Positions 1 to 64,000 of a stretch of 64,000 nucleotides of DNA are shown here, one piece after another. How positions within the stretch are numbered: position 1 is the stretch's first letter; every line of letters begins with the position of its first letter. The position numbers and the translations under genes are program-made. This stretch comes from an uncultured Bacteroidaceae bacterium (GTDB taxonomy: Bacteria; Bacteroidota; Bacteroidia; Bacteroidales; Bacteroidaceae). The stretch covers positions 3,452-67,451 of the forward strand of contig CAJOLW010000025.1 of assembly GCA_905235525.1 (NCBI GenBank), in the 5' to 3' direction. Below the pieces are notes generated by a model, which saw nothing but the letters and a program-made list of their open reading frames with translations, did not search any database and was not told where the DNA came from.

Positions 1-1173
1 GCCCAACGCATCCGTCAAAGACTCATCTATCACCCTTGCAGAACGGGCATTCCAACGTGCCGACTGCACCTTGGTAAGCCTGCCTACACCCCACACGCAA
101 CATCCGATGAAACCAACCGTCGATGCCACCCAAAGGAGGAACCAGATGACACGCTGCATAGCACTCATCGACTTCGTCTTGCCAAACGAACTCACCGCCG
201 CATGAATGGAGCAATAGAGCAGGATGCCAATGGATGTCAACAACAGGACGCCGCAGCAAATGACAGGAATGTAGATGGCCTCGAAATCCTCTATTTCATA
301 CACGTTCCACCATTTGTCAGCCATCTGTTCACTTGCCACCAGGAAAGCCACAAAGAAACACAGCGCCACGATGAAGGCAATGGTGAAGAATGTGCTCAAA
401 CCTACAGAGATGATGCCCAGGAAAATGTCCCAACCAGACTTGCCGTTCTTTTTCTTCTCCTTCGCAAGAGTAGCCTCCTGCACCTCTGCCACCAAGTTCT
501 GCGGATTCACCTCCTTACCCTTCATCTTCAAGGTATCCTCAGCTGTTTTCGTAAGGGGGGCAAAGATGACAACCAGCAGATAGACACACACGGGAAGCAA
601 AGAGAACAGGATACTCAAAACGACCAGTGGCACGGCTAAAATTCCGAAAACCGGACAAGTGGCAAAGGGGAGGGTGAATGTAAGAGGCCAGAAACCGATG
701 ATACAGAACCACAGCACACTGAGAATCACATATCCCCAACGCCAAGCGTCAGCACTTCCACCAAAATACTGTGCACAGCCAGCCAGCACACCAGCCAACA
801 ACTTGTTCTGCGAATCACGGAAGAACTTCTTGTTGTTCTGAGGCTTCTTGGCTTGCCCCGTCTTGGCATAACCGCTGGCACTTCCTGACGGCTCAGTGTC
901 AACTTCACCAGCACCCGCAATCTCCTCCACCTCGCCAATCTGGTGGATGATGTCCTGCACATGCTCAATGGTGATGGCCTCAACGCCCCGTTCCTTCAGG
1001 TCGTCAAACAGTTCTGCGATACGCTCCTCAATGTCGTTCGCTATTTCCTCGCCACCCTCCTGCTTCTTGAAGTAATCACGCAGCGTGTCAGTGTAGTGGC
1101 TCAGCAATTCGTAAGCATCCTCGTCTATCTGATAGAGTCTGCCACAAAGATTGATAGTAATATTCTTTTTCAT
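1..1173 (-). CDS. PspC domain-containing membrane protein (3' end lies beyond the window edge)
   Basis: Absent from the ORF track because the frame never closes inside the window. My reverse translation from ATG 1173-1171 gives MKKNITINLCGRLYQIDEDAYELLSHYTDTLRDYFKKQEGGEEIANDIEERIAELFDDLKERGVEAITIEH. Further on it reads FFRDSQNKLLAGVLAGCAQYFGGSADAWRWGYVILSVLW (PspC-type motif), followed by several hydrophobic spans. Confidence 0.7.
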   Translation of the reverse strand, partial: MKKNITINLCGRLYQIDEDAYELLSHYTDTLRDYFKKQEGGEEIANDIEERIAELFDDLKERGVEAITIEHVQDIIHQIGEVEEIAGAGEVDTEPSGSASGYAKTGQAKKPQNNKKFFRDSQNKLLAGVLAGCAQYFGGSADAWRWGYVILSVLWFCIIGFWPLTFTLPFATCPVFGILAVPLVVLSILFSLLPVCVYLLVVIFAPLTKTAEDTLKMKGKEVNPQNLVAEVQEATLAKEKKKNGKSGWDIFLGIISVGLSTFFTIAFIVALCFFVAFLVASEQMADKWWNVYEIEDFEAIYIPVICCGVLLLTSIGILLYCSIHAAVSSFGKTKSMSAMQRVIWFLLWVASTVGFIGCCVWGVGRLTKVQSARWNARSARVIDESLTDALG

Positions 1174-1215
1174 AAGGCTATTTCTTTTCTATTTATCTGC
1201 GATTGTTACCATTTT

Positions 1216-1935
1216 TCATTTGTCATTTAGCGTCAGCGCTCTGTAAGCAGCAACCAAGGTAAACAGCGTAAATGCCTCCGCAATAAAGACACCGATGCAG
1301 CAGCAGCAGAAACCCAAAATGCCGATACCAATCATGATAATACCCAAGCCCAGCAAAGAGAAGGTATTGCCCGACGAGATGTCCCACGAAGCACTGATTG
1401 ACTCAAAGACACCTGACTCTGGATGCTCCATCTGATACACAGGCGCGAAAAGGACGCGAGGAGCCACGAAAAACACTGGGATGATACAACACAATACAGA
1501 AACCAAGATAATGATGTGAGTTATGAACCCCACCACAAATACCTTAATGTACGTTGCAAAAGGAAGTCTGAAAGCATCAAACGTCACCTCCGAGAAACGT
1601 CCCGCCATCAGTCCTAAAGCCAGATTATACAGACCCACACTGACAATGATACGCACGATGTTGCCCAGCATGCCGCCAAACCATATAATATGATTGCCTG
1701 AACTGAATATCGGTGCCAAACTCCCTACAGTTTGCCAGTCCCCTCTGGCGACAGCCTCCCCTATTGATCGAGAAGTTTCATAATCATAACTGAAAGTAGG
1801 AGTGGATATGTGACCCAGTCCGCCCGACAACATCCCCACCAACAGATAAATCACTGCGATGAGCAGACCATACCTCTTTGTATATTCCCATGCAGTGTTG
1901 AGTACACTGCTAATACTCAATGAATAATTTTCCAT
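1216..1935 (-). CDS. hypothetical multi-pass membrane protein
   Basis: 239-aa ORF with at least five hydrophobic segments and a CCCC-containing C-terminal helix. It lies same-strand and tightly spaced between the PadR and PspC genes. Confidence 0.6.
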   Translation of the reverse strand: MENYSLSISSVLNTAWEYTKRYGLLIAVIYLLVGMLSGGLGHISTPTFSYDYETSRSIGEAVARGDWQTVGSLAPIFSSGNHIIWFGGMLGNIVRIIVSVGLYNLALGLMAGRFSEVTFDAFRLPFATYIKVFVVGFITHIIILVSVLCCIIPVFFVAPRVLFAPVYQMEHPESGVFESISASWDISSGNTFSLLGLGIIMIGIGILGFCCCCIGVFIAEAFTLFTLVAAYRALTLNDK

Positions 1936-1999
1936 AATTTTTATCTTTTTTTAATGAATGTATCTTTATTTATATTATGTCGAATAAAGTGTTCGCCCT

Positions 2000-2350
2000 T
2001 CATGTAGGCTGACCGATCAGCAGCCGTCGCTCCTTCAGGGTGTGAATGGTGCTCTCCAACTCTCCCCATGCTGCATCCAACTGCTCCAAGGTTTCTTTAC
2101 CTTCGTCGGTCAGCACATAATACTTTCGTGGAGGTCCCTGTGTGCTCTCCTGCCATTCATAACCCAGCAAACCATCATTCTTCAGTCGGGTGAGCAACGG
2201 ATACAACGTGCCCTCCACCACCAGCAGGTTCGCCTCCTTCAGACGTTTGATGATGTCCGAAGTGTAGTATGCCTTTTCGCTGAGCAGCAGCATGATGCAG
2301 TACTCCAGCATACCCTTTCGCATCTGCGATTTTGCATTATCCACATTCAT
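2000..2350 (-). CDS. PadR family transcriptional regulator
   Basis: 116 aa with LEYCIMLLLSEKAYYTSDIIKRLKE...GTLYPLLTRLKNDGLLGYEWQES...PRKYYVLTDEGKE, the PadR winged-helix signature. Confidence 0.88.
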   Translation of the reverse strand: MNVDNAKSQMRKGMLEYCIMLLLSEKAYYTSDIIKRLKEANLLVVEGTLYPLLTRLKNDGLLGYEWQESTQGPPRKYYVLTDEGKETLEQLDAAWGELESTIHTLKERRLLIGQPT

Positions 2351-2392
2351 CTCTTAGAGGTGTTTAGATGTTAGTAATTTACAATTTCGCTG

Positions 2393-2400
2393 CAAAGATA
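2393..2400 (-). promoter_or_regulatory. Bacteroidota -7 box (TATCTTTG) for the PadR operon
   Basis: Plus strand reads CAAAGATA, which is TAnnTTTG on the minus strand, 43 nt upstream of ATG 2350. Confidence 0.45.
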
Positions 2401-2471
2401 TGTAAAACATAAATACCTTGCAATACATAGTACCTTTCTTTAACACGATTTAACGAAATAAAGTGGAAAGC

Positions 2472-2532
2472 GTACCCGAGGGGTATAGTGTAGTGTACCC
2501 GAGGGGTACGGCAAGGGGTACTCGAGGGGTAC
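2472..2532. repeat. cluster of GTACCC-GAG-GGGTAC mini-hairpins (REP-like family; second copy at 36205-36275)
   Basis: GTACCCGAGGGGTA occurs at 2472, GTACCCGAGGGGTAC at 2495 and GGGGTACTCGAGGGGTAC at 2515. The block GAAAGCGTACCCGAGGGGTA...TAGTGTACCC recurs inverted at 36205-36275. Confidence 0.75.
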
Positions 2533-2544
2533 GACAACGCAAGC

Positions 2545-2583
2545 GTGTCCATTTCTGGACATTCACTGTCCAGAAATGGACAC
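2545..2583 (+). promoter_or_regulatory. enhancer (UAS) candidate: perfect 17-bp inverted repeat made of two TGTCCA-N4-TGGACA sites
   Basis: The sequence is GTGTCCATTTCTGGACA ttcac TGTCCAGAAATGGACAC. It lies 43 nt upstream of a -24/-12 promoter, and a near copy sits at 9645-9683. Confidence 0.65.
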
Positions 2584-2625
2584 TTGCTGTTTTCAGCATC
2601 ATTGATTATCAGTTAATTGTGCATT

Positions 2626-2640
2626 TGGCACGTGTTTTGT
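2626..2640 (+). promoter_or_regulatory. sigma-54 type -24/-12 promoter (TGGCAC-GTGTT-TTGT) for TolC-HlyD
   Basis: TGGCACGTGTTTTGT lies 35 nt upstream of ATG 2675. The same architecture occurs at 9727-9741, and a sigma-54 activator is encoded in the locus. Confidence 0.6.
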
Positions 2641-2674
2641 GGCTATAAAGGGGCAATAACAATGAATTTCATGA

Positions 2675-4174
2675 ATGAAACAAATGAAAAGATTAGAAAG
2701 AATGAGATGGTTTTGGTTGGGTTTGATATGCCTTTTCTCCATGCTGGGACATGCAGAGAGTGATACCCTGCGCATGAGCCTTGGCGAGTGCATCCTTTTG
2801 GCACGGCGGCAAAGTGTGGATGCGGCAGTGGCATTGGGCGAATTGAAGTCGGCTTATTGGGAGTGGAGGAGCCATAAGGCGAACTTGCTGCCCGAGGTGT
2901 CGCTGTCGGCGAATGTACCCACATATAACAAGCGATACAGCACATACCAGAAAGAGGACGGCACACACTCCTACGTGCGGAACGACTACATGGAGTTGGA
3001 CGGTTCCATTTATGTGAGTCAAAAGATATGGCCTACAGGTGGCACATTGTCGGTGGAATCATCGCTGGATTGGATGCGGCAGATGAGTGGCGACACAAGC
3101 GGAGGCAGGAATCAGTTCATGAGCATGCCCATAGCACTCACGTTGAGCCAGCCACTCTTTGGCGTGAACACTGTGAAGTGGGACCGCCGCATCGAACCTA
3201 TCCGATACAAAGAGGCGAAGGCATCCTTCCTGACAGAGACGGAACAGGTGGCGATGCAAGCCATCAGCCTCTATTTCAATTTGCTGTTAGCAAACGAGAA
3301 CGTGAACATCGCCGAACAGAACCTACAGAATGCAGAAAAACTCTACGAAGTGGCACAGGCAAAGCGCGAGATGGGCAGCATCAGTCAAAACGATGTGCTA
3401 CAGATGCGACTGGGCATGCTGAATGCCCAATCAGCACTCACCTCTGCGGAGAGCCGCCGGAAGGCACAGATGTTTGAATTGAAGGCATTCCTCGATGTGG
3501 AAAGCGACATCGAGCCCATTGTACCCGAAGAGATTCCCGAGGTGACACTTCTCTACGAGGAGGTGCTGGAGAAAGCATTGACAAATAATGCCTTTGCGAA
3601 CAGAATGCGGAGGCGACAACTGGAAGCCGACTATTCGGTGGCATACGCGAAGGGAAACATGAGAAGCGTGACGCTCTATGCACAAGTGGGCTACACAGGC
3701 ACTGACCGCACCTTCGGCGATGCCTACCGAAACCTGTCGAGCAAGCAAGTGGTGCAGGTAGGTGTGTCGTTGCCGCTGCTCGACTGGGGCAAACGGCGCG
3801 GACAGGTGAAGGTGGCAGAGAGTAATCGTGAGATTGTGCGGAACCAAGTGCGGCAACAGTCACAGGAGTTCCGACAGAACCTCTTCGTGCTGACCGAGCA
3901 GTTCAACCACCAGCGGCAGCAACTTCGCATTGCCGAAGAGGCGGACACCATTGCCCAACGTCGCTACCACACCAACGTGGAGACCTTCAAGATTGGCAGC
4001 ATCTCCACCCTCGAACTGTCGGATGCACAAACTGCCAAGGACGAGGCACGGCAACGTCGCATTTCCGAACTGTTCAACTATTGGTACTACTACTACCAGT
4101 TGCGATCCATCACGCTGTGGGACTTTGAGAAAGGACAAAACATCAATGTGGATTTTGAAAAAATAGTAAAATGA
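2675..4174 (+). CDS. TolC family outer-membrane efflux protein
   Basis: 499 aa with a signal peptide (WFWLGLICLFSMLGHA) and two repeats of coiled-coil/beta-barrel TolC-like sequence. It is ATGA-coupled to the downstream adaptor gene. Confidence 0.85.
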   Translation: MKQMKRLERMRWFWLGLICLFSMLGHAESDTLRMSLGECILLARRQSVDAAVALGELKSAYWEWRSHKANLLPEVSLSANVPTYNKRYSTYQKEDGTHSYVRNDYMELDGSIYVSQKIWPTGGTLSVESSLDWMRQMSGDTSGGRNQFMSMPIALTLSQPLFGVNTVKWDRRIEPIRYKEAKASFLTETEQVAMQAISLYFNLLLANENVNIAEQNLQNAEKLYEVAQAKREMGSISQNDVLQMRLGMLNAQSALTSAESRRKAQMFELKAFLDVESDIEPIVPEEIPEVTLLYEEVLEKALTNNAFANRMRRRQLEADYSVAYAKGNMRSVTLYAQVGYTGTDRTFGDAYRNLSSKQVVQVGVSLPLLDWGKRRGQVKVAESNREIVRNQVRQQSQEFRQNLFVLTEQFNHQRQQLRIAEEADTIAQRRYHTNVETFKIGSISTLELSDAQTAKDEARQRRISELFNYWYYYYQLRSITLWDFEKGQNINVDFEKIVK

Positions 4175-5442
4175 AGACAGATAATCAAACCATGGACAGA
4201 GCCATTCCTGTCAGCGTACAGCGCAAAAGAAGAATGGTACGATATGGCAAGTATGCCGCCATCGTGGCTGTTGTGATGGGCGTGGCAGTATGGCTGGGCA
4301 CACTGATGATGAGTTCAGTAGATAAAAAGAGCCTCATCACCTCGCAGGTGGACAGGGGCATCATCGACGTGAGCATCATCGCCACAGGCAAGGTAGTGCC
4401 CGCCTTCGAAGAAGTCATCATCTCACCCATCAGCGCACAGATTCTGGAGGTCTATGCCCATAGCGGCGACACCGTAGATGTGGGCACTCCCCTCCTCCGC
4501 CTTGACCTTCAGTCGGCTCAGGCTGACTACTCCAAAGCCCTCGATGAGCAGGAAATTCGTCGGCAACAGATGGTGCAACTCACCACCAACACCGAAACCC
4601 AACTGAGTGACCGGCGCATGCAGTTGGAGGTGGAGGAGATGAAGATTGGGCAGTTGGAAGCACAACTGCGCAACGAGCAATATCTAGACAGTCTTGGCTC
4701 AGGCACGAAAGACCGTGTGCATCAGGCGGAAATCACCCTCCGCACCGCACAAATGCAACTGAAGCAACTGAGGCAGCAGTATGAAAACGAGGTGCGAGTG
4801 AGAAAAGCCGACCTGCGCATGAAGCAATTACAGGATGGCATTGCCGACAAGAGCCTTGACGAAACACGTCGCACCCTCGATGGTGCCAACATCCGTTCGC
4901 CCCGCAAAGCGACTCTCACCTACATCAGCAACGAAATCGGCAGCATCGTCGGGTCAGGCTCCAAAGTGGCAGTGGTGAGCGACCTCACCCATTTCAAAGT
5001 CGATTGCAGCATTGCCGACACCTATTCCGACCGCGTGATGGCAGGAGGACGTGTACTCGTCAAAATCGGGAGGGAACGCCTTTTCGGCACCATCAACACC
5101 GTCACGCCTCTCAGTCAGGACGGAGTCATCACCTTCACCGTCTTGATGGATAACCCCAGCCACCCCAAACTCCGTTCAGGCTTGAAGGCAGAAGTGTTTG
5201 TCATCACCAACATCAAGGAAGACGTGCTGCGCATCCGCAACGGTTCTTACTATACAGGTGCAGGCGATTATACATTATATATATATAAAGATGAACATAC
5301 CCTTGTGCCCCGCACCATCCACCTCGGCGACTGCAACTATGATTACGTGGAAGTCATCAGCGGATTGGAAGAGGGTGACAGCGTGGTGGTGAGCGACATG
5401 CAGAGGTATAAGGGAAAAGAGAAGATTCGAGTGAATGAGTGA
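4171..5442 (+). CDS. HlyD/MacA-type periplasmic adaptor (membrane fusion protein)
   Basis: 423 aa with an N-terminal TM anchor, a lipoyl-like segment (GKVVPAFEEVIISPISAQILEVYAHSGDTVDVGTPLLRLD), a long coiled coil and a beta-barrel C-terminus. Confidence 0.85.
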   Translation: MKTDNQTMDRAIPVSVQRKRRMVRYGKYAAIVAVVMGVAVWLGTLMMSSVDKKSLITSQVDRGIIDVSIIATGKVVPAFEEVIISPISAQILEVYAHSGDTVDVGTPLLRLDLQSAQADYSKALDEQEIRRQQMVQLTTNTETQLSDRRMQLEVEEMKIGQLEAQLRNEQYLDSLGSGTKDRVHQAEITLRTAQMQLKQLRQQYENEVRVRKADLRMKQLQDGIADKSLDETRRTLDGANIRSPRKATLTYISNEIGSIVGSGSKVAVVSDLTHFKVDCSIADTYSDRVMAGGRVLVKIGRERLFGTINTVTPLSQDGVITFTVLMDNPSHPKLRSGLKAEVFVITNIKEDVLRIRNGSYYTGAGDYTLYIYKDEHTLVPRTIHLGDCNYDYVEVISGLEEGDSVVVSDMQRYKGKEKIRVNE

Positions 5443-5507
5443 AAAAACTGAGTTCTTTAGAAGTTAAATTTTTCACTTTTCATTTTTCATTTTTCACTCA
5501 TATTATT

Positions 5508-5515
5508 TACCTTTG
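5508..5515 (+). promoter_or_regulatory. Bacteroidota -7 box (TACCTTTG) for the response regulator / kinase pair
   Basis: TACCTTTG lies 17 nt upstream of ATG 5532, in the 89-nt gap after the adaptor gene. Confidence 0.5.
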
Positions 5516-5531
5516 CAAAAAATATAAACAC

Positions 5532-7013
5532 ATGATACTGATTGTTGACGATGACAGAGCCATTCGGGTGGCATTGACATTGATGCTGGAACGCAATGAT
5601 TACACGGTGATAAGTGCTGACGGACCTGATGCCGCCATGGAAGTGGTGCGCCACCAAGCCGAGTTGGAACTGGTGCTGATGGACATGAACTACACCCTCT
5701 CCACCGATGGCGAAGAAGGACTCACACTGCTCCGACAGGTGAAGGTGTTCCAACCCAACCTGCCCGTGATTCTCATGACCGCATGGGGCAGCATCGACTT
5801 GGCAGTGCAGGGAATGAGAAACGGAGCCTTCGATTTCATCACCAAACCATGGGATAATGGGGTGCTGCTGGAGCGAATCGAAACCGCCATACTGCTCAAC
5901 CGCCCTCACACAACGGAAGAACCTGCCGATAGACCCTTACACAACCTCTCAACCGACGTCGACGACATCGGTGAGGCGACATCGACGACATCGATTGACC
6001 GACATCGTCGACGTCGGTTTGGAGGTGCTGAAGACACCCTCATCATCGGGCAGTCGCAAAGTCTGCTGAGTGCCCTCGCCACTGTTGAACGAGTGGCACC
6101 TACCAATGCCCCAGTGCTCATCACGGGCGAGTCGGGCACAGGCAAGGAACTCATTGCACAAGCCATCCACGAACAGAGCCGACGGGCAGGAAAACCCTTT
6201 GTGAAAGTGAACCTCGGCGGTATATCAACAGCCCTGTTCGAGAGTGAGATGTTCGGACACAAGAAGGGTTCGTTCACCGATGCCAAGAGTGACCGCACGG
6301 GACGCTTTGAACTGGCAGAGGGCGGCACAATCTTTCTGGATGAAATCGGCGAGTTGGAACTGGCGAGCCAAGTGAAACTCCTGCGGGTGCTGCAAGACCA
6401 GACCTATGAGGTGCTGGGCGACAGCACCAGCCGCCACGCCAACGTGCGTGTGGTGTGTGCCACTAATGCCGACCTCCGCCAGATGGTCAAGGAGAAAACC
6501 TTCCGCGAAGACCTCTTCTATCGCATCAACCTCATCAACATCCATCTCTCACCCCTGCGCGAACGCACAGACGACATCCCTTTGCTCGTTCACCACTTCA
6601 TCCGCCAAACCTGCATGAGCAATAGTTTACCCATTGCCACCGCCTCTGCCGAAGCCATCCGATACCTGCAAACCCTCCCCTTCTATGGCAACATCCGCGA
6701 ATTGAAGAACTTAGTGGAGCGTACACTGCTCATGAGCGCAGACCCCTCCCTCACCTCCCCCAAAGGGGAGGGGTGGATACTTTCCGCAATGAATTTCCAA
6801 GAAGCTTACCAACAGAATCCCGTTGATGGAGGTGACCACTCTCCCCATTTAGGGGGAGCGGGGAGGGGGTCTGCTCTTACCCTTGAAGAAATCGAACGGG
6901 CTTCCATCGCAGCCTCCCTCGAAAAGCACCAAGGCAATCTCTCTCTGGTGGCAAAGGAACTCGGCATCAGCCGTGGGGCACTCTACCGAAAGATAGAAAA
7001 ACACGGGCTGTGA
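5532..7013 (+). CDS. sigma-54-dependent (NtrC-family) response regulator
   Basis: Start placed at MILIVDDD; the ORF-track start 5439 reads through heptad-repeat spacer. It has a receiver domain and an AAA+ sigma-54 interaction domain (GESGTGKELIAQAIH, GSFTDA variant of GAFTGA, IFLDEIGEL, VRVVCATN). It ends in a Fis-type HTH (LVAKELGISRGALYRKIEKHGL). Confidence 0.9.
   Translation: MILIVDDDRAIRVALTLMLERNDYTVISADGPDAAMEVVRHQAELELVLMDMNYTLSTDGEEGLTLLRQVKVFQPNLPVILMTAWGSIDLAVQGMRNGAFDFITKPWDNGVLLERIETAILLNRPHTTEEPADRPLHNLSTDVDDIGEATSTTSIDRHRRRRFGGAEDTLIIGQSQSLLSALATVERVAPTNAPVLITGESGTGKELIAQAIHEQSRRAGKPFVKVNLGGISTALFESEMFGHKKGSFTDAKSDRTGRFELAEGGTIFLDEIGELELASQVKLLRVLQDQTYEVLGDSTSRHANVRVVCATNADLRQMVKEKTFREDLFYRINLINIHLSPLRERTDDIPLLVHHFIRQTCMSNSLPIATASAEAIRYLQTLPFYGNIRELKNLVERTLLMSADPSLTSPKGEGWILSAMNFQEAYQQNPVDGGDHSPHLGGAGRGSALTLEEIERASIAASLEKHQGNLSLVAKELGISRGALYRKIEKHGL
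5951..6019. repeat. 69-bp palindromic element inside the REC/AAA+ linker coding region
   Basis: AACCGACGTCGACGACATCG (5951-5970) matches the reverse complement of CGACATCGTCGACGTCGGTT (6000-6019) at 18/20. It encodes TDVDDIGEATSTTSIDRHRRRRF. Confidence 0.6.
6739..6873. repeat. 135-bp G/C-hairpin element with terminal inverted repeats, in frame inside the regulator gene
   Basis: Left end is CAGACCCCTCCCTCACCTCCCCCAAAGGGGAGG and right end is CTCCCCATTTAGGGGGAGCGGGGAGGGGGTCTG. The right arm is nearly identical to 30378-30408. Confidence 0.75.
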
Positions 7014-7043
7014 AAAATTGAGAGTTGACAGTTAAGGTTAAAA

Positions 7044-8279
7044 ATGAAGATACAGCAATACTTCCTACTGCTTGCAATCATCATTGGCGGTGTGTTTGCC
7101 GCACTGATGTGGCTGACGTTCAGCGTCCGTCCTGTCATCTTCTATGTGACAGAAGGGGTGCTGGTGGTGGTGATTGCCTATCTCATTTTCTTCTACCGAA
7201 AAGTCATCCGTCCCATCGACACGCTGACCAGCGGCATGGAACTGCTGCGCGACCAAGACATGAGCACCACACTCGCCACTTCGGGACAAAGGGAGACTGA
7301 CGAAATCGTGAAAACCTTCAATGCCCTCATCACCCGACTGCGCAATGAACACCTGCGACTCGACGAACAGAACACCTTCCTCAACCTGCTCATCGATGCC
7401 TCGCCGATGGGTGTCATCCTCTGCGACCTCTCAGGCAATGTCCGTTCGATGAACCCTGCTGCCAAGCAGATGCTCACTCCTGCACTTTCGGAGGCACTCA
7501 AGTCACTCCCTTTAGGAAAGGACACGACCCTCCGACTCAGTAATTCACAAATCTACCACCTCTCTCATCTTTCCTTCCGCGACCGAGGCTATCAGCACCC
7601 CTTCTTCCTCATCGAGTCACTGACCTCCGAGGTGATGAAAGCCGAGAAAGCCGCCTATGAAAAGGTCATCCGCATGATTGCCCATGAGGTGAACAACAAT
7701 GTGGCAGGAATTATAAGCACCTTAGATATCATCCAGACGGAACTGCCTGACAACACCGCACAAGAAGCCCTTGAAGCCAGTCGCGAACGCACCCAAAAGA
7801 TGGCTGAGTTCGTCACTCGCTTTGCCAATGTCGTGAAGGTGCCAGAACCTCAACTCACTCTTTGCGACCTGAGCGAGGAAGTGGAAGCCTGTCACTCCTT
7901 CCTCGAAGGGCTTTGCCACACCCACCACATCCGTCTGACCCTCAATCTCACCGATGATGCCACCCCTGTGCACCTTGACACCACATTATTCCAGCAGGTG
8001 CTTGTAAACATTGTAAAGAACGCCATTGAAAGCATTAGCAATGAGGGTGAAATACACATAGAGACCCAACCCAAGACCCTCACCATCACCGACAACGGCA
8101 AGGGCATCTCTCCCGAAGTTGCCCAACACATCTTCACACCTTTCTATTCCACCAAACCCCAAGGCCAAGGGCTGGGATTACTTCTGATTCGTGACATCCT
8201 CACCAAACACGGCTGCACGTTCACCCTCCTCACCAACCCTGACGATGGACTGACCCGCTTCACCATCCTCTTCCCATAA
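7044..8279 (+). CDS. sensor histidine kinase (NtrB-like partner of the sigma-54 regulator)
   Basis: 411 aa with two N-terminal TM helices, H-box IAHEVNNNVAGI, N-box VLVNIVKNAIES and G-boxes DNGKGI / GQGLGLLLIRDI. Confidence 0.88.
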   Translation: MKIQQYFLLLAIIIGGVFAALMWLTFSVRPVIFYVTEGVLVVVIAYLIFFYRKVIRPIDTLTSGMELLRDQDMSTTLATSGQRETDEIVKTFNALITRLRNEHLRLDEQNTFLNLLIDASPMGVILCDLSGNVRSMNPAAKQMLTPALSEALKSLPLGKDTTLRLSNSQIYHLSHLSFRDRGYQHPFFLIESLTSEVMKAEKAAYEKVIRMIAHEVNNNVAGIISTLDIIQTELPDNTAQEALEASRERTQKMAEFVTRFANVVKVPEPQLTLCDLSEEVEACHSFLEGLCHTHHIRLTLNLTDDATPVHLDTTLFQQVLVNIVKNAIESISNEGEIHIETQPKTLTITDNGKGISPEVAQHIFTPFYSTKPQGQGLGLLLIRDILTKHGCTFTLLTNPDDGLTRFTILFP

Positions 8280-8384
8280 CAAAGAGTGTCATCAAACAAA
8301 ATATCAAAGTGAAGATGAACAAATATGTCAAAACAAACGGTACAAAAAGAGCGGTAACAATCCAGAAATGAAGAAAAAATGTAT

Positions 8385-8433
8385 TGGTACACAACTTTGT
8401 GGTCCACAAACTTGTGTACCAATGTTTTTATTT
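8385..8433 (+). terminator. hairpin plus T-rich tail after the kinase gene
   Basis: TGGTACACAACTTTGTGG tc CACAAACTTGTGTACCA (17/18 bp stem) is followed by ATGTTTTTATTTG. Confidence 0.55.
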
Positions 8434-8434
8434 G

Positions 8435-8442
8435 TACTTTTG
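8435..8442 (+). promoter_or_regulatory. Bacteroidota -7 box (TACTTTTG) for the ATPase gene
   Basis: Matches TAnnTTTG, 29 nt upstream of ATG 8471. Confidence 0.45.
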
Positions 8443-8470
8443 CAACGAAAATTAAAAAGAAACAAGACTT

Positions 8471-9598
8471 ATGAACAAGCCATTTATCTATGGAACTGCT
8501 GTCGGTGGAGAGAATTTCACAGACAGAGTGCAGGAAACACGAAGACTGAGAATGGACTTCGAAAATGGACTGAACGCCATCCTGATTTCCCCTCGAAGAA
8601 TGGGAAAAACCTCTCTGGTGCAGAAAGTGAGGAATGAAATGACGGATGAGAAGATTAAGGTGATCTACATGGACATCTACGACTGCAGAAGTGAGTACGA
8701 TTTTCTGGAGCGCTTTGCTTCCATTCTCATCAAGCAGACGGCAGGGAAAGTGGAGATGTTAGCATCCACTGTGATGGAGTTCCTCACAAGAGTTGTTCCC
8801 AAAGTCTCTTTCAGCCCAGAACCCAACTCGGAGTTTTCGCTGTCCCTTGGCATCAACCCTGAAACACATACTCCTGATGAAATACTGAACTTACCTGAAC
8901 GCATTGCGGAAAAACGGGGTGTCCACATCATCGTGTGCATTGACGAGTTTCAACAAGTGGGCGAATTTCCGGATAGTCTCAATGTGCAGAAGCGTATGCG
9001 TGGTGCGTGGCAACACCATAAGAATGCCTCCTACTGTATGTTCGGTAGCAAAAAGCATTTGATGATGAAAATCTTTCAGAGCAAACGGATGCCTTTCTAC
9101 AAGTTTGGCGACACCATATTCCTCGACAAAATACCCGATGCTGACTGGGTTGCTTTTATCCAGTCACGCTTTGCCAACAAGGAGAAAAGCATATCTGAAG
9201 ACTTTGCCAAACGTATCTGCCGCACCGTGGATGGGCACTCTTCATACGTCCAGGAACTGGCATGGAATGTATTTGTCGAAACAGAACGTGAAGTTACTGA
9301 GGACTCGTTCCAAAGGGGGCTTGATGAATTGCTCCATCAAAACTCAGCCCTTTTCCAAAGCCGAATCGAAACACTCACCTCTTTTCAGATGAATTTTCTT
9401 CGTGCCTTGTGTGATGGAATCCACAGTGATTTTGGCAGCAAACGCATCATAGACGCTTACCATTTAGGTACCAAATCAAACATCACCCGTCTCAAGAGCA
9501 GCCTTGAAGACAAGGAACTCATTGAGACCAGCAAGGGGGCAACCACCATTGCAGACCCAGTGTTTTTATTGTGGTTCAAAAGGGAATACATGTCATAA
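8471..9598 (+). CDS. ATP-binding protein (Orc1/Cdc6-like 'archaeal ATPase' family AAA+)
   Basis: 375 aa with Walker A SPRRMGKTSLV and Walker B IIVCIDEFQQ. The C-terminal part resembles a winged-helix module. The family assignment is from memory of this architecture. Confidence 0.7.
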   Translation: MNKPFIYGTAVGGENFTDRVQETRRLRMDFENGLNAILISPRRMGKTSLVQKVRNEMTDEKIKVIYMDIYDCRSEYDFLERFASILIKQTAGKVEMLASTVMEFLTRVVPKVSFSPEPNSEFSLSLGINPETHTPDEILNLPERIAEKRGVHIIVCIDEFQQVGEFPDSLNVQKRMRGAWQHHKNASYCMFGSKKHLMMKIFQSKRMPFYKFGDTIFLDKIPDADWVAFIQSRFANKEKSISEDFAKRICRTVDGHSSYVQELAWNVFVETEREVTEDSFQRGLDELLHQNSALFQSRIETLTSFQMNFLRALCDGIHSDFGSKRIIDAYHLGTKSNITRLKSSLEDKELIETSKGATTIADPVFLLWFKREYMS

Positions 9599-9644
9599 GT
9601 GTCCCATTTACCTCCTTACGGTTTCCTTCGATTCCATAACAAGA

Positions 9645-9683
9645 GTGTCCATTTCCGAACACCAAGTGTCCAGAAATGGACAC
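9645..9683 (+). promoter_or_regulatory. second copy of the enhancer palindrome (one degenerate half)
   Basis: The sequence is GTGTCCATTTCCGAACA ccaag TGTCCAGAAATGGACAC. It has the same spacing to a -24/-12 promoter as at 2545. Confidence 0.6.
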
Positions 9684-9726
9684 TTCATTTTAAAGTTACT
9701 ACTGATTATCAATACATTAATCTTTT

Positions 9727-9741
9727 GGCACGTTCTTTGTT
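9727..9741 (+). promoter_or_regulatory. sigma-54 type -24/-12 promoter (TGGCAC-GTTCT-TTGT) for the ABC exporter genes
   Basis: TGGCACGTTCTTTGT lies 29 nt upstream of ATG 9770. A shared TGATTATCA motif lies 15-16 nt upstream of the TGGCAC at both promoters (2603 and 9703). Confidence 0.6.
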
Positions 9742-9769
9742 GTATATATATGGAAAAACAAAGAACAAG

Positions 9770-11047
9770 ATGAACAAACTACTTATTTACCTACGCCAGG
9801 CTCTCCACATGATGAGGGAGGAGCGGCTCTTCTCCGCCATTTATATTGCAGGAACAGCGTTGGCGATTGCTTTCACGATGGTCATTGCTGTGGTGTATTA
9901 CGCCAAGTTGGCGGACATCGAGCCGGAAGTGAACAGGAGCCGGACGGTGTATGTATTACCGATGTCAGAGACTCCCAAAAACGGAGCAGAACTTAAAGAA
10001 GAAAAGAATTACTTCCTTTCAGATGAAGTGAAAGAATGGTTCTATCCACTGAAAAGCGTTGAGGTAGTCAGTGCTAACCTTAGATTAGAAGAATGGCACA
10101 GCGATAAAATAAACATTTGGAATAAGGAAAATAAAGATTTTAAACCTATTCCCGTGGCGACAAAAATGGTGGATGAGAATTTCTTCAGAGTCTATCACTT
10201 TCAGTTCGTCTATGGACACCCTTTCACAAAAGAGGAAAAGAATTTGAACATCTGCATCATCAGCCGAGACATTTCCGAGAAATTGTTTGGCAAGGGTGTT
10301 GATCCTGTGGGAAAGATGCTCAATCTCGGCGGTGAATTCCGCATTGTGGGCGTGACGGAACCGACCTCGTCTATTGCAGAACAGAGTTTCGCCCAACTTT
10401 TTGTGTACATAGGCGAAGATGAGGCAAGAGATATGATCACCATTGTTTTGAAAGAAGGGTGCAGCGTTGCCGACTTAGAGAAGGAGTTGGAGGAGGTTGC
10501 CCACAAGCGTAGCGTCAGCAGCAAGGACATGAACTATTCGTTCGAAAACAGAGTATTGCCCCATGCTCAACTCCAAATGTCAGGGGGGCGGACGCTCTCC
10601 TCATGGAAAGACATCCTCATTTCTCTCTTTCCACAAGTGTTTGTGTTACTGCTCGTGCCTGCTCTCAATCTGAGCGGATTGGTGGCAGCACGGATGAAAC
10701 GCCGACTGCCTGAGATGGGGGTTCGTAAAGCATTTGGAGCCAAACGGAAAGAACTGATGCATCAGGTCATCATGGAGAATCTGGTGCTCACCCTTTGTGG
10801 CGGCATTGTCGGTTTGTTCATCACCTGGCTGCTGCTCTATGTATTTCGTTCGTGGGTGTTCTTTGCCATCGGAAGCCAGTTCACCATGATGTCCGAACCG
10901 ACCATTGAGGGCGAAATGCTCTTCTCGCCCTTTATCTTCCTTATCGCCTTTGCGGTATGCCTTATCGTGAACATGATGGCAGCCATCATTCCAGCATGGC
11001 TCAGCCTTCGTCATCCAATTGTAGAATCCATGAATCAGAAGAAATAA
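9770..11047 (+). CDS. MacB/FtsX-type ABC transporter permease
   Basis: Start placed at MNKLLIYLRQAL, because the ORF-track start 9599 reads through the enhancer/promoter. It has an N-terminal TM helix, a large extracytoplasmic domain and a C-terminal FtsX domain (RKAFGAKRKELMHQVIMENLVLTL). Confidence 0.85.
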   Translation: MNKLLIYLRQALHMMREERLFSAIYIAGTALAIAFTMVIAVVYYAKLADIEPEVNRSRTVYVLPMSETPKNGAELKEEKNYFLSDEVKEWFYPLKSVEVVSANLRLEEWHSDKINIWNKENKDFKPIPVATKMVDENFFRVYHFQFVYGHPFTKEEKNLNICIISRDISEKLFGKGVDPVGKMLNLGGEFRIVGVTEPTSSIAEQSFAQLFVYIGEDEARDMITIVLKEGCSVADLEKELEEVAHKRSVSSKDMNYSFENRVLPHAQLQMSGGRTLSSWKDILISLFPQVFVLLLVPALNLSGLVAARMKRRLPEMGVRKAFGAKRKELMHQVIMENLVLTLCGGIVGLFITWLLLYVFRSWVFFAIGSQFTMMSEPTIEGEMLFSPFIFLIAFAVCLIVNMMAAIIPAWLSLRHPIVESMNQKK

Positions 11048-11152
11048 TTATATGTACAATTTGACCATGTACAATGTACCATCTATTTTCCATTCGGGAT
11101 GTACGTAAAAAACAGTTCAATCGCTAAATTGTCAAATAAATTGTAAATCACT
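11048..11152 (+). repeat. 105-nt intercistronic element (head ATGTACAATTTGACCAT, tail AAATTGTAAATCACTATG)
   Basis: Homologous along its length to 12464-12568 and shares head and tail with 62473-62593. Contains the mini-ORF 11052-11108. Confidence 0.7.
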
Positions 11153-12463
11153 ATGATGAAACAGATACTCAACAACCTTTGGAGCCAACGAACACAAAAT
11201 GTATGGCTCTTCATCGAACTGGTGGTGGTGTGCTTTGTAGCATGGACACAACTTGACCCGATTGCCGTGAGATTGTACTATAAGAGTTTGCCGAAAGGCT
11301 TTGACAGCGAACGGTTGGTGGTGGCAAACACCAGAACCACCGATATACAATGGATAGACGATGACTCATACAACACGAATAGAGCATTCGTTCAAAAGAT
11401 GATCAAACAAAAATTACAGACATTAGATGAGGTGGAACAAGTGAGCCTCCTTGGACAAATCCAAGGTTTACTGGCTCCTCGGAACATTTTCAATGGTTCA
11501 TCATGGGTCGATCAGGAAGGTGAACAATACATTTATGGAAATGACACCATCCTTGTCTATGAACTATGCTACATTAAGAACGAGCACTTTTTTGAAACTT
11601 ATGGCATTCAAGTAGCGGATGGAAGCCCTACAGCAAAAGAACTATCGAAGTTGGATGATGATGGTGTGGTCATCAGCCGTTCCATTGCCGAGCACTTCTT
11701 TGGGTCTGCCAAGGATGCCATCGGCAAAGAAATTTTTGAAGCTGACATCATGATGAGTCGCCGCATCCGAGGAGTGGTAGAGGATATTCATGTGTCAGAT
11801 TCCAACTTCGACACCTGGCAAATCTATCAATCCACCTCGGACATTAAAATGATTTTTATTAGTAACCACCTCACCATACGCCTGAAACCTGATGTGAACG
11901 TACAGCAATTTATTGAGAAGTACAACTGTCTTCAACAATTTGCTACAGACGGGCTTGCCATCGCCTTCTTCACACCTTACGAGGACATAGCCACGCCCAA
12001 GAATCAGTTTGCTACGCCTATACTCTCCTACGACTTCAATCTCTCTGTCGCCACCGCCATCTTCTTCCTCATCAACCTCTGCTTGGGTGTGATTGGCACG
12101 TTCTGGATGCAGACCAAGCGGCGAACGGAAGAGTCGGGCATCATGCGGGCATTCGGATCTACGAAGCGACGCATCATGGGAATGTTCTTGGCGGAGGGCT
12201 TCGTGCTCACCACCTTCAGCATGTTCATCACCTGCATCCTCTACCTCAACTATGTGAAGACAGGACTTGGTACCTTGTGCATCCCTCCTCATGAGCCATA
12301 TGCACAACCCGACCCCACATGGGTGGCAGACAAGCCCCTGCACTTCCTCATCATCTCCGGCATCGTCTATCTCATCATACTCATCACTGTCTCCATCGGC
12401 ATCACCATCCCTGCATGGAACATCGTCAGGACAAAGCCTGTGGAAGCACTGAGAGAAGAATAA
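11153..12463 (+). CDS. MacB/FtsX-type ABC transporter permease (paralogue)
   Basis: 436 aa with the same topology as the upstream permease and an FtsX domain MRAFGSTKRRIMGMFLAEGFVLTT. Confidence 0.85.
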   Translation: MMKQILNNLWSQRTQNVWLFIELVVVCFVAWTQLDPIAVRLYYKSLPKGFDSERLVVANTRTTDIQWIDDDSYNTNRAFVQKMIKQKLQTLDEVEQVSLLGQIQGLLAPRNIFNGSSWVDQEGEQYIYGNDTILVYELCYIKNEHFFETYGIQVADGSPTAKELSKLDDDGVVISRSIAEHFFGSAKDAIGKEIFEADIMMSRRIRGVVEDIHVSDSNFDTWQIYQSTSDIKMIFISNHLTIRLKPDVNVQQFIEKYNCLQQFATDGLAIAFFTPYEDIATPKNQFATPILSYDFNLSVATAIFFLINLCLGVIGTFWMQTKRRTEESGIMRAFGSTKRRIMGMFLAEGFVLTTFSMFITCILYLNYVKTGLGTLCIPPHEPYAQPDPTWVADKPLHFLIISGIVYLIILITVSIGITIPAWNIVRTKPVEALREE

Positions 12464-12568
12464 ATATAATGGACAATTTGTACCATGGACAATGGACAAT
12501 TTATGAATTGGATGATTTTCGTAAATGACTCAATCAAAAAAATTAAATAGTAAATTGTAAATATCATT
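12464..12568 (+). repeat. 105-nt intercistronic element (second copy)
   Basis: ATGGACAATTTGTACCATGGACAATGGACAAT ... TAAATAGTAAATTGTAAATATCATTATG. Contains the mini-ORF 12469-12528. Confidence 0.7.
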
Positions 12569-13246
12569 ATGGAAACAATCATTAAATTGACAAACATCAA
12601 CAAGGTGTATCGCACTGAGGAAATTGAGACTCAGGCATTGGAGAACGTGAACATCGAAGTGGAAAAGGGAGAGTTCCTCAGCGTGATGGGACCATCGGGC
12701 TGTGGCAAATCGACTTTGCTCAACATCATGGGACTGCTCGATGAACCCACCAGCGGCGAGATTGAACTGTGTGGCACAAAGATTGATTCCACACTGAGCG
12801 ACAACCGATTGGCAGAGTTCCGCAACAAGACGCTGGGCTTCGTGTTCCAGTCGTTCCACCTCATCAGTTCGCTCAACGTGCTCGACAACGTGCAGTTGCC
12901 ACTCCTCTATCGGGGTGTCGGCTACAGCGAACGCATGAAACGCGCCAAAGAAGTCATTGAGCGAGTGGGACTGTCCCACCGCATGAAACACACACCCGTG
13001 CAACTCTCAGGTGGTCAGTGCCAGCGTGTTGCCATTGCCCGTGCCATCATCGGCAACCCCGAAATCATCCTCGCCGACGAACCGACAGGTAACCTCGACT
13101 CGAAGATGGGTGCCGACATCCTCGGACTGCTCAAGCAACTGAACGAGGAGGATGGACGCACCATCGTGATGGTGACACACAACGAACAGCAGGCACAGCA
13201 AACGAGCAGAATCATCAAGTTCTTGGACGGAAGACAAATCATGTGA
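12569..13246 (+). CDS. ABC transporter ATP-binding protein (MacB/LolD-like)
   Basis: 225 aa with Walker A GPSGCGKSTLL, signature LSGGQCQRVAIARA and Walker B IILADEPTGNLD. Confidence 0.92.
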   Translation: METIIKLTNINKVYRTEEIETQALENVNIEVEKGEFLSVMGPSGCGKSTLLNIMGLLDEPTSGEIELCGTKIDSTLSDNRLAEFRNKTLGFVFQSFHLISSLNVLDNVQLPLLYRGVGYSERMKRAKEVIERVGLSHRMKHTPVQLSGGQCQRVAIARAIIGNPEIILADEPTGNLDSKMGADILGLLKQLNEEDGRTIVMVTHNEQQAQQTSRIIKFLDGRQIM

Positions 13247-13410
13247 TTATGCACAAAAATAATATATATGTTCTACTCTCAACACCTTTGGTGTCTCAAA
13301 AAACAATAATTACCAATAGCATGTCGGCTTGTGTCGCGTCAGCCCATCTTTTATATCTTTTCCATCTTTGTTGATAAATAAACTATTTTTGCTCACCTAC
13401 TTAGTTAAAT

Positions 13411-13460
13411 AATAAAAATGATTTTATTTTGTATAGTGTTTGGCTTTCACTAACTTTGCA
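13411..13460 (+). repeat. 50-nt promoter cassette, copy 1 (-33 TTTG, -7 TAACTTTG)
   Basis: AATAAAAATGATTTTATTTTGTATAGTGTTTGGCTTTCACTAACTTTGCA is near identical to 14226-14275. Confidence 0.7.
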
Positions 13461-13485
13461 GCAGAAACCAATACGATCATGAATC

Positions 13486-14128
13486 ATGACATATCTCAAT
13501 CTGTTCCACAAAGAAGTGACGGAGCGCAAGAAGCGGAAAATAGCCGCATCTCAGCAATCGCCGATGAACTCAAACGACTTTGCGCAGTATATGAAGCACA
13601 ACGTGGAACTGGCAAAGCAGATGTAACCCATTCGAGACAGAGCAGCGGGTTGCTGAGCAACTTGCCAAGTCACTGGACTTTTGGATTCCTATGCCAGAAG
13701 TATTTAATCTTGGCGTTCCAGGACCAAGTGGTCATGAGAACGACACCTACGTTGCAGAAAAAGTCATCTATAAGGTGAACAATCTGCTGAATAGTGGAAG
13801 CATTGTCGGACTTCTGCAAAAAATCATGATGCACAACACAATTTTTCCAGACACCGCTTACTCCTTCTATGGCTTTGCAGGCTTTGATGGTCGCACGGTT
13901 CAGCCAATCATTGTTCAGCCCCGTGTCGCTAATGCCCACCCAGCAACGCAGATTATGATTGATACTTATATGGCAGCCTTGGGATTTGAGAAGGCTGCCG
14001 ATGAAGGACGTTTCACTAATGGAGAGTACGACGTATGGGATCTCTTACCTCGTAATGTCCTGACAGACAACGAGGGCGACATTTTTGTTGTTGATGCGGA
14101 GATAAAACATATCGTTGTAAAACCATGA
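13486..14128 (+). pseudogene. frame-disrupted gene of unknown function with a kinase-like catalytic-loop motif
   Basis: Frame 1 reads MTYLNLFHKEVTERKKRKIAASQQSPMNSNDFAQYMKHNVELAKQM and stops at 13626. Frame 2 is open from 13595 and continues ...NPFETEQRVAEQLAKSLDFWIPMPEVFNLG... to 14128. The C-terminus reads WDLLPRNVLTDNEGDIFVVDAEI. Confidence 0.45.
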
Positions 14129-14225
14129 TTAAACAGATTTGACTTTTTCATTCTTCCTTTTGTTTTTCCTTCATTAATTGCACATTGAGCATCAATCCAA
14201 GTTAGGATGCGCCTCAACAATAAAA

Positions 14226-14275
14226 ATAAAAATGATTTTATTTTGTATAGTGTTCAACTTTCACTAACTTTGCAC
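14226..14275 (+). repeat. 50-nt promoter cassette, copy 2
   Basis: AATAAAAATGATTTTATTTTGTATAGTGTTCAACTTTCACTAACTTTGCA, 40 nt upstream of the SGNH gene start. Confidence 0.7.
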
Positions 14276-14314
14276 ATGGCAAAAGACAAATAGAAAATTA
14301 CTAAACCTATTTAT

Positions 14315-14970
14315 TTGATGAAAAAGTTTTTTATCCTTATGCTGATGGCTGCTATGGTGGTGGCTGCATCGGCACAAACAAAGAAGGTGTCCATTTTGGG
14401 CGACTCTTATTCTACATTCCAGGGTATCATCCCTGCTAATTACTCTACCTTCTACCCCAACAACCAGAATGATGTGAAGGAGGTGGAGCAGACGTGGTGG
14501 AGCCTCTACATCAAGGCGAAGGGCTATGCGCTGGAAAAAAATGACTCTTGGGGCGGCACCACCATTTGCGGCACGGGATATGGTCGCATGGATTCGTCAC
14601 GCAGCAACTTCATCTCACGTGTGGACAGTCTGGGCAATCCCGACATCATCTTTGCGGCACGAACGATGCTTGGGCAAACTCTCCAGTGGGCGAGTATCAG
14701 TACTCGGATTGGACGAAGGACGATTGCAAGAATTTCCGCCCTGCCCTCGCCTGCCTGTTTGACATGCTTCAGAAGCGTTATCCAAAGGCAAAACTGGTCT
14801 CTCTCCTGAACTCTGAGTTGCGGGAACCTATCAACGAGTCAATGCGTGAGGTGTGCAAGCACTACAAAGTGCAACTCATCGAACTGCACGACATCGAGAA
14901 GCAGAACGGTCACCCATCCATCAGCGGCATGAAGAGCATCTGCGAACAATTGGTGGAAGCAGGGTTGTAA
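14315..14970 (+). pseudogene. SGNH/GDSL-family hydrolase, frameshifted
   Basis: The N-terminal ORF has a signal peptide and ILGDSYS (block I). After PDIIF it leaves frame. The overlapping ORF 14548-14970 carries CGTNDAWAN (block III) and HPS (block V-like). One extra T in the TTT run at about 14650 would restore PDIIFCGTNDAW. Confidence 0.65.
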
Positions 14971-14971
14971 A

Positions 14972-15006
14972 AGCCCCCTCTAACTCCCCATAGGAGAGAG
15001 AGGAGT
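14972..15006. repeat. single arm of the G/C-hairpin element family
   Basis: AGCCCCCTCTAACTCCCCATAGGAGAGAGAGGAG resembles the left arms at 6741, 23443 and 48185. Confidence 0.55.
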
Positions 15007-15007
15007 G

Positions 15008-15086
15008 AAAAGTTAAAAGTAGAAGTTACCTACCATACGGGGTGTTGGTGCCCTGTTTGCAAAGGTAACTTCTACTTTTAACTTTT
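15008..15086. repeat. perfect 23-bp inverted repeat (long hairpin built of A/T heptads)
   Basis: AAAAGTTAAAAGTAGAAGTTACC (15008-15030) is the exact reverse complement of GGTAACTTCTACTTTTAACTTTT (15064-15086). Confidence 0.8.
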
Positions 15087-15243
15087 AGTTTTTAACTTTT
15101 CACTTTTTCATTACGTTGGCTCCGCCGAAGTTAAGATGCACCTCAACAATAGTTTTCATTAGAAAAACAAAGAAAAAGGTTCTATCCCAATACCTTGAAA
15201 AAATAATCTTAGACTTGTCTTTGGAAATAAAGGGAATCATTCG

Positions 15244-15251
15244 TAACTTTG
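15244..15251 (+). promoter_or_regulatory. Bacteroidota -7 box (TAACTTTG) for the ORF6N gene
   Basis: TAACTTTGTAGGCGAAAAGA lies 45 nt upstream of ATG 15296. The same 20-mer, with one mismatch, precedes the helicase gene. Confidence 0.5.
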
Positions 15252-15295
15252 TAGGCGAAAAGAGTATAAGGCATAGCGAAGGAGGAAGCGGAAAT

Positions 15296-15925
15296 ATGAA
15301 CAACATTCAGATTATTCAGAGTAAAATATATGAAATACGTGGTCAACGCGTGATGCTTGATCGGGATTTGGCAGAACTTTATCAAGTTACAACAGGAAAC
15401 CTGAATAAAGCAGTGAAGCGAAACATCAGACGCTTTCCGCCAGATTTTATGTTCCAGTTAACAAAAAAAGAATTTGAATTCTTGAAACAATCTTTGATAT
15501 TCCAAAATGGAATTTCAAACGATAAGGTAAAGGATGCCAAGGGTATTCTTCGGACAGGCCGTGGTGGTGTTCGTCAATTGCCCTATGCTTTCACTGAACA
15601 GGGGTTAGCGATGCTCTCTGGCATTCTGAACAGCGACGTTGCTATTGATGTGAACATATCTATCATGCGTGCTTTCGTTGCTATTCGCCGCATGGCGGCT
15701 TCCCTTCAGCCCTCCAGCCCATCTGCTGACATCACTCAATTACGCAAAGATTTCGAAGATTTGAAACTTGACATTGAGGACATTTTTCATGACCAGAACG
15801 ACATCAACGAGTCAACTCGTATGCAGTTGGAAAACATCACACTGGCACTTGCCGAGTTACAAGGAACTTCACATGAGCAGAAGCCACGGAGAAGAATTGG
15901 ATTTGTGCAGGATGAAAACAGTTAA
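15296..15925 (+). CDS. ORF6N domain (KilA-N/Bro-N-like DNA-binding) protein
   Basis: Start placed at [60 protein letters not shown], the ORF6N signature. The C-terminal half is a coiled coil. Confidence 0.8.
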
Positions 15926-15989
15926 ATGAGATTCCCCTTCACAATACAAACAAATTCTTTTTATATGTGGAAAAATGAAATAAAATGAT

Positions 15990-15997
15990 TAACTTTG
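15990..15997 (+). promoter_or_regulatory. Bacteroidota -7 box (TAACTTTG) for the helicase-methylase array
   Basis: TAACTTTGTGGGCGAAAAGA lies 20 nt upstream of ATG 16017. Confidence 0.5.
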
Positions 15998-16016
15998 TGG
16001 GCGAAAAGAAAAATAT

Positions 16017-18860
16017 ATGTTTTATAAACTCATAGAAAAGAAGCGCAATGAATGGCTGGCATCGTCAGAATGCACAATCTCCGAATTGCTCAAATATATT
16101 GAACAACGCGGAATGATGCGTGATGCACAGTTGGAAGCCATCAAGACATATTTGTTTCTGAAGATTGCCTGTCAGAACAGACCTTTATGGGAACTATTTG
16201 TGAATGGTGTCTTCAATGACACCAACATCGGACAAGTGGAACTGACAGAGACGGCACGGGAAATCTTCAGAAAGAATAAAGCCGCTGTTGCCTTGTTCCA
16301 GTATTCGAGGTTGGAAGATAAAGGAGGAAATCAACTGGCTCCCAAACTGGAGCAGTTCATCAAGCAGAATGCCGACAAGATAGATTACGAGACGGCTTTC
16401 AAAGAGATTTTCTATGGGGTCAACTACACAGACTATCTTTTCAGCCTTCCGATGGGTGCTGGCAAAACCTACTTGATGGCAGCATTCATTTATCTGGACC
16501 TTTATTTTGCGCAGAAAGATCCTGATCACCCATGCTTTGCCCATAACTTCATGGTGATGGCACCTTCTGGCTTGAAATCTTCTATCGTGCCCAGTTTGAA
16601 GCATATCAAGGAGTTTGACCCATCATGGATTATACCTGAGCCAACAGCCTCACAACTTCGGAGACTCATTAAGTTTGAGATACTCGATGAACAGAAGGCT
16701 GCCAACAAGAGCAATCGTGTCAAGAATCCCAATGCACAGAAAATCAACAACCATCAACCCTTGGAAGACTTGATGGGGTTGGTGGCAATCACTAATGCCG
16801 AGAAGGTCATCCTCGACCATTACGAGGAAAGCCTGATGCCTCTTTTTATTTCTCAGCAGAACTTTTATAAGGCTACTTGTGCCAATGAATTGCGTGAAAT
16901 CATTGGCAAAATTCCTCATTTAGCCATCTATATTGACGAGGTGCATCATGCAGCCGATGGAGACATCAAACTGAGGCAGGTTATCAATGACGAATGGACA
17001 AAAAGCAACACTTTCAATTCCGTGTTGGGTTTCTCTGGCACTCCTTATCTGGACAAGGCAGAACAGGTCTTGCTGGCAGGGGAGTTCTCCATTAAAAACA
17101 CCGACCTCGCCAACGTTGTGTATTATTACCCTTTGATAGAGGGCATCGGCAATTTTCTGAAAAAACCTGAGGTGAATTATACAGACAATGACATACAAAC
17201 GATTGTAACAAACGGAGTCAGCGAGTTTCTTGACCACTATCGTGACACCCTCTATGCTAATGGAACTTGTGCCAAGTTGGCAATCTATTGCGGACAGATT
17301 GAGACACTTGAAGAGGTCATCTATCCGCTTGTGGCAGAAATCGTGGCTTCATACGGACTGAATCCCACCGATGTCATTCTGAAATATCATGGAGGCAACA
17401 GGCAATATCCTCAACCGGAAGGGTCAGAGGCAGCGTTTGCTTCGCTCGACACGACCATTTCCAAAATAAAAATAGTTCTCCTTGTTCAGATAGGTAAGGA
17501 AGGTTGGGACTGCAAGAGCCTGACGGGAGTCATCCTGCCCCAAAAAGGTGTCTGCCCTACGAACATGGTGTTGCAGACCTCATGCCGCTGTCTGCGTCAA
17601 GTGGTCAAGAATAGCACAGAAACGGCTTTAATCTGGCTGAACAAATGGAATGCTGACACGTTGAATCAGCAATTGAAAAGGCAACAAAACATCACATTGA
17701 AGGAGTTTGGCAGCAAACAACCATCTGTCAAGAATATTGAAAGATTCTCTCGCATGGAGCACATGCAGGTGCCACCCATTGACTTCTACCAACTGAAAGT
17801 CAATTATGAGACCTTGGTGATAGATGAAACCAACGAGCCTGCACAAAGGCTGAAGGATTCTTCATTGCTTTCTGAAGCAGACGTTTCCCTGATTCATCAG
17901 CAGGACATGGAAAGCAATCTGCTCGCTAGTTTCCAACAGGAATCAACAGAAGAAGTCTGCGTGTCCTTCCGTTGGTGGATTCATCAGATAGCCAAGGAGA
18001 GTTTTGGCACTTTGAAAATAGCCGACCTGAAAACTTGTGAAGCGGAACTGCAGAGCATTTTTGAACAAACGACGATGGAGAAGGATGGCACAAGGATAGA
18101 AAATCCGAAGTATGACCATCAGCGCATCCGTTCGCTCATCCGTCAGGCTTTTGTACCTCTGCGTAACATTCTGGTGAAAGAAGAAATTGTGCCAGAGCAA
18201 GCACAACTCTTGCAGATTGAAAAACTGACCTCGCCTGTAGAAAACAGCGAAAAATATTATCCTAATCAGCAAGTTGTCCATGAAATCATGGAATGGGACA
18301 AGAAGCCTCCACAGCGAGAACAAAGTCCGGAAGTGCTCAAGATGCTGGAGCAACTGAAAGCAATGGGGCAGGATGTGTCAGCCATCCAACCGCAAAAAGA
18401 CCCATATCCAGAGCGTACACAGACCTATCACTACTTACCTTATCGTTTCGACAGCTATCTGGAGAAGAAATTCCTTTCAGAAGAGATCTTGCCCATTATC
18501 AGGGACAAGCATCTAGAGGTGTATTTCAATGGCGATGACACACTGACAGAGTTCAAAATCAACTGCTACAGCAAGCAAGGAGATGGCTGGCGATATATTG
18601 GTAAGTACGTACCAGATTTTTTGCTGCTCAGTCGTAATGAAGACAAGCAAATTGACAAGGTGATTATCATCGAGACCAAAGGTGAAGGCTTTGCAGCCAA
18701 GTTCAAGGATAAACTCAAATTCATGTCAGCGTTTGTGGAGAAGAACAATGACAAGTTTGGTTATAAGCGTTTTGACTTCCTCTATTTGGAGGATGTACTA
18801 AAGCAAGAGGAGCGCAGAAGAAAGACGCTGAAAGCCATCCAAGATTTCTTTAACATGTAA
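16017..18860 (+). CDS. Type III restriction Res-like SF2 helicase with C-terminal PD-(D/E)xK nuclease motif
   Basis: 947 aa with motif I SLPMGAGKTYLM, motif II IYIDEVHHA, GFSGTP, KEGWDCKSL and motif VI QTSCRCLRQ. The C-terminus reads KYVPDFLLLS...KVIIIETKGEGF. Confidence 0.8.
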   Translation: MFYKLIEKKRNEWLASSECTISELLKYIEQRGMMRDAQLEAIKTYLFLKIACQNRPLWELFVNGVFNDTNIGQVELTETAREIFRKNKAAVALFQYSRLEDKGGNQLAPKLEQFIKQNADKIDYETAFKEIFYGVNYTDYLFSLPMGAGKTYLMAAFIYLDLYFAQKDPDHPCFAHNFMVMAPSGLKSSIVPSLKHIKEFDPSWIIPEPTASQLRRLIKFEILDEQKAANKSNRVKNPNAQKINNHQPLEDLMGLVAITNAEKVILDHYEESLMPLFISQQNFYKATCANELREIIGKIPHLAIYIDEVHHAADGDIKLRQVINDEWTKSNTFNSVLGFSGTPYLDKAEQVLLAGEFSIKNTDLANVVYYYPLIEGIGNFLKKPEVNYTDNDIQTIVTNGVSEFLDHYRDTLYANGTCAKLAIYCGQIETLEEVIYPLVAEIVASYGLNPTDVILKYHGGNRQYPQPEGSEAAFASLDTTISKIKIVLLVQIGKEGWDCKSLTGVILPQKGVCPTNMVLQTSCRCLRQVVKNSTETALIWLNKWNADTLNQQLKRQQNITLKEFGSKQPSVKNIERFSRMEHMQVPPIDFYQLKVNYETLVIDETNEPAQRLKDSSLLSEADVSLIHQQDMESNLLASFQQESTEEVCVSFRWWIHQIAKESFGTLKIADLKTCEAELQSIFEQTTMEKDGTRIENPKYDHQRIRSLIRQAFVPLRNILVKEEIVPEQAQLLQIEKLTSPVENSEKYYPNQQVVHEIMEWDKKPPQREQSPEVLKMLEQLKAMGQDVSAIQPQKDPYPERTQTYHYLPYRFDSYLEKKFLSEEILPIIRDKHLEVYFNGDDTLTEFKINCYSKQGDGWRYIGKYVPDFLLLSRNEDKQIDKVIIIETKGEGFAAKFKDKLKFMSAFVEKNNDKFGYKRFDFLYLEDVLKQEERRRKTLKAIQDFFNM

Positions 18861-18873
18861 ACAACCGTAAGTT

Positions 18874-20843
18874 ATGGCCATCAAATACGTTCCCTATTAT
18901 CCCAATACGCTTGAGGGACAAGCAATCTTAGATAATTTTGTGCGTACCAAGCGAGTGCTTCGCTATCGTGACAACGATCAAGTCATAGAGCGTGTTCAGC
19001 GAGGCATGCCCCTTTATGAGATGGAGCAGAAAGAGCAGATTGGCACGAATCCACATCACAACATGGTGATTCGTGGTGAGTGCCTTTCGGCTTGTGCCTA
19101 TCTGAGAGATCAAGGGGTACAGGTTGATCTTGTGTATATTGATCCACCCTTTGCTAGTGGTGCCGACTATGCAAAAAAAGTGTATATTCGCCGTAATCCT
19201 AAAATTGCAGAAGCCATTGCAAAGGCAGAAGAGGAACTTGACTTGGAAGAGTTAAGAACTTTCGAGGAGAAAATGTATGGGGATGTATGGGACAAAGAAA
19301 AATATTTAAATTGGATGTATGAAAATCTCATGGCAATAAAATGAGTGATGAGGCTAGTATTTACGTACACCTAGATTATAACATTGTTCATTATGTCAAA
19401 GTTTTGATGGATGAGATTTTTGGAGGGTATGAATTTACAGAAATCACTTGGATTTGTGGACTAATGGGTGCGGGTGAACGATTTCCAAAATCTCATGAAA
19501 CAATATTGTATTATTACAAAGCAGATAGTGTTTTTAATATACAAACAAGGTTGGGATATTCCGATAGAATTACGAAAGCATTACAAAAAGACGAAAAAGG
19601 ATGGTTTTACACAAGAGGTCGTGAGAGTAGTGGAGGGATGAACTGTCTGAAAACTTATATTTGTGAGAATCCATTGTTAACAAAGGAGGAAGCAATAAAA
19701 TGGGCAGAAAAGAATAGACCACAACCATGTTGGGATACTTGGATTGGAAAACCTGAGATTGCCAAAACCTATGGAGATTATGGTACAGGAACTTATGCAT
19801 ACACTCCTAATGAAAATGTAAATTATGCCACTCAGAAACCAGAAGCCCTCCTTGAACGTGTCATTAAAGCCAGCAGTGATGAGGGGATGCTTGTTGCCGA
19901 CTTCTTTGGTGGCAGTGGCGTGACAGCAGCGGTGGCCAATAAGTTGGGACGCAATTTTATTCATTGCGATATAGGTATCAATAGCATTCAGACAGCCAGA
20001 GACCGTTTGGTGGCAGACAAGGCAGAGTTTGAAGTGTTGGAGGTGAAGGATGGTGTATCGCTTTATCGCAATCCTGTTCAGACAATGGATAAGTTGAAAA
20101 GTCTGATTCAAGGTCTGCGCAACGAGGACGTGCTGGATAAATTCTGGGAAGGAAGCATTATGGATACGAAATTTGGCATGATGCCAGTTTATCTGCCCAA
20201 CCTGATGGACAGCAGTACCCGTCTGCTTGATATACCTCAGATGAACCGCATCATCCGTGAGGCTTTGCCTGACCTGCCAGACGACATCCAACGTGTCATT
20301 GTCTATTACATTGACATCACAGACCGCAACGATATAGAGCAATTTATCAAGGAACAGAATGACCAGACAACAATTGACATAGAATTGCGTGACTTGAAGC
20401 AGGTGCTGGATGATATAGTATTAGAGGATGAGGCTGAATGGGAAGTAAGTGAAACGCATGATTCCATTTGGTCGGGGTGGCAAGTGGAAATGAAGAGTTT
20501 CCACAGCGACCGTGTGCTGAAAAAGATAGAGGAAGTGAACCTGAAAGCCGAACAGCAAGCCATGCAGAAAAGGGCAAAAGGTAAAGACGTGCCTTTCAAC
20601 CCCATCAGAATCAGCGATGAGGGACTGGAAACCATCGAATGGGTGAGCCTTGACTGCACCAATGCCGACAAGCAGGCTCCTTGGCACAGTGATGCAGAAG
20701 TGAAGATTGACCGTCTCGGCTTTGTCATCCTCAATGGCAAGAAGACTGCAAACTTTTGGGATGCCACCATCCGAAGCAACCAGAAGCCTCTCCGTATGAA
20801 AATCCGCAATATTTGTGGAGATGAAACTATGTTTATAATATAA
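18874..20843 (+). pseudogene. beta-class N6-adenine/N4-cytosine DNA methyltransferase (Type III Mod-like), split into 156-aa and 500-aa ORFs
   Basis: ORF1 carries motif IV VDLVYIDPPFASGADY and ends ...NLMAIK*. ORF2 (frame -1) starts [28 protein letters not shown] and carries motif [26 protein letters not shown]. One extra A in the AAAA run at 19338-19341 would fuse them. Confidence 0.8.
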
Positions 20844-20853
20844 ATTATTGTTT

Positions 20854-21831
20854 ATGAGTCAAGATTCAACCGATAGCAAAGGAAATCTCGTGTCTAAATA
20901 TGGGACGTTGTTTCTTATTGTTTTGTCTATTTTTACCATCTTATTTTGTGTTTTTTTATATTTCGCAAATGTGGAATTTCGTAATTCACAGGAAGAAATA
21001 AAGAAAAGTTATGTTGACCATATACGAAGAGCCGATAGTTTATATTTCGACATGGTTGTATATAATAAGGAATATGTTCATGGTGTTAGTGATATAAATG
21101 CAGCCATTCTTACTGATTCATTAGTAAAGAACGCTATCATTCCAAATGGTGGACTCGCACAGTCACAATATCAGAATCTTTCAACTATTATTTCAAGCCA
21201 TTTCGAGAATATAGAAAAACTGCATGCTACATACGATGACAAAATGACGCGTGATTCTCTACTTTTAGTGACAGAGCGACAAGTTTTAGAAGGACAAACA
21301 AAGACAATGCTTGACTTGCATCTGAACAAAATAGAGCATGAATATAGTAATATTACAATATGGGCAGCAGTGCTAACAATTCTTTTTCTTGTATTTAGTT
21401 TTTATTCTATTTTCAAAATGGATGAGTTGATTCAGCAAGGAAATGAAGGCGTTAAAAGCATTAGACAATTACATACAAATGGAGAAAACTTAATTAATTC
21501 AATTTCAGAAAAAGGAGAGAAAACTTTCAAGAAAGCGGATGAGAAATTGAAAAATCTTGTTAATAGCCAACAACAAATAGTGGCTGAAACAATTGGACAG
21601 ACAAATAGTATGCTTGAGAATCAAAAAGAGCAGTATAGACAAATAATAAATAAATTAGAAGACATAAACAAAACTCGAGATGAATACACGAAAATTCTAA
21701 GTGATCAGTTGGAACAAATAGAAACAAAATATGACAAGATGTTACAAGAAAAAATTAAAGAACTGTATTCTGATATGGAGGCGATAAGACAATTTATGGA
21801 TGATAATGGTATTAAGCATCAGGATATATAA
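20854..21831 (+). CDS. hypothetical 2-TM protein with cytoplasmic coiled-coil tail
   Basis: ATG at 20854 (the track start 20848 is TTG). TM1 is LFLIVLSIFTILFCVFLYFANV, followed by a roughly 140-aa loop domain. TM2 is ITIWAAVLTILFLVFSFYSIF, followed by a roughly 130-aa K/E/Q-rich heptad-like tail. Very AT-rich. Confidence 0.6.
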   Translation: MSQDSTDSKGNLVSKYGTLFLIVLSIFTILFCVFLYFANVEFRNSQEEIKKSYVDHIRRADSLYFDMVVYNKEYVHGVSDINAAILTDSLVKNAIIPNGGLAQSQYQNLSTIISSHFENIEKLHATYDDKMTRDSLLLVTERQVLEGQTKTMLDLHLNKIEHEYSNITIWAAVLTILFLVFSFYSIFKMDELIQQGNEGVKSIRQLHTNGENLINSISEKGEKTFKKADEKLKNLVNSQQQIVAETIGQTNSMLENQKEQYRQIINKLEDINKTRDEYTKILSDQLEQIETKYDKMLQEKIKELYSDMEAIRQFMDDNGIKHQDI

Positions 21832-21846
21832 TAAAAGAGAGGTGTC

Positions 21847-22311
21847 ATGGCTGATTTATTTATAGATTCGTCAAATGCACTAGCAAGTGCAGAAAAAGAG
21901 CAAAGGAAGATCTCTCAAAAAGAATTTGAGATAAAACTTGCAGATATTAATAACAGATATTCTGCAACAAATGGTAGTAGTTCCTATTATTATAACCAAC
22001 AGAAGAAAATGCTGTTGGAAACAGAGGTATCTTCATATAAGAACCAGCGTGACAATTATATAAACGTGGCATTATTATATGCATTGAATTTAGGAGAATT
22101 GGAAGTTATGAGGAACGAAACTTATTCAAGGGCTTCTATAGCACTTGCGAGTATATGTACTTTTCTTACAATACAAAATATCCATATATCATTATCTTAT
22201 TCTATTATTCAGAAAATCTGTTCATTGAGTTCTATACTTACATTACATCCTCGTGATTTTTTCTCATTAAGACAATCGTTGAATAATCTAAAAACATTTT
22301 TGGGGATCTAA
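21847..22311 (+). CDS. hypothetical 154-aa protein (N-terminal helical region, hydrophobic C-terminal half)
   Basis: The ORF starts 15 nt after the previous gene and has the same AT-rich composition. I recognise no motif. Confidence 0.5.
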   Translation: MADLFIDSSNALASAEKEQRKISQKEFEIKLADINNRYSATNGSSSYYYNQQKKMLLETEVSSYKNQRDNYINVALLYALNLGELEVMRNETYSRASIALASICTFLTIQNIHISLSYSIIQKICSLSSILTLHPRDFFSLRQSLNNLKTFLGI

Positions 22312-22420
22312 CGGTATTTCTTGTTATAAAGGTGGATATGAGAAACAAGAATAAAATACTTAATACAGACAGTGAGCGAACAAAGATATTGTTCGAAGTA
22401 GAATCTAAGATAAATAATTG

Positions 22421-22460
22421 AAAAGCCTCAATGTCAAACAAAGGACTTTGGGGCTTTTTC
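22421..22460 (+). terminator. weak hairpin plus T-run closing the island
   Basis: AAAAGCC...(24-nt loop)...GGCTTTTT. The stem is short and imperfect. Confidence 0.3.
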
Positions 22461-22515
22461 GTTGGAGTGATGCTCAATTCTTTATTTTCATTCTTCATTC
22501 TTCATTAAAATGTCG

Positions 22516-22523
22516 TACCTTTG
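22516..22523 (+). promoter_or_regulatory. Bacteroidota -7 box (TACCTTTG) for leuS
   Basis: 29 nt upstream of ATG 22552. Confidence 0.5.
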
Positions 22524-22551
22524 CAGTTGAAATTTAGAAAACTAATAAGCA

Positions 22552-25479
22552 ATGGAATACAATTTTAGAGAGATTGAGCAGAAATGGCAACAGCGATGGG
22601 TGGAAGAGAAGACCTATCAGGTTGCTGAGGACAAGAGCAAACCGAAGTTTTATGTGTTGAACATGTTCCCCTACCCCAGTGGGGCGGGTCTGCATGTGGG
22701 ACACCCATTAGGATATATTGCGAGTGACATCTATGCGCGTTTCAAGCGTCTGCAGGGATATAACGTGCTGAACCCGATGGGGTATGATGCGTATGGTCTG
22801 CCTGCTGAACAGTATGCGATTCAGACGGGTCAGCACCCTGAGAAGACGACCTTCCAGAACATTGACCGCTATCGTGAGCAACTGGACAAGATTGGCTTCT
22901 GCTTTGACTGGGACAGAGAGGTGAGAACTTGTGCACCTGGCTACTACAAGTGGACGCAATGGGCGTTCCAGAAGATGTTCAACTCTTTTTTCTGTCTGAA
23001 AGAGCAGAAGGCAATGCCGATTGAGAAACTCATCCAGCGTTTCGAAACCAAGGGAACGCTGAGCGACGATGGCGGCACGGTGCAGGTGGCTTGTACGGAA
23101 GAACTGCACTTCACTGCTGAGGAGTGGAACTCGTGGGACGAGAAGAAGAAGAGTGACGTGCTGATGAACTACAGGATTGCCTTCATGGGCGAGACGATGG
23201 TGAACTGGTGTGCTGGACTGGGTACCGTGCTGGCGAATGACGAGGTGGTTGACGGTGTGAGTGTGCGTGGCGGTTTCCCTGTGGAGCAGAAGAAGATGAG
23301 GCAGTGGTGCTTGAGAGTGAGTGCCTACGCACAGCGACTTTTGGACGGACTGGACACGATAGAGTGGAGCGACAGCATCAAGGAGACGCAGAAGAACTGG
23401 ATTGGCCGAAGTGAAGGTACGGAAGTGGAATTCAAGATTGCCAGCCCCCTCCCAACCTCCCCCAAGGGGGAGGAGAACCATCCGGATGGCAATCACTCTC
23501 CTTTGGGGGAAACGGAAGGGGCCTCCTTCACCATCTTCACCACCCGTGCCGACACGATGTTTGGTGTCACCTTCATGGTGCTGGCTCCTGAGAGTGAACT
23601 GGTGGAGAAAGTGACGACGGCTGAACAGAAGGCTGCCGTGGAGGAATATATCAAGTATGTGAAGGGCCGCACGGAGCGTGAGCGCATGATCGACCACAAG
23701 GTAACGGGTGTGTTCTCGGGTTCTTACGCCATCAATCCTTTCACTGGCGAGAAAAATCCTATCTGGATTTCTGAGTATGTATTGGCAGGTTACGGTACGG
23801 GTGCCATCATGGCTGTGCCTGCGCATGACAGCCGCGACTACGCTTTTGCCAAGCATTTCGGCTTGCCGATTATTCCGCTGATTGAAGGGGCTGACGTGAG
23901 CGAGGAGAGTTATGATGCCAAGGAGGGTATCGTGACGAACTCACCACGGAAGGATGTGAAGCCATACATCGACTTCAGCCTCAACGGACTGACCGTGAAG
24001 GAGGCGATTGCTGCCACGAAGAAGTATGTGACGGAGACTGGTATTGGTCGTGTGAAGGTGAACTACCGTCTGCGTGATGCCATCTTCTCCCGTCAGCGTT
24101 ATTGGGGCGAGCCCTTCCCTGTCTATTACAAGAACGGCATCCCGACGATGATTCCAGAGGAGTGCTTGCCTATCGAACTGCCGGAGGTGGATAAGTTCCT
24201 GCCTACGGAGACGGGTGAACCGCCTCTGGGCAATGCTACCGTATGGGCTTGGGATGAGGTGAACAGGAAGATTGTGGAAAACACGAAGATTGACAACAAG
24301 ACGGTGTTCCCTATTGAACTCTACACCATGCCTGGCTTTGCAGGCAGTTCGGCTTACTATCTGCGCTATATGGATCCACATAACGACAAGGCACTGGTGA
24401 GCAAGGAGGCTGACGAATATTGGCAGAATGTGGACTTGTATGTGGGTGGTAGCGAACACGCTACGGGTCACTTGATTTACAGCCGCTTCTGGAACAAGTT
24501 CCTCTTCGACCTTGGCGTATCCTGCAAGGAAGAACCTTTCCAGAAATTGATTAACCAAGGTATGATTCAGGGCAGGAGCAACTTCGTGTATCGCATCAAG
24601 GACACGAACACGTTTGTCTCCTTCGACAAGAAAGATGGCTATGACGTGACACCTATCCATGTGGATGTGAACATCGTGAGTGCCGATGTGCTGGATGTGG
24701 AGGCCTTCAAGGCTTGGCGTCCTGAGTACAACACCGCCGAGTTCATCTTGAACGACGAGGGCAAGTACATCTGCGGATGGGCTGTGGAGAAGATGTCGAA
24801 GAGTATGTTCAACGTGGTGAACCCTGATATGATTGTGGAGAAGTTTGGTGCTGACACGCTGCGTCTCTACGAGATGTTCCTCGGTCCTGTGGAGCAGAGT
24901 AAACCTTGGGATACCAATGGCATTGACGGTTGCCACAGATTCCTGAAGAAATTGTGGAAGTTCATGACCACAGAGGAAGGTGCCATCAACGCTACCGACG
25001 GTGCTGCCTCGAAGGAGGAACTCAAGGCACTGCACACTCTCATCAAGAAAGAGACAGCCGACATCGAAGCGTTCTCATACAACACAACCATTGCTGCCTT
25101 CATGGTGTGCCTCAACGAACTGACAAAGTTGAAGAGCGAGAGCCGTGAGGTGAAGGAGACGCTGGCCATCCTGCTGGCACCGTTCTGTCCTCATGTGGCT
25201 GAAGAGTTCTGGCACCTGCTGGGACATGACACCACGGTGTGCGACGCTCCATGGCCATCCTTCAACGAAGACTACCTGAAGGAAGACTCGGTGAAGATGA
25301 TGGTGGCGTTCAATGGTAAGGCACGCTTCCCACTGGAGTTCCCCGCTGACGTGACTAAGGAGGAAGCGGAGAAGGCTGCGCTTGAAAGCCCACAATCAGC
25401 CAAGTGGATGGAAGGATTCACGGTGGCAAAGGTGATTGTGGTGCCGGGCAAGATGATTAATGTGGTATTAAAAAAGTGA
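22552..25479 (+). CDS. leuS: leucine--tRNA ligase
   Basis: 975 aa with HIGH-type motif [19 protein letters not shown] motif VEKMSKSMF and editing-domain sequence [21 protein letters not shown]. Confidence 0.97.
23443..23524. repeat. G/C-hairpin element with inverted arms, in frame inside leuS
   Basis: AGCCCCCTCCCAACCTCCCCCAAGGGGGAGGAG ... CTCTCCTTTGGGGGAAACGGAAGGGGCCT. It encodes [27 protein letters not shown] between the conserved GTEVEF and [10 protein letters not shown] blocks. Confidence 0.7.
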
Positions 25480-26726
25480 AAAGGTCTTACATTTTTCATG
25501 AATTAAAGGATTATGCCCTCATTGCTGTGGGTGTAATCCTTTATGCGATTGGTGTGACAGTATTCATGCTACCCTACAGTCTGACTACGGGTGGTGTGGC
25601 TGGTGTGGCATCAATTATTTACTATGTCACAGGTGTTGAGGTGCAAGTCACTTACATTATTGTCAACATCATCCTACTGATTATTGCCGTGAAGGTGTTG
25701 GGCATCCGTTTCTGCATCAAAACGATTTATGCCGTTGCTGTCATGACTTTCGTTTTGTGGCTTTTGCAACGACTCATTGAAGTGCCTGATCCTGCCAATC
25801 CCCAAATAATGGTGTTGCCAAAACTGATTGGTGACGAGTCTTTTATGGCATGTGTGTTGGGTGCTATTTTTGAAGGTGTTGGATTGTATATTTGTTTTGA
25901 ACACAATGGTTCCACAGGCGGTACAGACATCATCGCCCTCATCGTACAGAAATTTCGTACCATGTCACTTGGTTCCATCCTCATGGCATGCGACATCATC
26001 ATCATCTCTTCCTGTTATTTCGTCTTCCATGATTGGTTCCGTGTCATTTATGGTTTTGTCTTTCTTTTCATTAGTTCGATGACACTCGACTATTGTATCC
26101 GTCGGCGTCATCAATCCGTACAGTTCATGATTTTCTCACGTAATCCTAATGCCATTGCCGATGCCATTGTCAGCACTGGTCATGGAGTGACGGTGTTGGA
26201 TGGTGAAGGCTGGTACACTCATACTGACCGGAAAGTGGTGGTGAGTATCATTCGTCAACGAGAGCAGGTTCTTATGCAACGCATGATCCAGCAAATTGAC
26301 CCTTATGCTTTTGTATCGATGACAGATGCCAGTGGTGTGTGGGGTGAAGGATTTGACGCCATCAAGGTGAAAGACCGTAAACCACGGTCGGAAAGAAACA
26401 AGAAGAATGCTGTGCTGGTGTGTGTGACCAACAACACCACTAAGATAGATACTGCCCAACAGGTGTTGGGTGACTACTACGATGTGCGCTCTCTGCTACA
26501 AGTGGGTTGTGACACCCGCAAGGAGTTCTATTCAGTGGTGCTGGGACAAGAACCTCGCAAACGAGTTTCTTTCATCAAGAAATTCTTTGGATTCGATGCC
26601 TTCTACCTCGCCAAAGATGGTACTGTCACTTTGGTGCAGGGAAATTATGGTCAGAATGAGTATGACATCACGGAGTACAAGAATCTGGAAGAAATGAAAC
26701 AATATCTGGAGACAAAAAAAGCCTGA
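25476..26726 (+). CDS. YitT family membrane protein (DUF2179) with extra C-terminal domain
   Basis: 416 aa. YitT-type TM core ([28 protein letters not shown]), DUF2179-like [40 protein letters not shown], then about 110 additional residues. Confidence 0.85.
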
Positions 26727-26728
26727 GA

Positions 26729-27208
26729 ATGGAACGTAAAAAGCATATCTACACGGAACAGGAGGCTTATTTGAAACTTTCTGCTCTGTGTGCAATGAGC
26801 GAACTGTGCTGCCATGATGTGCTACAGAAAATGAAGCGATGGGAGATGGCTGATGCTGTGGCGGAGAAAATTGTGACTCGATTGGTGAAGGAACGGTTTA
26901 TAGATGAGGAACGGTTTGCCAAAGCGTTTGTAAGAGATAAGTTCCGCTACAACCATTGGGGCAAGGTGAGGATTGCCCAAGAACTGAAAAAACGAAAGAT
27001 TGCTGAACGACACATTGACGAGGCATTGGAAGAAATTGAAGAGAAAGACAATCTGGAAACACTACGAGACATCATCAAGAAGAAACGTCCTTCAGTGAAA
27101 GGACGGAACGAATATGAAATCAAGGGTAAACTGATTCGGTTTGCCTTGGGAAGAGGCTTTCAGATGGATGACATCGTGAAGGTGGTGGGGAGTCTGGAGG
27201 AGGTGTGA
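26729..27208 (+). CDS. recX: recombination regulator RecX
   Basis: 159 aa with AYLKLSALCAMSELCCHDVLQKMKRW...VTRLVKERFIDEERFAKAFVRDKFRYNHWGKVRIAQELKKRKI. Confidence 0.85.
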   Translation: MERKKHIYTEQEAYLKLSALCAMSELCCHDVLQKMKRWEMADAVAEKIVTRLVKERFIDEERFAKAFVRDKFRYNHWGKVRIAQELKKRKIAERHIDEALEEIEEKDNLETLRDIIKKKRPSVKGRNEYEIKGKLIRFALGRGFQMDDIVKVVGSLEEV

Positions 27209-27217
27209 ATGAAGAAT

Positions 27218-27326
27218 GAGGAGTTAAAGGAGTTATCGCTCCGCTCAGGAGTTAAAAGCCGATACTCTGACACTAGCATGACATTTGGCTCTAACTCCTT
27301 TAACTCCCTATAACTCCTTTAACTAC
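27218..27326. terminator. long nested hairpin of GGAGTTA heptads between convergent recX and ribD
   Basis: GGAGTTAAAGGAGTTAT (27220-27236) pairs with ATAACTCCTTTAACTAC (27310-27326). An inner pair is GGAGTTAAAAGCC / GGCTCTAACTCC. Confidence 0.5.
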
Positions 27327-28327
27327 AAAGAAGTTTCGCAAGTTGCGAAACTTGAATTCTCATTCCCATACCTTTCTATCATTTGTCCAAATGAATCATC
27401 CACACTTATCAATGTTGCTTTTGAACTAAGTTGAGGGGCTTTGACGTGCCCACAAATAGGTTGAGTGCCTTTCTCTATGTAACATTCATCCCACAAACCA
27501 CTATTGATAAAAGATTGATGCAACATGGCTCCTCCCTCCACTAACACGGTCTGAATGCCATCTTCATACAACTGATGAAGGATGTTATCAACACTTGTTG
27601 ATTGTATCAAATGATAGCCTTCAGGTAGAGTCAAGGATTGTGAGGACACCACATAGCGTTTTGGCGAAGTACCATACCACTCGCGTGTGTTAAGCGAAGG
27701 ATGATCTATCTCAAAAGTCCGTCTTCCCACTAAGATGGCTTGATGTTCTGCTCTGCGTTTATGACAAATCATCTGAGTGTAAGTGTTGGAGATATGACCA
27801 TCTATAAAGCCATCAGGTGACTCAGCCCACTTCAAAGTGACATAAGGACGATGCTTGCCATGAAAGGTCATGAAGCGTTTGTTCAAGCATTCACATTCGG
27901 TTTTCAACATCCCCACCGTCACTTCTATGCCAACATCTCTAAGTTTTTGTATGCCACGACCTTGCACCTTGGAAAAAGGGTCTTGACAACCGATGACACA
28001 ACGCTTGAAACCCTTACTTATTAACAAGTCAGCACAAGGGGGTGTCTTGCCATAATGACTGCAAGGTTCCAGACTCACATAGATGGTGCTTTCCTTCAAC
28101 AAATGTTCATCTTCTTTCCTAACTGACGCACAAGCATTTACCTCTGCATGACCTTCTCCACAACGCACATGATACCCTTCACCAATGATACGATCTTCAT
28201 GCACAATCACAGCCCCCACCATCGGATTGGGCTGGGCATTCTGCCGACCATTACTTGCCAACTGTAGGCAACGGCGCATATACATCTCATCCTTGTTGAT
28301 TTCATCAGTTATCAACACACTATTCAT
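27323..28327 (-). CDS. ribD: bifunctional riboflavin biosynthesis deaminase/reductase
   Basis: 334 aa with the deaminase zinc motifs GHAEVNA and EPCSHYGKTPPCADLL, and a C-terminal reductase domain. Confidence 0.93.
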   Translation of the reverse strand: MNSVLITDEINKDEMYMRRCLQLASNGRQNAQPNPMVGAVIVHEDRIIGEGYHVRCGEGHAEVNACASVRKEDEHLLKESTIYVSLEPCSHYGKTPPCADLLISKGFKRCVIGCQDPFSKVQGRGIQKLRDVGIEVTVGMLKTECECLNKRFMTFHGKHRPYVTLKWAESPDGFIDGHISNTYTQMICHKRRAEHQAILVGRRTFEIDHPSLNTREWYGTSPKRYVVSSQSLTLPEGYHLIQSTSVDNILHQLYEDGIQTVLVEGGAMLHQSFINSGLWDECYIEKGTQPICGHVKAPQLSSKATLISVDDSFGQMIERYGNENSSFATCETSL

Positions 28328-28568
28328 AACTTATCAACTTCATTATTAACATTATTAACACTGCAAAATTACTCATTCTTACTCAAAAACAAAAGAAACC
28401 CAATCATTTTCATTCTCAAATGTTTGTCATGTCATCCAAATCCACTAACTTTGCAACTTGTCAAATGGTTATTGACAGTATTATCAATATCTACAAACAA
28501 CATTTATCCACAACACCATCAACACCTAAAAAATGGCAAATGGTAAATGATTAAATAGTTAATGCGAA

Positions 28569-28760
28569 GTGAGTGACGGAAATTTCAACAGACAATTACT
28601 TCCTAAGACAGACCTTTCTTCAGGTCTTCGTGCTGGAAAAGCCCAAATGCGTCAGAAGGCAGAACATGCTTTTGACGAAGTGGTCAATGACTTCATTCTC
28701 AACGAGGGAGAACTGAAAGAAGCCATGAAGAAACGATTTCTGGAATTATTGAGTAAATAG
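28569..28760 (+). CDS. hypothetical small protein (GTG start)
   Basis: 63-aa charged helical ORF. There is no other support. Confidence 0.3.
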   Translation: MSDGNFNRQLLPKTDLSSGLRAGKAQMRQKAEHAFDEVVNDFILNEGELKEAMKKRFLELLSK

Positions 28761-29152
28761 TTTAGAGATTAAGAGTAAAAGTTAGGGTGAAGGTTCAAGT
28801 CAAATATTCATAAACCTGTTCACATCCTTGTTAAAAAGTAATTAACAACTTACTCATAACTTTTAATAACTTTTCTTGCCAACTTCAATCACATTTATAT
28901 ACCTCATTTATTTTGATACCACCAAAAAAAGTTATTCTTTTTTTTCATCCTTTTTTCAATACCTTCTTCACCACTTATCTACACGCCAACTCTTTGAAAA
29001 ACAATACTACTTCACCACTTATCCACATCATCCACACGCTAATAATATCAACATATAAGTTTTTTAAAATTTAAAAGAAAAAAGAGTATATATATAATTA
29101 TGTGTTGAATTGGTTGATGAAAAAATTGGCGACTTTCTTCGGTTGGGTGTTC

Positions 29153-29701
29153 TTACCATAATTTATTCTCAGGATGTTCCTTGATGATTTCTTGGATGTC
29201 CTCCTTCGTGAGTCCGCTTTTTTCCTCCTCTATCTTTATGCTACGTACAGAGTAGTCCAATACGGTTTCTGTTTTTTCATCCACGCTGCTATATACCCAT
29301 GCGGTGAAGATGTCATCTGGGTTATCAAGAAATACAATGTAGATCAAGGCTCCTCCTCCAATGTATGGAGAGATGGAGAACACTGTGAATTGTCCACAAA
29401 TCTTGCCTTTGTACGCGTCTAATGCCTCGTCCTCGATTTTTCCCTCGTTGTAATCGGTGATGTATTGGCGTAGACTGCGGATGTACTCATTGTCCACCCA
29501 GTCCTCATCCGTGAAGTGATTGAAACGAATCGCGTTGAGTCCTCCAAACTCCCCTTCACCTTCCTCTTCCTCTTCAGTCACAACACTATCAACAGGCGTG
29601 CTAATTGTATCAGCAGGAGCCTGTTCTGTTGTTTTTTCCTTGTGCGTGCAACCTGTGATCATCAATGGGAGCACCATCATTGTGAAAAGTATCTTTTTCA
29701 T
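29153..29701 (-). CDS. hypothetical lipoprotein
   Basis: Start placed at MKKILFTMMVLPLMITGC (lipobox with Cys), followed by an acidic linker EEEEEGEGE. Confidence 0.7.
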   Translation of the reverse strand: MKKILFTMMVLPLMITGCTHKEKTTEQAPADTISTPVDSVVTEEEEEGEGEFGGLNAIRFNHFTDEDWVDNEYIRSLRQYITDYNEGKIEDEALDAYKGKICGQFTVFSISPYIGGGALIYIVFLDNPDDIFTAWVYSSVDEKTETVLDYSVRSIKIEEEKSGLTKEDIQEIIKEHPENKLW

Positions 29702-29911
29702 AAAAAAATGATTATTAATTTGATAAAAACTTATTTTGTACAAAGATACAACTTTCAATACTTTACTTCCAAATTTTTCCCTTTTATTTAAACACTTAAT
29801 AATGATAGTAAAGAAAAAGATAAGATGAAGCTATTTCTTCGAGATTGACCTTTTGGATGTTTTGTCAGTCAATATGACATTGTGTCACGATGTCATGTTT
29901 ATGTTAGGATG

Positions 29912-29926
29912 TGGCACATGGTTTGT
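29912..29926 (+). promoter_or_regulatory. candidate -24/-12 (sigma-54-like) promoter upstream of groES
   Basis: TGGCAC-ATGGT-TTGT has the same form as the two promoters at 2626 and 9727 and lies 65 nt upstream of ATG 29991. I see no TAnnTTTG box in this leader. Confidence 0.35.
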
Positions 29927-29990
29927 TTATCTTTTTTGTGGAATAGAATTTCTATACATGTTTTAATAACAAACAAAAACCAAAACAACT

Positions 29991-30263
29991 ATGAACATTC
30001 AACCATTGGCAGACAGGGTGCTGGTGCTCCCTAAGCCTGCGGAAGAAAAGACGGTGGGCGGAATAATCATCCCTGACACCGCAAAGGAAAAGCCCCTGCA
30101 GGGCGAGGTTGTCGCTTGCGGCAACGGTACGAAGGACGAGGAAATGGTCGTGAAAGTGGGCGACCAGGTTCTCTATGGCAAGTACTCAGGCACGGAACTG
30201 GAATATGAGGGCGTGAAGTACCTCATGATGAGACAGAGCGATGTGCTGGCTATTCTCAAATAA
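29991..30263 (+). CDS. groES: co-chaperonin GroES
   Basis: 90 aa: [46 protein letters not shown]. Confidence 0.97.
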
Positions 30264-30264
30264 G

Positions 30265-32042
<1,778 letters not shown>

Positions 32043-32118
32043 CCAGCCCACGCGCTGGGCGATTTTCTCCATGCGGCGAGCCAGCCCATGCGCTAGGCGA
32101 AGGTTTCCATGCGGCGAG
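32043..32118. repeat. 2 x 38-nt tandem direct repeat just after the groEL stop
   Basis: CCAGCCCACGCGCTGGGCGATTTTCTCCATGCGGCGAG / CCAGCCCATGCGCTAGGCGAAGGTTTCCATGCGGCGAG. The word CCATGCGGCGAG recurs at 62511. Confidence 0.8.
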
Positions 32119-32156
32119 AAAGTCGTGATGACAAGATAACAACATAATCCATAAGA

Positions 32157-32191
32157 AAAGGGGCTCTGAGCATGACGCTTGGAGCCTTTTT
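32157..32191 (+). terminator. rho-independent terminator candidate for groESL
   Basis: AAAAGGGGCTC tgagcatgacgcttg GAGCCTTTTT. Confidence 0.5.
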
Positions 32192-32278
32192 GTGCTGCAT
32201 TTGGGATTAATGTTAGAGTTTCTCGTTTTTGTCCTATTCTTGTTTGTTTTCATCCCATCTTTTATCACGAAAAAAACG

Positions 32279-32286
32279 TACCTTTG
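32279..32286 (+). promoter_or_regulatory. Bacteroidota -7 box (TACCTTTG) for the GH2 gene
   Basis: 63 nt upstream of ATG 32349. Confidence 0.45.
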
Positions 32287-32348
32287 CACATAGAACAATC
32301 TAAACAATTATTCTTTTTCCATTCATTAACTGTTTAACAATCTACGGC

Positions 32349-35300
32349 ATGAACTTAAAAAAGTACACTCTTTGCCTGTTGGCTGCTTGTTCGTTGCAGG
32401 CAAACGCTCAGTATTTGGAACATATCTATGACTATATAGAGAACACCTCAGTCTTTGAAGAGAATCAAGAGGAGGGACACGCTTATTATCTCGCCAAGGA
32501 ACATCTGTCGCTCAATGGCGATTGGCGTTTTTTCTTTGCCAACACCCCTGAGGAGGTGCCGCAGACTTTCTTCCAGACAGACTTCAAGGACAGCAAGTGG
32601 AACACCATCCATGTGCCAAGCAACTGGGAGATGGAAGGGTATGGCGATGCACAGTTCCGCAATGTGCCTGCACCTTTCAGAGCCAATCCGCCTTTTGTGC
32701 CGAGAGATTATAACCCGACGGGAGCCTATCGGAAGACTTTCACCTTACCCTCCAACTGGAAGGGTCAGCAGGTATTTCTGCGTATGGAGAAGACACAGAG
32801 CGGCTCGTTTGTGTGGCTGAACGGTCAGCAGGTGGGTTATAATGAGGGTGGACAGGAACCTGCTGAGTATGACGTGACGCCTTACTTGAAGCCTGGCAAG
32901 AATGTGCTGGCTGTGTGTGTGGTGAAATATTGTGACGGTTACTATCTGGAAGGTCAGGACTACTGGCGACTGGCTGGTATCTTCGACGATGTGACACTCT
33001 ATGCCACACCCAAGACCCGACTCTTCGACTGGTATGTGACCACCGACCTCGACGACCAGTATCGGGACGCTACCCTCAAGGTGCAGGTGGATGTGAAGAA
33101 ATATGAGGACGCACGGGGTTCCTATGCCGTTCGTGCCACACTGACCGACCCCAAAGGCAACAAAGTGAAGGAGATGTTGTCCGACCGTTTCACAATGGAC
33201 GGAAAGGGAAAGAAGACGGTAGAACTCTCGTCGCTGATAACGAACCCCGACAAGTGGACTTGTGAGACTCCCGTGCTCTATGGACTCAAGTTGGAACTGC
33301 TGAACGAGTCGGGGGCAGTGATGCAGGACATCGCCAGCAAGATGGGATTCAAGGAGACGGAAATCAGACACCAGACTTTCTACCTGAACGGAAAACCCAT
33401 CAAGGTGAACGCCACCAACACTCACATGCAGCATCCTGAACTGGGTCATACCATGAACGAAGAGACCATCCGCAAGGATATGGAGATACTGAAACAGCAC
33501 AATTTCAATGGTGTGCGCACCTCGCACTATCCTCCTGTCAACAAGTATCTGGAACTGGCTGACGAATATGGTCTCTACATCATCGATGAGGCTGGTACCG
33601 AGGCTCATGCCACGGAATACATCTCCAACGACCAGCGGTTCCGTGAGATGTATTTGGAACGTGTTCAGAAACTGGTGCTCCGTGACCGCAACCACGCTTG
33701 TGTCCTCTTTTGGAGTGCAGGCAACGAGAGTGGTGAAGGACCTCTCATCACCGAAGTCATCAAAGAAGGTAAACGTCTTGACCCCACACGCTATTTCATG
33801 TATGGCGGCAACGCCTACGCTCATCCCGGCGAAGAAATCATCGGTCCCCGCTATCCCGCTCCTTATGAGTTGGAAATGAACACGGCGATGGTGCCTGAGG
33901 AGCAAGACCCACGTCCTTCATTCATGGACGAATACCTGTCGGTGGCAGGTAATGCAGGTGGCGGTATGGACGAATACTGGGCTATCATTCGTCGTCATCC
34001 ACGCCTGATGGGTGGAGCCATCTGGGATTTTGTCAACCCTGGTCTCACCGAGCATATCCGTCCGTTGAAAGACAGTTCGCCCTACAACACCCCTGTTCAC
34101 CTCATGGGTCATTCGAAGGTGGAGAAGGGAGTGCTGCACCTGAGCGGACACGACGAGTGGGTGGAAGTCTATCGCAGCAACAATGTGGAACTCTCCAGCA
34201 AGGCACTCACCATCAGTTTCGATGTCAAGCCGGGCAAACTGTGTGGCACCTACGAGGGAGCACCCTACATCACGAAAGGTAACACCCAGTTCGGTGTGGT
34301 GCAGAAAGGGGCTGACAAACTCCAGTTCTATCTGCATTCGGGTGTGAAACATGCCCTAACCGTCGATTTGCCTGCCAACTGGATTGGCAACTGGCATCAT
34401 GTCACAGCCTCATGGGATGGCAAGGAAATGAAACTCTACATTGACGGACAACTGAAGGGCACCGAGACCATCGCACAGCCCGAACCCAACAACAACCGCC
34501 GTGGCAACAACGGAGGGGGTGAACGGGGCATGCTGAGCAACTTCCCCTATCCTATCAATATCGGCAGAATAGCAGGCAACCACGCCCAAGACCCTCAGAC
34601 CACCTACACCGCCGATGCCGAAATGGACAATGTGGCGATTTACAGCCAGTGTCTTGCCGACGGTGAGGGGAAAGCCGAAGATGCTGTGCTCTATCTCACC
34701 TTCGATGGCAATGGCGACGAAGGCACTTTCTACACCATTGGCGGCAACATGCGCACCTACGGCAGCATCTGGCCTGACCGCACGGTGCAACCTGAGATGA
34801 AGCAGATGAAGTGGACCACCCAACCTGTCAGTGTCCGTCTGCTCAATGCCGAGACTGGTGAGGCAGAAGTGACCAACCGCCTCTTCTTCACCGACCTCAC
34901 CCAATACGCTTCCCACTGGGCACTGATGGCAGACAACCAAGTGTTGGAAGAGGGCGATATTCAGTTCACCACGGCTCCACAGCAGGCACAGGTCATCCAG
35001 ATACCTTATCATAAGCCTACGATTGTGGCAGGAAAAGAATACCGTGTCCTCATCACCTCCAAGTTGAAGAAAGACGAGGTGTGGGCAAAAGCAGGTCATG
35101 AAGTGGCATGGAACCAGTTGGAACTCTCCTCATGGAACCTTCCTGCCCCTGCCGAACAACTCTCTGCCAAGCAAGTGAACGCACAGGAAGACGAGAAGCA
35201 AATCAAGATCAGCGGCAAGGATTTCTGCTATATAATCAGTAAGGAGACAGGTAATCTGGAGCAGATGGAAGTAGGTGGAAGACCCCTCCTCAAAGCCCCA

Positions 35301-36119
35301 GTCACCTTCAACCTCTGGCGCGCACCTATCGCCAACGAGTTCGACTCATGGGATGCCTTCCGTGTCAATGGAGGCTATGCCGAAGGTTATGGCAATCAAG
35401 TCGCCACACTCTGGTACAGCAAGGGTGTCAATCAGGTGCTTCCTCGTCCTACTGCCGTTCGCCTCCAACGCAACGAGCACGAGACCACCGTCACCGTGAG
35501 TCAGTTTGTGCAGGTAGGCGCATCCTCCTACGGTGCCCTCGACCTCTACATCTCTGGTGTGCAGTTTGCAGGATATATGCTCGACTACACTTACAGTTTC
35601 TACGACGATGGTACGGTCAAGATTCACAACCACCTGAGTCCAAACGGCAAACTGCCCGAAATCCTGCCACGCATCGGCTTCACCACCTCCGTAGCCAACG
35701 AGTTCGACCACATCACATGGTACGGACGTGGACCCGAAGAGAACTACCCCGACCGCAAGACAGGTTATCAGTTGGGCATCTGGAACAAGACCGTCGCCGA
35801 TATGTACGAGCCTTACCTCTTCCCCCAAGACCATGCCCTGCGTACCGAAAACCGCTATGTGCAATTGCTCAACAAGGAAGGTAAGGGTGTACAGATTTCC
35901 ATGAACGAGCCCTTCAACTTCAACGCCTATCAGTTCACAACTGACAACTTGACCAAGAGCCAGTTCACTTATCAACTACAACCTCAGTCAGACCGATACA
36001 CCCTCAACCTTGACTATACTACTACAGGTGTAGGCTGCACTTGTATCTATGTGCTCGATGAGTACAGGGTGAAGCCTGTCGCTTTCGATAGAGATGTTAC
36101 TATAAAGCCAGTACAATAA
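32349..36119 (+). CDS. glycoside hydrolase family 2 beta-galactosidase with inserted LamG-like lectin domain
   Basis: 1256 aa with a signal peptide, GH2 sugar-binding, Ig and TIM-barrel blocks (NGVRTSHYPP, FWSAGNESG) and a C-terminal beta-galactosidase small-chain-like domain. Central segment: WHHVTASWDGKEMKLYIDGQLKG. Confidence 0.9.
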   Translation: MNLKKYTLCLLAACSLQANAQYLEHIYDYIENTSVFEENQEEGHAYYLAKEHLSLNGDWRFFFANTPEEVPQTFFQTDFKDSKWNTIHVPSNWEMEGYGDAQFRNVPAPFRANPPFVPRDYNPTGAYRKTFTLPSNWKGQQVFLRMEKTQSGSFVWLNGQQVGYNEGGQEPAEYDVTPYLKPGKNVLAVCVVKYCDGYYLEGQDYWRLAGIFDDVTLYATPKTRLFDWYVTTDLDDQYRDATLKVQVDVKKYEDARGSYAVRATLTDPKGNKVKEMLSDRFTMDGKGKKTVELSSLITNPDKWTCETPVLYGLKLELLNESGAVMQDIASKMGFKETEIRHQTFYLNGKPIKVNATNTHMQHPELGHTMNEETIRKDMEILKQHNFNGVRTSHYPPVNKYLELADEYGLYIIDEAGTEAHATEYISNDQRFREMYLERVQKLVLRDRNHACVLFWSAGNESGEGPLITEVIKEGKRLDPTRYFMYGGNAYAHPGEEIIGPRYPAPYELEMNTAMVPEEQDPRPSFMDEYLSVAGNAGGGMDEYWAIIRRHPRLMGGAIWDFVNPGLTEHIRPLKDSSPYNTPVHLMGHSKVEKGVLHLSGHDEWVEVYRSNNVELSSKALTISFDVKPGKLCGTYEGAPYITKGNTQFGVVQKGADKLQFYLHSGVKHALTVDLPANWIGNWHHVTASWDGKEMKLYIDGQLKGTETIAQPEPNNNRRGNNGGGERGMLSNFPYPINIGRIAGNHAQDPQTTYTADAEMDNVAIYSQCLADGEGKAEDAVLYLTFDGNGDEGTFYTIGGNMRTYGSIWPDRTVQPEMKQMKWTTQPVSVRLLNAETGEAEVTNRLFFTDLTQYASHWALMADNQVLEEGDIQFTTAPQQAQVIQIPYHKPTIVAGKEYRVLITSKLKKDEVWAKAGHEVAWNQLELSSWNLPAPAEQLSAKQVNAQEDEKQIKISGKDFCYIISKETGNLEQMEVGGRPLLKAPVTFNLWRAPIANEFDSWDAFRVNGGYAEGYGNQVATLWYSKGVNQVLPRPTAVRLQRNEHETTVTVSQFVQVGASSYGALDLYISGVQFAGYMLDYTYSFYDDGTVKIHNHLSPNGKLPEILPRIGFTTSVANEFDHITWYGRGPEENYPDRKTGYQLGIWNKTVADMYEPYLFPQDHALRTENRYVQLLNKEGKGVQISMNEPFNFNAYQFTTDNLTKSQFTYQLQPQSDRYTLNLDYTTTGVGCTCIYVLDEYRVKPVAFDRDVTIKPVQ

Positions 36120-36204
36120 GGTCAAAGATACATTATATCTATTCTTTAGACAGAAAAAGCCCTTTGAAAATGGTGTGAATAGGATTCGGGATAGATAAAA
36201 GAAA

Positions 36205-36275
36205 CGTACCCCTCGCATACGGCACATCGTACTCGAGGGGTACACTATGCCGTACCCCTCGGGTACGCCTTTCAA
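36205..36275. repeat. GTACCC hairpin cluster, inverted copy of 2466-2540
   Basis: The reverse complement reads GAAAGGCGTACCCGAGGGGTACGGCATAGTGTACCCCTCGAGTAC...GAGGGGTAC. Confidence 0.75.
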
Positions 36276-36353
36276 TATGTTATTTGGGGTAACACCATTT
36301 CGGCATAGGATTTATGCCGGACTCATCTAAATAGTAGTGGAGGATGTCCAACT

Positions 36354-38099
36354 TTAGAGTTTGGAGAAGGTTTGGACTTGCTGCATGATACGTAGGAAGT
36401 TGCCTCCCCAAATCATCTGTATCTGTTCTTCGGTGTAGCGTTCACGAAGTAAATGACGAGTGAAATTGATGAGTTCGCTGGCTGAAGCACAACCACGTAT
36501 ACCGCCGTCACCGTCAAAGTCGGTGCCGATGCCTACGTGTTCGATACCCATGATGTTGACCATGTGGTTGAGGTGCTCAATGGCATCGAGGATGGTGGCT
36601 TCGGTCTGCTTTTTCAGGAATCCGTGGTAGAGTGTCACCTGTGCCACACCGCCAGCCTTGGCGAGGGCACGCATCTGCTCGTCGGTGAGGTTGCGTGGAT
36701 GGTCGCACAGGGCACGTGCGGAGGAATGGCTACATACAATGGGGGTCTTGCTGATTTGCAAGGCATCGTAGAAACTCTCCTCACCTGCATGACTAAGGTC
36801 AACCATCATACCCACTCGGTTCATCTCCTCAATCACTTGTTTACCGAACTTGCTCACGCCACCATGTTCGTGGTTGCCACGTGCAGAGTCGCAGATGTCA
36901 TTGTCGCCGTTGTGGCAGAGGGTCATATACACCACGCCGCGCTTGCGGAAGGCTTCCACATTGCGAATGTCCTTGCCAATGGCGTAACCGTTCTCAATGC
37001 CGAGCATGATAGCACGTTTGCCATCCTTCTTTAATTGCCATAGATCATCTGGGGTATAAGCAATATCAACGGCTGTACAGTTTTTCGCCACCATCTCCTC
37101 AATTTGGGTGAGGATTTGGTTTGCCTTGGCTGTGGCATTTTCAAGGGAAGCCTCGTCACGTTCCTTTTGTTCGAGATAAGCCACCATGATGCTGGCATCG
37201 AGGTGACCTTCGGTCATCTTGTGGAGGTCAACGAGTATCTTGGAGTCTCTTGATGCGAAATTGATGCCCTGTGGGAAGAACATGGGGGTGTCGCAGTGGC
37301 TGTCGAGGGTGAGGATTTTGCTGTGCAATTTCTTTGCCTGTTTGAACTCGGCACTCTCGCTGATAAGCCATTCGAAGATGGGCAGCATCTCCTTGCTGTT
37401 GCGGAGGATGTAGGTTTCGGGGTGCCATTGTACACCCATGATGGACTTGAATTCATCACTCTCGATGGCCTCAATCACACCATCGGAACTCATGGCAGTG
37501 ACTTTCAATCCAGGAGCAGCCGACTTGCAAGCCTGATGATGGAAGGAGTTAACAGCCAACTCTGTACCAAAGAGTTTTTCGAGAATGGAACCCTTCGAAA
37601 TGATCACTTGATGGGATGGATAACGGCGGTCTTGGTCTTGGCTGTGCTTGATGCGGATGCCTTCCATCTGTGTGTGGATATCTTGGTAGAGTGTTCCTCC
37701 AAGGGCGGCATTGATGACTTGGATGCCTTTGCAGATGCCCAGCATGGGAATCTGACGGTCATACGCCAAACGAGCCAGCAGCAACTCTTGTTGGTCACGC
37801 TCAGGGGTGATGCTGTGGAGTTCCTTGATAGGCTCTTCGCCTAATAGTAAGGGATTGATGTCGCCCCCACCGCTGAAGATGATGCCATCCAAGCGGTCGA
37901 GTAGTTCTCCCAGATGGTCTGTCTCATAGAAAGGAGGGATGATGAAGGGGATGCCTCCCGCCTTCAAGACAGACTGGTAGTAGCCTTCTGCCAATGTGCA
38001 AGTCTCTTGATTGTAGTTACCTGTGATGCCAATGACAGGAAGTGTCTCCTTGGTGCTGAAAGTGCTGTTGAGACTTTCGTAGATGCCTTGCCAATTCAT
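36354..38099 (-). CDS. fusion protein: class-I glutamine amidotransferase / peptidase C26 domain + M19 membrane dipeptidase domain
   Basis: 581 aa. The N-terminal half has GICKGIQVINAALGG, FHHQA and GVQWHPE. The C-terminal half has LDSHCDTP, MTLCHNGDNDICDSA, VDLSHAGEESF, VCSHSSARALCDHPRNLTDEQ and GIGTDFDGDGG. Confidence 0.85.
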   Translation of the reverse strand: MNWQGIYESLNSTFSTKETLPVIGITGNYNQETCTLAEGYYQSVLKAGGIPFIIPPFYETDHLGELLDRLDGIIFSGGGDINPLLLGEEPIKELHSITPERDQQELLLARLAYDRQIPMLGICKGIQVINAALGGTLYQDIHTQMEGIRIKHSQDQDRRYPSHQVIISKGSILEKLFGTELAVNSFHHQACKSAAPGLKVTAMSSDGVIEAIESDEFKSIMGVQWHPETYILRNSKEMLPIFEWLISESAEFKQAKKLHSKILTLDSHCDTPMFFPQGINFASRDSKILVDLHKMTEGHLDASIMVAYLEQKERDEASLENATAKANQILTQIEEMVAKNCTAVDIAYTPDDLWQLKKDGKRAIMLGIENGYAIGKDIRNVEAFRKRGVVYMTLCHNGDNDICDSARGNHEHGGVSKFGKQVIEEMNRVGMMVDLSHAGEESFYDALQISKTPIVCSHSSARALCDHPRNLTDEQMRALAKAGGVAQVTLYHGFLKKQTEATILDAIEHLNHMVNIMGIEHVGIGTDFDGDGGIRGCASASELINFTRHLLRERYTEEQIQMIWGGNFLRIMQQVQTFSKL

Positions 38100-38177
38100 A
38101 AGTGCGCTGCGCTAAGTGATAAATGAAAAATGAGGAATTGAATCTCTAATCTTTCTAAACCCTAACCCATAAACTTC

Positions 38178-40238
38178 TTATTTCTTTTTCTTCTTCTTGA
38201 AGTTCTCGTAGAAGGGTTGTGACTCTACTTGTCCCTCGAAGAACTTAGCCCATTCGGCAGCACCTTTGGGTCCACGAGCCTCGGTGTAGCCTTGTTCTTC
38301 ACGAGAAGGTTTGGCTGCTGCGCCGCGAATGACACCACTGCCTTTCTTGTTCCTCTTCTCATTTCTCTTTTCGCCGTGGAAACGATTGTCTTCCCTTTCA
38401 TGGCGGTTATCACGGCGATTGGTGCGTTCACCTCTCACCGAGCGAAAACCGCCCCTTTCCTTGCCTCCACGTTTCTTCTCCCCACTCCGCTGTCCTTCGG
38501 GTTGATCTGTCACTTCCACATTCACCTTTCTGCCGTCGAAGTCAGTACCATTGAGCACATTCAGCACGGTTTTGGTCTGTCCCTCAGGAACCTCAAAGAA
38601 GGAGAAGTTCTGCATCAGGTCGATGCGTCCGAGGTCGATGTGCTGTCCCTGTGCTACACGGTTGATGAAACCCATGAAGACTTTAGGGTTGATGCCGTCC
38701 TTCTTGCCGAGATTGATGAAGAGACGAGTGTAACCTGCTTCAGCGGTACGACTACGTTCTCCACCCCGACCCCGACGTTCTCCACGTCCACGCTTCTCTC
38801 CGAATCCTTCAGCCTTGTCGCCACGACGGTCGCCCTTCTCTGATGGCTGGATGATTTCGGGGGCATTCTTGTAATAGTTGAGGAAGGTGTTGAATTCCAT
38901 TGACACCATGCGTTTGATGAGGTCTTCCTTCTCCATCATGTCAAACTTGCGATACACTTCAGGAAGGAACGGAGCAATCTCCTCTTCATCCACCTCGACC
39001 TTCTCAATGTCGTCAATCACCTTATAGAGTTGCTTGGCACAGATTTCCTGACCTGTTGGCAGGATGCCAGGAAACTTCTTCTGAATCTGCTGTTCGATGG
39101 CACGCACCTTGCCCTTCTCCTTCACATGGATGATGGAGATGGAAGTGCCAGAGCGTCCTGCACGACCTGTACGGCCCGAACGGTGGGTGTAACTCTCGAT
39201 GTCATCAGGCAATCCATAGTTGATGACATGGGTGAGTTCATCCACATCCAAGCCACGGGCAGCCACGTCAGTCGCCACCAGCAACTGCACCCGATGCTGA
39301 CGGAACTTCTGCATCGTCAGGTCACGTTGTGCCTGTGAGAGTTCCCCGTGCAAGGATTCAGCATTGTAGCCGTCCTTAATCAGTTTGTCAGCAATCTCCT
39401 GTGTCTCCATACGGGTGCGGCAGAAGATGATGGCGTATATCTCTGGGTAATAGTCAGCCACGCGCTTCAGGGCATTGTACTTGTCACGTGCACTGACCAT
39501 ATAGTAGATGTGGTTTACATGTTCAGCACCCTCGTTGCGGCTTCCCACTACAATCTCCTTGGCATCGTGCAGGTAGTTCTTGGAGATGCGTTCAATCTCC
39601 TTGCTCATGGTGGCAGAGAAGAGCAGGGTGTTGCGTTCGGCCGGCACTCCTGCGAGGATGGTGTCAATGCTCTCCGAAAAGCCCATGTTGAGCATTTCGT
39701 CAGCCTCATCCAGCACCACATTCTCCACAGTGCCAAGTTTAGCCACCCCACGTTCCATCAAATCGACCAAACGTCCTGGTGTGGCAACGATGACCTGCAC
39801 CCCTTTCTTCAATGCACGAATCTGTGGTTCGATGCTGGCACCGCCATAAACAGCCAGCACGTGCAGTCCATCAATATATTTGGAGTAATCTTTCAGATCA
39901 TCTGTGATTTGCAGACACAACTCACGCGTAGGTGCCATGATGACCGCCTGCACTTCGTTGCGGCTGGTGTCAATCTTCTGCAACACGGGCAGACCGTAGG
40001 CAGCAGTCTTTCCTGTGCCTGTCTGAGCCAGTGCCACCACGTCATTATTGTGTCCCAACAGATAGGGAATCACCTTCTCCTGCACAGGCATGGGCGCTTC
40101 ATACCCCATCTCCCGGATGGCTCGGAGAATCTCTCCCGACACACCCAGTTCCTCAAACGTCGATTCCACTTTAGGCATTCCGTTTTCCTGCATTTCTTGA
40201 CTCTCCTGAGTCTCCATATATTCCTTAGTTTCTTCCAT
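38178..40238 (-). CDS. DEAD-box ATP-dependent RNA helicase with DbpA-like RNA-binding domain and RG-rich basic tail
   Basis: Q-motif FEELGVSGEILRAIREMGYEAPMPVQ, then AQTGTGKTAAYGLP, LDEADEML, SAT and HRSGRTGRAG. The C-terminal tail is RGGERSR... and ends KKKKK. The start is 40238 or 40217; the track start 40361 overlaps pfkB. Confidence 0.9.
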   Translation of the reverse strand: MEETKEYMETQESQEMQENGMPKVESTFEELGVSGEILRAIREMGYEAPMPVQEKVIPYLLGHNNDVVALAQTGTGKTAAYGLPVLQKIDTSRNEVQAVIMAPTRELCLQITDDLKDYSKYIDGLHVLAVYGGASIEPQIRALKKGVQVIVATPGRLVDLMERGVAKLGTVENVVLDEADEMLNMGFSESIDTILAGVPAERNTLLFSATMSKEIERISKNYLHDAKEIVVGSRNEGAEHVNHIYYMVSARDKYNALKRVADYYPEIYAIIFCRTRMETQEIADKLIKDGYNAESLHGELSQAQRDLTMQKFRQHRVQLLVATDVAARGLDVDELTHVINYGLPDDIESYTHRSGRTGRAGRSGTSISIIHVKEKGKVRAIEQQIQKKFPGILPTGQEICAKQLYKVIDDIEKVEVDEEEIAPFLPEVYRKFDMMEKEDLIKRMVSMEFNTFLNYYKNAPEIIQPSEKGDRRGDKAEGFGEKRGRGERRGRGGERSRTAEAGYTRLFINLGKKDGINPKVFMGFINRVAQGQHIDLGRIDLMQNFSFFEVPEGQTKTVLNVLNGTDFDGRKVNVEVTDQPEGQRSGEKKRGGKERGGFRSVRGERTNRRDNRHEREDNRFHGEKRNEKRNKKGSGVIRGAAAKPSREEQGYTEARGPKGAAEWAKFFEGQVESQPFYENFKKKKKK

Positions 40239-41151
40239 AATTCTTTGCAAATTCTTTACTGATTGAGTTGTTGAGGCTCTGACACACTTCGGCTGCAAAT
40301 GCCATGCCATGAGCAATGATATTGTTCCACTGTTCCTCAGTGATAGAGGCAATGCCATCACGGCTAATGCCCTCTTTCAGCAAGCCAAACACAATGCCTG
40401 CATTGAAATTGTCTCCTGCACCGATGGTGGAAACTGTTTCTATTTTGTTGACCCGATATTTCTTTGTCACACTTGGCGAGAAAAGACAGATGTCCCCCTC
40501 AGCATCAGTGCACAGCATCTGCTTGCAGTGATAAGCCACCTCTTGCTTGTACACCTTCTCAGGGTCTGAGAAATTGAACATATTCTGAAAATCCTCCGTA
40601 GAGCCACGCACAATGCTGGCATACTCAAAGTTCTCCAGAATGGACGACCGCAACTTGATGGCTTCCGATGCATGAGAAGAGCGGAAATTGATGTCATAAT
40701 AAATCAGAGCCTCCTGCTTTGAAGCATAATCCAGAAACTCCTTCACCTTGTTGCGCAGGATGGGGTTCAGCACAAAATACGAGCCCATCATCACAATGTC
40801 ATCCTTGTTCACTTCTGGCCATTCCACATCGAGCCTTGCATTGGGGTAGTCCTTATAGAAAGTGTAGTCAGCATCGTTGCGTTCATTCAGATACGCCAAC
40901 GAGATGGCGGTGCGTCCATCCTTATACATGCACACATAATCGCTGCTCACGCCATTCTCTTCCATAAATGCTTTGATCGTCTTCCCTACGCGGTCATTCC
41001 CCGTTTCGGTGATCATAGTGACAGGCAAGCCCATCCTTCCCAAAGAGATGAGTCCATTGAATGTAGAACCTCCAGGCACAGCAGCAGTGGGCTGCTCGTT
41101 CTTGAAAATGATGTCAAGAATCGTCTCTCCTATTCCTATTACTTTTCTCAT
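40225..41151 (-). CDS. PfkB-family carbohydrate kinase (fructokinase-like)
   Basis: 308 aa with IGETILDIIF, GGSTFNG and a C-terminal GAGDNFNAGIVFG motif. Confidence 0.85.
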   Translation of the reverse strand: MRKVIGIGETILDIIFKNEQPTAAVPGGSTFNGLISLGRMGLPVTMITETGNDRVGKTIKAFMEENGVSSDYVCMYKDGRTAISLAYLNERNDADYTFYKDYPNARLDVEWPEVNKDDIVMMGSYFVLNPILRNKVKEFLDYASKQEALIYYDINFRSSHASEAIKLRSSILENFEYASIVRGSTEDFQNMFNFSDPEKVYKQEVAYHCKQMLCTDAEGDICLFSPSVTKKYRVNKIETVSTIGAGDNFNAGIVFGLLKEGISRDGIASITEEQWNNIIAHGMAFAAEVCQSLNNSISKEFAKNYGRN

Positions 41152-42401
41152 GAGTTAAAAATCAATGTTGTTAATCCTTCCTCATCAAACATCTCCCGTG
41201 CCACCTGCTGCAAAAGTTGTGGTGTCACTTTCTTCAGATGCTCTATCGTATCGTTCATCCCCTCAAACTTATTGTAGTGCAGATAAGACTTCGCCATGTC
41301 GAGCGCATAGTTCTCGAAGTTGTCGCAAGCCACACCTATCTGTCCTTTCATCTGTTTCAACGCCGCCTGAAACTGCCTTTCTGTCAAAGGCTCATTCATC
41401 AGTTTGTCCAATTCCCTCCTCACAATCCTCAGGCACCTCTCCACGTCTTCCTCATCACAACCGAAGTAAATCGCCCAAGTGGAAGTGTCCGTGTAATTCG
41501 TCAGGGAACTCTCCACCGTATAGACAAGCCCCCTGTGTTCTCTCAATGCAATGTTCAAGCGGGAATTCATGCCAGGACCCCCCAAGATGTTGTTGAGGAA
41601 ATAGAGCGCAATCCGCTTGTCATCCTTCGAACCATATCCAGCCCTGCCTATCATCACATGGGCTTGATGCGTACTCCGATTTTCCGTGAAAATGCCAGCG
41701 TGAGGCTTCACCAGTTCTTCCTGAATCTCCAGTTTCTCCTGAATCTCCAGTTTTCTCCTTTCCATCCCTTTCACCTGCTTCTCCACCATCCTCTTCACCT
41801 GTTCAAACTTCACGTCGCCAAACACAAAAAACACCATCTTCTCGGGGCGATAGAGCCTTCTCACAAACCTGAGCGCATTTTCCGTTTTGAATCTCCTCAC
41901 ATTCTCCGCCGTTCCCAAGATGTCATGCCCAAGGCTGTTCCCCTCATAGATGAGGTCTTCAAAACGGTCAAAGATGAGGTCAGAAGGCGTGTCGTTGTAA
42001 CTCTCTATCTCATCCACAATCACCTCACACTCCTTGTCCATCTCATGCTGAGGAAAGGTGCTGTGAAACACGATGTCGAAAATCAGTTCTGCAGCACGTT
42101 CCAAATGCTCCTTCATGAAGGCAGCATACACCACCGTCTCCTCCTTGTTCGTGTAAGCATTCAAGTCGCCACCCACAGCCTCCATCCTGTTGATGATGTG
42201 CCACGCCCTTCGCTTCTTCGTTCCCTTGAACATCATGTGCTCGCAGAAGTGCGCCATGCCTTCCTCGCCATCCAGTTCGTCACGTGTGCCCGCATCAATG
42301 CTGATACCACAATACGCCACATTTGTCGGCGATGGTATTTGAATCAGCCGCAACCCGTTCTCAAACGTATGAGTTCTTGCCACTTCAGCCATTGTTCTCA
42401 T
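41148..42401 (-). CDS. M16 (insulinase/pitrilysin) family zinc peptidase
   Basis: HxxEH motif in GMAHFCEHMMFKGT. The start at 42401 gives a TGATG overlap with the upstream chrA stop; ATG 42392 is an alternative. Confidence 0.85.
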   Translation of the reverse strand: MRTMAEVARTHTFENGLRLIQIPSPTNVAYCGISIDAGTRDELDGEEGMAHFCEHMMFKGTKKRRAWHIINRMEAVGGDLNAYTNKEETVVYAAFMKEHLERAAELIFDIVFHSTFPQHEMDKECEVIVDEIESYNDTPSDLIFDRFEDLIYEGNSLGHDILGTAENVRRFKTENALRFVRRLYRPEKMVFFVFGDVKFEQVKRMVEKQVKGMERRKLEIQEKLEIQEELVKPHAGIFTENRSTHQAHVMIGRAGYGSKDDKRIALYFLNNILGGPGMNSRLNIALREHRGLVYTVESSLTNYTDTSTWAIYFGCDEEDVERCLRIVRRELDKLMNEPLTERQFQAALKQMKGQIGVACDNFENYALDMAKSYLHYNKFEGMNDTIEHLKKVTPQLLQQVAREMFDEEGLTTLIFNS

Positions 42402-42973
42402 CAATAAATCAGCAATCCTGCCAATCCGCACAACAGAATCATGATGATGGGATGCACTTTATACAGTCTCGTTCCCACAAAAGCCAAGAGGAAGATGGTA
42501 ATGCTGACTATAAACACAAACGGCGATTCCGAAGGGTCGCCAAAGTTCTCCTTCGACATCAGCATGATAGCAGCCGCTGCAATCAATCCCACAATGACAG
42601 GTCTCAATGTGGCAAACACACTCGTCACCGTCTTTGAGTCACGGTGTTTGATAAGATACTTACTGACGCACACCATCAGAATGAATGGTAACCAAATCAC
42701 ACTCAACGATGCCAACACAGCACCTAACACTGCTGCCCATGTGGGATAACCTGCATGAATCACAGCCGTATAGCCCGTGTAAGTGGCACAGTTGATGCCG
42801 ATAGGTCCTGGAGTTGATTGGCTGATGGCTACAATATCCGTGAATTCGTTGATCGTCATCCAATGATGCTTGTTCACCACTTCATCCTGAATGAGTGACA
42901 GCATCGCATAGCCACCTCCAAAATTGAAGATGCCTATCTTTGAGAAGACGTAAAATAATTCCAAGAATATCAT
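42401..42973 (-). CDS. chrA: chromate transporter family protein (C-terminal-half homologue)
   Basis: Start placed at MIFLELFYVFSKIGIFNFGGGYAMLSLI. ATGA overlap with the upstream half-gene. Confidence 0.8.
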   Translation of the reverse strand: MIFLELFYVFSKIGIFNFGGGYAMLSLIQDEVVNKHHWMTINEFTDIVAISQSTPGPIGINCATYTGYTAVIHAGYPTWAAVLGAVLASLSVIWLPFILMVCVSKYLIKHRDSKTVTSVFATLRPVIVGLIAAAAIMLMSKENFGDPSESPFVFIVSITIFLLAFVGTRLYKVHPIIMILLCGLAGLLIY

Positions 42974-43503
42974 TGTTTGAGTTTTCCGTATAAGAATCCA
43001 CCAATGCCTGCGATCAGGATGCACCAAATGGGTGACACGCCAAAAGCAGAGATTAACACTGCCGCCACCACAGGAATCCACCAGTTAAACTTGTTGAGTT
43101 TCGCCTTCTTTGCCATGCCAAAACATGGTGCAAGAATCAGCGCCACCACACAAGGACGTACACCCATGAACACTTTCTCCACATAGACATTTTCCTTGAA
43201 CGTCTGAAAGAACAGGGCTATAAGCAGGATTGCCACAATGGAAGGCAAGGCTGTGGCAATGGCTCCCACAATCCCCCCTCCTGTTCCCTTCAACTTCATG
43301 CCGATGTGAGATGCCATATCTATGGCAAAGATGCCAGGAGTGCTCTGTGCCACCACCAGCATATCCATAAATTCTTCATGGTCAAGCCAGTGCTTTCTAT
43401 CTACCACTTCCCTTTCCATCATCTGCACCATGGCGAAGCCTCCCCCGATGGTGAAACTGCCAATCTTGGCAAATGTGAGAAATATCTGTGTGTAGGTGCT
43501 CAT
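42970..43503 (-). CDS. chrA: chromate transporter family protein (N-terminal-half homologue)
   Basis: Start placed at MSTYTQIFLTFAKIGSFTIGGGFAMV. The ATG overlaps the purL stop (ATGA). Confidence 0.8.
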   Translation of the reverse strand: MSTYTQIFLTFAKIGSFTIGGGFAMVQMMEREVVDRKHWLDHEEFMDMLVVAQSTPGIFAIDMASHIGMKLKGTGGGIVGAIATALPSIVAILLIALFFQTFKENVYVEKVFMGVRPCVVALILAPCFGMAKKAKLNKFNWWIPVVAAVLISAFGVSPIWCILIAGIGGFLYGKLKQ

Positions 43504-46500
43504 TTCCCCATCTTCTTTTCCACCCACTTTCTGGCATTGACAAATGCTTCAATCCAAGGGGTTACCTCGTCTGCCTTGCGGTCGGCAGGATAGTTAGCCT
43601 GTTGCCAAGGGAAGATGGCGCGCTCCAAGTGAGGCATCATCGCCAAGTGGCGACCATCAGCCGAAGCGATACCAGCCACGTCGTAAGTGGAGCCGTTCGG
43701 GTTGCCTGGATAGCCAGAGTAGTTATATTTCGCTACGATGTTGTAGTCCTTCTCGGCCTTTGGCAGACGGAAGTTACCCTCTCCGTGAGCCACCCACAAG
43801 CCGAGTTTGCTGCCGCTCAATGAACCGAACATCACCGACTTGTTCTCTGGTATTTGCAGCGTGATGAACTCACTCTCAAACTTATGGCTCACGTTGTGAA
43901 GCATCTGTGCATAGTCCTTTGCGTCAGTCACAGCGTGGTTATTGTTGATGAGACCCAGTTCCACCATCAACTGGCATCCGTTGCAGATACCCAGCGACAA
44001 CGTGTCCTCCCTTGCATAGAAAGCATCGAGTGCAGCCTTTGCTTTCGGGTTGAAGAGGAAGGCTCCTGCCCATCCCTTGGCACTACCGAGCACGTCGGAG
44101 TTGGAGAAGCCGCCACAGAAAACAATCATGTTGATGTCTTCCAATGTCTCACGACCGCTCACAAGATCGGTCATCATCACGTCTTTCACATCAAAGCCTG
44201 CCAGATAGAGCGAGTAAGCCATTTCGCGTTCACCGTTCGTACCCTTCTCACGAATGATGGCAGCCTTGATACCTGTACGCTCACGGCGGTCAGCGCTGAT
44301 GCCATATTGCGTCAACTTTCCTGTGAAGGAGGCTGGGAACTTATGCTCGATAGGTTGGTTCTTATAGTTCTCAAAACGTTGCTTCGCCATGCCGTTGAAA
44401 GACTGCTTGGTGTCGAGGCGGTAAGAAGTGCTGTACCAGATGTCACGCAGTTTGTCAATGTCGAAGTAGCGGTTGCGACCTCCCTTCTTCACCACAATCT
44501 GACGCTCCTCGATGGGCTGACCAATTTCCACAAAGCCAACACCAGCCTTGTTCAGTAGGTTTTCCACCGCACGCTTGTCGGTATTCTTCACCTGAATGAC
44601 CACACCTGGATTCTCTGCAAAGAGCAATTTCACAGGGTCTTTCTCCTCCAAACCGTTGAGGTTGGCCTTGATGCCGCCTTTCTGATTGGCAAAAGTCATC
44701 TCCAGCAAGGTGGTGATGAGACCACCGGCACTGATGTCGTGACCTGCCAAAATGAGCCCTTCCTTCACCAGTTCCTGCACAGCCAAGAAGGCATCGCGGA
44801 AATATTCAGGATTCTTCACCGTAGGCACATCGCTACCCACCTTGCCAAGACTTTGAGCAAAGGCTGAACCACCCAGTTTCAAGGTGTCGAAAGAGAAGTC
44901 GATGTGATAGAGTGCCGTGTTCTTGTCGTTGACCAGCACGGGGCTAACCACCTTCTTCACATCGCTCACCTCGCCGCCCGACGACACAATCACAGTGCCC
45001 GGAGAGACAATTTTGCTGCCGTCAGGATATTTCTGCGTCATGGAGAGTGAATCCTTGCCTGTCGGCACATTCACCTGCAAGGCACAGCAGAAGTCGCTCA
45101 ATGCCTGCACACCCTCGTAGAGACGGGCGTCCTCACCCTTCTGCGAACGGCAGGGCCACATCCAGTTGGCGGAGAGACTTACGGAGTCAAGACCTTCTGC
45201 TAAGGGTGCCCAAACAAGGTTGGTCAATGATTCAGCCACCGACAGCACACTACCTGCTTTGGGGTCAGCCAGTCCTGCCTGTGGCGCATGACCGATGGCG
45301 GTGGCAATACCCTTCTCGCCACGATAATCCAAAGCCACTACACCGCAGTCGCTCAAAGGCAACTGAATCTCGCCTTGACATTGCTGACGGGCAATCTTAC
45401 CAGTCACCGAACGGTCCACCTTGTTGGTCAACCAGTCCTTACAAGCCACTGCTTCCAACTGCAACACATTCTCCAGATAAATCTCTATTTCGTTATAAGA
45501 ATAGGATACATCCTCATACTTCCTCACCACCGTCTCATCATGCATGTACGTCTTGGGAGAGTGACCAAACATCTGTGCCACATCCAAGTCGAAGGGACGC
45601 ACACCGTCACCCTGCTCGAAAGCAAAGTGGGCATCGCCCGTCGTTTCGCCCACCACATACAGCGGTGCACGTTCACGCTCTGCAATCTGACGCACATGTT
45701 CGATGTGCTTTTCATCGATGAGCAGACCCATGCGCTCCTGACTCTCGTTGGCAATGATTTCCTTCGAAGAAAGAGTCTGGTCACCAATAGGCAGTTTGGT
45801 CATGTCAATGAGACCGCCACACTCCTCTACCAACTCGGACAGACAGTTCACATGACCTGCCGAACCGTGGTCGTGAATGCTCACCACGGGGTTCACCTCC
45901 TCTTCGCAGAGAGCACGAACCAAGTTGTTGGCACGTTTCTGCATCTCAGGGTTGGCACGCTGCACGGCATTCAACTCGATGCCCGACGAGTAGCGACCCG
46001 TATCCACCGAAGACACACTGCCACCACCCAGACCGATGCGGTAGTTGTCACCACCCACCACAACAATCTTGTTGCCTTTCTCAGGAGTGCCCTTCAGGCA
46101 GTCGCGCTTGGTGCCATAACCTACACCACCTGCCAGCATGATGACCTTGTCGTAACCATATTCCTCAGTTGTGTCGCCCTGCTGTTCAGCATGCTCAAAA
46201 GTGAGCACCGAACCACAGATGAGTGGCTGGCCAAACTTGTTGCCGAAGTCACTCGCACCGTTCGACGCCTTGATGAGAATCTGCTCAGGAGTTTGATACA
46301 GCCACTTGCGCACAGGCAGAATCTCTTCCCAAGGACGGATGTCACCCTCCTTGTCCGACTTTGTCCATTTCGCATAACTGTGCGGTTGACTGGGCGCCAC
46401 CCCATTGCGTGGGTAACTGGTCATATACACAGCCGTTCCAGCGATAGGCCATGAGCCTACACCGCCACCCATACGGTCGCGGATTTCACCACCCGTACCC

Positions 46501-47288
46501 GTAGCGGCACCGTTAAATGGCTCCACCGTGGTGGGGAAGTTGTGTGTTTCAGCCTTCAGCGAGATGACTGACTCAATATCCTTCACCTCAAAGTAGTCGC
46601 TCGTGGAGTGGTCGGCAGGAGCAAACTGCTCCACCACAGGACCTTGACTGAACGCTACGTTATCTTTATAGGCAGAAAGAATCTTGTTGGGATTCTCCTG
46701 CGTGGTCTTCTTGATCATCTGGAAGAGTGAACTCTCCTTCTCCTTGCCGTCGATGATGAAGGTGCCGCCGAAAATCTTGTGGCGGCAATGCTCAGAGTTG
46801 ATTTGTGCAAAGCCGAACACCTCAGAGTCCGTCAACTTTCTGCCCAACTGACCTTCCACCTTGTGCAGATAGTCAATTTCTTCAGGAGAGAGAGCAAGAC
46901 CCTCTTGTTCGTTATATTCTTCCAGGTTCTCGATATGCAGAATGGGAGCAGGCTCGATGTTTACCGTGAAGATGTCCTGATTCAAGTCCTTGTACATGCG
47001 CTGCAGCATGGGGTCGTACTCAGCATCTTCGCTGTCTACAGGGAAATACTCCTCAATGCGCTGCACACCTTGGATAGCCATGTTCTGCGTGATTTCCACA
47101 GCGTTGGTGCTCCAAGGCGTAATCATCTCACGGCGTGGACCTACATAAAAACCTTTCAAATTGTCTTCGCTTTCGGGTTGAGCTTCACCATACAGCCAGC
47201 AAAGTTCATTGGTTTCATCAGCGGAAAGTTCGTGATTCACCTGAGTGGCAATCACACTTTGCACTGGTGTTCTGAAAAAGTAAATCAT
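43500..47288 (-). CDS. purL: phosphoribosylformylglycinamidine synthase (single-chain large PurL)
   Basis: About 1260 aa with FGAM synthase blocks and a C-terminal glutaminase domain (LGICNGCQLM). Start placed at MIYFFRTPV, because the track start 47318 is the TTG inside the -7 box. Confidence 0.95.
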   Translation of the reverse strand: MIYFFRTPVQSVIATQVNHELSADETNELCWLYGEAQPESEDNLKGFYVGPRREMITPWSTNAVEITQNMAIQGVQRIEEYFPVDSEDAEYDPMLQRMYKDLNQDIFTVNIEPAPILHIENLEEYNEQEGLALSPEEIDYLHKVEGQLGRKLTDSEVFGFAQINSEHCRHKIFGGTFIIDGKEKESSLFQMIKKTTQENPNKILSAYKDNVAFSQGPVVEQFAPADHSTSDYFEVKDIESVISLKAETHNFPTTVEPFNGAATGTGGEIRDRMGGGVGSWPIAGTAVYMTSYPRNGVAPSQPHSYAKWTKSDKEGDIRPWEEILPVRKWLYQTPEQILIKASNGASDFGNKFGQPLICGSVLTFEHAEQQGDTTEEYGYDKVIMLAGGVGYGTKRDCLKGTPEKGNKIVVVGGDNYRIGLGGGSVSSVDTGRYSSGIELNAVQRANPEMQKRANNLVRALCEEEVNPVVSIHDHGSAGHVNCLSELVEECGGLIDMTKLPIGDQTLSSKEIIANESQERMGLLIDEKHIEHVRQIAERERAPLYVVGETTGDAHFAFEQGDGVRPFDLDVAQMFGHSPKTYMHDETVVRKYEDVSYSYNEIEIYLENVLQLEAVACKDWLTNKVDRSVTGKIARQQCQGEIQLPLSDCGVVALDYRGEKGIATAIGHAPQAGLADPKAGSVLSVAESLTNLVWAPLAEGLDSVSLSANWMWPCRSQKGEDARLYEGVQALSDFCCALQVNVPTGKDSLSMTQKYPDGSKIVSPGTVIVSSGGEVSDVKKVVSPVLVNDKNTALYHIDFSFDTLKLGGSAFAQSLGKVGSDVPTVKNPEYFRDAFLAVQELVKEGLILAGHDISAGGLITTLLEMTFANQKGGIKANLNGLEEKDPVKLLFAENPGVVIQVKNTDKRAVENLLNKAGVGFVEIGQPIEERQIVVKKGGRNRYFDIDKLRDIWYSTSYRLDTKQSFNGMAKQRFENYKNQPIEHKFPASFTGKLTQYGISADRRERTGIKAAIIREKGTNGEREMAYSLYLAGFDVKDVMMTDLVSGRETLEDINMIVFCGGFSNSDVLGSAKGWAGAFLFNPKAKAALDAFYAREDTLSLGICNGCQLMVELGLINNNHAVTDAKDYAQMLHNVSHKFESEFITLQIPENKSVMFGSLSGSKLGLWVAHGEGNFRLPKAEKDYNIVAKYNYSGYPGNPNGSTYDVAGIASADGRHLAMMPHLERAIFPWQQANYPADRKADEVTPWIEAFVNARKWVEKKMGK

Positions 47289-47315
47289 AAAGTTATGTGT
47301 CTGAAAATTTGGGTA

Positions 47316-47323
47316 CAAAGGTA
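47316..47323 (-). promoter_or_regulatory. Bacteroidota -7 box (TACCTTTG) for purL
   Basis: Plus strand reads CAAAGGTA, 28 nt upstream of ATG 47288. Confidence 0.5.
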
Positions 47324-47765
47324 CGACTTTTTTCCCGAACCCTCACCACAAAATAACGGCAACTTACATTATTTATAGAAAAAACGCTCACCATTCATTA
47401 TTTTCCCTCTTTTCAACGGCAACAGTAAAGCGACTTACACCGCACCTCAAGAAAGGGTCACACTCGTCATCACAATTACCTTATGCCCATCAAGGTAATT
47501 ACGGCTACGAGCGTACCATATTACCCATAAAACGTGACTTCGTGTGAAGCAGAGCCTCATTAGTTACGCACTTTTGTGTTATACTTACATTTTTTATCGT
47601 CACAAATTGACAATCTTTTTCTTTCCCCACCAACAATTCTCACAAAATTTTTCCCTCGTCTCATATATTCTCAGAAAAACACCTACCAACCATTTCGCTG
47701 ACATCACCGAAATGGTTGCCTATAAGAAAAAATCGAATATGTTTGTATGCTCCAAAGAAAAGCAC

Positions 47766-47773
47766 TACCTTTG
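47766..47773 (+). promoter_or_regulatory. Bacteroidota -7 box (TACCTTTG) for the thioesterase gene
   Basis: 15 nt upstream of ATG 47788. Confidence 0.5.
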
Positions 47774-47787
47774 CAAAAATAATCAAT

Positions 47788-48180
47788 ATGGCAAATTATA
47801 TTTTTGAGTTGAAGGATAAGGTACGTGACTATGAGTGCGACCTTCAGGGCATTGTGAACAATGCGAATTATCAGCACTATCTGGAGCATTGCCGACATGA
47901 GTTTCTGCTGGCGCACAACATCAGTCACGAGAAGGGGACGGATGCCGTGGTGGCTCGTCTGACGATGCAGTTTAAGGTGCCGCTGAAGAGTCGTGATGAG
48001 TATGTGACGAAACTCTGGATTAAGAAGGAAGGCGTGCGCTACATCTTTATGCAGGACATCTTCCGTCTGCCCGACATGAAGTTGTGCATCCGTGCACAGG
48101 TGGATTCGGTGTGTCTCGTGAATGGCACACTGGCTGAGAGCCCTGAACTGAACGAGAAATTTGCTCCCTTTCTTCAATAG
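47788..48180 (+). CDS. acyl-CoA thioesterase (4HBT/YbgC-like hot-dog fold)
   Basis: Start placed at MANYIFELKDKVRDYECDLQGIVNNANYQHYLEHCRHEFL. Confidence 0.85.
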   Translation: MANYIFELKDKVRDYECDLQGIVNNANYQHYLEHCRHEFLLAHNISHEKGTDAVVARLTMQFKVPLKSRDEYVTKLWIKKEGVRYIFMQDIFRLPDMKLCIRAQVDSVCLVNGTLAESPELNEKFAPFLQ

Positions 48181-48184
48181 TTAA

Positions 48185-48218
48185 AGCCCCCTCCGACTCC
48201 CCTGTTTAGGGGAGTGAG
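48185..48218. repeat. single arm of the G/C-hairpin element family
   Basis: AGCCCCCTCCGACTCCCCTGTTTAGGGGAGTGAGG, immediately after the thioesterase stop. Confidence 0.6.
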
Positions 48219-48230
48219 GTTAGGATTATC

Positions 48231-48293
48231 GTTGAGGTTTAGGGTTGACAGTTGTCCGTTGTCTGTTGTCTGTTTAGGGATAAGGTAAAGGTT
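48231..48293. repeat. nine in-phase heptads (TTGTCYG / TTTAGGG type) leading into the dprA start
   Basis: gttgagg|tttaggg|ttgacag|ttgtccg|ttgtctg|ttgtctg|tttaggg|ataaggt|aaaggtt. Confidence 0.7.
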
Positions 48294-48296
48294 TTC

Positions 48297-49427
48297 ATGA
48301 ACACACAAGAAATCATTTCTTCCATTGCGCTGACCAAACTGAAAGGTTTGAGTCTGCTGAATGCCCGTACCCTGATAGACACATTGGGGTCGGCAAGTGA
48401 GGTGTTTGCCCATCGGAAGGAAATTGTGGGCCTTATTCCTGATGCCAGTAAACGATTGGTGGCAGCATTTGACAAAACGGACGAGGTGCTGAGGCTTGCG
48501 GAAGAGGAGATGAAGTCTGTTGAGCAGAAAAAGTTGAGGGTGCTCACGTTGAATGACGAGGATTATCCGCAGCGACTGAGGGAGTGTGAGGATGCTCCGT
48601 TGGTGCTATATTCTTGTGGTTCTGCCAACTTGAACAGCCAGCGCATCGTCAGCATTGTGGGCACAAGGAAGTGTTCGGAATATGGGCGTGAGGTGTGCAA
48701 CAATTTCATTGCCGACTTGAAACGCTACTACCCTGACACGTTGATTGTGAGTGGACTGGCATACGGCATTGATGTTTGTGCCCATCGTGCGGCTCTTGAC
48801 AATGATATGTCAACGGTAGGGGTGCTGGCACATGGTTTGGACACCATTTACCCCTCCATGCATCGACAGGTGGCGGCAGACATGGTGCATCAGCAGGGAG
48901 GGTTGTTGACGGAATATCCCCTTCATACGCAAATTGAGAAGGGGAATTTTGTGCGTCGCAACCGCATTGTTGCTGGCTTGTGCGATGCTTGTATTGTGGT
49001 GGAGAGTTCGGAACGGGGTGGCTCCCTCATCACTGCCGAATTGGCTATGGAATACAATCGTGATGTGTTTGCTTTTCCGGGACGGGTGTATGATGAGTAT
49101 AGTCGGGGATGCAATCATCTCATCCGTAAGCAGCGGGCAACTTTGCTCACTTGTGCTGCCGACCTTCTCGATGCGATGGGTTGGAAGAATCCGTTGGCAC
49201 AAACATCTCCCCAAAAGGTTGTTCAACAAGAACTTTTCCCAAACCTTACCGCTGAGGAACATGTGTTGGTGAACACGCTCAAGGATGTGGATGATAAGCA
49301 CATCAATCAGATTGCCATCGATGCCAATATTCCTTACTCACGCGCCAGCATGATTCTTTTTGATTTAGAGATGAAGGGGATAGTGAAGGCACTCGGAGGA
49401 GCAAGATACAGGCTGGTGCATAAGTGA
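48297..49427 (+). CDS. dprA: DNA-processing protein DprA
   Basis: Start placed at MNTQEIISSIALTKLKGLS. Rossmann-like block IVSIVGTRKCSEYGREV...VSGLAYGIDVCAHRAAL...GVLAHGLDTIYP. Confidence 0.9.
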   Translation: MNTQEIISSIALTKLKGLSLLNARTLIDTLGSASEVFAHRKEIVGLIPDASKRLVAAFDKTDEVLRLAEEEMKSVEQKKLRVLTLNDEDYPQRLRECEDAPLVLYSCGSANLNSQRIVSIVGTRKCSEYGREVCNNFIADLKRYYPDTLIVSGLAYGIDVCAHRAALDNDMSTVGVLAHGLDTIYPSMHRQVAADMVHQQGGLLTEYPLHTQIEKGNFVRRNRIVAGLCDACIVVESSERGGSLITAELAMEYNRDVFAFPGRVYDEYSRGCNHLIRKQRATLLTCAADLLDAMGWKNPLAQTSPQKVVQQELFPNLTAEEHVLVNTLKDVDDKHINQIAIDANIPYSRASMILFDLEMKGIVKALGGARYRLVHK

Positions 49428-49482
49428 AAAATCTAAGTTACATGCTATGCGGGATGTTCCTCATGAACAAAGTAATTTAGAT

Positions 49483-49503
49483 TTTTCACTTTTCACTTTT
49501 CAC
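49483..49503. repeat. 3 x TTTTCAC perfect heptad array
   Basis: ttttcac ttttcac ttttcac between the convergent dprA and msbA-like stops. The same heptad occurs 4 times at 5470-5497. Confidence 0.8.
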
Positions 49504-49507
49504 TTCC

Positions 49508-51274
49508 TCACAACGCCTGCATGTCGTTCAGTTTCTTGTAGTAGCCATTCATTCCTATCAACTCCTCGTGCGTTCCACGCTCCACTATCTTTCCTTCATG
49601 AAGCACAAAAATCTCATTGGCATTCTTGATGGTGGAAAGACGGTGTGCAATGGCTATGGTGGTACGTGACCTCATGAGTTTTTCCAATGCGTCCTGCACG
49701 AGGCGCTCACTCTCTGTATCGAGTGCCGAGGTGGCTTCGTCAAGAATGAGGATGGGGGGATTCTTCAAGATGGCTCGTGCAATGGAAATGCGTTGACGCT
49801 GTCCGCCAGAAAGCCTGCCGCCTCTGTCGCCCACATTCGTCTGATACCCCTGTTCCATCTCCATGATGAAGTCGTGGGCATTGGCAATCTTAGCCGCAGC
49901 CTCTACCTGTTCCTGTGTGGCATTCTCCACACCAAAGGCGATGTTGTTGAAGATGGTGTCGTTGAAGAGAATAGCCTCCTGATTCACGTTACCGATGAGG
50001 CTACGTAAGGAGTGGATACACAGGTTGCGTACATCTTCCCCGTCAATCTTGATGGCACCAGAAGAGACATCGTGATAGCGTGGAATGAGGTCAACGAGTG
50101 TGCTCTTTCCTGAACCGGACTGTCCTACGAGCGCAATGGTTTGCCCTTTCTTAATGGTGAGATTGATGTCATGCAGAATCTCATGCCCCTCGTTGTAGGA
50201 GAAATGTACATTCTCCAACTGTATGGAGTCGTTGAGTGCCTCTATCTGCTTGGGTTCAGCCACTTCTTTGATATTGTTCTCGGCATGGAGAATCTTATTG
50301 ATACGCTCTAACGAGGCAAGTCCTTTCTGGATGCTATAACCTGCCTTGGAGAGGTCTTTGATGGGTTGGAGAGTGGTGTAGAGAATGACCAGATAGTAGA
50401 TGAATCCGCTGGCATCAATGGGGCTGCTGCCCGAGAAGATGAGATAGCCGCCAAACCACAAGACAATGACAATCATGCAGGTGCCTAAAAACTCACTGAC
50501 GGGGTGGGCTGCTGATTGACGAATCGCCACTTTCATGGAGGCATTGCGGAACTCGTTGTTCACTGCCGTGAAGCGGTCTTCCATCTTTTTTTCTGCAATG
50601 AAGGCCTTGATGATACGGAGTCCTCCGAGGGTTTCCTCTATCTGACTGATTCCATCGCTCCATTTCGATTGTGCATAAAGGGAGTTCTGCTTGAGTTTCT
50701 TGCCGATACGCCCGATGCCGCCTGCCAGCAGAGGCACTACCAGCAGGGTGAAAAGCGTGAGTTGCCAACTCATGGTAAACATCGTTCCTACATATACCAA
50801 AATGAAGATGGGGTTCTTGATAATCATGTCGAGCGATGAAGTGATGCTGCTGTCAATCTCATTCACATCGGTCGAGACACGTGCCAAGATATCGCCTTTC
50901 CGTTCCTCAGAGAAGAACGAAAGCGGCAAGGAAAGAATCTTCTTGTAGATGTCGGCACGGACATCGCGGATGATGCCTGTGCGGAGAGGCATCAAACAGG
51001 CTGAACCGCCAAAATAGGTGGCAGTCTTCAGCAAGGTGAGGCTGGCAAGCACAATGCCTAACACCAACAGCGTTGTGGCAGGACCATAGGTGTCGACCAG
51101 ACATTGCGAGTAGTAGTAGCCGTTGTTTGTCATCACCTCCACCAGATTATCCACATTGCATGTGCTCCAATCCACCAGTTCGTACCGCTCAGTGTTCACC
51201 TTGAAGAGAATCTGCAGAATCGGCAACAAGATGGAGAAGGAGAATACGTTGAAGAGTGCTGCCAAGATATTCAT
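49508..51274 (-). CDS. ABC transporter permease/ATP-binding fusion (MsbA-like exporter)
   Basis: 588 aa with a six-TM domain plus NBD (GQSGSGKSTLV, LSGGQRQRISIARA, ILILDEATSALD). The 5' end is possibly disrupted; see findings. Confidence 0.88.
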   Translation of the reverse strand: MNILAALFNVFSFSILLPILQILFKVNTERYELVDWSTCNVDNLVEVMTNNGYYYSQCLVDTYGPATTLLVLGIVLASLTLLKTATYFGGSACLMPLRTGIIRDVRADIYKKILSLPLSFFSEERKGDILARVSTDVNEIDSSITSSLDMIIKNPIFILVYVGTMFTMSWQLTLFTLLVVPLLAGGIGRIGKKLKQNSLYAQSKWSDGISQIEETLGGLRIIKAFIAEKKMEDRFTAVNNEFRNASMKVAIRQSAAHPVSEFLGTCMIVIVLWFGGYLIFSGSSPIDASGFIYYLVILYTTLQPIKDLSKAGYSIQKGLASLERINKILHAENNIKEVAEPKQIEALNDSIQLENVHFSYNEGHEILHDINLTIKKGQTIALVGQSGSGKSTLVDLIPRYHDVSSGAIKIDGEDVRNLCIHSLRSLIGNVNQEAILFNDTIFNNIAFGVENATQEQVEAAAKIANAHDFIMEMEQGYQTNVGDRGGRLSGGQRQRISIARAILKNPPILILDEATSALDTESERLVQDALEKLMRSRTTIAIAHRLSTIKNANEIFVLHEGKIVERGTHEELIGMNGYYKKLNDMQAL

Positions 51275-51340
51275 GGCAAACGTTCCTGCAATGTATCCTT
51301 TGTAGCGGGCAAAGTATTTGCTGGTTGAAGAATTCTTTCA

Positions 51341-51769
51341 TTAACTATTGTTTTTTGCTTTGAATGCCATCGCATAGAGTTTCATCTGCTTCAGCATTGC
51401 CAAAAGCCCGTTGCTGCGTGTGGGAGAAAGGTGCTCCTTCAAACCGATGTCCTCAATAAAATGAAGATCGGCATTCAAGATGTCGTCGGGTGTCTGGTTG
51501 TCCAACACACGGATGAGCAAGGTGACAATACCCTTCACGATGAGCGCATCACTCTCTGCCTGATAGTGAATCTTCCCTTCTGGCGTGAGGTCTGCCTGCA
51601 ACCACACACGGCTTTGGCAACCATCAATGAGGTTGCTCTCCACCTTGTATTGTTCGGGCAGTGGTTCTTGTTCACTGCCTAAGTCGATGAGCATCTGATA
51701 TTTGTCCATCCAATCATCGAAACCTTCAAACTCTTCGATGACTTCCTGCTGTACTTCTTCTATTGTCAT
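51341..51769 (-). CDS. sufE: SufE-family sulfur acceptor protein
   Basis: Start placed at MTIEEVQQEVIEEFEGFDDWMDKYQ (ATGA overlap with the upstream stop). Conserved LIDGCQSRVWL. Confidence 0.85.
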   Translation of the reverse strand: MTIEEVQQEVIEEFEGFDDWMDKYQMLIDLGSEQEPLPEQYKVESNLIDGCQSRVWLQADLTPEGKIHYQAESDALIVKGIVTLLIRVLDNQTPDDILNADLHFIEDIGLKEHLSPTRSNGLLAMLKQMKLYAMAFKAKNNS

Positions 51770-52737
51770 TGTTCTGTCCATATCACCTCCAGCATGGTTT
51801 GCCCCACTGCCTTCAGTGTTTCTTTGTTGATGTTCTTGATATTGTCGTCCAAAGTGTGCCAAGTGCTGGGGAATCCTCCATTTTTTGTGTCGGAGCCAAT
51901 CACGTCTATGCAGGGGATGCCTCCTTGATTCACTTGTAGGTGGTCGTCGGTGATGTAACCGCCTTCTTGGTCGTAACTGAAATATTTGCCATATCCGATG
52001 CGTCCAGCAGCACCCCATACTTTGTCCACGATGGAGGGTGCATAACTCATGGAGTACTGCTCACGATAGAAGACTGTGTTGCCACCTCCCACCATGTCGA
52101 GGTTGATGCCATAACGTGCTGTGTAACCCTCCACATGACGTTTGCCTGACCAGTACTGGCTGCCTAAGCACCAACTGCTTGCGTTGTTGCTGCCGCCACC
52201 TTCACCACTGTCTTCAGCATCCCAACAGATGAAATCCACACCCATCTTTACTTGGTTGGAATCGTTTGCCAACTGCAACTGACGTGCTATCTCCAGCATC
52301 ACACCAATGGAACTGCCACCATCGTTGGCACCATCAATCGGGGTATTGTGATTTGCTTCATCAGGGTCATTGTCTGCCCATTGACGGCTGTCCCAATGTC
52401 CTGCAATCAAGATTCGTTCTGCTGCTTCAGGGTTGTAAGAGGCAATGATGTTGCGCATCTTGATGGGGGTGCCGTCATAGAGTTTCGCGTCGGTATACTG
52501 ATCATATACCACAGCACCGAAACTCTTGAATTTTTGGGCAATATACTCCCCACACGAATCGTGTGCCACCGAGTTCATCACACGGGGACCAAATGCACAT
52601 TGTTCAGCCACGTATGTATAGGCAGAATCTTCACAAAAAGCGGGTGCCGGTGACACGTAATCGGCCACCTCCACCTTCTTTTCCTTGCAACCTGCCAGTA
52701 GCAGAGCCAATGCTACAAAATATAGTATTTTCTTCAT
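51766..52737 (-). CDS. M28-family lipoprotein, glutaminyl-peptide cyclotransferase-like
   Basis: Start placed at MKKILYFVALALLLAGC (lipobox). Contains IAGHWDSRQWADND...DGANDGGSSIGVMLEIAR. The glutaminyl cyclase assignment is from memory of oral Bacteroidota enzymes. Confidence 0.75.
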   Translation of the reverse strand: MKKILYFVALALLLAGCKEKKVEVADYVSPAPAFCEDSAYTYVAEQCAFGPRVMNSVAHDSCGEYIAQKFKSFGAVVYDQYTDAKLYDGTPIKMRNIIASYNPEAAERILIAGHWDSRQWADNDPDEANHNTPIDGANDGGSSIGVMLEIARQLQLANDSNQVKMGVDFICWDAEDSGEGGGSNNASSWCLGSQYWSGKRHVEGYTARYGINLDMVGGGNTVFYREQYSMSYAPSIVDKVWGAAGRIGYGKYFSYDQEGGYITDDHLQVNQGGIPCIDVIGSDTKNGGFPSTWHTLDDNIKNINKETLKAVGQTMLEVIWTEQ

Positions 52738-52757
52738 TTTTGATGATTTAGCAGGTG

Positions 52758-52765
52758 CAAAGGTA
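52758..52765 (-). promoter_or_regulatory. Bacteroidota -7 box (TACCTTTG) for the M28/sufE pair
   Basis: Plus strand reads CAAAGGTA, 21 nt upstream of ATG 52737. Confidence 0.45.
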
Positions 52766-52771
52766 CGGATT

Positions 52772-53371
52772 TTAATTGAAAAATAGAAACTCTGCCAGTT
52801 TTTCCACTGCTTTTGCACGGTGACTGATGTTATTTTTCACCTCATTGCCCAATTCGGCAAAGGTCTTTTCATAGCCATCAGGTACAAAAAGTGGGTCATA
52901 ACCGAAGCCTCCATCGCCATGTTTTTCCGTGATGATATGTCCCTCGACAACTCCATCGAAGAAGTGTGTCCCACCCTCATAAATCAAGGCAATGCAAGTA
53001 CGGAAACAAGCCTTTCGGTTCTCTTTTCCAGCCAGTTTCTCAAGCAGCACATCCATGTTGGCATCGTCCTTGCTGCCAGCGGTCACCTGACGGCCATTCT
53101 TTACAGCATAACGTGCTGAATACACACCGGGATCTCCCCCTAATGCTTCCACTTGCAGACCTGAATCGTCGGCAAAGCAGTCCAATCCGAAATGCTCCTT
53201 CACATAGCGAGCCTTCTGCAGGGCATTTTCGCGAAATGTCGTCCCTGTTTCTGGGATGTCCACGTTGCAGTCGATGTCCTTCAGGCTTTTCACGTCAAAT
53301 TTGTTGCCAAGAATGGCACGTATCTCTTCCAACTTATGTGCATTGTTGCTGGCGAACACCAATGTTTTCAT
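52772..53371 (-). CDS. rdgB: non-canonical purine NTP pyrophosphatase (RdgB/HAM1)
   Basis: 199 aa with [55 protein letters not shown] and GFGYDPLF. Confidence 0.93.
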
Positions 53372-53567
53372 ATCTTTTCTTTATTTTGTGCAAAAATAGC
53401 ATATTCTTTTTACATTGGTTAACACATTCATACTATTTTTTATCTTTTTCTGCATTTTTTCTTCTTTTTCTTTGACAAATAGAAAAAAAAGACCTACTTT
53501 TGTTTACAATTTGTTTTTCACATATTCATAAATAAAGAAAAAAGACAACCGATAACTTCCTTAAATA

Positions 53568-54092
53568 ATGGAAAAGATAGATAAACTTGACAAGCAGATT
53601 ATGGAGATCATCTCCGCTAATGCCCGTATTCCTTTCAAAGATGTTGCAGCCGTTTGTGGTGTATCTCGAGCAGCCATCCATCAGCGCGTTCAGCGTTTGA
53701 TTGATACCAATGTCATCGTGGGTTCGGGCTACGTCATCAACCCCAAGAGCCTCGGCTACAAGACTTGTACCTATGTGGGTATCCGTCTGGAGAAAGGTTC
53801 TATGTATGAACGTGTGGTGAGTGAACTCAACAAGATTCCTGAAATTGTGGAATGCCACTACACCACTGGTCCCTATACCATGATGGTGAAACTCTACGCT
53901 CGCGACAATGAGCAACTCATGGATCTTCTCAACCGTAAGATTCAGGGTATCACAGGTGTCGATTCCACCGAGACCCTCATCTCGCTCGACCAGAGCATCA
54001 AAAAGGAGGTACCTATCTGCGTGACTGATAAGGCTGAAGAGAAAATCCAAAAGGGTGGTAAGGCAAAAATCATCCTCGCAGAAGACGAATAA
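53568..54092 (+). CDS. Lrp/AsnC family transcriptional regulator
   Basis: 174 aa with HTH LDKQIMEIISANARIPFKDVAAVCGVSRAAIHQRVQRL and a RAM/ACT-like C-terminal domain. A TACTTTTG box lies at 53495. Confidence 0.88.
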   Translation: MEKIDKLDKQIMEIISANARIPFKDVAAVCGVSRAAIHQRVQRLIDTNVIVGSGYVINPKSLGYKTCTYVGIRLEKGSMYERVVSELNKIPEIVECHYTTGPYTMMVKLYARDNEQLMDLLNRKIQGITGVDSTETLISLDQSIKKEVPICVTDKAEEKIQKGGKAKIILAEDE

Positions 54093-54130
54093 GCAAAAAC
54101 AGATAGATAGACATTTTAAAATCGATAAAG

Positions 54131-54169
54131 ACGGGCACTCAGCACGAAATAATACTGCTGAGTGCCCGT
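54131..54169. terminator. perfect 14-bp stem hairpin between convergent genes
   Basis: ACGGGCACTCAGCA cgaaataatac TGCTGAGTGCCCGT. There is no clear T-run, so its function as a terminator is uncertain. Confidence 0.45.
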
Positions 54170-54197
54170 AATACGATGTGCGCGGTGTGTGAATAGA

Positions 54198-54246
54198 GAC
54201 CCTTCAACTCCCTTGTATAGGGGAGAGAAAGCCCCCTCCAACTCCA
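54198..54246. repeat. G/C-hairpin element family member (arm plus partial arm)
   Basis: GACCCTTCAACTCCCTTGTATAGGGGAGAGAAAGCCCCCTCCAACTCC. Confidence 0.55.
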
Positions 54247-54372
54247 ATAAAATGACGTCAGTTCGATGAATTCCAACAAAAATAATTGATGAAAAATTGG
54301 CGTAGCCAATGACCAGGAATTAATCACAAATTTTTCATGAATTTAATATTTGTAGTTTTCGTTGAATTCACG

Positions 54373-55014
54373 TTATTTTAGATGGCGTGAATGGTGAAGG
54401 TTTTCGTCGAAGACTTTGAATTCGTAGCCTTCATTGCGGAGCCATTCAATGCATTGTGGCAGTATCTTCTTCAGTTTGTCGATGCTGCGGAGAGAGTCGT
54501 GGAAAGTAATAATAGAACCGTTGCGGGTGTATCGCTTCACATTCTCGAACACCTCTTCGGCTGTGAGGCGTTTGGAGTAATCGCGTGTGACAAGGTCCCA
54601 CATGATAATGGTGTAGTGGCGGCGCAGGCTGATGTATTGGGCATTGCGCATCCATCCACGAGGGGGGCGGAAAAGATTTGAGTGGATGAGTTTGTCGGCT
54701 TCGTTGGCATTACGCAGGTAGCGACCACTACCCACCAGAAGTCCGCCGATGTGGTTGAAGGTGTGGTTGCCCAGACGATGCCCATGAGAATGGATGAGTT
54801 CAAGTAGGTGAGGGTATTTCCTCACGTTGTCACCCACCATGAAGAAGGTGGCTTTGACGTCGTAGCGATCAAGAGTCTCGATGAGCCACGGGGTCGATTC
54901 GGGGATGGGTCCGTCGTCGAAGGTCAGATAGACTGCTTTCTCTGTCGGATCCATTCTCCAGATGGCACTGGGATACAACCAGCGCAGCCATTTGGTGGGT
55001 TGTTCGATGATCAT
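54373..55014 (-). CDS. polysaccharide deacetylase (NodB-homology) family protein
   Basis: 213 aa with YLTFDDGP, ATFFMVGDNV and HGHRLGNHTFNH. Confidence 0.88.
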   Translation of the reverse strand: MIIEQPTKWLRWLYPSAIWRMDPTEKAVYLTFDDGPIPESTPWLIETLDRYDVKATFFMVGDNVRKYPHLLELIHSHGHRLGNHTFNHIGGLLVGSGRYLRNANEADKLIHSNLFRPPRGWMRNAQYISLRRHYTIIMWDLVTRDYSKRLTAEEVFENVKRYTRNGSIITFHDSLRSIDKLKKILPQCIEWLRNEGYEFKVFDENLHHSRHLK

Positions 55015-55032
55015 AGTTTAGTGGTAGATGTC

Positions 55033-55145
55033 AAATGTTAGATATTAAATGTAAAATATAAAATGTCAAATAAACCTTTAAGAATGCTTACATTACATCG
55101 GGTCATACTTAACATCTGTCATTTTACATCTAACATCTAACATTT
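55033..55145. repeat. 25-bp imperfect inverted repeat built of AAATGTN/AGATGTT heptads
   Basis: AAATGTTAGATATTAAATGTAAAAT (55033-55057) matches the reverse complement of ATTTTACATCTAACATCTAACATTT (55121-55145) at 23/25. Confidence 0.7.
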
Positions 55146-55151
55146 TGCATA

Positions 55152-58100
55152 TTATTGTAATTGTATGCCAGCGTTCTCGCACTTTGACATAAAAGCACTG
55201 TATAACGTTTGGATTTCGCTATCCATCTTTATGGCTTTCTTACCGTAGTCAGATGCCTTGGCGGTTTTCGATTTGGCAAGTTTATTGTAACTGTCTTGAA
55301 TTGCAGCCAATGCATAAACTTCCTGATGGCAATCGCGGACGCTGCCTGCAAAATAGACATTACTCAACGACAGATACCACCTGATGTATTCCTTGGAATG
55401 CTTCTCGATTTGATCGAGGATGGGGACAGCCCTTTCGGGTTTGTCACATGCAATGAATGCATCGGCTATGTCAAGCGATGAACTGTTGAGGCTGTGTGGC
55501 ACGTTGTATGAAGGAATTTCCTTCTCGCACTTGTCAAGTGCTTTAAGTGCCATGTCTGTCTTGCCCTCTTTCACAAGGTTGGTGATGAGAGTGGCAAACC
55601 AACGACGATGGGTGTAGCACATGCGCATTGTAGTTTCGTCAATGTACAGACCTGGTTGCTTCAAGTTACCATAGTGGTACTTGTTCATCATGTTGTCATA
55701 CATTTTTTCTGTGTCTGCCACTGCATGTACAACGCCATGTATAATCTCATTTTCGGGGAAGACATATGGTGCGATTCGCCATGCCATTCCTTCCAAGATG
55801 AAGTGACGCCAAAGATTGCCAAAATTGCTGGAACCTACAGTGGTGGACATATAGAGTGGTCGTGAGAAATTGCTCTGTGCAATCATCTCCAACATCATGA
55901 TGAAACTCTTTGATACTCGTCCTTGGCCAGCCAAACTGATGGTCATTTGGTCAGGAATGACTTTGTTACCCAATGTGTCGGTCGGAATCATCATACCTGA
56001 GCGACGAACGGCTTCTTTATCAACGGTCACATACAATGTGTCGCTGGGCAGACAAGCAGGGAGTGATGCCACCAATTCCTTGTCGCTTTCCGACAGATCT
56101 CCATAGTTTTTCAGAAGGAATTTTTGGATGGCTGTCTTCAGTTCGAATGGGTTGTCCCCCCACAGACGTTTGGCAAGAGCCGGATCTTGTGCTGTCACTT
56201 CCTTGACAAGGTCTTTCATGCTTATCAATCCATCGCCAATCTTCACTTCTGGATTCACGTCTGTCATCTCTTGTTTGCCAGCCGTGTATTGGTAACGTTT
56301 CCATGAGATGGGAAGTGGGCTTGACTGACCTTCGCCAGAGAAGGCTGGACGCTTCATCTGGTCTATGTACCAGTCGGTTTGGAGGTAGGAGAGATTGCAC
56401 ACACGTACATCAGTGCGTTTTCCCTCAGTGTCCTCGTTGTACCAAAGTGGGAAGGTGTCGTTGTCACCATTGGTGTAAATGACACCATCATGTGGGATAG
56501 TTTCAAGATAATTCAATCCGAAATCTCGACACATGTAGCGATCAGAGCGGTCGTGGTCGTCCCACGTCTGGCTCACCATCTGCAAGGGCACTGCTACAGC
56601 GGGCACAAGACCTACTGCACCGGCAATAATGCCTGCCATACGCTTTTCCATCTTCTCGCCAAGCCACTTGCCCAACAGGTCGTAGATGGCAGCGATACCA
56701 AGTCCGCACCACATGGCGAATGCATAGAATGAACCAGCATAGGCATAGTCACGTTCACGGGGTTGGAGTGGCGTCTGATTCAGATAGATGACGATGGCGA
56801 CACCTGTCATGAAAAAGAGGAAAAATACGACCCAGAACTGTTGGATGCCTTTCTTGTCACGGAATGCCTGCCAGAAAAGACCGAGGAGACCAAGAATGAG
56901 TGGAAGACAATAGAAGACGTTATGCCCCTTGTTTTCTTTTAAATCGGAAGGCAATAAATCTTGATTGCCTAAACGCATGTTGTCAAGCCAGTCGAAACCT
57001 GAGAGCCAGTTGCCGTTCTCAAGTTCGCCATTGCCCTGAATATCGTTTTGGCGACCGGCAAAGTTCCACATGAAGTAACGCCAATACATCCAGTTCATCT
57101 GATAAGAGAGGAAAAAACGGATATTGTCTATCTGTCCTGGAATCTCGAGAGTTTGGGGTTCACGCCCTGGCACTTTGTATTCTACCGAATGATAAGAGAC
57201 ATTGCCCAGCCATGACTCATATGCTTGCACATGATATGGTTCGTCGCTATAAATGCGAGGGAAGAGCATGCACTGGTTGGTGGGGTATTTGAGGGAGAAC
57301 TTGTCGCGAATCTTCACGTATTCGTCTTTTTCATTCTCATTTTCCTTATCCTTGCGTTGATAGACAGGTGCACCTTTCTCTGTTGCATATGTGAGGTAAC
57401 CGTCACCATTGTCCTTCAGTTCTGGCTGCGACTTGTAAGTCTGACCAAAGAAGAGGGGGCGTTCGCCATACTGCTCACGACCTAAGTATTCACCCAGTGT
57501 AAACACATCCTCTGGAGAGTTCTGGTCCATGGGAGGATTGGCTGTGGAACGGATAACGATGACAGCATAGGAACTGTAGCCTACGGTCATCAGGGTCATG
57601 CATAAGATGGCGGTATTGAGGATGCGTGGGGTTGCCTTTTTTGTATAGAAAAGCACGCCAGCAATAATGCCCAGCACAATGATACCAATTACAACAGATG
57701 CCACGCCATGTCCATAGAAAGGGATGCCGAGGAGTGCGGTGCAGACAATGAACGAGACGTACATATGGTTCTCATTCTTAGCCTGAGTGGTCTCTCGTAA
57801 TGCCCAAACAAGCGCAATGGCAAGCAGGGTGAGGTAGATGTAAAGTCCGATGTTGTAAGGCATGCCCAATGTGTTGACAAATAACAACTCAAACCATCCG
57901 CCAATCTTCACGATGCCTGGAACGATACCGTAGAGCACGGCAGCCACGATGATGACCGAAACACCCAACACGATGAGTGACCCTTTTCCTGTAGGATTCT
58001 TGCTCATCTTGTAATAATAGACAAGCACGATAGCGGGGATACAAAGGAGGTTCAGCAGGTGGACACCGATGGAAAGCCCCACTAAATAGGCAATGAATAC

Positions 58101-58631
58101 AAGCCATCGGTCAGAATGGGGGGCATCAGCATTATCCTCCCATTTGAGGATGAGCCAGAATACCAATGCGGTGAAGAAACTGGAGAAGGCATATACTTCA
58201 CCCTCAACGGCTGAAAACCAGAAAGTATCAGACCATGTGTAGATGAGTGCACCAGCAATACCGCTGCCCATTACAGCAAGAATGTGTCCGGTGGTGGGAA
58301 CCTCCTCGTCTTTGATCAACAGTTTCTTGGCCAAATGTGTCACGCTCCAAAAGAGGAAGAGGATACACCCGGCACTGAGCAGGGCACTCATTGTATTGAT
58401 CATCTTAGCCACTTGTGAAGCATCGCTGGCAAAAAGGGAAAATAAATTGCCGAAGAGCATGAAGAAAGGTGCGCCAGGTGGGTGACCTACTTCTAACTTA
58501 TAGGCAGTGGTGATGAATTCAGGGCAGTCCCAAAAACTTGCCGTGGGTTCGATGGTAGAACAGTAGGTGAATGCCGCAATGGCAAAGACCGCCCAACCGA
58601 CTACATTATTGATGATATTATATTTTTTCAT
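55152..58631 (-). CDS. DUF2723 domain-containing large membrane protein (glycosyltransferase-C-like)
   Basis: 1159 aa. N-terminus FTYCSTIEPTASFWDCPEFITTAYKLEVGHPPGAPFFML, many TM helices and a TPR-like C-terminal region. Confidence 0.8.
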   Translation of the reverse strand: MKKYNIINNVVGWAVFAIAAFTYCSTIEPTASFWDCPEFITTAYKLEVGHPPGAPFFMLFGNLFSLFASDASQVAKMINTMSALLSAGCILFLFWSVTHLAKKLLIKDEEVPTTGHILAVMGSGIAGALIYTWSDTFWFSAVEGEVYAFSSFFTALVFWLILKWEDNADAPHSDRWLVFIAYLVGLSIGVHLLNLLCIPAIVLVYYYKMSKNPTGKGSLIVLGVSVIIVAAVLYGIVPGIVKIGGWFELLFVNTLGMPYNIGLYIYLTLLAIALVWALRETTQAKNENHMYVSFIVCTALLGIPFYGHGVASVVIGIIVLGIIAGVLFYTKKATPRILNTAILCMTLMTVGYSSYAVIVIRSTANPPMDQNSPEDVFTLGEYLGREQYGERPLFFGQTYKSQPELKDNGDGYLTYATEKGAPVYQRKDKENENEKDEYVKIRDKFSLKYPTNQCMLFPRIYSDEPYHVQAYESWLGNVSYHSVEYKVPGREPQTLEIPGQIDNIRFFLSYQMNWMYWRYFMWNFAGRQNDIQGNGELENGNWLSGFDWLDNMRLGNQDLLPSDLKENKGHNVFYCLPLILGLLGLFWQAFRDKKGIQQFWVVFFLFFMTGVAIVIYLNQTPLQPRERDYAYAGSFYAFAMWCGLGIAAIYDLLGKWLGEKMEKRMAGIIAGAVGLVPAVAVPLQMVSQTWDDHDRSDRYMCRDFGLNYLETIPHDGVIYTNGDNDTFPLWYNEDTEGKRTDVRVCNLSYLQTDWYIDQMKRPAFSGEGQSSPLPISWKRYQYTAGKQEMTDVNPEVKIGDGLISMKDLVKEVTAQDPALAKRLWGDNPFELKTAIQKFLLKNYGDLSESDKELVASLPACLPSDTLYVTVDKEAVRRSGMMIPTDTLGNKVIPDQMTISLAGQGRVSKSFIMMLEMIAQSNFSRPLYMSTTVGSSNFGNLWRHFILEGMAWRIAPYVFPENEIIHGVVHAVADTEKMYDNMMNKYHYGNLKQPGLYIDETTMRMCYTHRRWFATLITNLVKEGKTDMALKALDKCEKEIPSYNVPHSLNSSSLDIADAFIACDKPERAVPILDQIEKHSKEYIRWYLSLSNVYFAGSVRDCHQEVYALAAIQDSYNKLAKSKTAKASDYGKKAIKMDSEIQTLYSAFMSKCENAGIQLQ

Positions 58632-58671
58632 ATGGATGACAGAAATGATTCTAATTCAGTGCTTGGGCTGG

Positions 58672-59685
58672 TTATTCAATTCCCTTCAATTCGACAGTGA
58701 AGATGAGGGCTGAATAAGGCTTGATGTCATCACCTGCCCCACGTTCGCCGTATCCCAATTGATAAGGGATGTAAATTTCCCACTTCGAGCCCATAGGCAT
58801 CAGTTGCAGGGCTTCTGTCCAACCTGGAATGACTTGATTAACCCCGAAGGTAGTGGGTGTTCCTCGCTTATAACTGCTGTCAAACACGGTGCCATCGATA
58901 AGGCGGCCCTCGTAGTCAACCGTCACCTTTTGATCGGCTTTAGGTTTGTCACCTGTGCCTTGTGTGATAATCTTGTACTGAAGACCGCTGGCTGTACTAA
59001 CTACACCAGGTTTGGTACGGTTCTCCTCAAGGAACTTCTCACCTGCCACACGGTATTTCTCATTGTTGGCAACCTGACGCTCTTTCATGCGTGTTTGGAA
59101 CACTCTTGAAGCGCTATCAACAGGCACATCGTTCTGTCCGAGCAAGCCAGCCACAATGCCACTTGCCACGATGGAGGGATTGACACTCTTTCCCTCATCG
59201 GGGGTGTAGTAATCTGTAGAGAACTGCTTGGTCATATCTACGATTCTTTCACCAATTTGGGTGCCAGCACCCAATGCCGCATCCTCCTTGTCGTTGGGGT
59301 CAGCATTGGCACGATTGAGAATGCCTTCAGCAAACTTGCTGAGATGATCTTCGTCCACACCAAACTGCTGGGTGGCATATTCTTTCAAACCATTTGATTG
59401 GGCAATGCCGAACAGGTAAGCCAGTTCTTCGTCAGCATTCGTAATGGCGGGCTTTTCGAAGTTTACGGTGTTGGTTGCCTTTTTGCCACTTTTTTGTGCT
59501 TCAATGAAAGCGGCAAGTTCTGCCTTCTGCTTCTCCTTAAAGGCCTTCAAGTCTGCAGCATCCTGCACCTTCTTTGCCTTGGCGGCTTCTTTGGCTGCCC
59601 ATGCGGCATCTTTAGCCTCTGTCTGTGCGAAAACAGCGTTTGCCATGGCAAACGCTGCTATAGTAAGTGTGAGTATTTTCTTCAT
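58672..59685 (-). CDS. FKBP-type peptidyl-prolyl cis-trans isomerase (Mip/FkpA-like, secreted)
   Basis: 337 aa with a signal peptide and C-terminal VTVDYEGRLIDGTVFDSSYKRGTPTTFGVNQVIPGWTEALQLMPMGSKWEIYIP. Confidence 0.9.
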   Translation of the reverse strand: MKKILTLTIAAFAMANAVFAQTEAKDAAWAAKEAAKAKKVQDAADLKAFKEKQKAELAAFIEAQKSGKKATNTVNFEKPAITNADEELAYLFGIAQSNGLKEYATQQFGVDEDHLSKFAEGILNRANADPNDKEDAALGAGTQIGERIVDMTKQFSTDYYTPDEGKSVNPSIVASGIVAGLLGQNDVPVDSASRVFQTRMKERQVANNEKYRVAGEKFLEENRTKPGVVSTASGLQYKIITQGTGDKPKADQKVTVDYEGRLIDGTVFDSSYKRGTPTTFGVNQVIPGWTEALQLMPMGSKWEIYIPYQLGYGERGAGDDIKPYSALIFTVELKGIE

Positions 59686-59737
59686 TTTTTTATCTTTTCA
59701 AACTCTATACTCTGATTTCTGCATCTTCATCGCATCA

Positions 59738-60601
59738 TTATTTCAACACTTCAATCGTGAAGATAAGTGTAGAGAAAGGTTTGATGAGACCTTGGTTCTG
59801 AGTGCCATAGGCTAATTCCTGTGGAATAGTAACTTCCCATTTTGAACCAGCGGGCATCATCTTCAGGGCTTCCACCCAACCTTCAATAACACGTGGCATA
59901 GACATATCAACTGTGAATGGCATATTGCGCTCGTAACTGCTGTCAAATACAGTACCGTCAATCAGTTTGCCTTCATAGTTCACCTGTACCTTTGATGTAT
60001 CAGTAGGAAGGGCACCTGTGCCTTCTACGAGCACCTTATACTGCAAGCCACTTTTAGTCTCCTTCACACCCTCTTTCTTCTTGTTTTGAGCCAGATACTT
60101 CTCACCGGCAGCCTTGTTATCACCAAAATCCTTCAGAAGTTGTGTTTCACGGATGGGTTCCAACTTTTTGTTGAAATCAGTGTATGCCTGTTCTGCTGTA
60201 CGACTGTCTGTACCCTTCAGACCTGCCATGAAACCGGCAATGATGGTCTTGATGTTCACACTCTTTGTCGAGTCATCGCCATACACCTGTTGAGTCAGGC
60301 TTTTTCCCAAACTCTGGATGTCCTTACCTACTTCCAATCCCTTCAAATAGGCTTCCTTTTTGGGGTCACTTTCATTCACGGCACCTTCTTTCATTCCTTT
60401 GATGAAGTCGTCGATATAGGCAGAATCAATGCCCAACTGCATTGTCATGTACTGCTTCAGACCTTCTGATTGGAATACACCAAGATCGTAAGCAAGAGAG
60501 TCAACACCATCTTTAAGGTCGGCTTTGCTGCCACCATCGCAAGAAATCATTGTAATGGCAGTCATTGCAACAGCCGCTGCCATCGTCATAAATTTTTTCA
60601 T
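59738..60601 (-). CDS. FKBP-type peptidyl-prolyl cis-trans isomerase (lipoprotein paralogue)
   Basis: 287 aa with lipobox AITMISC and C-terminal VQVNYEGKLIDGTVFDSSYERNMPFTVDMSMPRVIEGWVEALKMMPAGSKWEVTIP. Confidence 0.9.
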   Translation of the reverse strand: MKKFMTMAAAVAMTAITMISCDGGSKADLKDGVDSLAYDLGVFQSEGLKQYMTMQLGIDSAYIDDFIKGMKEGAVNESDPKKEAYLKGLEVGKDIQSLGKSLTQQVYGDDSTKSVNIKTIIAGFMAGLKGTDSRTAEQAYTDFNKKLEPIRETQLLKDFGDNKAAGEKYLAQNKKKEGVKETKSGLQYKVLVEGTGALPTDTSKVQVNYEGKLIDGTVFDSSYERNMPFTVDMSMPRVIEGWVEALKMMPAGSKWEVTIPQELAYGTQNQGLIKPFSTLIFTIEVLK

Positions 60602-60923
60602 TGTCTTTTATGTTTTGATTTAGTGATATTATTCTTTATTCTATCAATTTTGTCTCTCCTCCCCCATAACTCTCCTATCTTCACAAAAAATAGAGACCCA
60701 CCTATGGGTGAGGCTGGTATAAAATCATGCAAAGATAGCGTTTATTTTATTGATTATCCGTTCATGTTCTATAAAAAGTGTATTTTTTTAATGTTTTTTG
60801 TAAAAAAACGTGGCGTTTTGTGGAATAACGAGGTCTTACATAAAGAAAGCAGCAACTCCCCAAAGGAATCGCTGCTCGTTATAGTTGAATCAAATTTTGT
60901 TTTCTTTTCTTCCGTCCTCCGAG

Positions 60924-60957
60924 AAAACTCAAGTGCCAAATTGCACTGAGTTTTTTT
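60924..60957. terminator. bidirectional hairpin terminator
   Basis: AAAACTCA agtgccaaattgcac TGAGTTTTTTT. The plus strand has a T7 tail, and the minus strand reads AAAAAAACTCA...TGAGTTTTCTC. Confidence 0.55.
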
Positions 60958-60991
60958 ACGGAATTCTTTGTAGAGACGTTCAACCTTGTAA

Positions 60992-61069
60992 TTATTTGAA
61001 GATTGAAACATTGCATGCGATGGCTGCTACAGCCACAATCGCTACTGCGATAATTGTCATAGTTTCCAT
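60992..61069 (-). CDS. 25-aa hydrophobic micro-protein candidate
   Basis: METMTIIAVAIVAVAAIACNVSIFK. AGGAG lies 8 nt upstream of the ATG (61078-61082, minus strand), and a hairpin terminator lies 35 nt downstream. Confidence 0.4.
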   Translation of the reverse strand: METMTIIAVAIVAVAAIACNVSIFK

Positions 61070-61460
61070 AAAACAATCTCCTTTCTTAAAATCAATTAAT
61101 AATTACTGTCCAATGTTTAACTAAACCAATTCTATTAACTAAATCTTTTTACCTTATATATGTTGTATAGCCTTGCGGCTGAAAGTTTCAAAAAATTGGA
61201 GGAGGGCTTCTCACGAAGACCTAACTCCTAAATAACAATCTTTTACTAACCTAAATCTAATACCTTTACCAAAACCTATATGATAGAAAAACTAACCTGT
61301 TTGTTTTTATCAAACTATTGTGTTTGTTGTCTTAGGCAAAGGGCTCACTCGCTCTTTTTTTCCTTTTGACGATGCAAAGTTACGGCCTTTTCAGAGTGTG
61401 ACCAACAAAAATGCAAAAAAACGAAGAAAAACGTGTATTTTGTTGATTTATGTCAATGAT

Positions 61461-61508
61461 TGTGTACGCACACACATCAAAAAGCACATTTTTTTGTGTG
61501 CGCACACA
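61461..61508. promoter_or_regulatory. pair of TGTGTRCGCACACA palindromes upstream of the sdh/frd operon
   Basis: TGTGTACGCACACAC at 61461 and the perfect 14-bp palindrome TGTGTGCGCACACA at 61495, centres about 34 bp apart. Confidence 0.4.
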
Positions 61509-61688
61509 GTTTTTGGAGTGAAGCGATTTCTATCTCAAAAAAACAAGGATATAATGAGAAGGTGTTTTTGTCTATTATGATGGAAATAGAGGGTGCTTTT
61601 GAAGTCGAAAAGCGATGTAAAGGGAGAAAAATGAAGTATAAAAACAAACATTTTCCCGAAAAGACTTGGGCATTTGGGAAAATAGAGG

Positions 61689-61696
61689 TATTTTTG
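61689..61696 (+). promoter_or_regulatory. Bacteroidota -7 box (TATTTTTG) for sdhC
   Basis: Matches TAnnTTTG, 69 nt upstream of ATG 61765. Confidence 0.4.
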
Positions 61697-61764
61697 CAGT
61701 TACTCTTGAGAGAGAAGCAAAAAAGAACATATAATAATTAATAACTTAAATTCTTTAACATTTT

Positions 61765-62472
61765 ATGTGGTTAATCAACTCTTCAATCGGAAGGAAAGTG
61801 ATCATGTCGGTGACTGGCTTGGCACTGATTCTCTTCCTGACGTTCCATGGATGCATGAACGTAGTGGCACTTTTTAGTGCGGAGGCGTATAACCAGATTT
61901 GTGAATTGCTCGGCTCCAACTGGTATGCCATTGCGGCTACTTGCGCCTTGGCTGCCCTGATGGTCATTCACATCATCTACGCCTTCATCCTCACCTTCCA
62001 GAACCGGAAGGCTCGCGGTAACAACAAGTATGCTATTACCGACAAGCCCAAGGCTGTGGAATGGGCAAGCCAGAATATGCTGGTGCTGGGTCTTATTGTG
62101 TGTCTCGGACTCATCCTTCACTTAAAGGACTTTTGGGCAAACATGATGTGGGCTGAGATTATTGGTGCGGAAGGTCAGTTCGGCCCGACCGATGGTTTTG
62201 GCTGGATTAAGTACACGTTCTCCAACCCCATCTTCACGGCTCTCTACCTCGTTTGGATTGTGGCCATCTGGTTCCACCTCACTCACGGCTTCTGGTCAGC
62301 CCTGCAGACTCTCGGCTGGAGCGGCCACACTTGGTTCCTCCGCTGGAAGAACATCGGTTACATCTGGTCCACTGCCGTGATGGCCCTGTTTGCTCTCGTG
62401 GCTATCGCCTTCGCTGTATGCCCCGACTGCCTTGGCGGAATGGAAGGCAAGGTGGTTCCTTTCTGGATGTAA
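61765..62472 (+). CDS. sdhC: succinate dehydrogenase/fumarate reductase cytochrome b subunit
   Basis: 235 aa with five TM helices and MWLINSSIGRKVIMSVTGLALILFLTFHGCMN. Confidence 0.9.
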   Translation: MWLINSSIGRKVIMSVTGLALILFLTFHGCMNVVALFSAEAYNQICELLGSNWYAIAATCALAALMVIHIIYAFILTFQNRKARGNNKYAITDKPKAVEWASQNMLVLGLIVCLGLILHLKDFWANMMWAEIIGAEGQFGPTDGFGWIKYTFSNPIFTALYLVWIVAIWFHLTHGFWSALQTLGWSGHTWFLRWKNIGYIWSTAVMALFALVAIAFAVCPDCLGGMEGKVVPFWM

Positions 62473-62593
62473 TCTCATGTACCATTTGACCATTTACTAT
62501 TTACTATTTGCCATGCGGCGAGTGGGTCAGTTGTAAAATGGCTAAATTGGGAAAAAATTGTAAATTGTAAATCGCTAAATTGTAAATAACATT
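62473..62593 (+). repeat. 121-nt intercistronic element (third family member)
   Basis: The head is ATGTACCATTTGACCATTTAC and the tail is CGCTAAATTGTAAATAACATTATG. Contains the mini-ORF 62477-62536. Confidence 0.65.

Positions 62594-64000
<1,407 letters not shown>

Follow-up and report, generated by a model that had tools for sequence, protein, structure and literature searches.

The RPEs of Rickettsia are palindromic inserts found in frame within unrelated housekeeping genes (Ogata et al. 2000, as cited in PMC10969869). We have analysed a stretch of 64,000 nt from an uncultured Bacteroidaceae bacterium (the window), in which the leucyl-tRNA synthetase gene leuS contains a comparable element. 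RPEs, as portrayed in PMC10969869, and the present family are alike in being palindromic, of about 100-150 nt and inserted in frame in unrelated housekeeping genes with preferred frames, in having about half of their copies in ORFs, and in having no known transposase; RPEs are translated as extra surface peptides, as this family probably is too. The present family is probably unrelated to them in sequence, being C/G-rich and found in another host phylum. Its unit is a 33-nt module (11 codons) that also inserts alone, its hosts live freely, as large populations of Bacteroidota in gut and rumen, in contrast to bacteria with reduced intracellular genomes, and a single gene, leuS, may hold up to three copies. 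Rickettsia genomes are AT-rich.

REPs of Proteobacteria have also been described inside ORFs, including tRNA synthetase genes (PMC3733652); those within ORFs are a minority, in which DNA repair genes are represented as well, and CGTC REPs possess no dedicated transposase (PMC3733652, PMC3116915). With REPs and REPINs our family shares imperfect palindromes of 20-40 nt in high copy number, occurring singly or as an inverted doublet that gives a longer hairpin, and a frequent location just downstream of stop codons (PMC3733652, PMC3116915). Unlike REPs, it lacks the GTAG tag and its stems are runs of C and G; CGTC is present only in the leuS-type B arms CCGTCTCCCCC and absent from the A arms and the other subfamilies. 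Moreover, in one subfamily about half of the sites sampled lie in genes, which departs from a predominantly extragenic location; for repeats in general the fraction inside genes is ~10% (PMC11602168).

Bacterial MITEs (QMITE1 of Coxiella, intragenic ERIC, those of Anabaena) are likewise short and non-autonomous, with open frames that can extend ORFs (PMC10969869, PMC5896051). The doublets described here have similar terminal inverted repeats, with arms of ~33 nt, but there is no target-site duplication, native residues are lost, and the solo 33-nt units are below MITE size. A further likeness is to the byps of Magnusiomyces mitochondria, which are GC-rich, palindromic and mobile inserts in protein-coding genes. 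The ribosome skips byps and the frame need not be preserved, whereas the elements studied here are always frame-preserving and stop-free, which points to their translation.

An in-frame palindromic element in leuS

The host gene leuS (22552..25479, + strand) is an intact ORF of 975 aa, whose product matches Thermus thermophilus LeuRS (1h3n) with E = 9e-175 in phmmer; Pfam tRNA-synt_1, tRNA-synt_1_2 and Anticodon_1 are found in its homologues. The exact protein occurs in independent NCBI and ENA assemblies. A sequence-only reading had placed a hairpin repeat of 82 bp at 23443-23524, in frame within the gene. The sequence, arms and peptide are as it described, and so is the start; the element itself occupies 23443..23523 (+), that is 81 nt or 27 codons (S298-A324), since base 23524 forms part of the next Ser codon.

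Three parts can be distinguished, all on the + strand. Module A, AGCCCCCTCCCAACCTCCCCCAAGGGGGAGGAG (23443..23475), comprises 33 nt or 11 codons, with an outer C-run and after it a perfect hairpin, CCTCCCCC-AA-GGGGGAGG. The central segment AACCATCCGGATGGCAATCAC (23476..23496, 21 nt) contains the palindrome CCATCCGGATGG; in relatives its place is taken by a 60-nt spacer. Module B, TCTCCTTTGGGGGAAACGGAAGGGGCC (23497..23523), is inverted and degraded, and encodes SPLGETEGA. The arms at 23458-23472 and 23496-23510 are 87% complementary. Folded alone, the window copy is no better than its shuffles (z = -1.5), while a full-length 120-nt doublet from a relative reaches -37.5 kcal/mol (z = -6.6). An Rfam scan of the window gave no match at the gathering threshold.

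The peptide is a Pro/Ser/Gly/Glu-rich loop of 27 residues. As the number of nucleotides divides by three and none of the six frames contains a stop codon, the element would be transcribed and translated together with LeuS; translation seems preferable to bypass. Compared with the family consensus in two relatives (L001 and L125), Module B carries four substitutions, each of them synonymous and at a third codon position, a hint that the peptide may be under selection.

Filled and empty alleles

Alignment with related LeuS proteins revealed a lineage-specific insertion. Among relatives 94-97% identical in LeuS, the insert is either absent, leaving KIA-DSDE-SFT (KIA-D-SDE-SFTIF in the close relatives; P0001, P0002, P0006, P0044, P0085 and P0097), or present in versions of 40 residues (P0016, P0029, P0031, P0034), 27 residues (P0020, P0099, P0244) or as an 11-residue remnant (P0028). 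Thus a similar loop is not a general property of the orthologues, near-identical alleles being empty or filled. The two conserved blocks that enclose the site are separated by ~10 residues in T. thermophilus LeuRS, by 8 in the empty relatives and by 31 in the window; the net gain over the empty alleles is 23 codons (975 vs 952 aa), with the four native residues DSDE missing.

In relatives the same element is also found, in the same frame, at two more positions of leuS, so that we refer to the window position as site 2. LeuS relatives of 94-99% identity extend from 947 to 1051 aa, and the three sites are empty or filled in most combinations. There is also a near-isogenic pair, L187 (filled) and L188 (empty), in which both flanks are identical at 98/100 positions. 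Module A of the window is 33/33 identical to those at leuS sites 1 and 2 of L001, and the 60-nt spacer is common to leuS site 2, leuS site 3 and alaS. A 79-nt sequence in leuS site 3 of L001, considered as a unique filler, was rejected as it is itself a repeat. Across lineages the element differs at 1/120 positions while its flanks differ by ~10% (6-11%; P ~5e-5 by a binomial estimate). Such low divergence relative to the flanks indicates that the element is younger than its host gene or has been homogenised relative to it; a selected function could be an alternative cause of this strong nucleotide conservation.

The insertion is not clean, since native loop residues are missing and no target-site duplication accompanies it. 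At each site the junctions are identical in all filled leuS alleles, with the same native residues lost (4-5 aa at site 2, 13 aa at site 3). Neither a target-site duplication nor a clean empty site was found at leuS sites 2 and 3, at two sites of an outer-membrane receptor-like protein or in the groES-groEL spacer; for GltB there was no empty allele to compare. The absent duplication together with the missing residues means that no standard transposition scheme fits.

These identical junctions, and an element far less diverged than its flanks, are also what is expected if leuS gained the element a single time at each site, in some ancestor, and the window lineage later received the filled segment from a related lineage by homologous recombination. 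This account competes over how the copy arrived and not over what the element is, and we judge its chances to be even. Among alleles 94-99% identical, most of the possible patterns of presence and absence at the three sites are represented, which speaks for it, as does a window leuS about equidistant (87-90% nt) from filled and empty lineages. Nevertheless, the right flank of L187 is of the backbone type within 24 nt of the element, so that an imported tract would have to stop almost at the element boundary, and the sliding identity of the window copy reveals no clear L001-like block at site 2 beyond 92-94%.

The location within the protein was obtained by sequence alignment to 1h3n, as an AlphaFold2 model built on a 14-sequence alignment was unusable (mean pLDDT 31.7). 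At site 2, which shortly precedes the TTRPDT editing motif, 1h3n has a gap; here the element stands in place of the native loop DSDE, where the CP1 editing domain has its N-terminal edge. Site 1 belongs to a stretch specific to Bacteroidota that does not align to 1h3n, and site 3 to a part of the anticodon-binding domain with little conservation. The leuS copy probably occupies a variable loop of the surface type.

Related modules in the window and in other genomes

The sequence-only reading had recognised the same family at 6739-6873 and 30265-30408. The sequences are indeed related, but each of these segments consists of two inverted solo modules around native sequence, and an alignment of orthologues led us to reject 6739-6873 as one inserted unit. 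The first pair is located in a sigma-54-dependent response regulator of 493 aa (5532..7013, +; Pfam Response_reg, Sigma54_activat, AAA_lid_14 at 343-408 and HTH_8 at 450-490), where the modules occupy the linker that connects the AAA+ lid with the Fis-type HTH. A module A of a second subfamily, AGACCCCTCCCTCACCTCCCCCAAAGGGGAGGGG (6740..6773, +), is read in frame as DPSLTSPKGEG, and an inverted module B of the same subfamily, CTCTCCCCATTTAGGGGGAGCGGGGAGGGGGTCT (6839..6872, +), is also in frame. Between them lies the native linker ILSAMNFQEAYQQNPVDGG, in which LTAxDFQ is conserved even in module-free orthologues. One protein (P0123) is 100% identical to the regulator; orthologues down to 60% identity keep modules at the same two linker positions, with A-like peptides at the position of 6740..6773 that a few of them lack.

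The second pair is intergenic. A module A (30266..30300, +) begins immediately past the groES stop codon and an inverted module B (30375..30408, +) ends 2 nt before the groEL ATG (30411); the groES-groEL spacer is module-free in L001 and L003. A solo intergenic module, AGCCCCCTCCGACTCCCCTGTTTAGGGGAG (48185..48214, +), has a near-identical solo counterpart at 16544-16573 of L001. Four of the seven modules of the window are therefore inside genes.

The copies at 6739 and 30265 have 35 nt in common at 94% identity (E = 5e-10, modules 30375-30408 and 6839-6872), and those in leuS and at 6739 have 19 nt in common at 95% (E = 0.005). With up to two mismatches, the hairpin core CYTCCCCCWWRGGGGAG is matched five times in the window, at no other places than leuS and 6754, whereas shuffles lead to an expectation of 0.05 (100-fold), so that the similarity clearly exceeds chance. 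The proposal that coding copies share orientation and frame is correct for the leuS and regulator copies, but the family as a whole makes use of three frames out of six.

In rumen-type metagenome contigs the exact 32-mer of module A was present in 60 stretches, representing at least 36 distinct sites. The family unit is ~33 nt (11 codons), a C-run followed by a C/G-rich hairpin, and is found both alone and in inverted doublets; at several further sites module A is succeeded by the motif CCATSCGG. At 18 of 36 distinct sites the exact 33-mer lies deep inside a long ORF, a fraction derived from fragmentary contigs and ORF heuristics rather than from annotated complete genomes. In-frame hosts confirmed by Pfam are AlaRS, PurL, an Lpd-like oxidoreductase, an ODP/MBL protein, TruA, an M20 peptidase, PP2C, GH3 and a primase zinc ribbon; PyrG and GltB were recognised by inspection of the sequence alone. 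The receptor-like protein mentioned above has two sites, with 11 and 2 native aa missing, and no Pfam match in its first 383 residues. Together with the allele polymorphism and the two further leuS sites, these identical 33-mers in unrelated genes bear out the claim of an in-frame colonisation of an essential gene by a repeated hairpin element.

All in-gene copies examined leave the frame of the host intact, contain no stop codon and have lengths divisible by three. All 18 deep-in-ORF sites use only the three frames that do not encode Pro-Pro-Pro: in the A orientation 11/11 are read as one and the same 11-residue peptide, and in the B orientation 7/7 use two PPP-free frames. Under equiprobable frames this bias has P ~3e-7 by our own arithmetic. 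Some regulator orthologues, with module peptides of the DPPPTPP type, are exceptions to the rule. The avoidance of polyproline would be the cause of the bias.

No exact module was found in an IMG/VR scan, which thus gave no sign of phage carriage, and the 40-aa insert peptide, used as the query of a word-index protein search, yielded no candidates. A profile of the insert peptides, low-powered with its 40 positions, retrieved two weak matches from 1.84 billion cluster representatives; this low yield is attributed to the fact that the representative of a 50% cluster often has no insert.

Possible role and probable translation of the insert

A domesticated insert was considered next to a passenger, for example as a strong SD/anti-SD-like RNA hairpin that would slow ribosomes at domain boundaries, or as a flexible loop that would modulate the movement of the LeuRS editing domain. 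Its nucleotide sequence is near-invariant across lineages whose flanks differ by 6-11%, and the four synonymous changes of the window B arm would agree with such a function. The positions at domain borders (the start of CP1 in LeuS, the AAA+/HTH linker of the regulator, and the inter-domain linkers of PolA, ThiC and a hydantoinase in other phyla) and the persistence of modules at two linker positions in regulator orthologues would do so too. But domain borders and loops are simply places that tolerate insertions, many close relatives have no insert at each site, the element decays by internal deletion (the 11-aa remnant of P0028/L126), and the hairpin is lost in the window, where the B arm is degraded. 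On balance a function of this kind is improbable, and the element is more plausibly regarded as passenger DNA that is tolerated, whether selfish or near-neutral, than as a functional domain of LeuS.

It is highly improbable that the insert is left untranslated, whether skipped by the ribosome as in T4 gene 60 or in byps, or removed from the mRNA or the protein. A stable GC-rich palindrome within a coding region would recall byps, which are reportedly of just this nature, but bypass requires neither the preserved frame, nor the absence of stops, nor the strongly non-random frames of the in-gene copies. Moreover, 81 nt leave no room for intein or intron features, and there is no match to an Rfam family. 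Finally, a local low-complexity expansion or an assembly artefact, with likeness by compositional chance, deserves almost no credence: the sequence is C/G-rich and of low complexity and family repeats do produce chimeric contigs (L131, L142, L173), but against this stand the exact 32-33-mers at unrelated sites, the spacer shared by leuS and alaS, the same allele in independent assemblies and the excess of core matches over shuffles.

Discussion

We consider it quite probable that the leuS segment belongs, as one copy among many, to a REP/REPIN-like family of palindromic repeats in Prevotellaceae and that it is carried as a translated passenger loop. The proposal is based on comparisons at the sequence level, in which membership of a repeat family, reading in frame, polymorphism, frame bias and low divergence relative to the flanks are all established. 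An inverted doublet can fold into one long hairpin. In the account that we envisage, selection would filter the surviving in-gene copies for loop or linker positions, lengths that are multiples of three and polyproline-free frames. Filled alleles would then most likely spread among related lineages by homologous recombination.

A mobilising gene was sought by tblastn of 1.4 Mb of loci with approximate RayT/IS200 probes, and then by Pfam. No transposase gene flanked by modules was detected in these loci. The sole Y1_Tnp gene on a module-bearing contig of Prevotellaceae type (L186, 3072-3545) is flanked by unrelated inverted repeats of ~90 nt. Paired doublets in L051 turned out to flank serA- and serC-like genes. 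The same probes also located a RayT homologue in a Xanthobacteraceae contig, at a distance of ~2 kb from a module.

The sequence-only reading was aware of no description of the behaviour for this phylum. Our literature search found no description of such in-gene palindromic elements for Bacteroidota, and searches with module and peptide strings returned only unrelated matches; the behaviour itself is not unique to the phylum, since it is known from REPs (PMC3733652) and modules also occur in other phyla. A scan of a genome collection with a degenerate pattern located, among the matches listed and without counts, C-rich hairpin modules in Alpha-, Beta- and Deltaproteobacteria, Nitrospirota, Chloroflexota and other phyla besides Bacteroidota, and in these other phyla the module type is read in frame within PolA, ThiC, HrpB and further genes.

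The unit of this putative, very widespread superfamily has 11 codons, is stop-free in all frames and encodes loop-compatible peptides. Speculatively, and with rather low confidence, the arrangement CCCCCTCC-short spacer-CCTCCCCC-loop-GGGGGAGG may define a distinct class of repeats adapted to protein-coding genes, which would overwrite short surface loops and linkers by a repair- or conversion-like process without creating a target duplication, and be homogenised across lineages by conversion or horizontal exchange. If so, the superfamily would quite generally drive the evolution of loops in the essential proteins of free-living bacteria that are abundant.

The data support the view that the element is of the known RPE/REP-like type and that in-frame "selfish DNA" behaviour is common in gut and rumen Bacteroidota too. 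In-frame colonisation has so far been taken mostly as a peculiarity of Rickettsia and ascribed to weak selection in small intracellular populations; a comparable frequency in Prevotellaceae, which are among the most abundant gut and rumen bacteria, weakens this explanation. Prevotellaceae furthermore offer an accessible and cultivable system in which to follow how such elements move and what they cost, and the frame rule that excludes Pro-Pro-Pro represents a testable link between mobile DNA and translation. The repeats also give rise to strain-level length variants of core marker proteins, and the chimeric metagenome contigs and spurious ORFs that they cause matter for MAG annotation and strain calling. 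In the three chimeric contigs cited above, the family repeats join leuS to alaS.

An in-frame palindromic element in leuS

The leuS gene of the window (22552-25479, + strand, 975 aa), whose product has T. thermophilus LeuRS as its closest solved structure (E = 9e-175), carries between two conserved LeuS blocks an insert of 81 nt or 27 codons (23443-23523), which is an RPE/REP-like element built on a module of 11 codons. The sequence-only reading had proposed an RPE-like hairpin element in frame inside this gene; the finding is real and its reading was essentially right, the segment existing as described but with its end, placed at 23524, overshooting by one base. The insert is formed by a 33-nt module in direct orientation (module A, 23443-23475) with the perfect hairpin CCTCCCCC-AA-GGGGGAGG, a centre holding the palindrome CCATCCGGATGG (23476-23496), and an inverted, degraded module (module B, 23497-23523). 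The latter differs from the family consensus by four substitutions that weaken the hairpin (fold z = -1.5); since all four are synonymous third-position changes, they give a hint that the peptide, and not the DNA hairpin, may now be under constraint in the window copy.

The exact LeuS of the window was found in NCBI and ENA assemblies, and its 90%-identity cluster spans lengths of 963 to 1000 aa. Relatives 86-95% identical overall to the query range from 947 to 1051 aa, those in a 14-sequence alignment being 94-97% identical across aligned columns. The window site (site 2) has four states among the relatives: empty, reading KIA-D-SDE-SFT (proteins P0001, P0002, P0006, P0044, P0085 and P0097), a 40-residue version (P0016, P0029, P0031 and P0034), a 27-residue version (P0020, P0099 and P0244) and an 11-residue remnant (P0028, from contig L126). 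This range among close LeuS proteins bears out the suspected lineage-specific insertion. Two extra sites are filled in relatives, with the element in the orientation and frame of site 2: site 1 after FFSK (~residue 148) and site 3 after KFMT (~residue 806), and most filled/empty combinations of the three were seen. The sites were placed by alignment to T. thermophilus LeuRS (1h3n), in which site 2 lies opposite a gap directly before the TTRPDT editing motif, in agreement with the position near the editing domain that had been expected; an AlphaFold model from a shallow alignment was unusable (pLDDT 32). We take site 2, from published LeuRS structures, to be the first hairpin of the CP1 editing domain. 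Site 1 falls within a Bacteroidota-specific stretch of ~60 residues that does not align to 1h3n, and site 3 within a weakly conserved stretch of the anticodon-binding domain.

Module architecture and reading frame

The repeating unit of ~33 nt reads RGCCCCCTCC, a few bases, and then CCTCCCCC-loop-GGGGGAGG, and is found both solo and as inverted doublets, of which the 120-nt leuS doublet of contig L001 folds as one long hairpin (-37.5 kcal/mol, z = -6.6). Solo modules (48185 in the window; 4529, 9220, 9260 and 16544 in L001; 12866 in L003) often stand directly 3' of stop codons. The window has seven modules in total. Besides the pair in leuS, a sigma-54 response regulator carries two (6740-6773 and 6839-6872) and the groES-groEL spacer another two (30266-30300 and 30375-30408); the seventh is the solo one (48185-48214). 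The hairpin core occurs five times in the window against 0.05 expected from shuffles, well above chance. The segments 6739-6873 and 30265-30408 had been taken for single copies of the element, which did not hold: because the module pairs of the regulator and of GltB flank native sequence, a solo module counts as an independent unit, and each segment is therefore a pair around native sequence. In the regulator the LTAxDFQ motif between the modules is kept even in module-free orthologues, and in orthologues down to 60% identity the same pair of linker positions is occupied by A-like and B-like module peptides, which come from differing subfamilies. Some orthologues of the regulator (window locus 5439-7013), among P0136, P0158, P0240 and P0241, have tandem-duplicated linker module peptides, such as YGEGQGRGSLYGEGQGRGS and PHPQPLSKEPHPQPLSKGRGEW, so modules also expand locally.

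At 30396-30413 the inverted module puts a GGAGG ~8 nt 5' of the groEL ATG (GGGGAGGGGGTCTTTATG), the module effectively pairing an SD-like with an anti-SD-like arm; the organism of the window mostly makes no use of SD sequences. The orthologous gltB modules A of L005 (7567-7599) and L141 (~3220-3252) have the hairpin loop flipped, CCTTCCCC-AA-GGGGGAGG versus CCTCCCCC-TT-GGGGGAGG, as expected from inversion of the palindrome centre.

Direct translation showed that stop codons are absent from all six module frames. At 18 metagenome sites deep in ORFs, all 11 A-orientation modules read as one peptide, and the seven in B orientation as LLPLGGG(R/W)EGA (four sites) or a second peptide (three), an outcome with P ~3e-7 by our own arithmetic if frames were equiprobable. 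Each of the three unused frames contains Pro-Pro-Pro, and such frames were seen only where a module lies at the margin of an ORF or where the ORF is short and doubtful. Polyproline stalls ribosomes and brings dependence on EF-P; we infer that counter-selection of polyproline lies behind the frame rule, which is not absolute, since some regulator orthologues hold DPPPTPP-type peptides. The kept frame, the length in multiples of three and the lack of stops argue that in-gene inserts are translated and not bypassed.

Host genes in metagenome contigs

An exact-match scan of metagenome contigs with the leuS-type 32-mer gave 60 stretches, which after deduplication represent 36 distinct sites; half of them (18/36) lie deep inside long ORFs. 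Pfam confirmed as hosts AlaRS, with the same 60-nt spacer as in leuS doublets, PurL, an Lpd-like oxidoreductase, an ODP/metallo-beta-lactamase protein, TruA, an M20 peptidase, PP2C, GH3, a DnaG-type zinc ribbon, a DUF3987 protein and a HIRAN protein. PyrG, GltB (two oppositely oriented modules around native sequence) and a receptor-like outer-membrane protein with two sites were assigned by reading the sequence, without Pfam confirmation, the first 383 residues of the receptor giving no match in a Pfam search.

The 5' part of leuS is joined to the 3' part of alaS in contigs L131 and L142, and the 5' part of alaS to the site-3 3' part of leuS in L173, the frame switching exactly at the common 120-nt element. 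Most probably the repeat produced these joins as chimeras during assembly; for MAGs of this lineage this is a practical risk. A second repeat of ~79 nt (CTTGCCGTCCTCAGAAAGGGCAC...CACCGCTCGCT) is in every case nested within a module, with the outer C-run on one side and the hairpin on the other (L001 12502-12580 and 13202-13280; L134 8071-8149; L124 2124-2202; L126 2772-2850), and stands in frame in leuS site 3, adding 25 residues, and in site 1 of P0251; either the repeat targets the module, or the two form a composite module that conversion has spread. The YitT-family gene 3' of leuS in L001 (437 aa) has an in-frame module near its N-terminus (13364-13394, - strand), and in its positional counterpart in the window (25476-26726, 416 aa) no module was detected.

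Origin and spread

The 120-nt site-2 element shows 0-2 differences across alleles that diverge by 6-11% in 650 nt of flank; between L125 and L001 it differs at 1/120 positions against ~10% in the flanks (P ~5e-5, our binomial estimate), and the receptor elements are likewise less diverged than their flanks. The junctions are the same across all filled alleles, with native residues missing: DSDE(S) (15 nt) at leuS site 2, 13 residues (39 nt) at site 3, and NADPFHVNADV and TE at the two receptor sites. No target-site duplication was found at any junction examined. L187 and L188 form a near-isogenic pair, filled and empty at site 3, respectively; each flanking window is 98/100 identical, and to the right of the element L187 returns to backbone-type sequence within 24 nt. 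A single origin per site, followed by recombinational spread of filled alleles among related lineages, and recurrent site-specific replacement at the leuS and receptor sites account equally well for these data, both fitting the low divergence, the identical junctions and the L187/L188 pair.

Relation to known repeats

Rickettsia RPEs are palindromic repeats inserted in frame, with a preferred frame, in unrelated housekeeping genes (PMC10969869). The Prevotellaceae element resembles them in these three aspects of behaviour, a likeness that does not derive from sequence comparison. With REP/REPIN sequences it has in common the layout of short palindromes, solo or as inverted doublets and often after stops; in Proteobacteria, REP copies are reported inside genes, those for tRNA synthetases and repair among them, and REPs of the CGTC class also lack a transposase (PMC3733652). 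It differs from REP/REPIN in that a conserved GTAG or CGTC tag is lacking and its location is not mainly extragenic, and from MITEs in lacking their target-site duplication. Membership in the REP/REPIN and MITE families thus fails on defining features, and the element is not assigned to the RPEs. A search of 1.4 Mb of fetched loci found no RAYT gene flanked by modules. What sets this RPE/REP-like element apart is an unusually high in-gene share in abundant free-living Bacteroidota; up to three sites are filled in a single essential gene, frame use follows a simple rule, and the junctions are of replacement type. In agreement with the sequence-only reading, our literature search found no such description for this phylum.

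A degenerate pattern, run over one genome per species, matched in many phyla among the matches listed, with many inverted pairs 80-110 nt apart. The module architecture (CCCCCTCC, spacer, CCTCCCCC-loop-GGGGGAGG), often as inverted pairs, is present among the matches listed in L004-L123 (L016 5038-5149 and 7566-7675; L100; L031 5100-8000; L089 4657-7920; L123 3-1808), from Alpha-, Beta- and Deltaproteobacteria, Nitrospirota, Chloroflexota, Deinococcus, a cyanobacterium and other Bacteroidota. Of ten long ORFs tested in loci outside Bacteroidota, eight are genuine genes that carry the module in frame, in most cases at inter-domain positions: PolA (twice), a hydantoinase, a UvrA-like protein, aminopeptidase N, HrpB, a type II secretion ATPase and ThiC. 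Together with the pattern matches, these hosts indicate that the module type is widespread; it may reflect either common ancestry with the Prevotellaceae family or convergence, between which a pattern that itself selects for the motif does not decide.

The module had no match in IMG/VR viral contigs and the element none in Rfam, and no module-flanked gene was found in the 1.4 Mb of fetched loci. A RayT homologue lies ~2 kb from a module on a Xanthobacteraceae contig. The module-bearing, Prevotellaceae-type contig L186 has at 2950-3640 an IS200-like Y1_Tnp gene (3072-3545, - strand, 157 aa) flanked by inverted repeats of ~90 nt (CCGCTCAGTAACCGAGGGTACGAGCG...GCACCCTGGAGGGGTGCCCC) unrelated to the module, a "TIRtron"-like layout.

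Follow-up and report, generated by a model that had tools for sequence, protein, structure and literature searches.

Introduction

The STRR heptamers of cyanobacteria are intergenic tandem heptamer arrays. Direct repeats of the heptamer TAACTGA have been described in marine Beggiatoaceae, some Cyanobacteria and five Bacteroidetes (MacGregor 2015, PMC4679880), and the heptamers GGGAATC in Xanthomonas and GGGGA(C/T)T in Nostoc, with 70 to 75 convergent inverted pairs per Xanthomonas genome (Rehm et al. 2015, PMC4692102). The intervening sequence (IVS) in the 23S rRNA of Coxiella has a 28-bp terminal inverted-repeat stem and an S23p open reading frame (ORF), as well as tandem GACAGAT heptamers in numbers that depend on the strain, and it is cut by RNase III at the first repeat (PMC4990558). 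Start-proximal heptamers, inverted heptamer pairs and S23p-bearing rRNA IVSs are three published oddities that have been left unexplained. Here we describe a locus which, together with its orthologues, presents all three as parts of one cassette design that appears to have repeatedly colonised a single 23-nt intercistronic gap in a gut/rumen lineage.

The locus lies in a window of 64,000 nt (the whole stretch analysed, C25:3452-67451) from an assembly of 2.77 Mb with 47% G+C and 99.8% completeness. A first-pass annotation of the window had proposed that the sdhC-sdhA spacer and two spacers of an unrelated ABC operon carry the same dispersed element, always between cistrons, always in one orientation and always abutting the next ATG. 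Gene calls throughout were crude longest-ATG ORFs.

Results

Architecture of the sdhC-sdhA spacer

The gap between sdhC and sdhA is 121 nt long (62473-62593) and was resolved into the following features.

61765-62472, + strand: sdhC, TIGR02046 b558 family (203 bits)
62470-62476, + strand: sdhC stop TAA (62470-62472) plus TCTC, 4 nt of residual native spacer
62477-62512, + strand: 5' arm, five units of 7 to 8 nt, ATGTACC ATTTGACC ATTTACT ATTTACT ATTTGCC
62477-62536, + strand: mini-ORF of 19 aa, MYHLTIYYLLFAMRRVGQL, judged to be a by-product of arm composition
62510-62522, + strand: core GCCATGCGG(CGAG), also written GCCATGCGGCGAG, consensus GCCATNCGG
62523-62554, + strand: variable centre and degenerate inner units of the 3' arm, TGGGTCAG TTGTAAAA TGGCTAAA TTGGGAAA
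62555-62587, + strand: 3' arm, AAATTGT AAATTGT AAATCGCT AAATTGT AAAT, which is the 5' leader of sdhA
62588-62596, + strand: native linker AACATT (62588-62593) and sdhA ATG (62594-62596); AACATT-ATG is kept in empty orthologous spacers
from 62594, + strand: sdhA, flavoprotein, PRK07573

The arms are unit-by-unit mirror arrays of 7-8-nt units, with the 8-nt unit in second place in both. The 5' arm opens at 62477 with ATGTACCATTTGACCATTTAC, right after TCTC, and the spacer terminates in CGCTAAATTGTAAATAACATT-ATG, so that the 3' arm stops 6 nt short of the sdhA start codon. Within the centre, ATGGCTAAA is able to pair with TTTGCCAT. No stop codon occurs in any frame of the 5' arm, and TAA is present in all three frames of the 3' arm since the 7-nt period moves the frame by one per unit. 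The mini-ORF, which had been reported from the first reading and was indeed present, results from the stop-free 5' arm: it starts at the ATG inside the leading ATGTAC unit and is closed by the earliest TAA in the 3' arm. Such mini-ORFs were found in 7 of 12 full-length copies of the element (8 to 35 aa), and they were alike only where the DNA repeat was alike.

The element belongs to a dispersed family biased toward stop-to-start gaps

We compared the spacer with the rest of the window, in which three related stretches stand out.

11048-11152, + strand: family copy between ABC permease genes, core TTTTCCATTCGGGATG (blastn E 3e-8 to the sdhC-sdhA copy)
12465-12569, + strand: more degenerate family copy in the permease-ATPase gap, GGACAAT/GTACAAT units (blastn E 5e-3)
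32043-32118, + strand: downstream of groEL, two GC-rich hairpin repeats of 38 nt with CCATGCGGCGAG at the end of each

All of the strings quoted in the first-pass annotation were found in the sequence; the ABC comparison string CGCTAAATTGTCAAATAAATTGTAAATCACTATG, however, spans 11122-11155 rather than 11126-11155. The proposed sharing of the element with the ABC-operon spacers held at the E values above, as did the word common to the groEL-downstream repeat, CCATGCGGCGAG, which occurs at 62511-62522, 32069 and 32107. The similarity exceeded chance: AAATTGTAAAT with at most 1 mismatch gave 13 matches in the window against 1.9 expected, a number equalled in 0 of 100 shuffles, and CCATGCGGCGAG with at most 1 mismatch gave 4 matches against 0.13 expected. 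When the spacer was searched against the genome by blastn, other loci were recovered down to E 3e-17. About 10 further full-length copies were present at unrelated loci, in agreement with the proposal that local tandem duplication does not explain the similarity, and left ends homologous to the 5' arm (CTCATGTACCATTT) were seen at C35:155677 and other loci. Half or solo arrays occupied about 25 loci in addition to the roughly 10 full-length ones.

A strict regular expression for AAATNGT arrays gave 43 arrays in the 2.77-Mb genome compared to 0 in five block-shuffles; among these, 26 abut a start in sense orientation and 7 in antisense. In 19 of the 43, the array is the 3' arm of an ATTTAC...AAATTGT pair, and the swapped order was observed in 0 of the 19. 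The remaining 24 are solo arrays, which face toward a start in 16 cases, away from one in 4 and neither in 4. With a looser expression the count rose to 57 arrays genome-wide, 30 of them with the ATG of an ORF of at least 60 aa within 40 nt, mostly at 6 nt. For some solo arrays, the upstream stop codon is already the start of the array, e.g., gaaTAAATTGTAAAT at atpB-atpE. The genes that follow arrays are housekeeping genes, including def (peptide deformylase), alaS (AlaRS), metK, atpE (ATP synthase c subunit), trpB, purB (adenylosuccinate lyase), an Rnf subunit and oxaloacetate decarboxylase beta.

These results bore out a strong bias of position toward gaps between co-directional cistrons, with the AAATTGT arm in mRNA sense and ending most often 6 nt before the ATG. 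The categorical wording of the first reading did not survive the census. Approximately 11 of 14 palindromic copies bridge the stop and start codons of co-directional genes, lying 1 to 5 nt past the stop and 4 to 11 nt before the ATG, and 16 of the 24 solo arrays abut a start; abutment is thus common, not universal. Other copies lie at convergent gene ends or antisense. A constant orientation is automatic for the palindromic copies, because the order ATTTAC-arm...AAATTGT-arm reads alike on both strands, and the core, which is asymmetric, is found pointing either way with respect to the gene that follows. For the solo arrays, the 16:4 ratio suggests some selection, or a preference for arm-like target sites. 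It could also reflect selection for leader function rather than passive tolerance. The sdhC-sdhA element is a member of this family, in its architecture as in its positional bias.

A wider class of heptamer-armed cassettes

Tandem Repeats Finder showed that period 7 is the dominant repeat period of this genome, with 378 arrays of at least 2.9 copies, only 79 of which fall within the crude ORF calls; 288 heptamer arrays were retained at ≥2.9 copies and a score of ≥34. The words are diverse (AAAAGTG 66, AAACTCT 25, AAATTGT 24, AATTAGG 23, and others). At least 80 inverted heptamer-array pairs were counted in the genome. The gap within a pair has a median of 50 nt, and the pairs occupy intergenic contexts of every kind, close to stop codons. 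The core consensus GCCATNCGG has 122 genome copies, of which 31 lie within 30 nt of a heptad array compared to 1.8 expected (17-fold), and it adjoins AATTAGG, AAGTTAA, AATTGAA and AAATTGT arms alike. Three control motifs of the same composition were found beside heptad arrays 0 to 1 times, which speaks against the core motif being generic to intergenic DNA. Given this enrichment of GCCATNCGG at arrays, we take the 12-mer CCATGCGGCGAG shared with the groEL repeat to be the core motif of the family. In the AAAGTGA/TTTTCAC subfamily, the centre reads ATCTAAGTTACC-nGCCATnCGG-...-CATTrGCAAAAGTAACTTAGAT.

Among 72 short cassettes of all words, 49 had a homologue elsewhere that covered at least 80% of the length, with identities up to 93%, and no copies more than 93% identical were seen among the 72 compared. 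The homologues therefore point to common descent, with no sign of recent copying. Rumen Prevotella-like genomes thus contain a large class of cassettes with heptamer arms, in which the sdhC-sdhA element represents a single word-subfamily.

Turnover of cassettes at the sdhC-sdhA gap

The orthologous sdhC-sdhA gaps of related genomes had the following contents.

Empty, 23 to 25 nt (TAA-AACATTAAAACTTGAAAAACATT-ATG): G142, G154, G123, G049
Same AAATTGT cassette: G016 (121 nt), G155 (106 nt)
AAAGTGA cassettes, 180 to 191 nt: G101, G164, L003, L004
AAAAACT: G169
AATTGAA: G158, L001
GC-rich palindrome: G077
Solo AAATNGT array with the same 3' end, without a 5' arm: L012

In Segatella copri, sdhC and sdhA are separated by a plain spacer of 32 nt. 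The sdhC-sdhA site, empty in four species of the genus and occupied in others by five further repeat types, therefore turned over between species, and turnover of the same kind was observed at the atpB-atpE gap. The arm word resembles the ancestral spacer AAAAATTGAA, which leaves room for a local slippage origin of the arrays. In a quick, unsupported tree of the flanks, the cassette types were interleaved and the three AAATTGT-bearing species were non-monophyletic.

The two orthologous AAATTGT cassettes were 0.77 and 0.71 identical to the sdhC-sdhA copy. In the same two comparisons, the genes on either side had third-codon-position identities of 0.78 and 0.68. Cassette identity thus follows third-position identity, and the cassette has drifted near-neutrally. 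Between species the orthologous arms differ in units and in length. AAATNGT arrays were found in 24 of 151 genomes of the bacterial family, present and absent within single genera and with up to 127 matches per genome, and the reversed-pattern control was near zero in nearly all genomes, with G101 as the exception. No target-site duplication was detected when filled and empty orthologous sdhC-sdhA sites were compared. Neither collection, including the metagenome scan, contained strain-level relatives (best SdhC identity, 93%). The cross-genome comparison by which mobility was to be judged accordingly revealed site turnover between species but no mechanism of mobility.

Some cassettes of the class carry a PF05635/TIGR02436 gene

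This genome has three PF05635 genes, and two of them are enclosed by inverted heptad arms that reach from the stop codon of one host gene to the ATG of the following one.

C21:49494-49975: PF05635 cassette, inverted heptad arms of another word
C22:64701-65161: PF05635 cassette, inverted heptad arms of another word

Across 31 genomes of the genus, the number of PF05635 genes ranged from 0 to 11 per genome, and 22 genomes had at least one. At least 16 of 31 sampled PF05635 loci were flanked by inverted period-7/8 arrays according to an automatic flag, and approximately 27 of 30 by eye. The gene was always co-oriented with the host genes in these loci, with the 3' arm abutting the next ATG. Two loci share both word and polarity with the sdhC-sdhA copy: L153, which reads ATTTACC x4 ... 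gene ... AAATGGT/AAATTGT x4-TTTTTTT-ATG, and L152, with ATGTACA ... gene ... GTACATT/GGTAAAT arms, and the proteins of both match TIGR02436. L153 is located between pheT and yebC, and the orthologous gap in the present genome holds only a two-unit AAATTGT array and another small palindrome. The sdhC-sdhA family is accordingly linked to the PF05635 cassettes by arm word and polarity. At the level of the core motif the link is partial, the motif being found upstream at 5 of 30 loaded loci and downstream at 3 of 30.

We also considered whether the short core is a remnant of the 5' end of the PF05635 ORF. Suggestive 8-mers were seen (CGAGTGGG in C21, and CGGGATG in L152 compared to the first ABC copy), but the relation was not statistically established and the idea was set aside. 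PF05635 is homologous to Avd, the accessory protein of diversity-generating retroelements (DGR) (PMC10053308), and a role in handling nucleic acid would therefore be plausible by analogy. One RVT_1 gene, at C50:6130-6753, was recovered in a reverse transcriptase search of the genome, and it adjoins no PF05635 gene. The 23S rRNA gene, sought as the site of a classical IVS, was absent from the assembly.

RNA folding, start regions and database searches

The stem formed by the sdhC-sdhA arms (62477-62512 and 62555-62587) pairs weakly (z = -0.85), and together with both ABC copies this spacer folded about as well as shuffled sequences (z from -0.5 to -0.9). Other copies of the family have folds much more stable than those of their shuffles (z from -3 to -6.5), and no strand bias of folding was seen in the family copies. 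In the minimum-free-energy fold of the sdhC-sdhA spacer, the 3' arm and the start codon are unpaired. Start regions across the genome have the profile usual for Bacteroidota: A peaks at -11 to -15, and a Shine-Dalgarno signal is absent. Array leaders were weakly structured (-4.2 compared to -6.0 kcal/mol), but the difference was not significant (p = 0.10) and vanished against GC-matched leaders, and the idea that they are specially unstructured was dropped.

An intrinsic terminator was rejected, as the arms are A/T-rich and have no G+C-rich stem followed by a T-run, and its position is internal to an operon, with the following ATG 6 nt away. A promoter was rejected as well: AAATTGT is unlike the Bacteroidota -7 box TAnnTTTG, and monocistronic arrays lie downstream of such boxes, as judged by eye. 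Searches of the whole window against Rfam gave 0 matches at the gathering score and 0 at E ≤ 1. For the RAYT/Y1 transposase family PF01797, 0 matches were obtained in this 99.8%-complete genome, compared to matches in 6 of 14 control genomes.

Discussion

Taken together, the results are best read as a selfish, IVS-like cassette without an ORF, now partly decayed, whose 3' arm serves as a Shine-Dalgarno-less leader of sdhA; we hold this reading with moderate confidence. The palindromic design consists of inverted arrays, ATTTAC-type on the 5' side and AAATTGT-type on the 3' side, around a short core with GCCATNCGG, and full versions of the class carry a PF05635/TIGR02436 gene (annotated as "four-helix-bundle / 23S rRNA intervening-sequence protein"). 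Such a cassette probably entered an sdhC-sdhA spacer that was ancestrally about 23 nt long, and has since been inherited in at least three species, drifting at an approximately neutral rate. Its insertion was presumably tolerated in that the final 6 nt before the ATG were left intact, the 3' arm would act as a leader that is rich in A and U, weak in structure and free of a Shine-Dalgarno sequence, and one arm would halt stray translation in all frames. Leaders of this kind are used by Bacteroidota ribosomes. The association with start codons probably arises because a compact genome can accommodate insertions only in its narrow gaps between stop and start codons, and because the AAATTGT arm is acceptable as a leader without a Shine-Dalgarno sequence. 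That the cassette is selfish and mobile, and that its leader role is a passive exaptation, is our inference, and RNase III may process the arm stem. Counting against this reading, no transposase or other mobility mechanism was found in our searches of this genome, and with no copy above 93% identity there is no sign of recent movement.

Several other explanations were weighed against the selfish-cassette reading. The AAATNGT heptads could be phased mRNA sites for an S1-, Csp- or CsrA-like factor that sets initiation downstream, i.e., a dedicated element of translational or post-transcriptional control. MacGregor argued likewise for TAACTGA (2015, PMC4679880), and the bias of solo arrays toward starts (16:4), the preferred array end 6 nt before the ATG, the whole 5' UTRs filled by arrays downstream of TAnnTTTG-like -7 boxes, the housekeeping genes that follow arrays and the retention of the cassette in three species all fit such a role. 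However, sister species make do with a 23-25 nt spacer or quite different words at sdhC-sdhA, the cassette drifts near-neutrally and is patchy within genera, many family members lie at convergent 3' ends, the A-rich phase of the arrays does not match the genomic A peak at -11 to -15, and leader structure equals that of GC-matched controls; we regard dedicated control as unlikely. A selected RNA hairpin in the sdhCAB transcript, working as an RNase III site, an attenuator or a coupling gate that hides the sdhA start, would draw on the palindromic layout, on the other family copies with z from -3 to -6.5 against shuffles, and on the precedent of RNase III cleavage in the IVS stem (PMC4990558). 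The 5' arm begins 4 nt past the sdhC stop, and a terminating ribosome would therefore open the base of any stem. The sdhC-sdhA and ABC copies themselves, however, scarcely differ from shuffles (z from -0.5 to -0.9), the minimum-free-energy fold leaves 3' arm and start codon free, a G+C-rich stem with a T-run and a sense-strand folding bias are both missing, and the neutral drift gave no sign that pairing is maintained, which makes a selected hairpin very unlikely.

Local slippage, in which an A/T-rich heptamer expands within each spacer with neither mobility nor common descent, would account for the dominance of heptamers among tandem periods (288 arrays at the thresholds above), for arm words that resemble the ancestral spacer (AAATTGT here, AATTGAA in L001) and for the solo array of L012, which has the same 3' end without a 5' arm; polymerase-linked heptamer slippage was proposed by Mrazek 2007, as cited in PMC4679880. 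Slippage yields direct arrays, though, not inverted ones, and it leaves unexplained the non-repetitive termini CTCATGTACCATTT and core ATTTGCCATGCGGCG shared at unrelated loci, the fixed polarity of the arms and the gene-carrying versions. For the palindromic copies it is already largely refuted, the controls having shown that the core motif is not a generic intergenic feature, and as an account of the element we consider it quite improbable. That the mini-ORF MYHLTIYYLLFAMRRVGQL encodes a real leader peptide can practically be discounted. An ATG does lie 4 nt past the upstream stop in the sdhC-sdhA copy and both ABC copies, but an ORF of this sort is present in only 7 of 12 copies, with lengths scattered from 8 to 35 aa, the peptides resemble each other only where the DNA repeats do, a reading frame cannot hold across a 7-nt repeat, and the end of the ORF is set by the onset of the TAA-rich 3' arm.

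A broader and more doubtful extension of the selfish-cassette reading is that heptamer-armed cassettes form a general mobile class, an "intervening sequence for operons" guided by an Avd-like PF05635 protein, with the ORF-less copies being non-autonomous. Under this joint proposal, the PF05635 protein would drive or guide insertion at stop-to-start junctions and rRNA helix tips, and the arms would be portable, self-renewing modules that stop translation arriving from upstream, whatever its frame, and let it start again downstream with no Shine-Dalgarno sequence. If true, one idea would cover the TAACTGA, STRR and GGGAATC repeats, the classical IVSs and the abundant, unexplained TIGR02436 genes. 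Should the PF05635 link hold, it would give a testable role to a very common "hypothetical" gene family, and provide natural, interchangeable Shine-Dalgarno-less leaders for studies of initiation in Bacteroidota. The locus also carries a warning for annotation, in that such spacers are by default neither regulators nor small ORFs.

Among known dispersed elements, REP/REPIN sequences with their RAYT and MITEs resemble the cassettes in being short, non-autonomous and hairpin-forming, and in being dispersed in tens to hundreds. REP/REPINs, however, are a fixed palindrome with a RAYT, whereas the cassettes have tandem-array arms and the genome is without Y1/RAYT. MITEs have fixed terminal inverted repeats and a target-site duplication, compared to variable arrays and no duplication seen here; they also have a related autonomous transposon, while the only candidate in our case, the full cassette, carries PF05635, which is not a known transposase. 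The GGGAATC repeats share with the cassettes the placement of intergenic heptamer arrays near the end of the upstream ORF. The GGGAATC and GGGGA(C/T)T repeats are, in contrast, G-rich and quadruplex-forming, whereas the cassette arms are A/T-rich, and a shared core or cargo gene, both present for the cassettes, is not described for them (PMC4692102). They also have no association with start codons.

The TAACTGA repeats come closer. Like the AAATNGT arrays, they are mRNA-sense heptamers a few nucleotides before a start, usually without a Shine-Dalgarno site; both have stop codons in the unit, with reverse copies tolerated inside ORFs, and both are patchy in their phylogenetic distribution. The unit is TAACTGA there and AAAT-N-GT here, with many other words in the same genome, and the inverted pairing around a conserved core, typical here, and the link to PF05635 are unreported for TAACTGA (PMC4679880).

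The S23p-type IVSs (Coxiella burnetii, Leptospira; Warrier et al. 2016, PMC4990558) offer the fullest parallel. Both they and the cassettes have a terminal inverted-repeat stem with tandem heptamers; in the IVSs the number of units varies between strains, and in the cassette arms the units vary between species. A PF05635/TIGR02436 four-helix-bundle cargo is common to the IVSs and the full cassettes, and both elements are regarded as selfish and near-neutral. They differ in that the IVSs sit in helix 25 or 45 of 23S rRNA and the sdhC-sdhA element between protein-coding cistrons, and in that the cassette arms are long tandem arrays of many words. RNase III excision is known for the IVSs, and for the cassette it is suggested by analogy. 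The IVSs have an ORF, which the sdhC-sdhA copy does not, although the same-arm copies L152 and L153 do. By this analogy, the cassettes share the build of the classical S23p-bearing 23S rRNA IVS, sited in operons.

Cassettes carrying a PF05635 gene

Two genes of the PF05635/TIGR02436 family (four helix bundle/23S rRNA intervening-sequence protein) were found in the genome under study, both outside the window. Each was enclosed by inverted heptamer arms, and each was inserted from the host stop codon to the following host ATG:

C21:49494-49975, 'four helix bundle' gene, arms GGACAAC/GTTGTCT
C22:64701-65161, 'four helix bundle' gene, arms AAAAACT/AGTTTTT

A PF05635 gene also lay between ATTTACC/AAATGGT arms in the pheT-yebC gap of a related genome (G152, locus L153), and the same gap of the genome under study (C10:171595-171713) contained a small AACGAAT/ATTCGTT palindrome and a two-unit AAATTGT array.

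The genome under study has a third, weakly matching PF05635-like gene (35 bits, 225-aa frame; C10:27000-27196), preceded by direct 10-nt repeats (CCTAGGAAGA / TCTAGGGAAT, seven times) and no heptamers. Its sole reverse-transcriptase gene (C50:6130-6753, locus L163; 425 aa, RVT_1 84 bits) had no PF05635 gene adjacent to it and was followed by a putative methyltransferase-like ORF.

Heptamer arrays in gaps and 5' UTRs

The whole atpB-atpE gap consisted of AAATNGT units:

C20:74203-74258, six AAATNGT units, beginning at the stop codon of atpB

In sister species (loci L086-L101), this gap was either a plain 27 nt or varied in content, being filled with the heptamer ACAATTA in four copies, 10-nt ACTAGAAGAA repeats, or GC-rich palindromes.

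In monocistronic cases, an AAATNGT array occupied the 5' UTR immediately 3' of a sequence resembling the TAnnTTTG Bacteroidota -7 box (TACCTTTG, TACATTTG, TATCTTTG), for example at:

C23:695
C47:3518
C22:42561
window 2377-2387, minus strand

Other cassettes in the window and the groEL repeat

The window held two further heptamer-armed palindromic cassettes and, 3' of groEL, a tandem repeat:

15004-15107, cassette with arms AGTTAAA/TAACTTT and core TACCATACGGGG
55028-55143, cassette with arms ATGTAAA/TAACATC
32043-32118, two 38-nt units in tandem, each with TTTCnCCATGCGGCGAG after a GC-rich hairpin (CCAGCCCAyGCGCTrGGCGA)

This hairpin occurred in only 8 copies genome-wide, 3 of which lay centrally within cassettes whose heptamer arms were built from other words.
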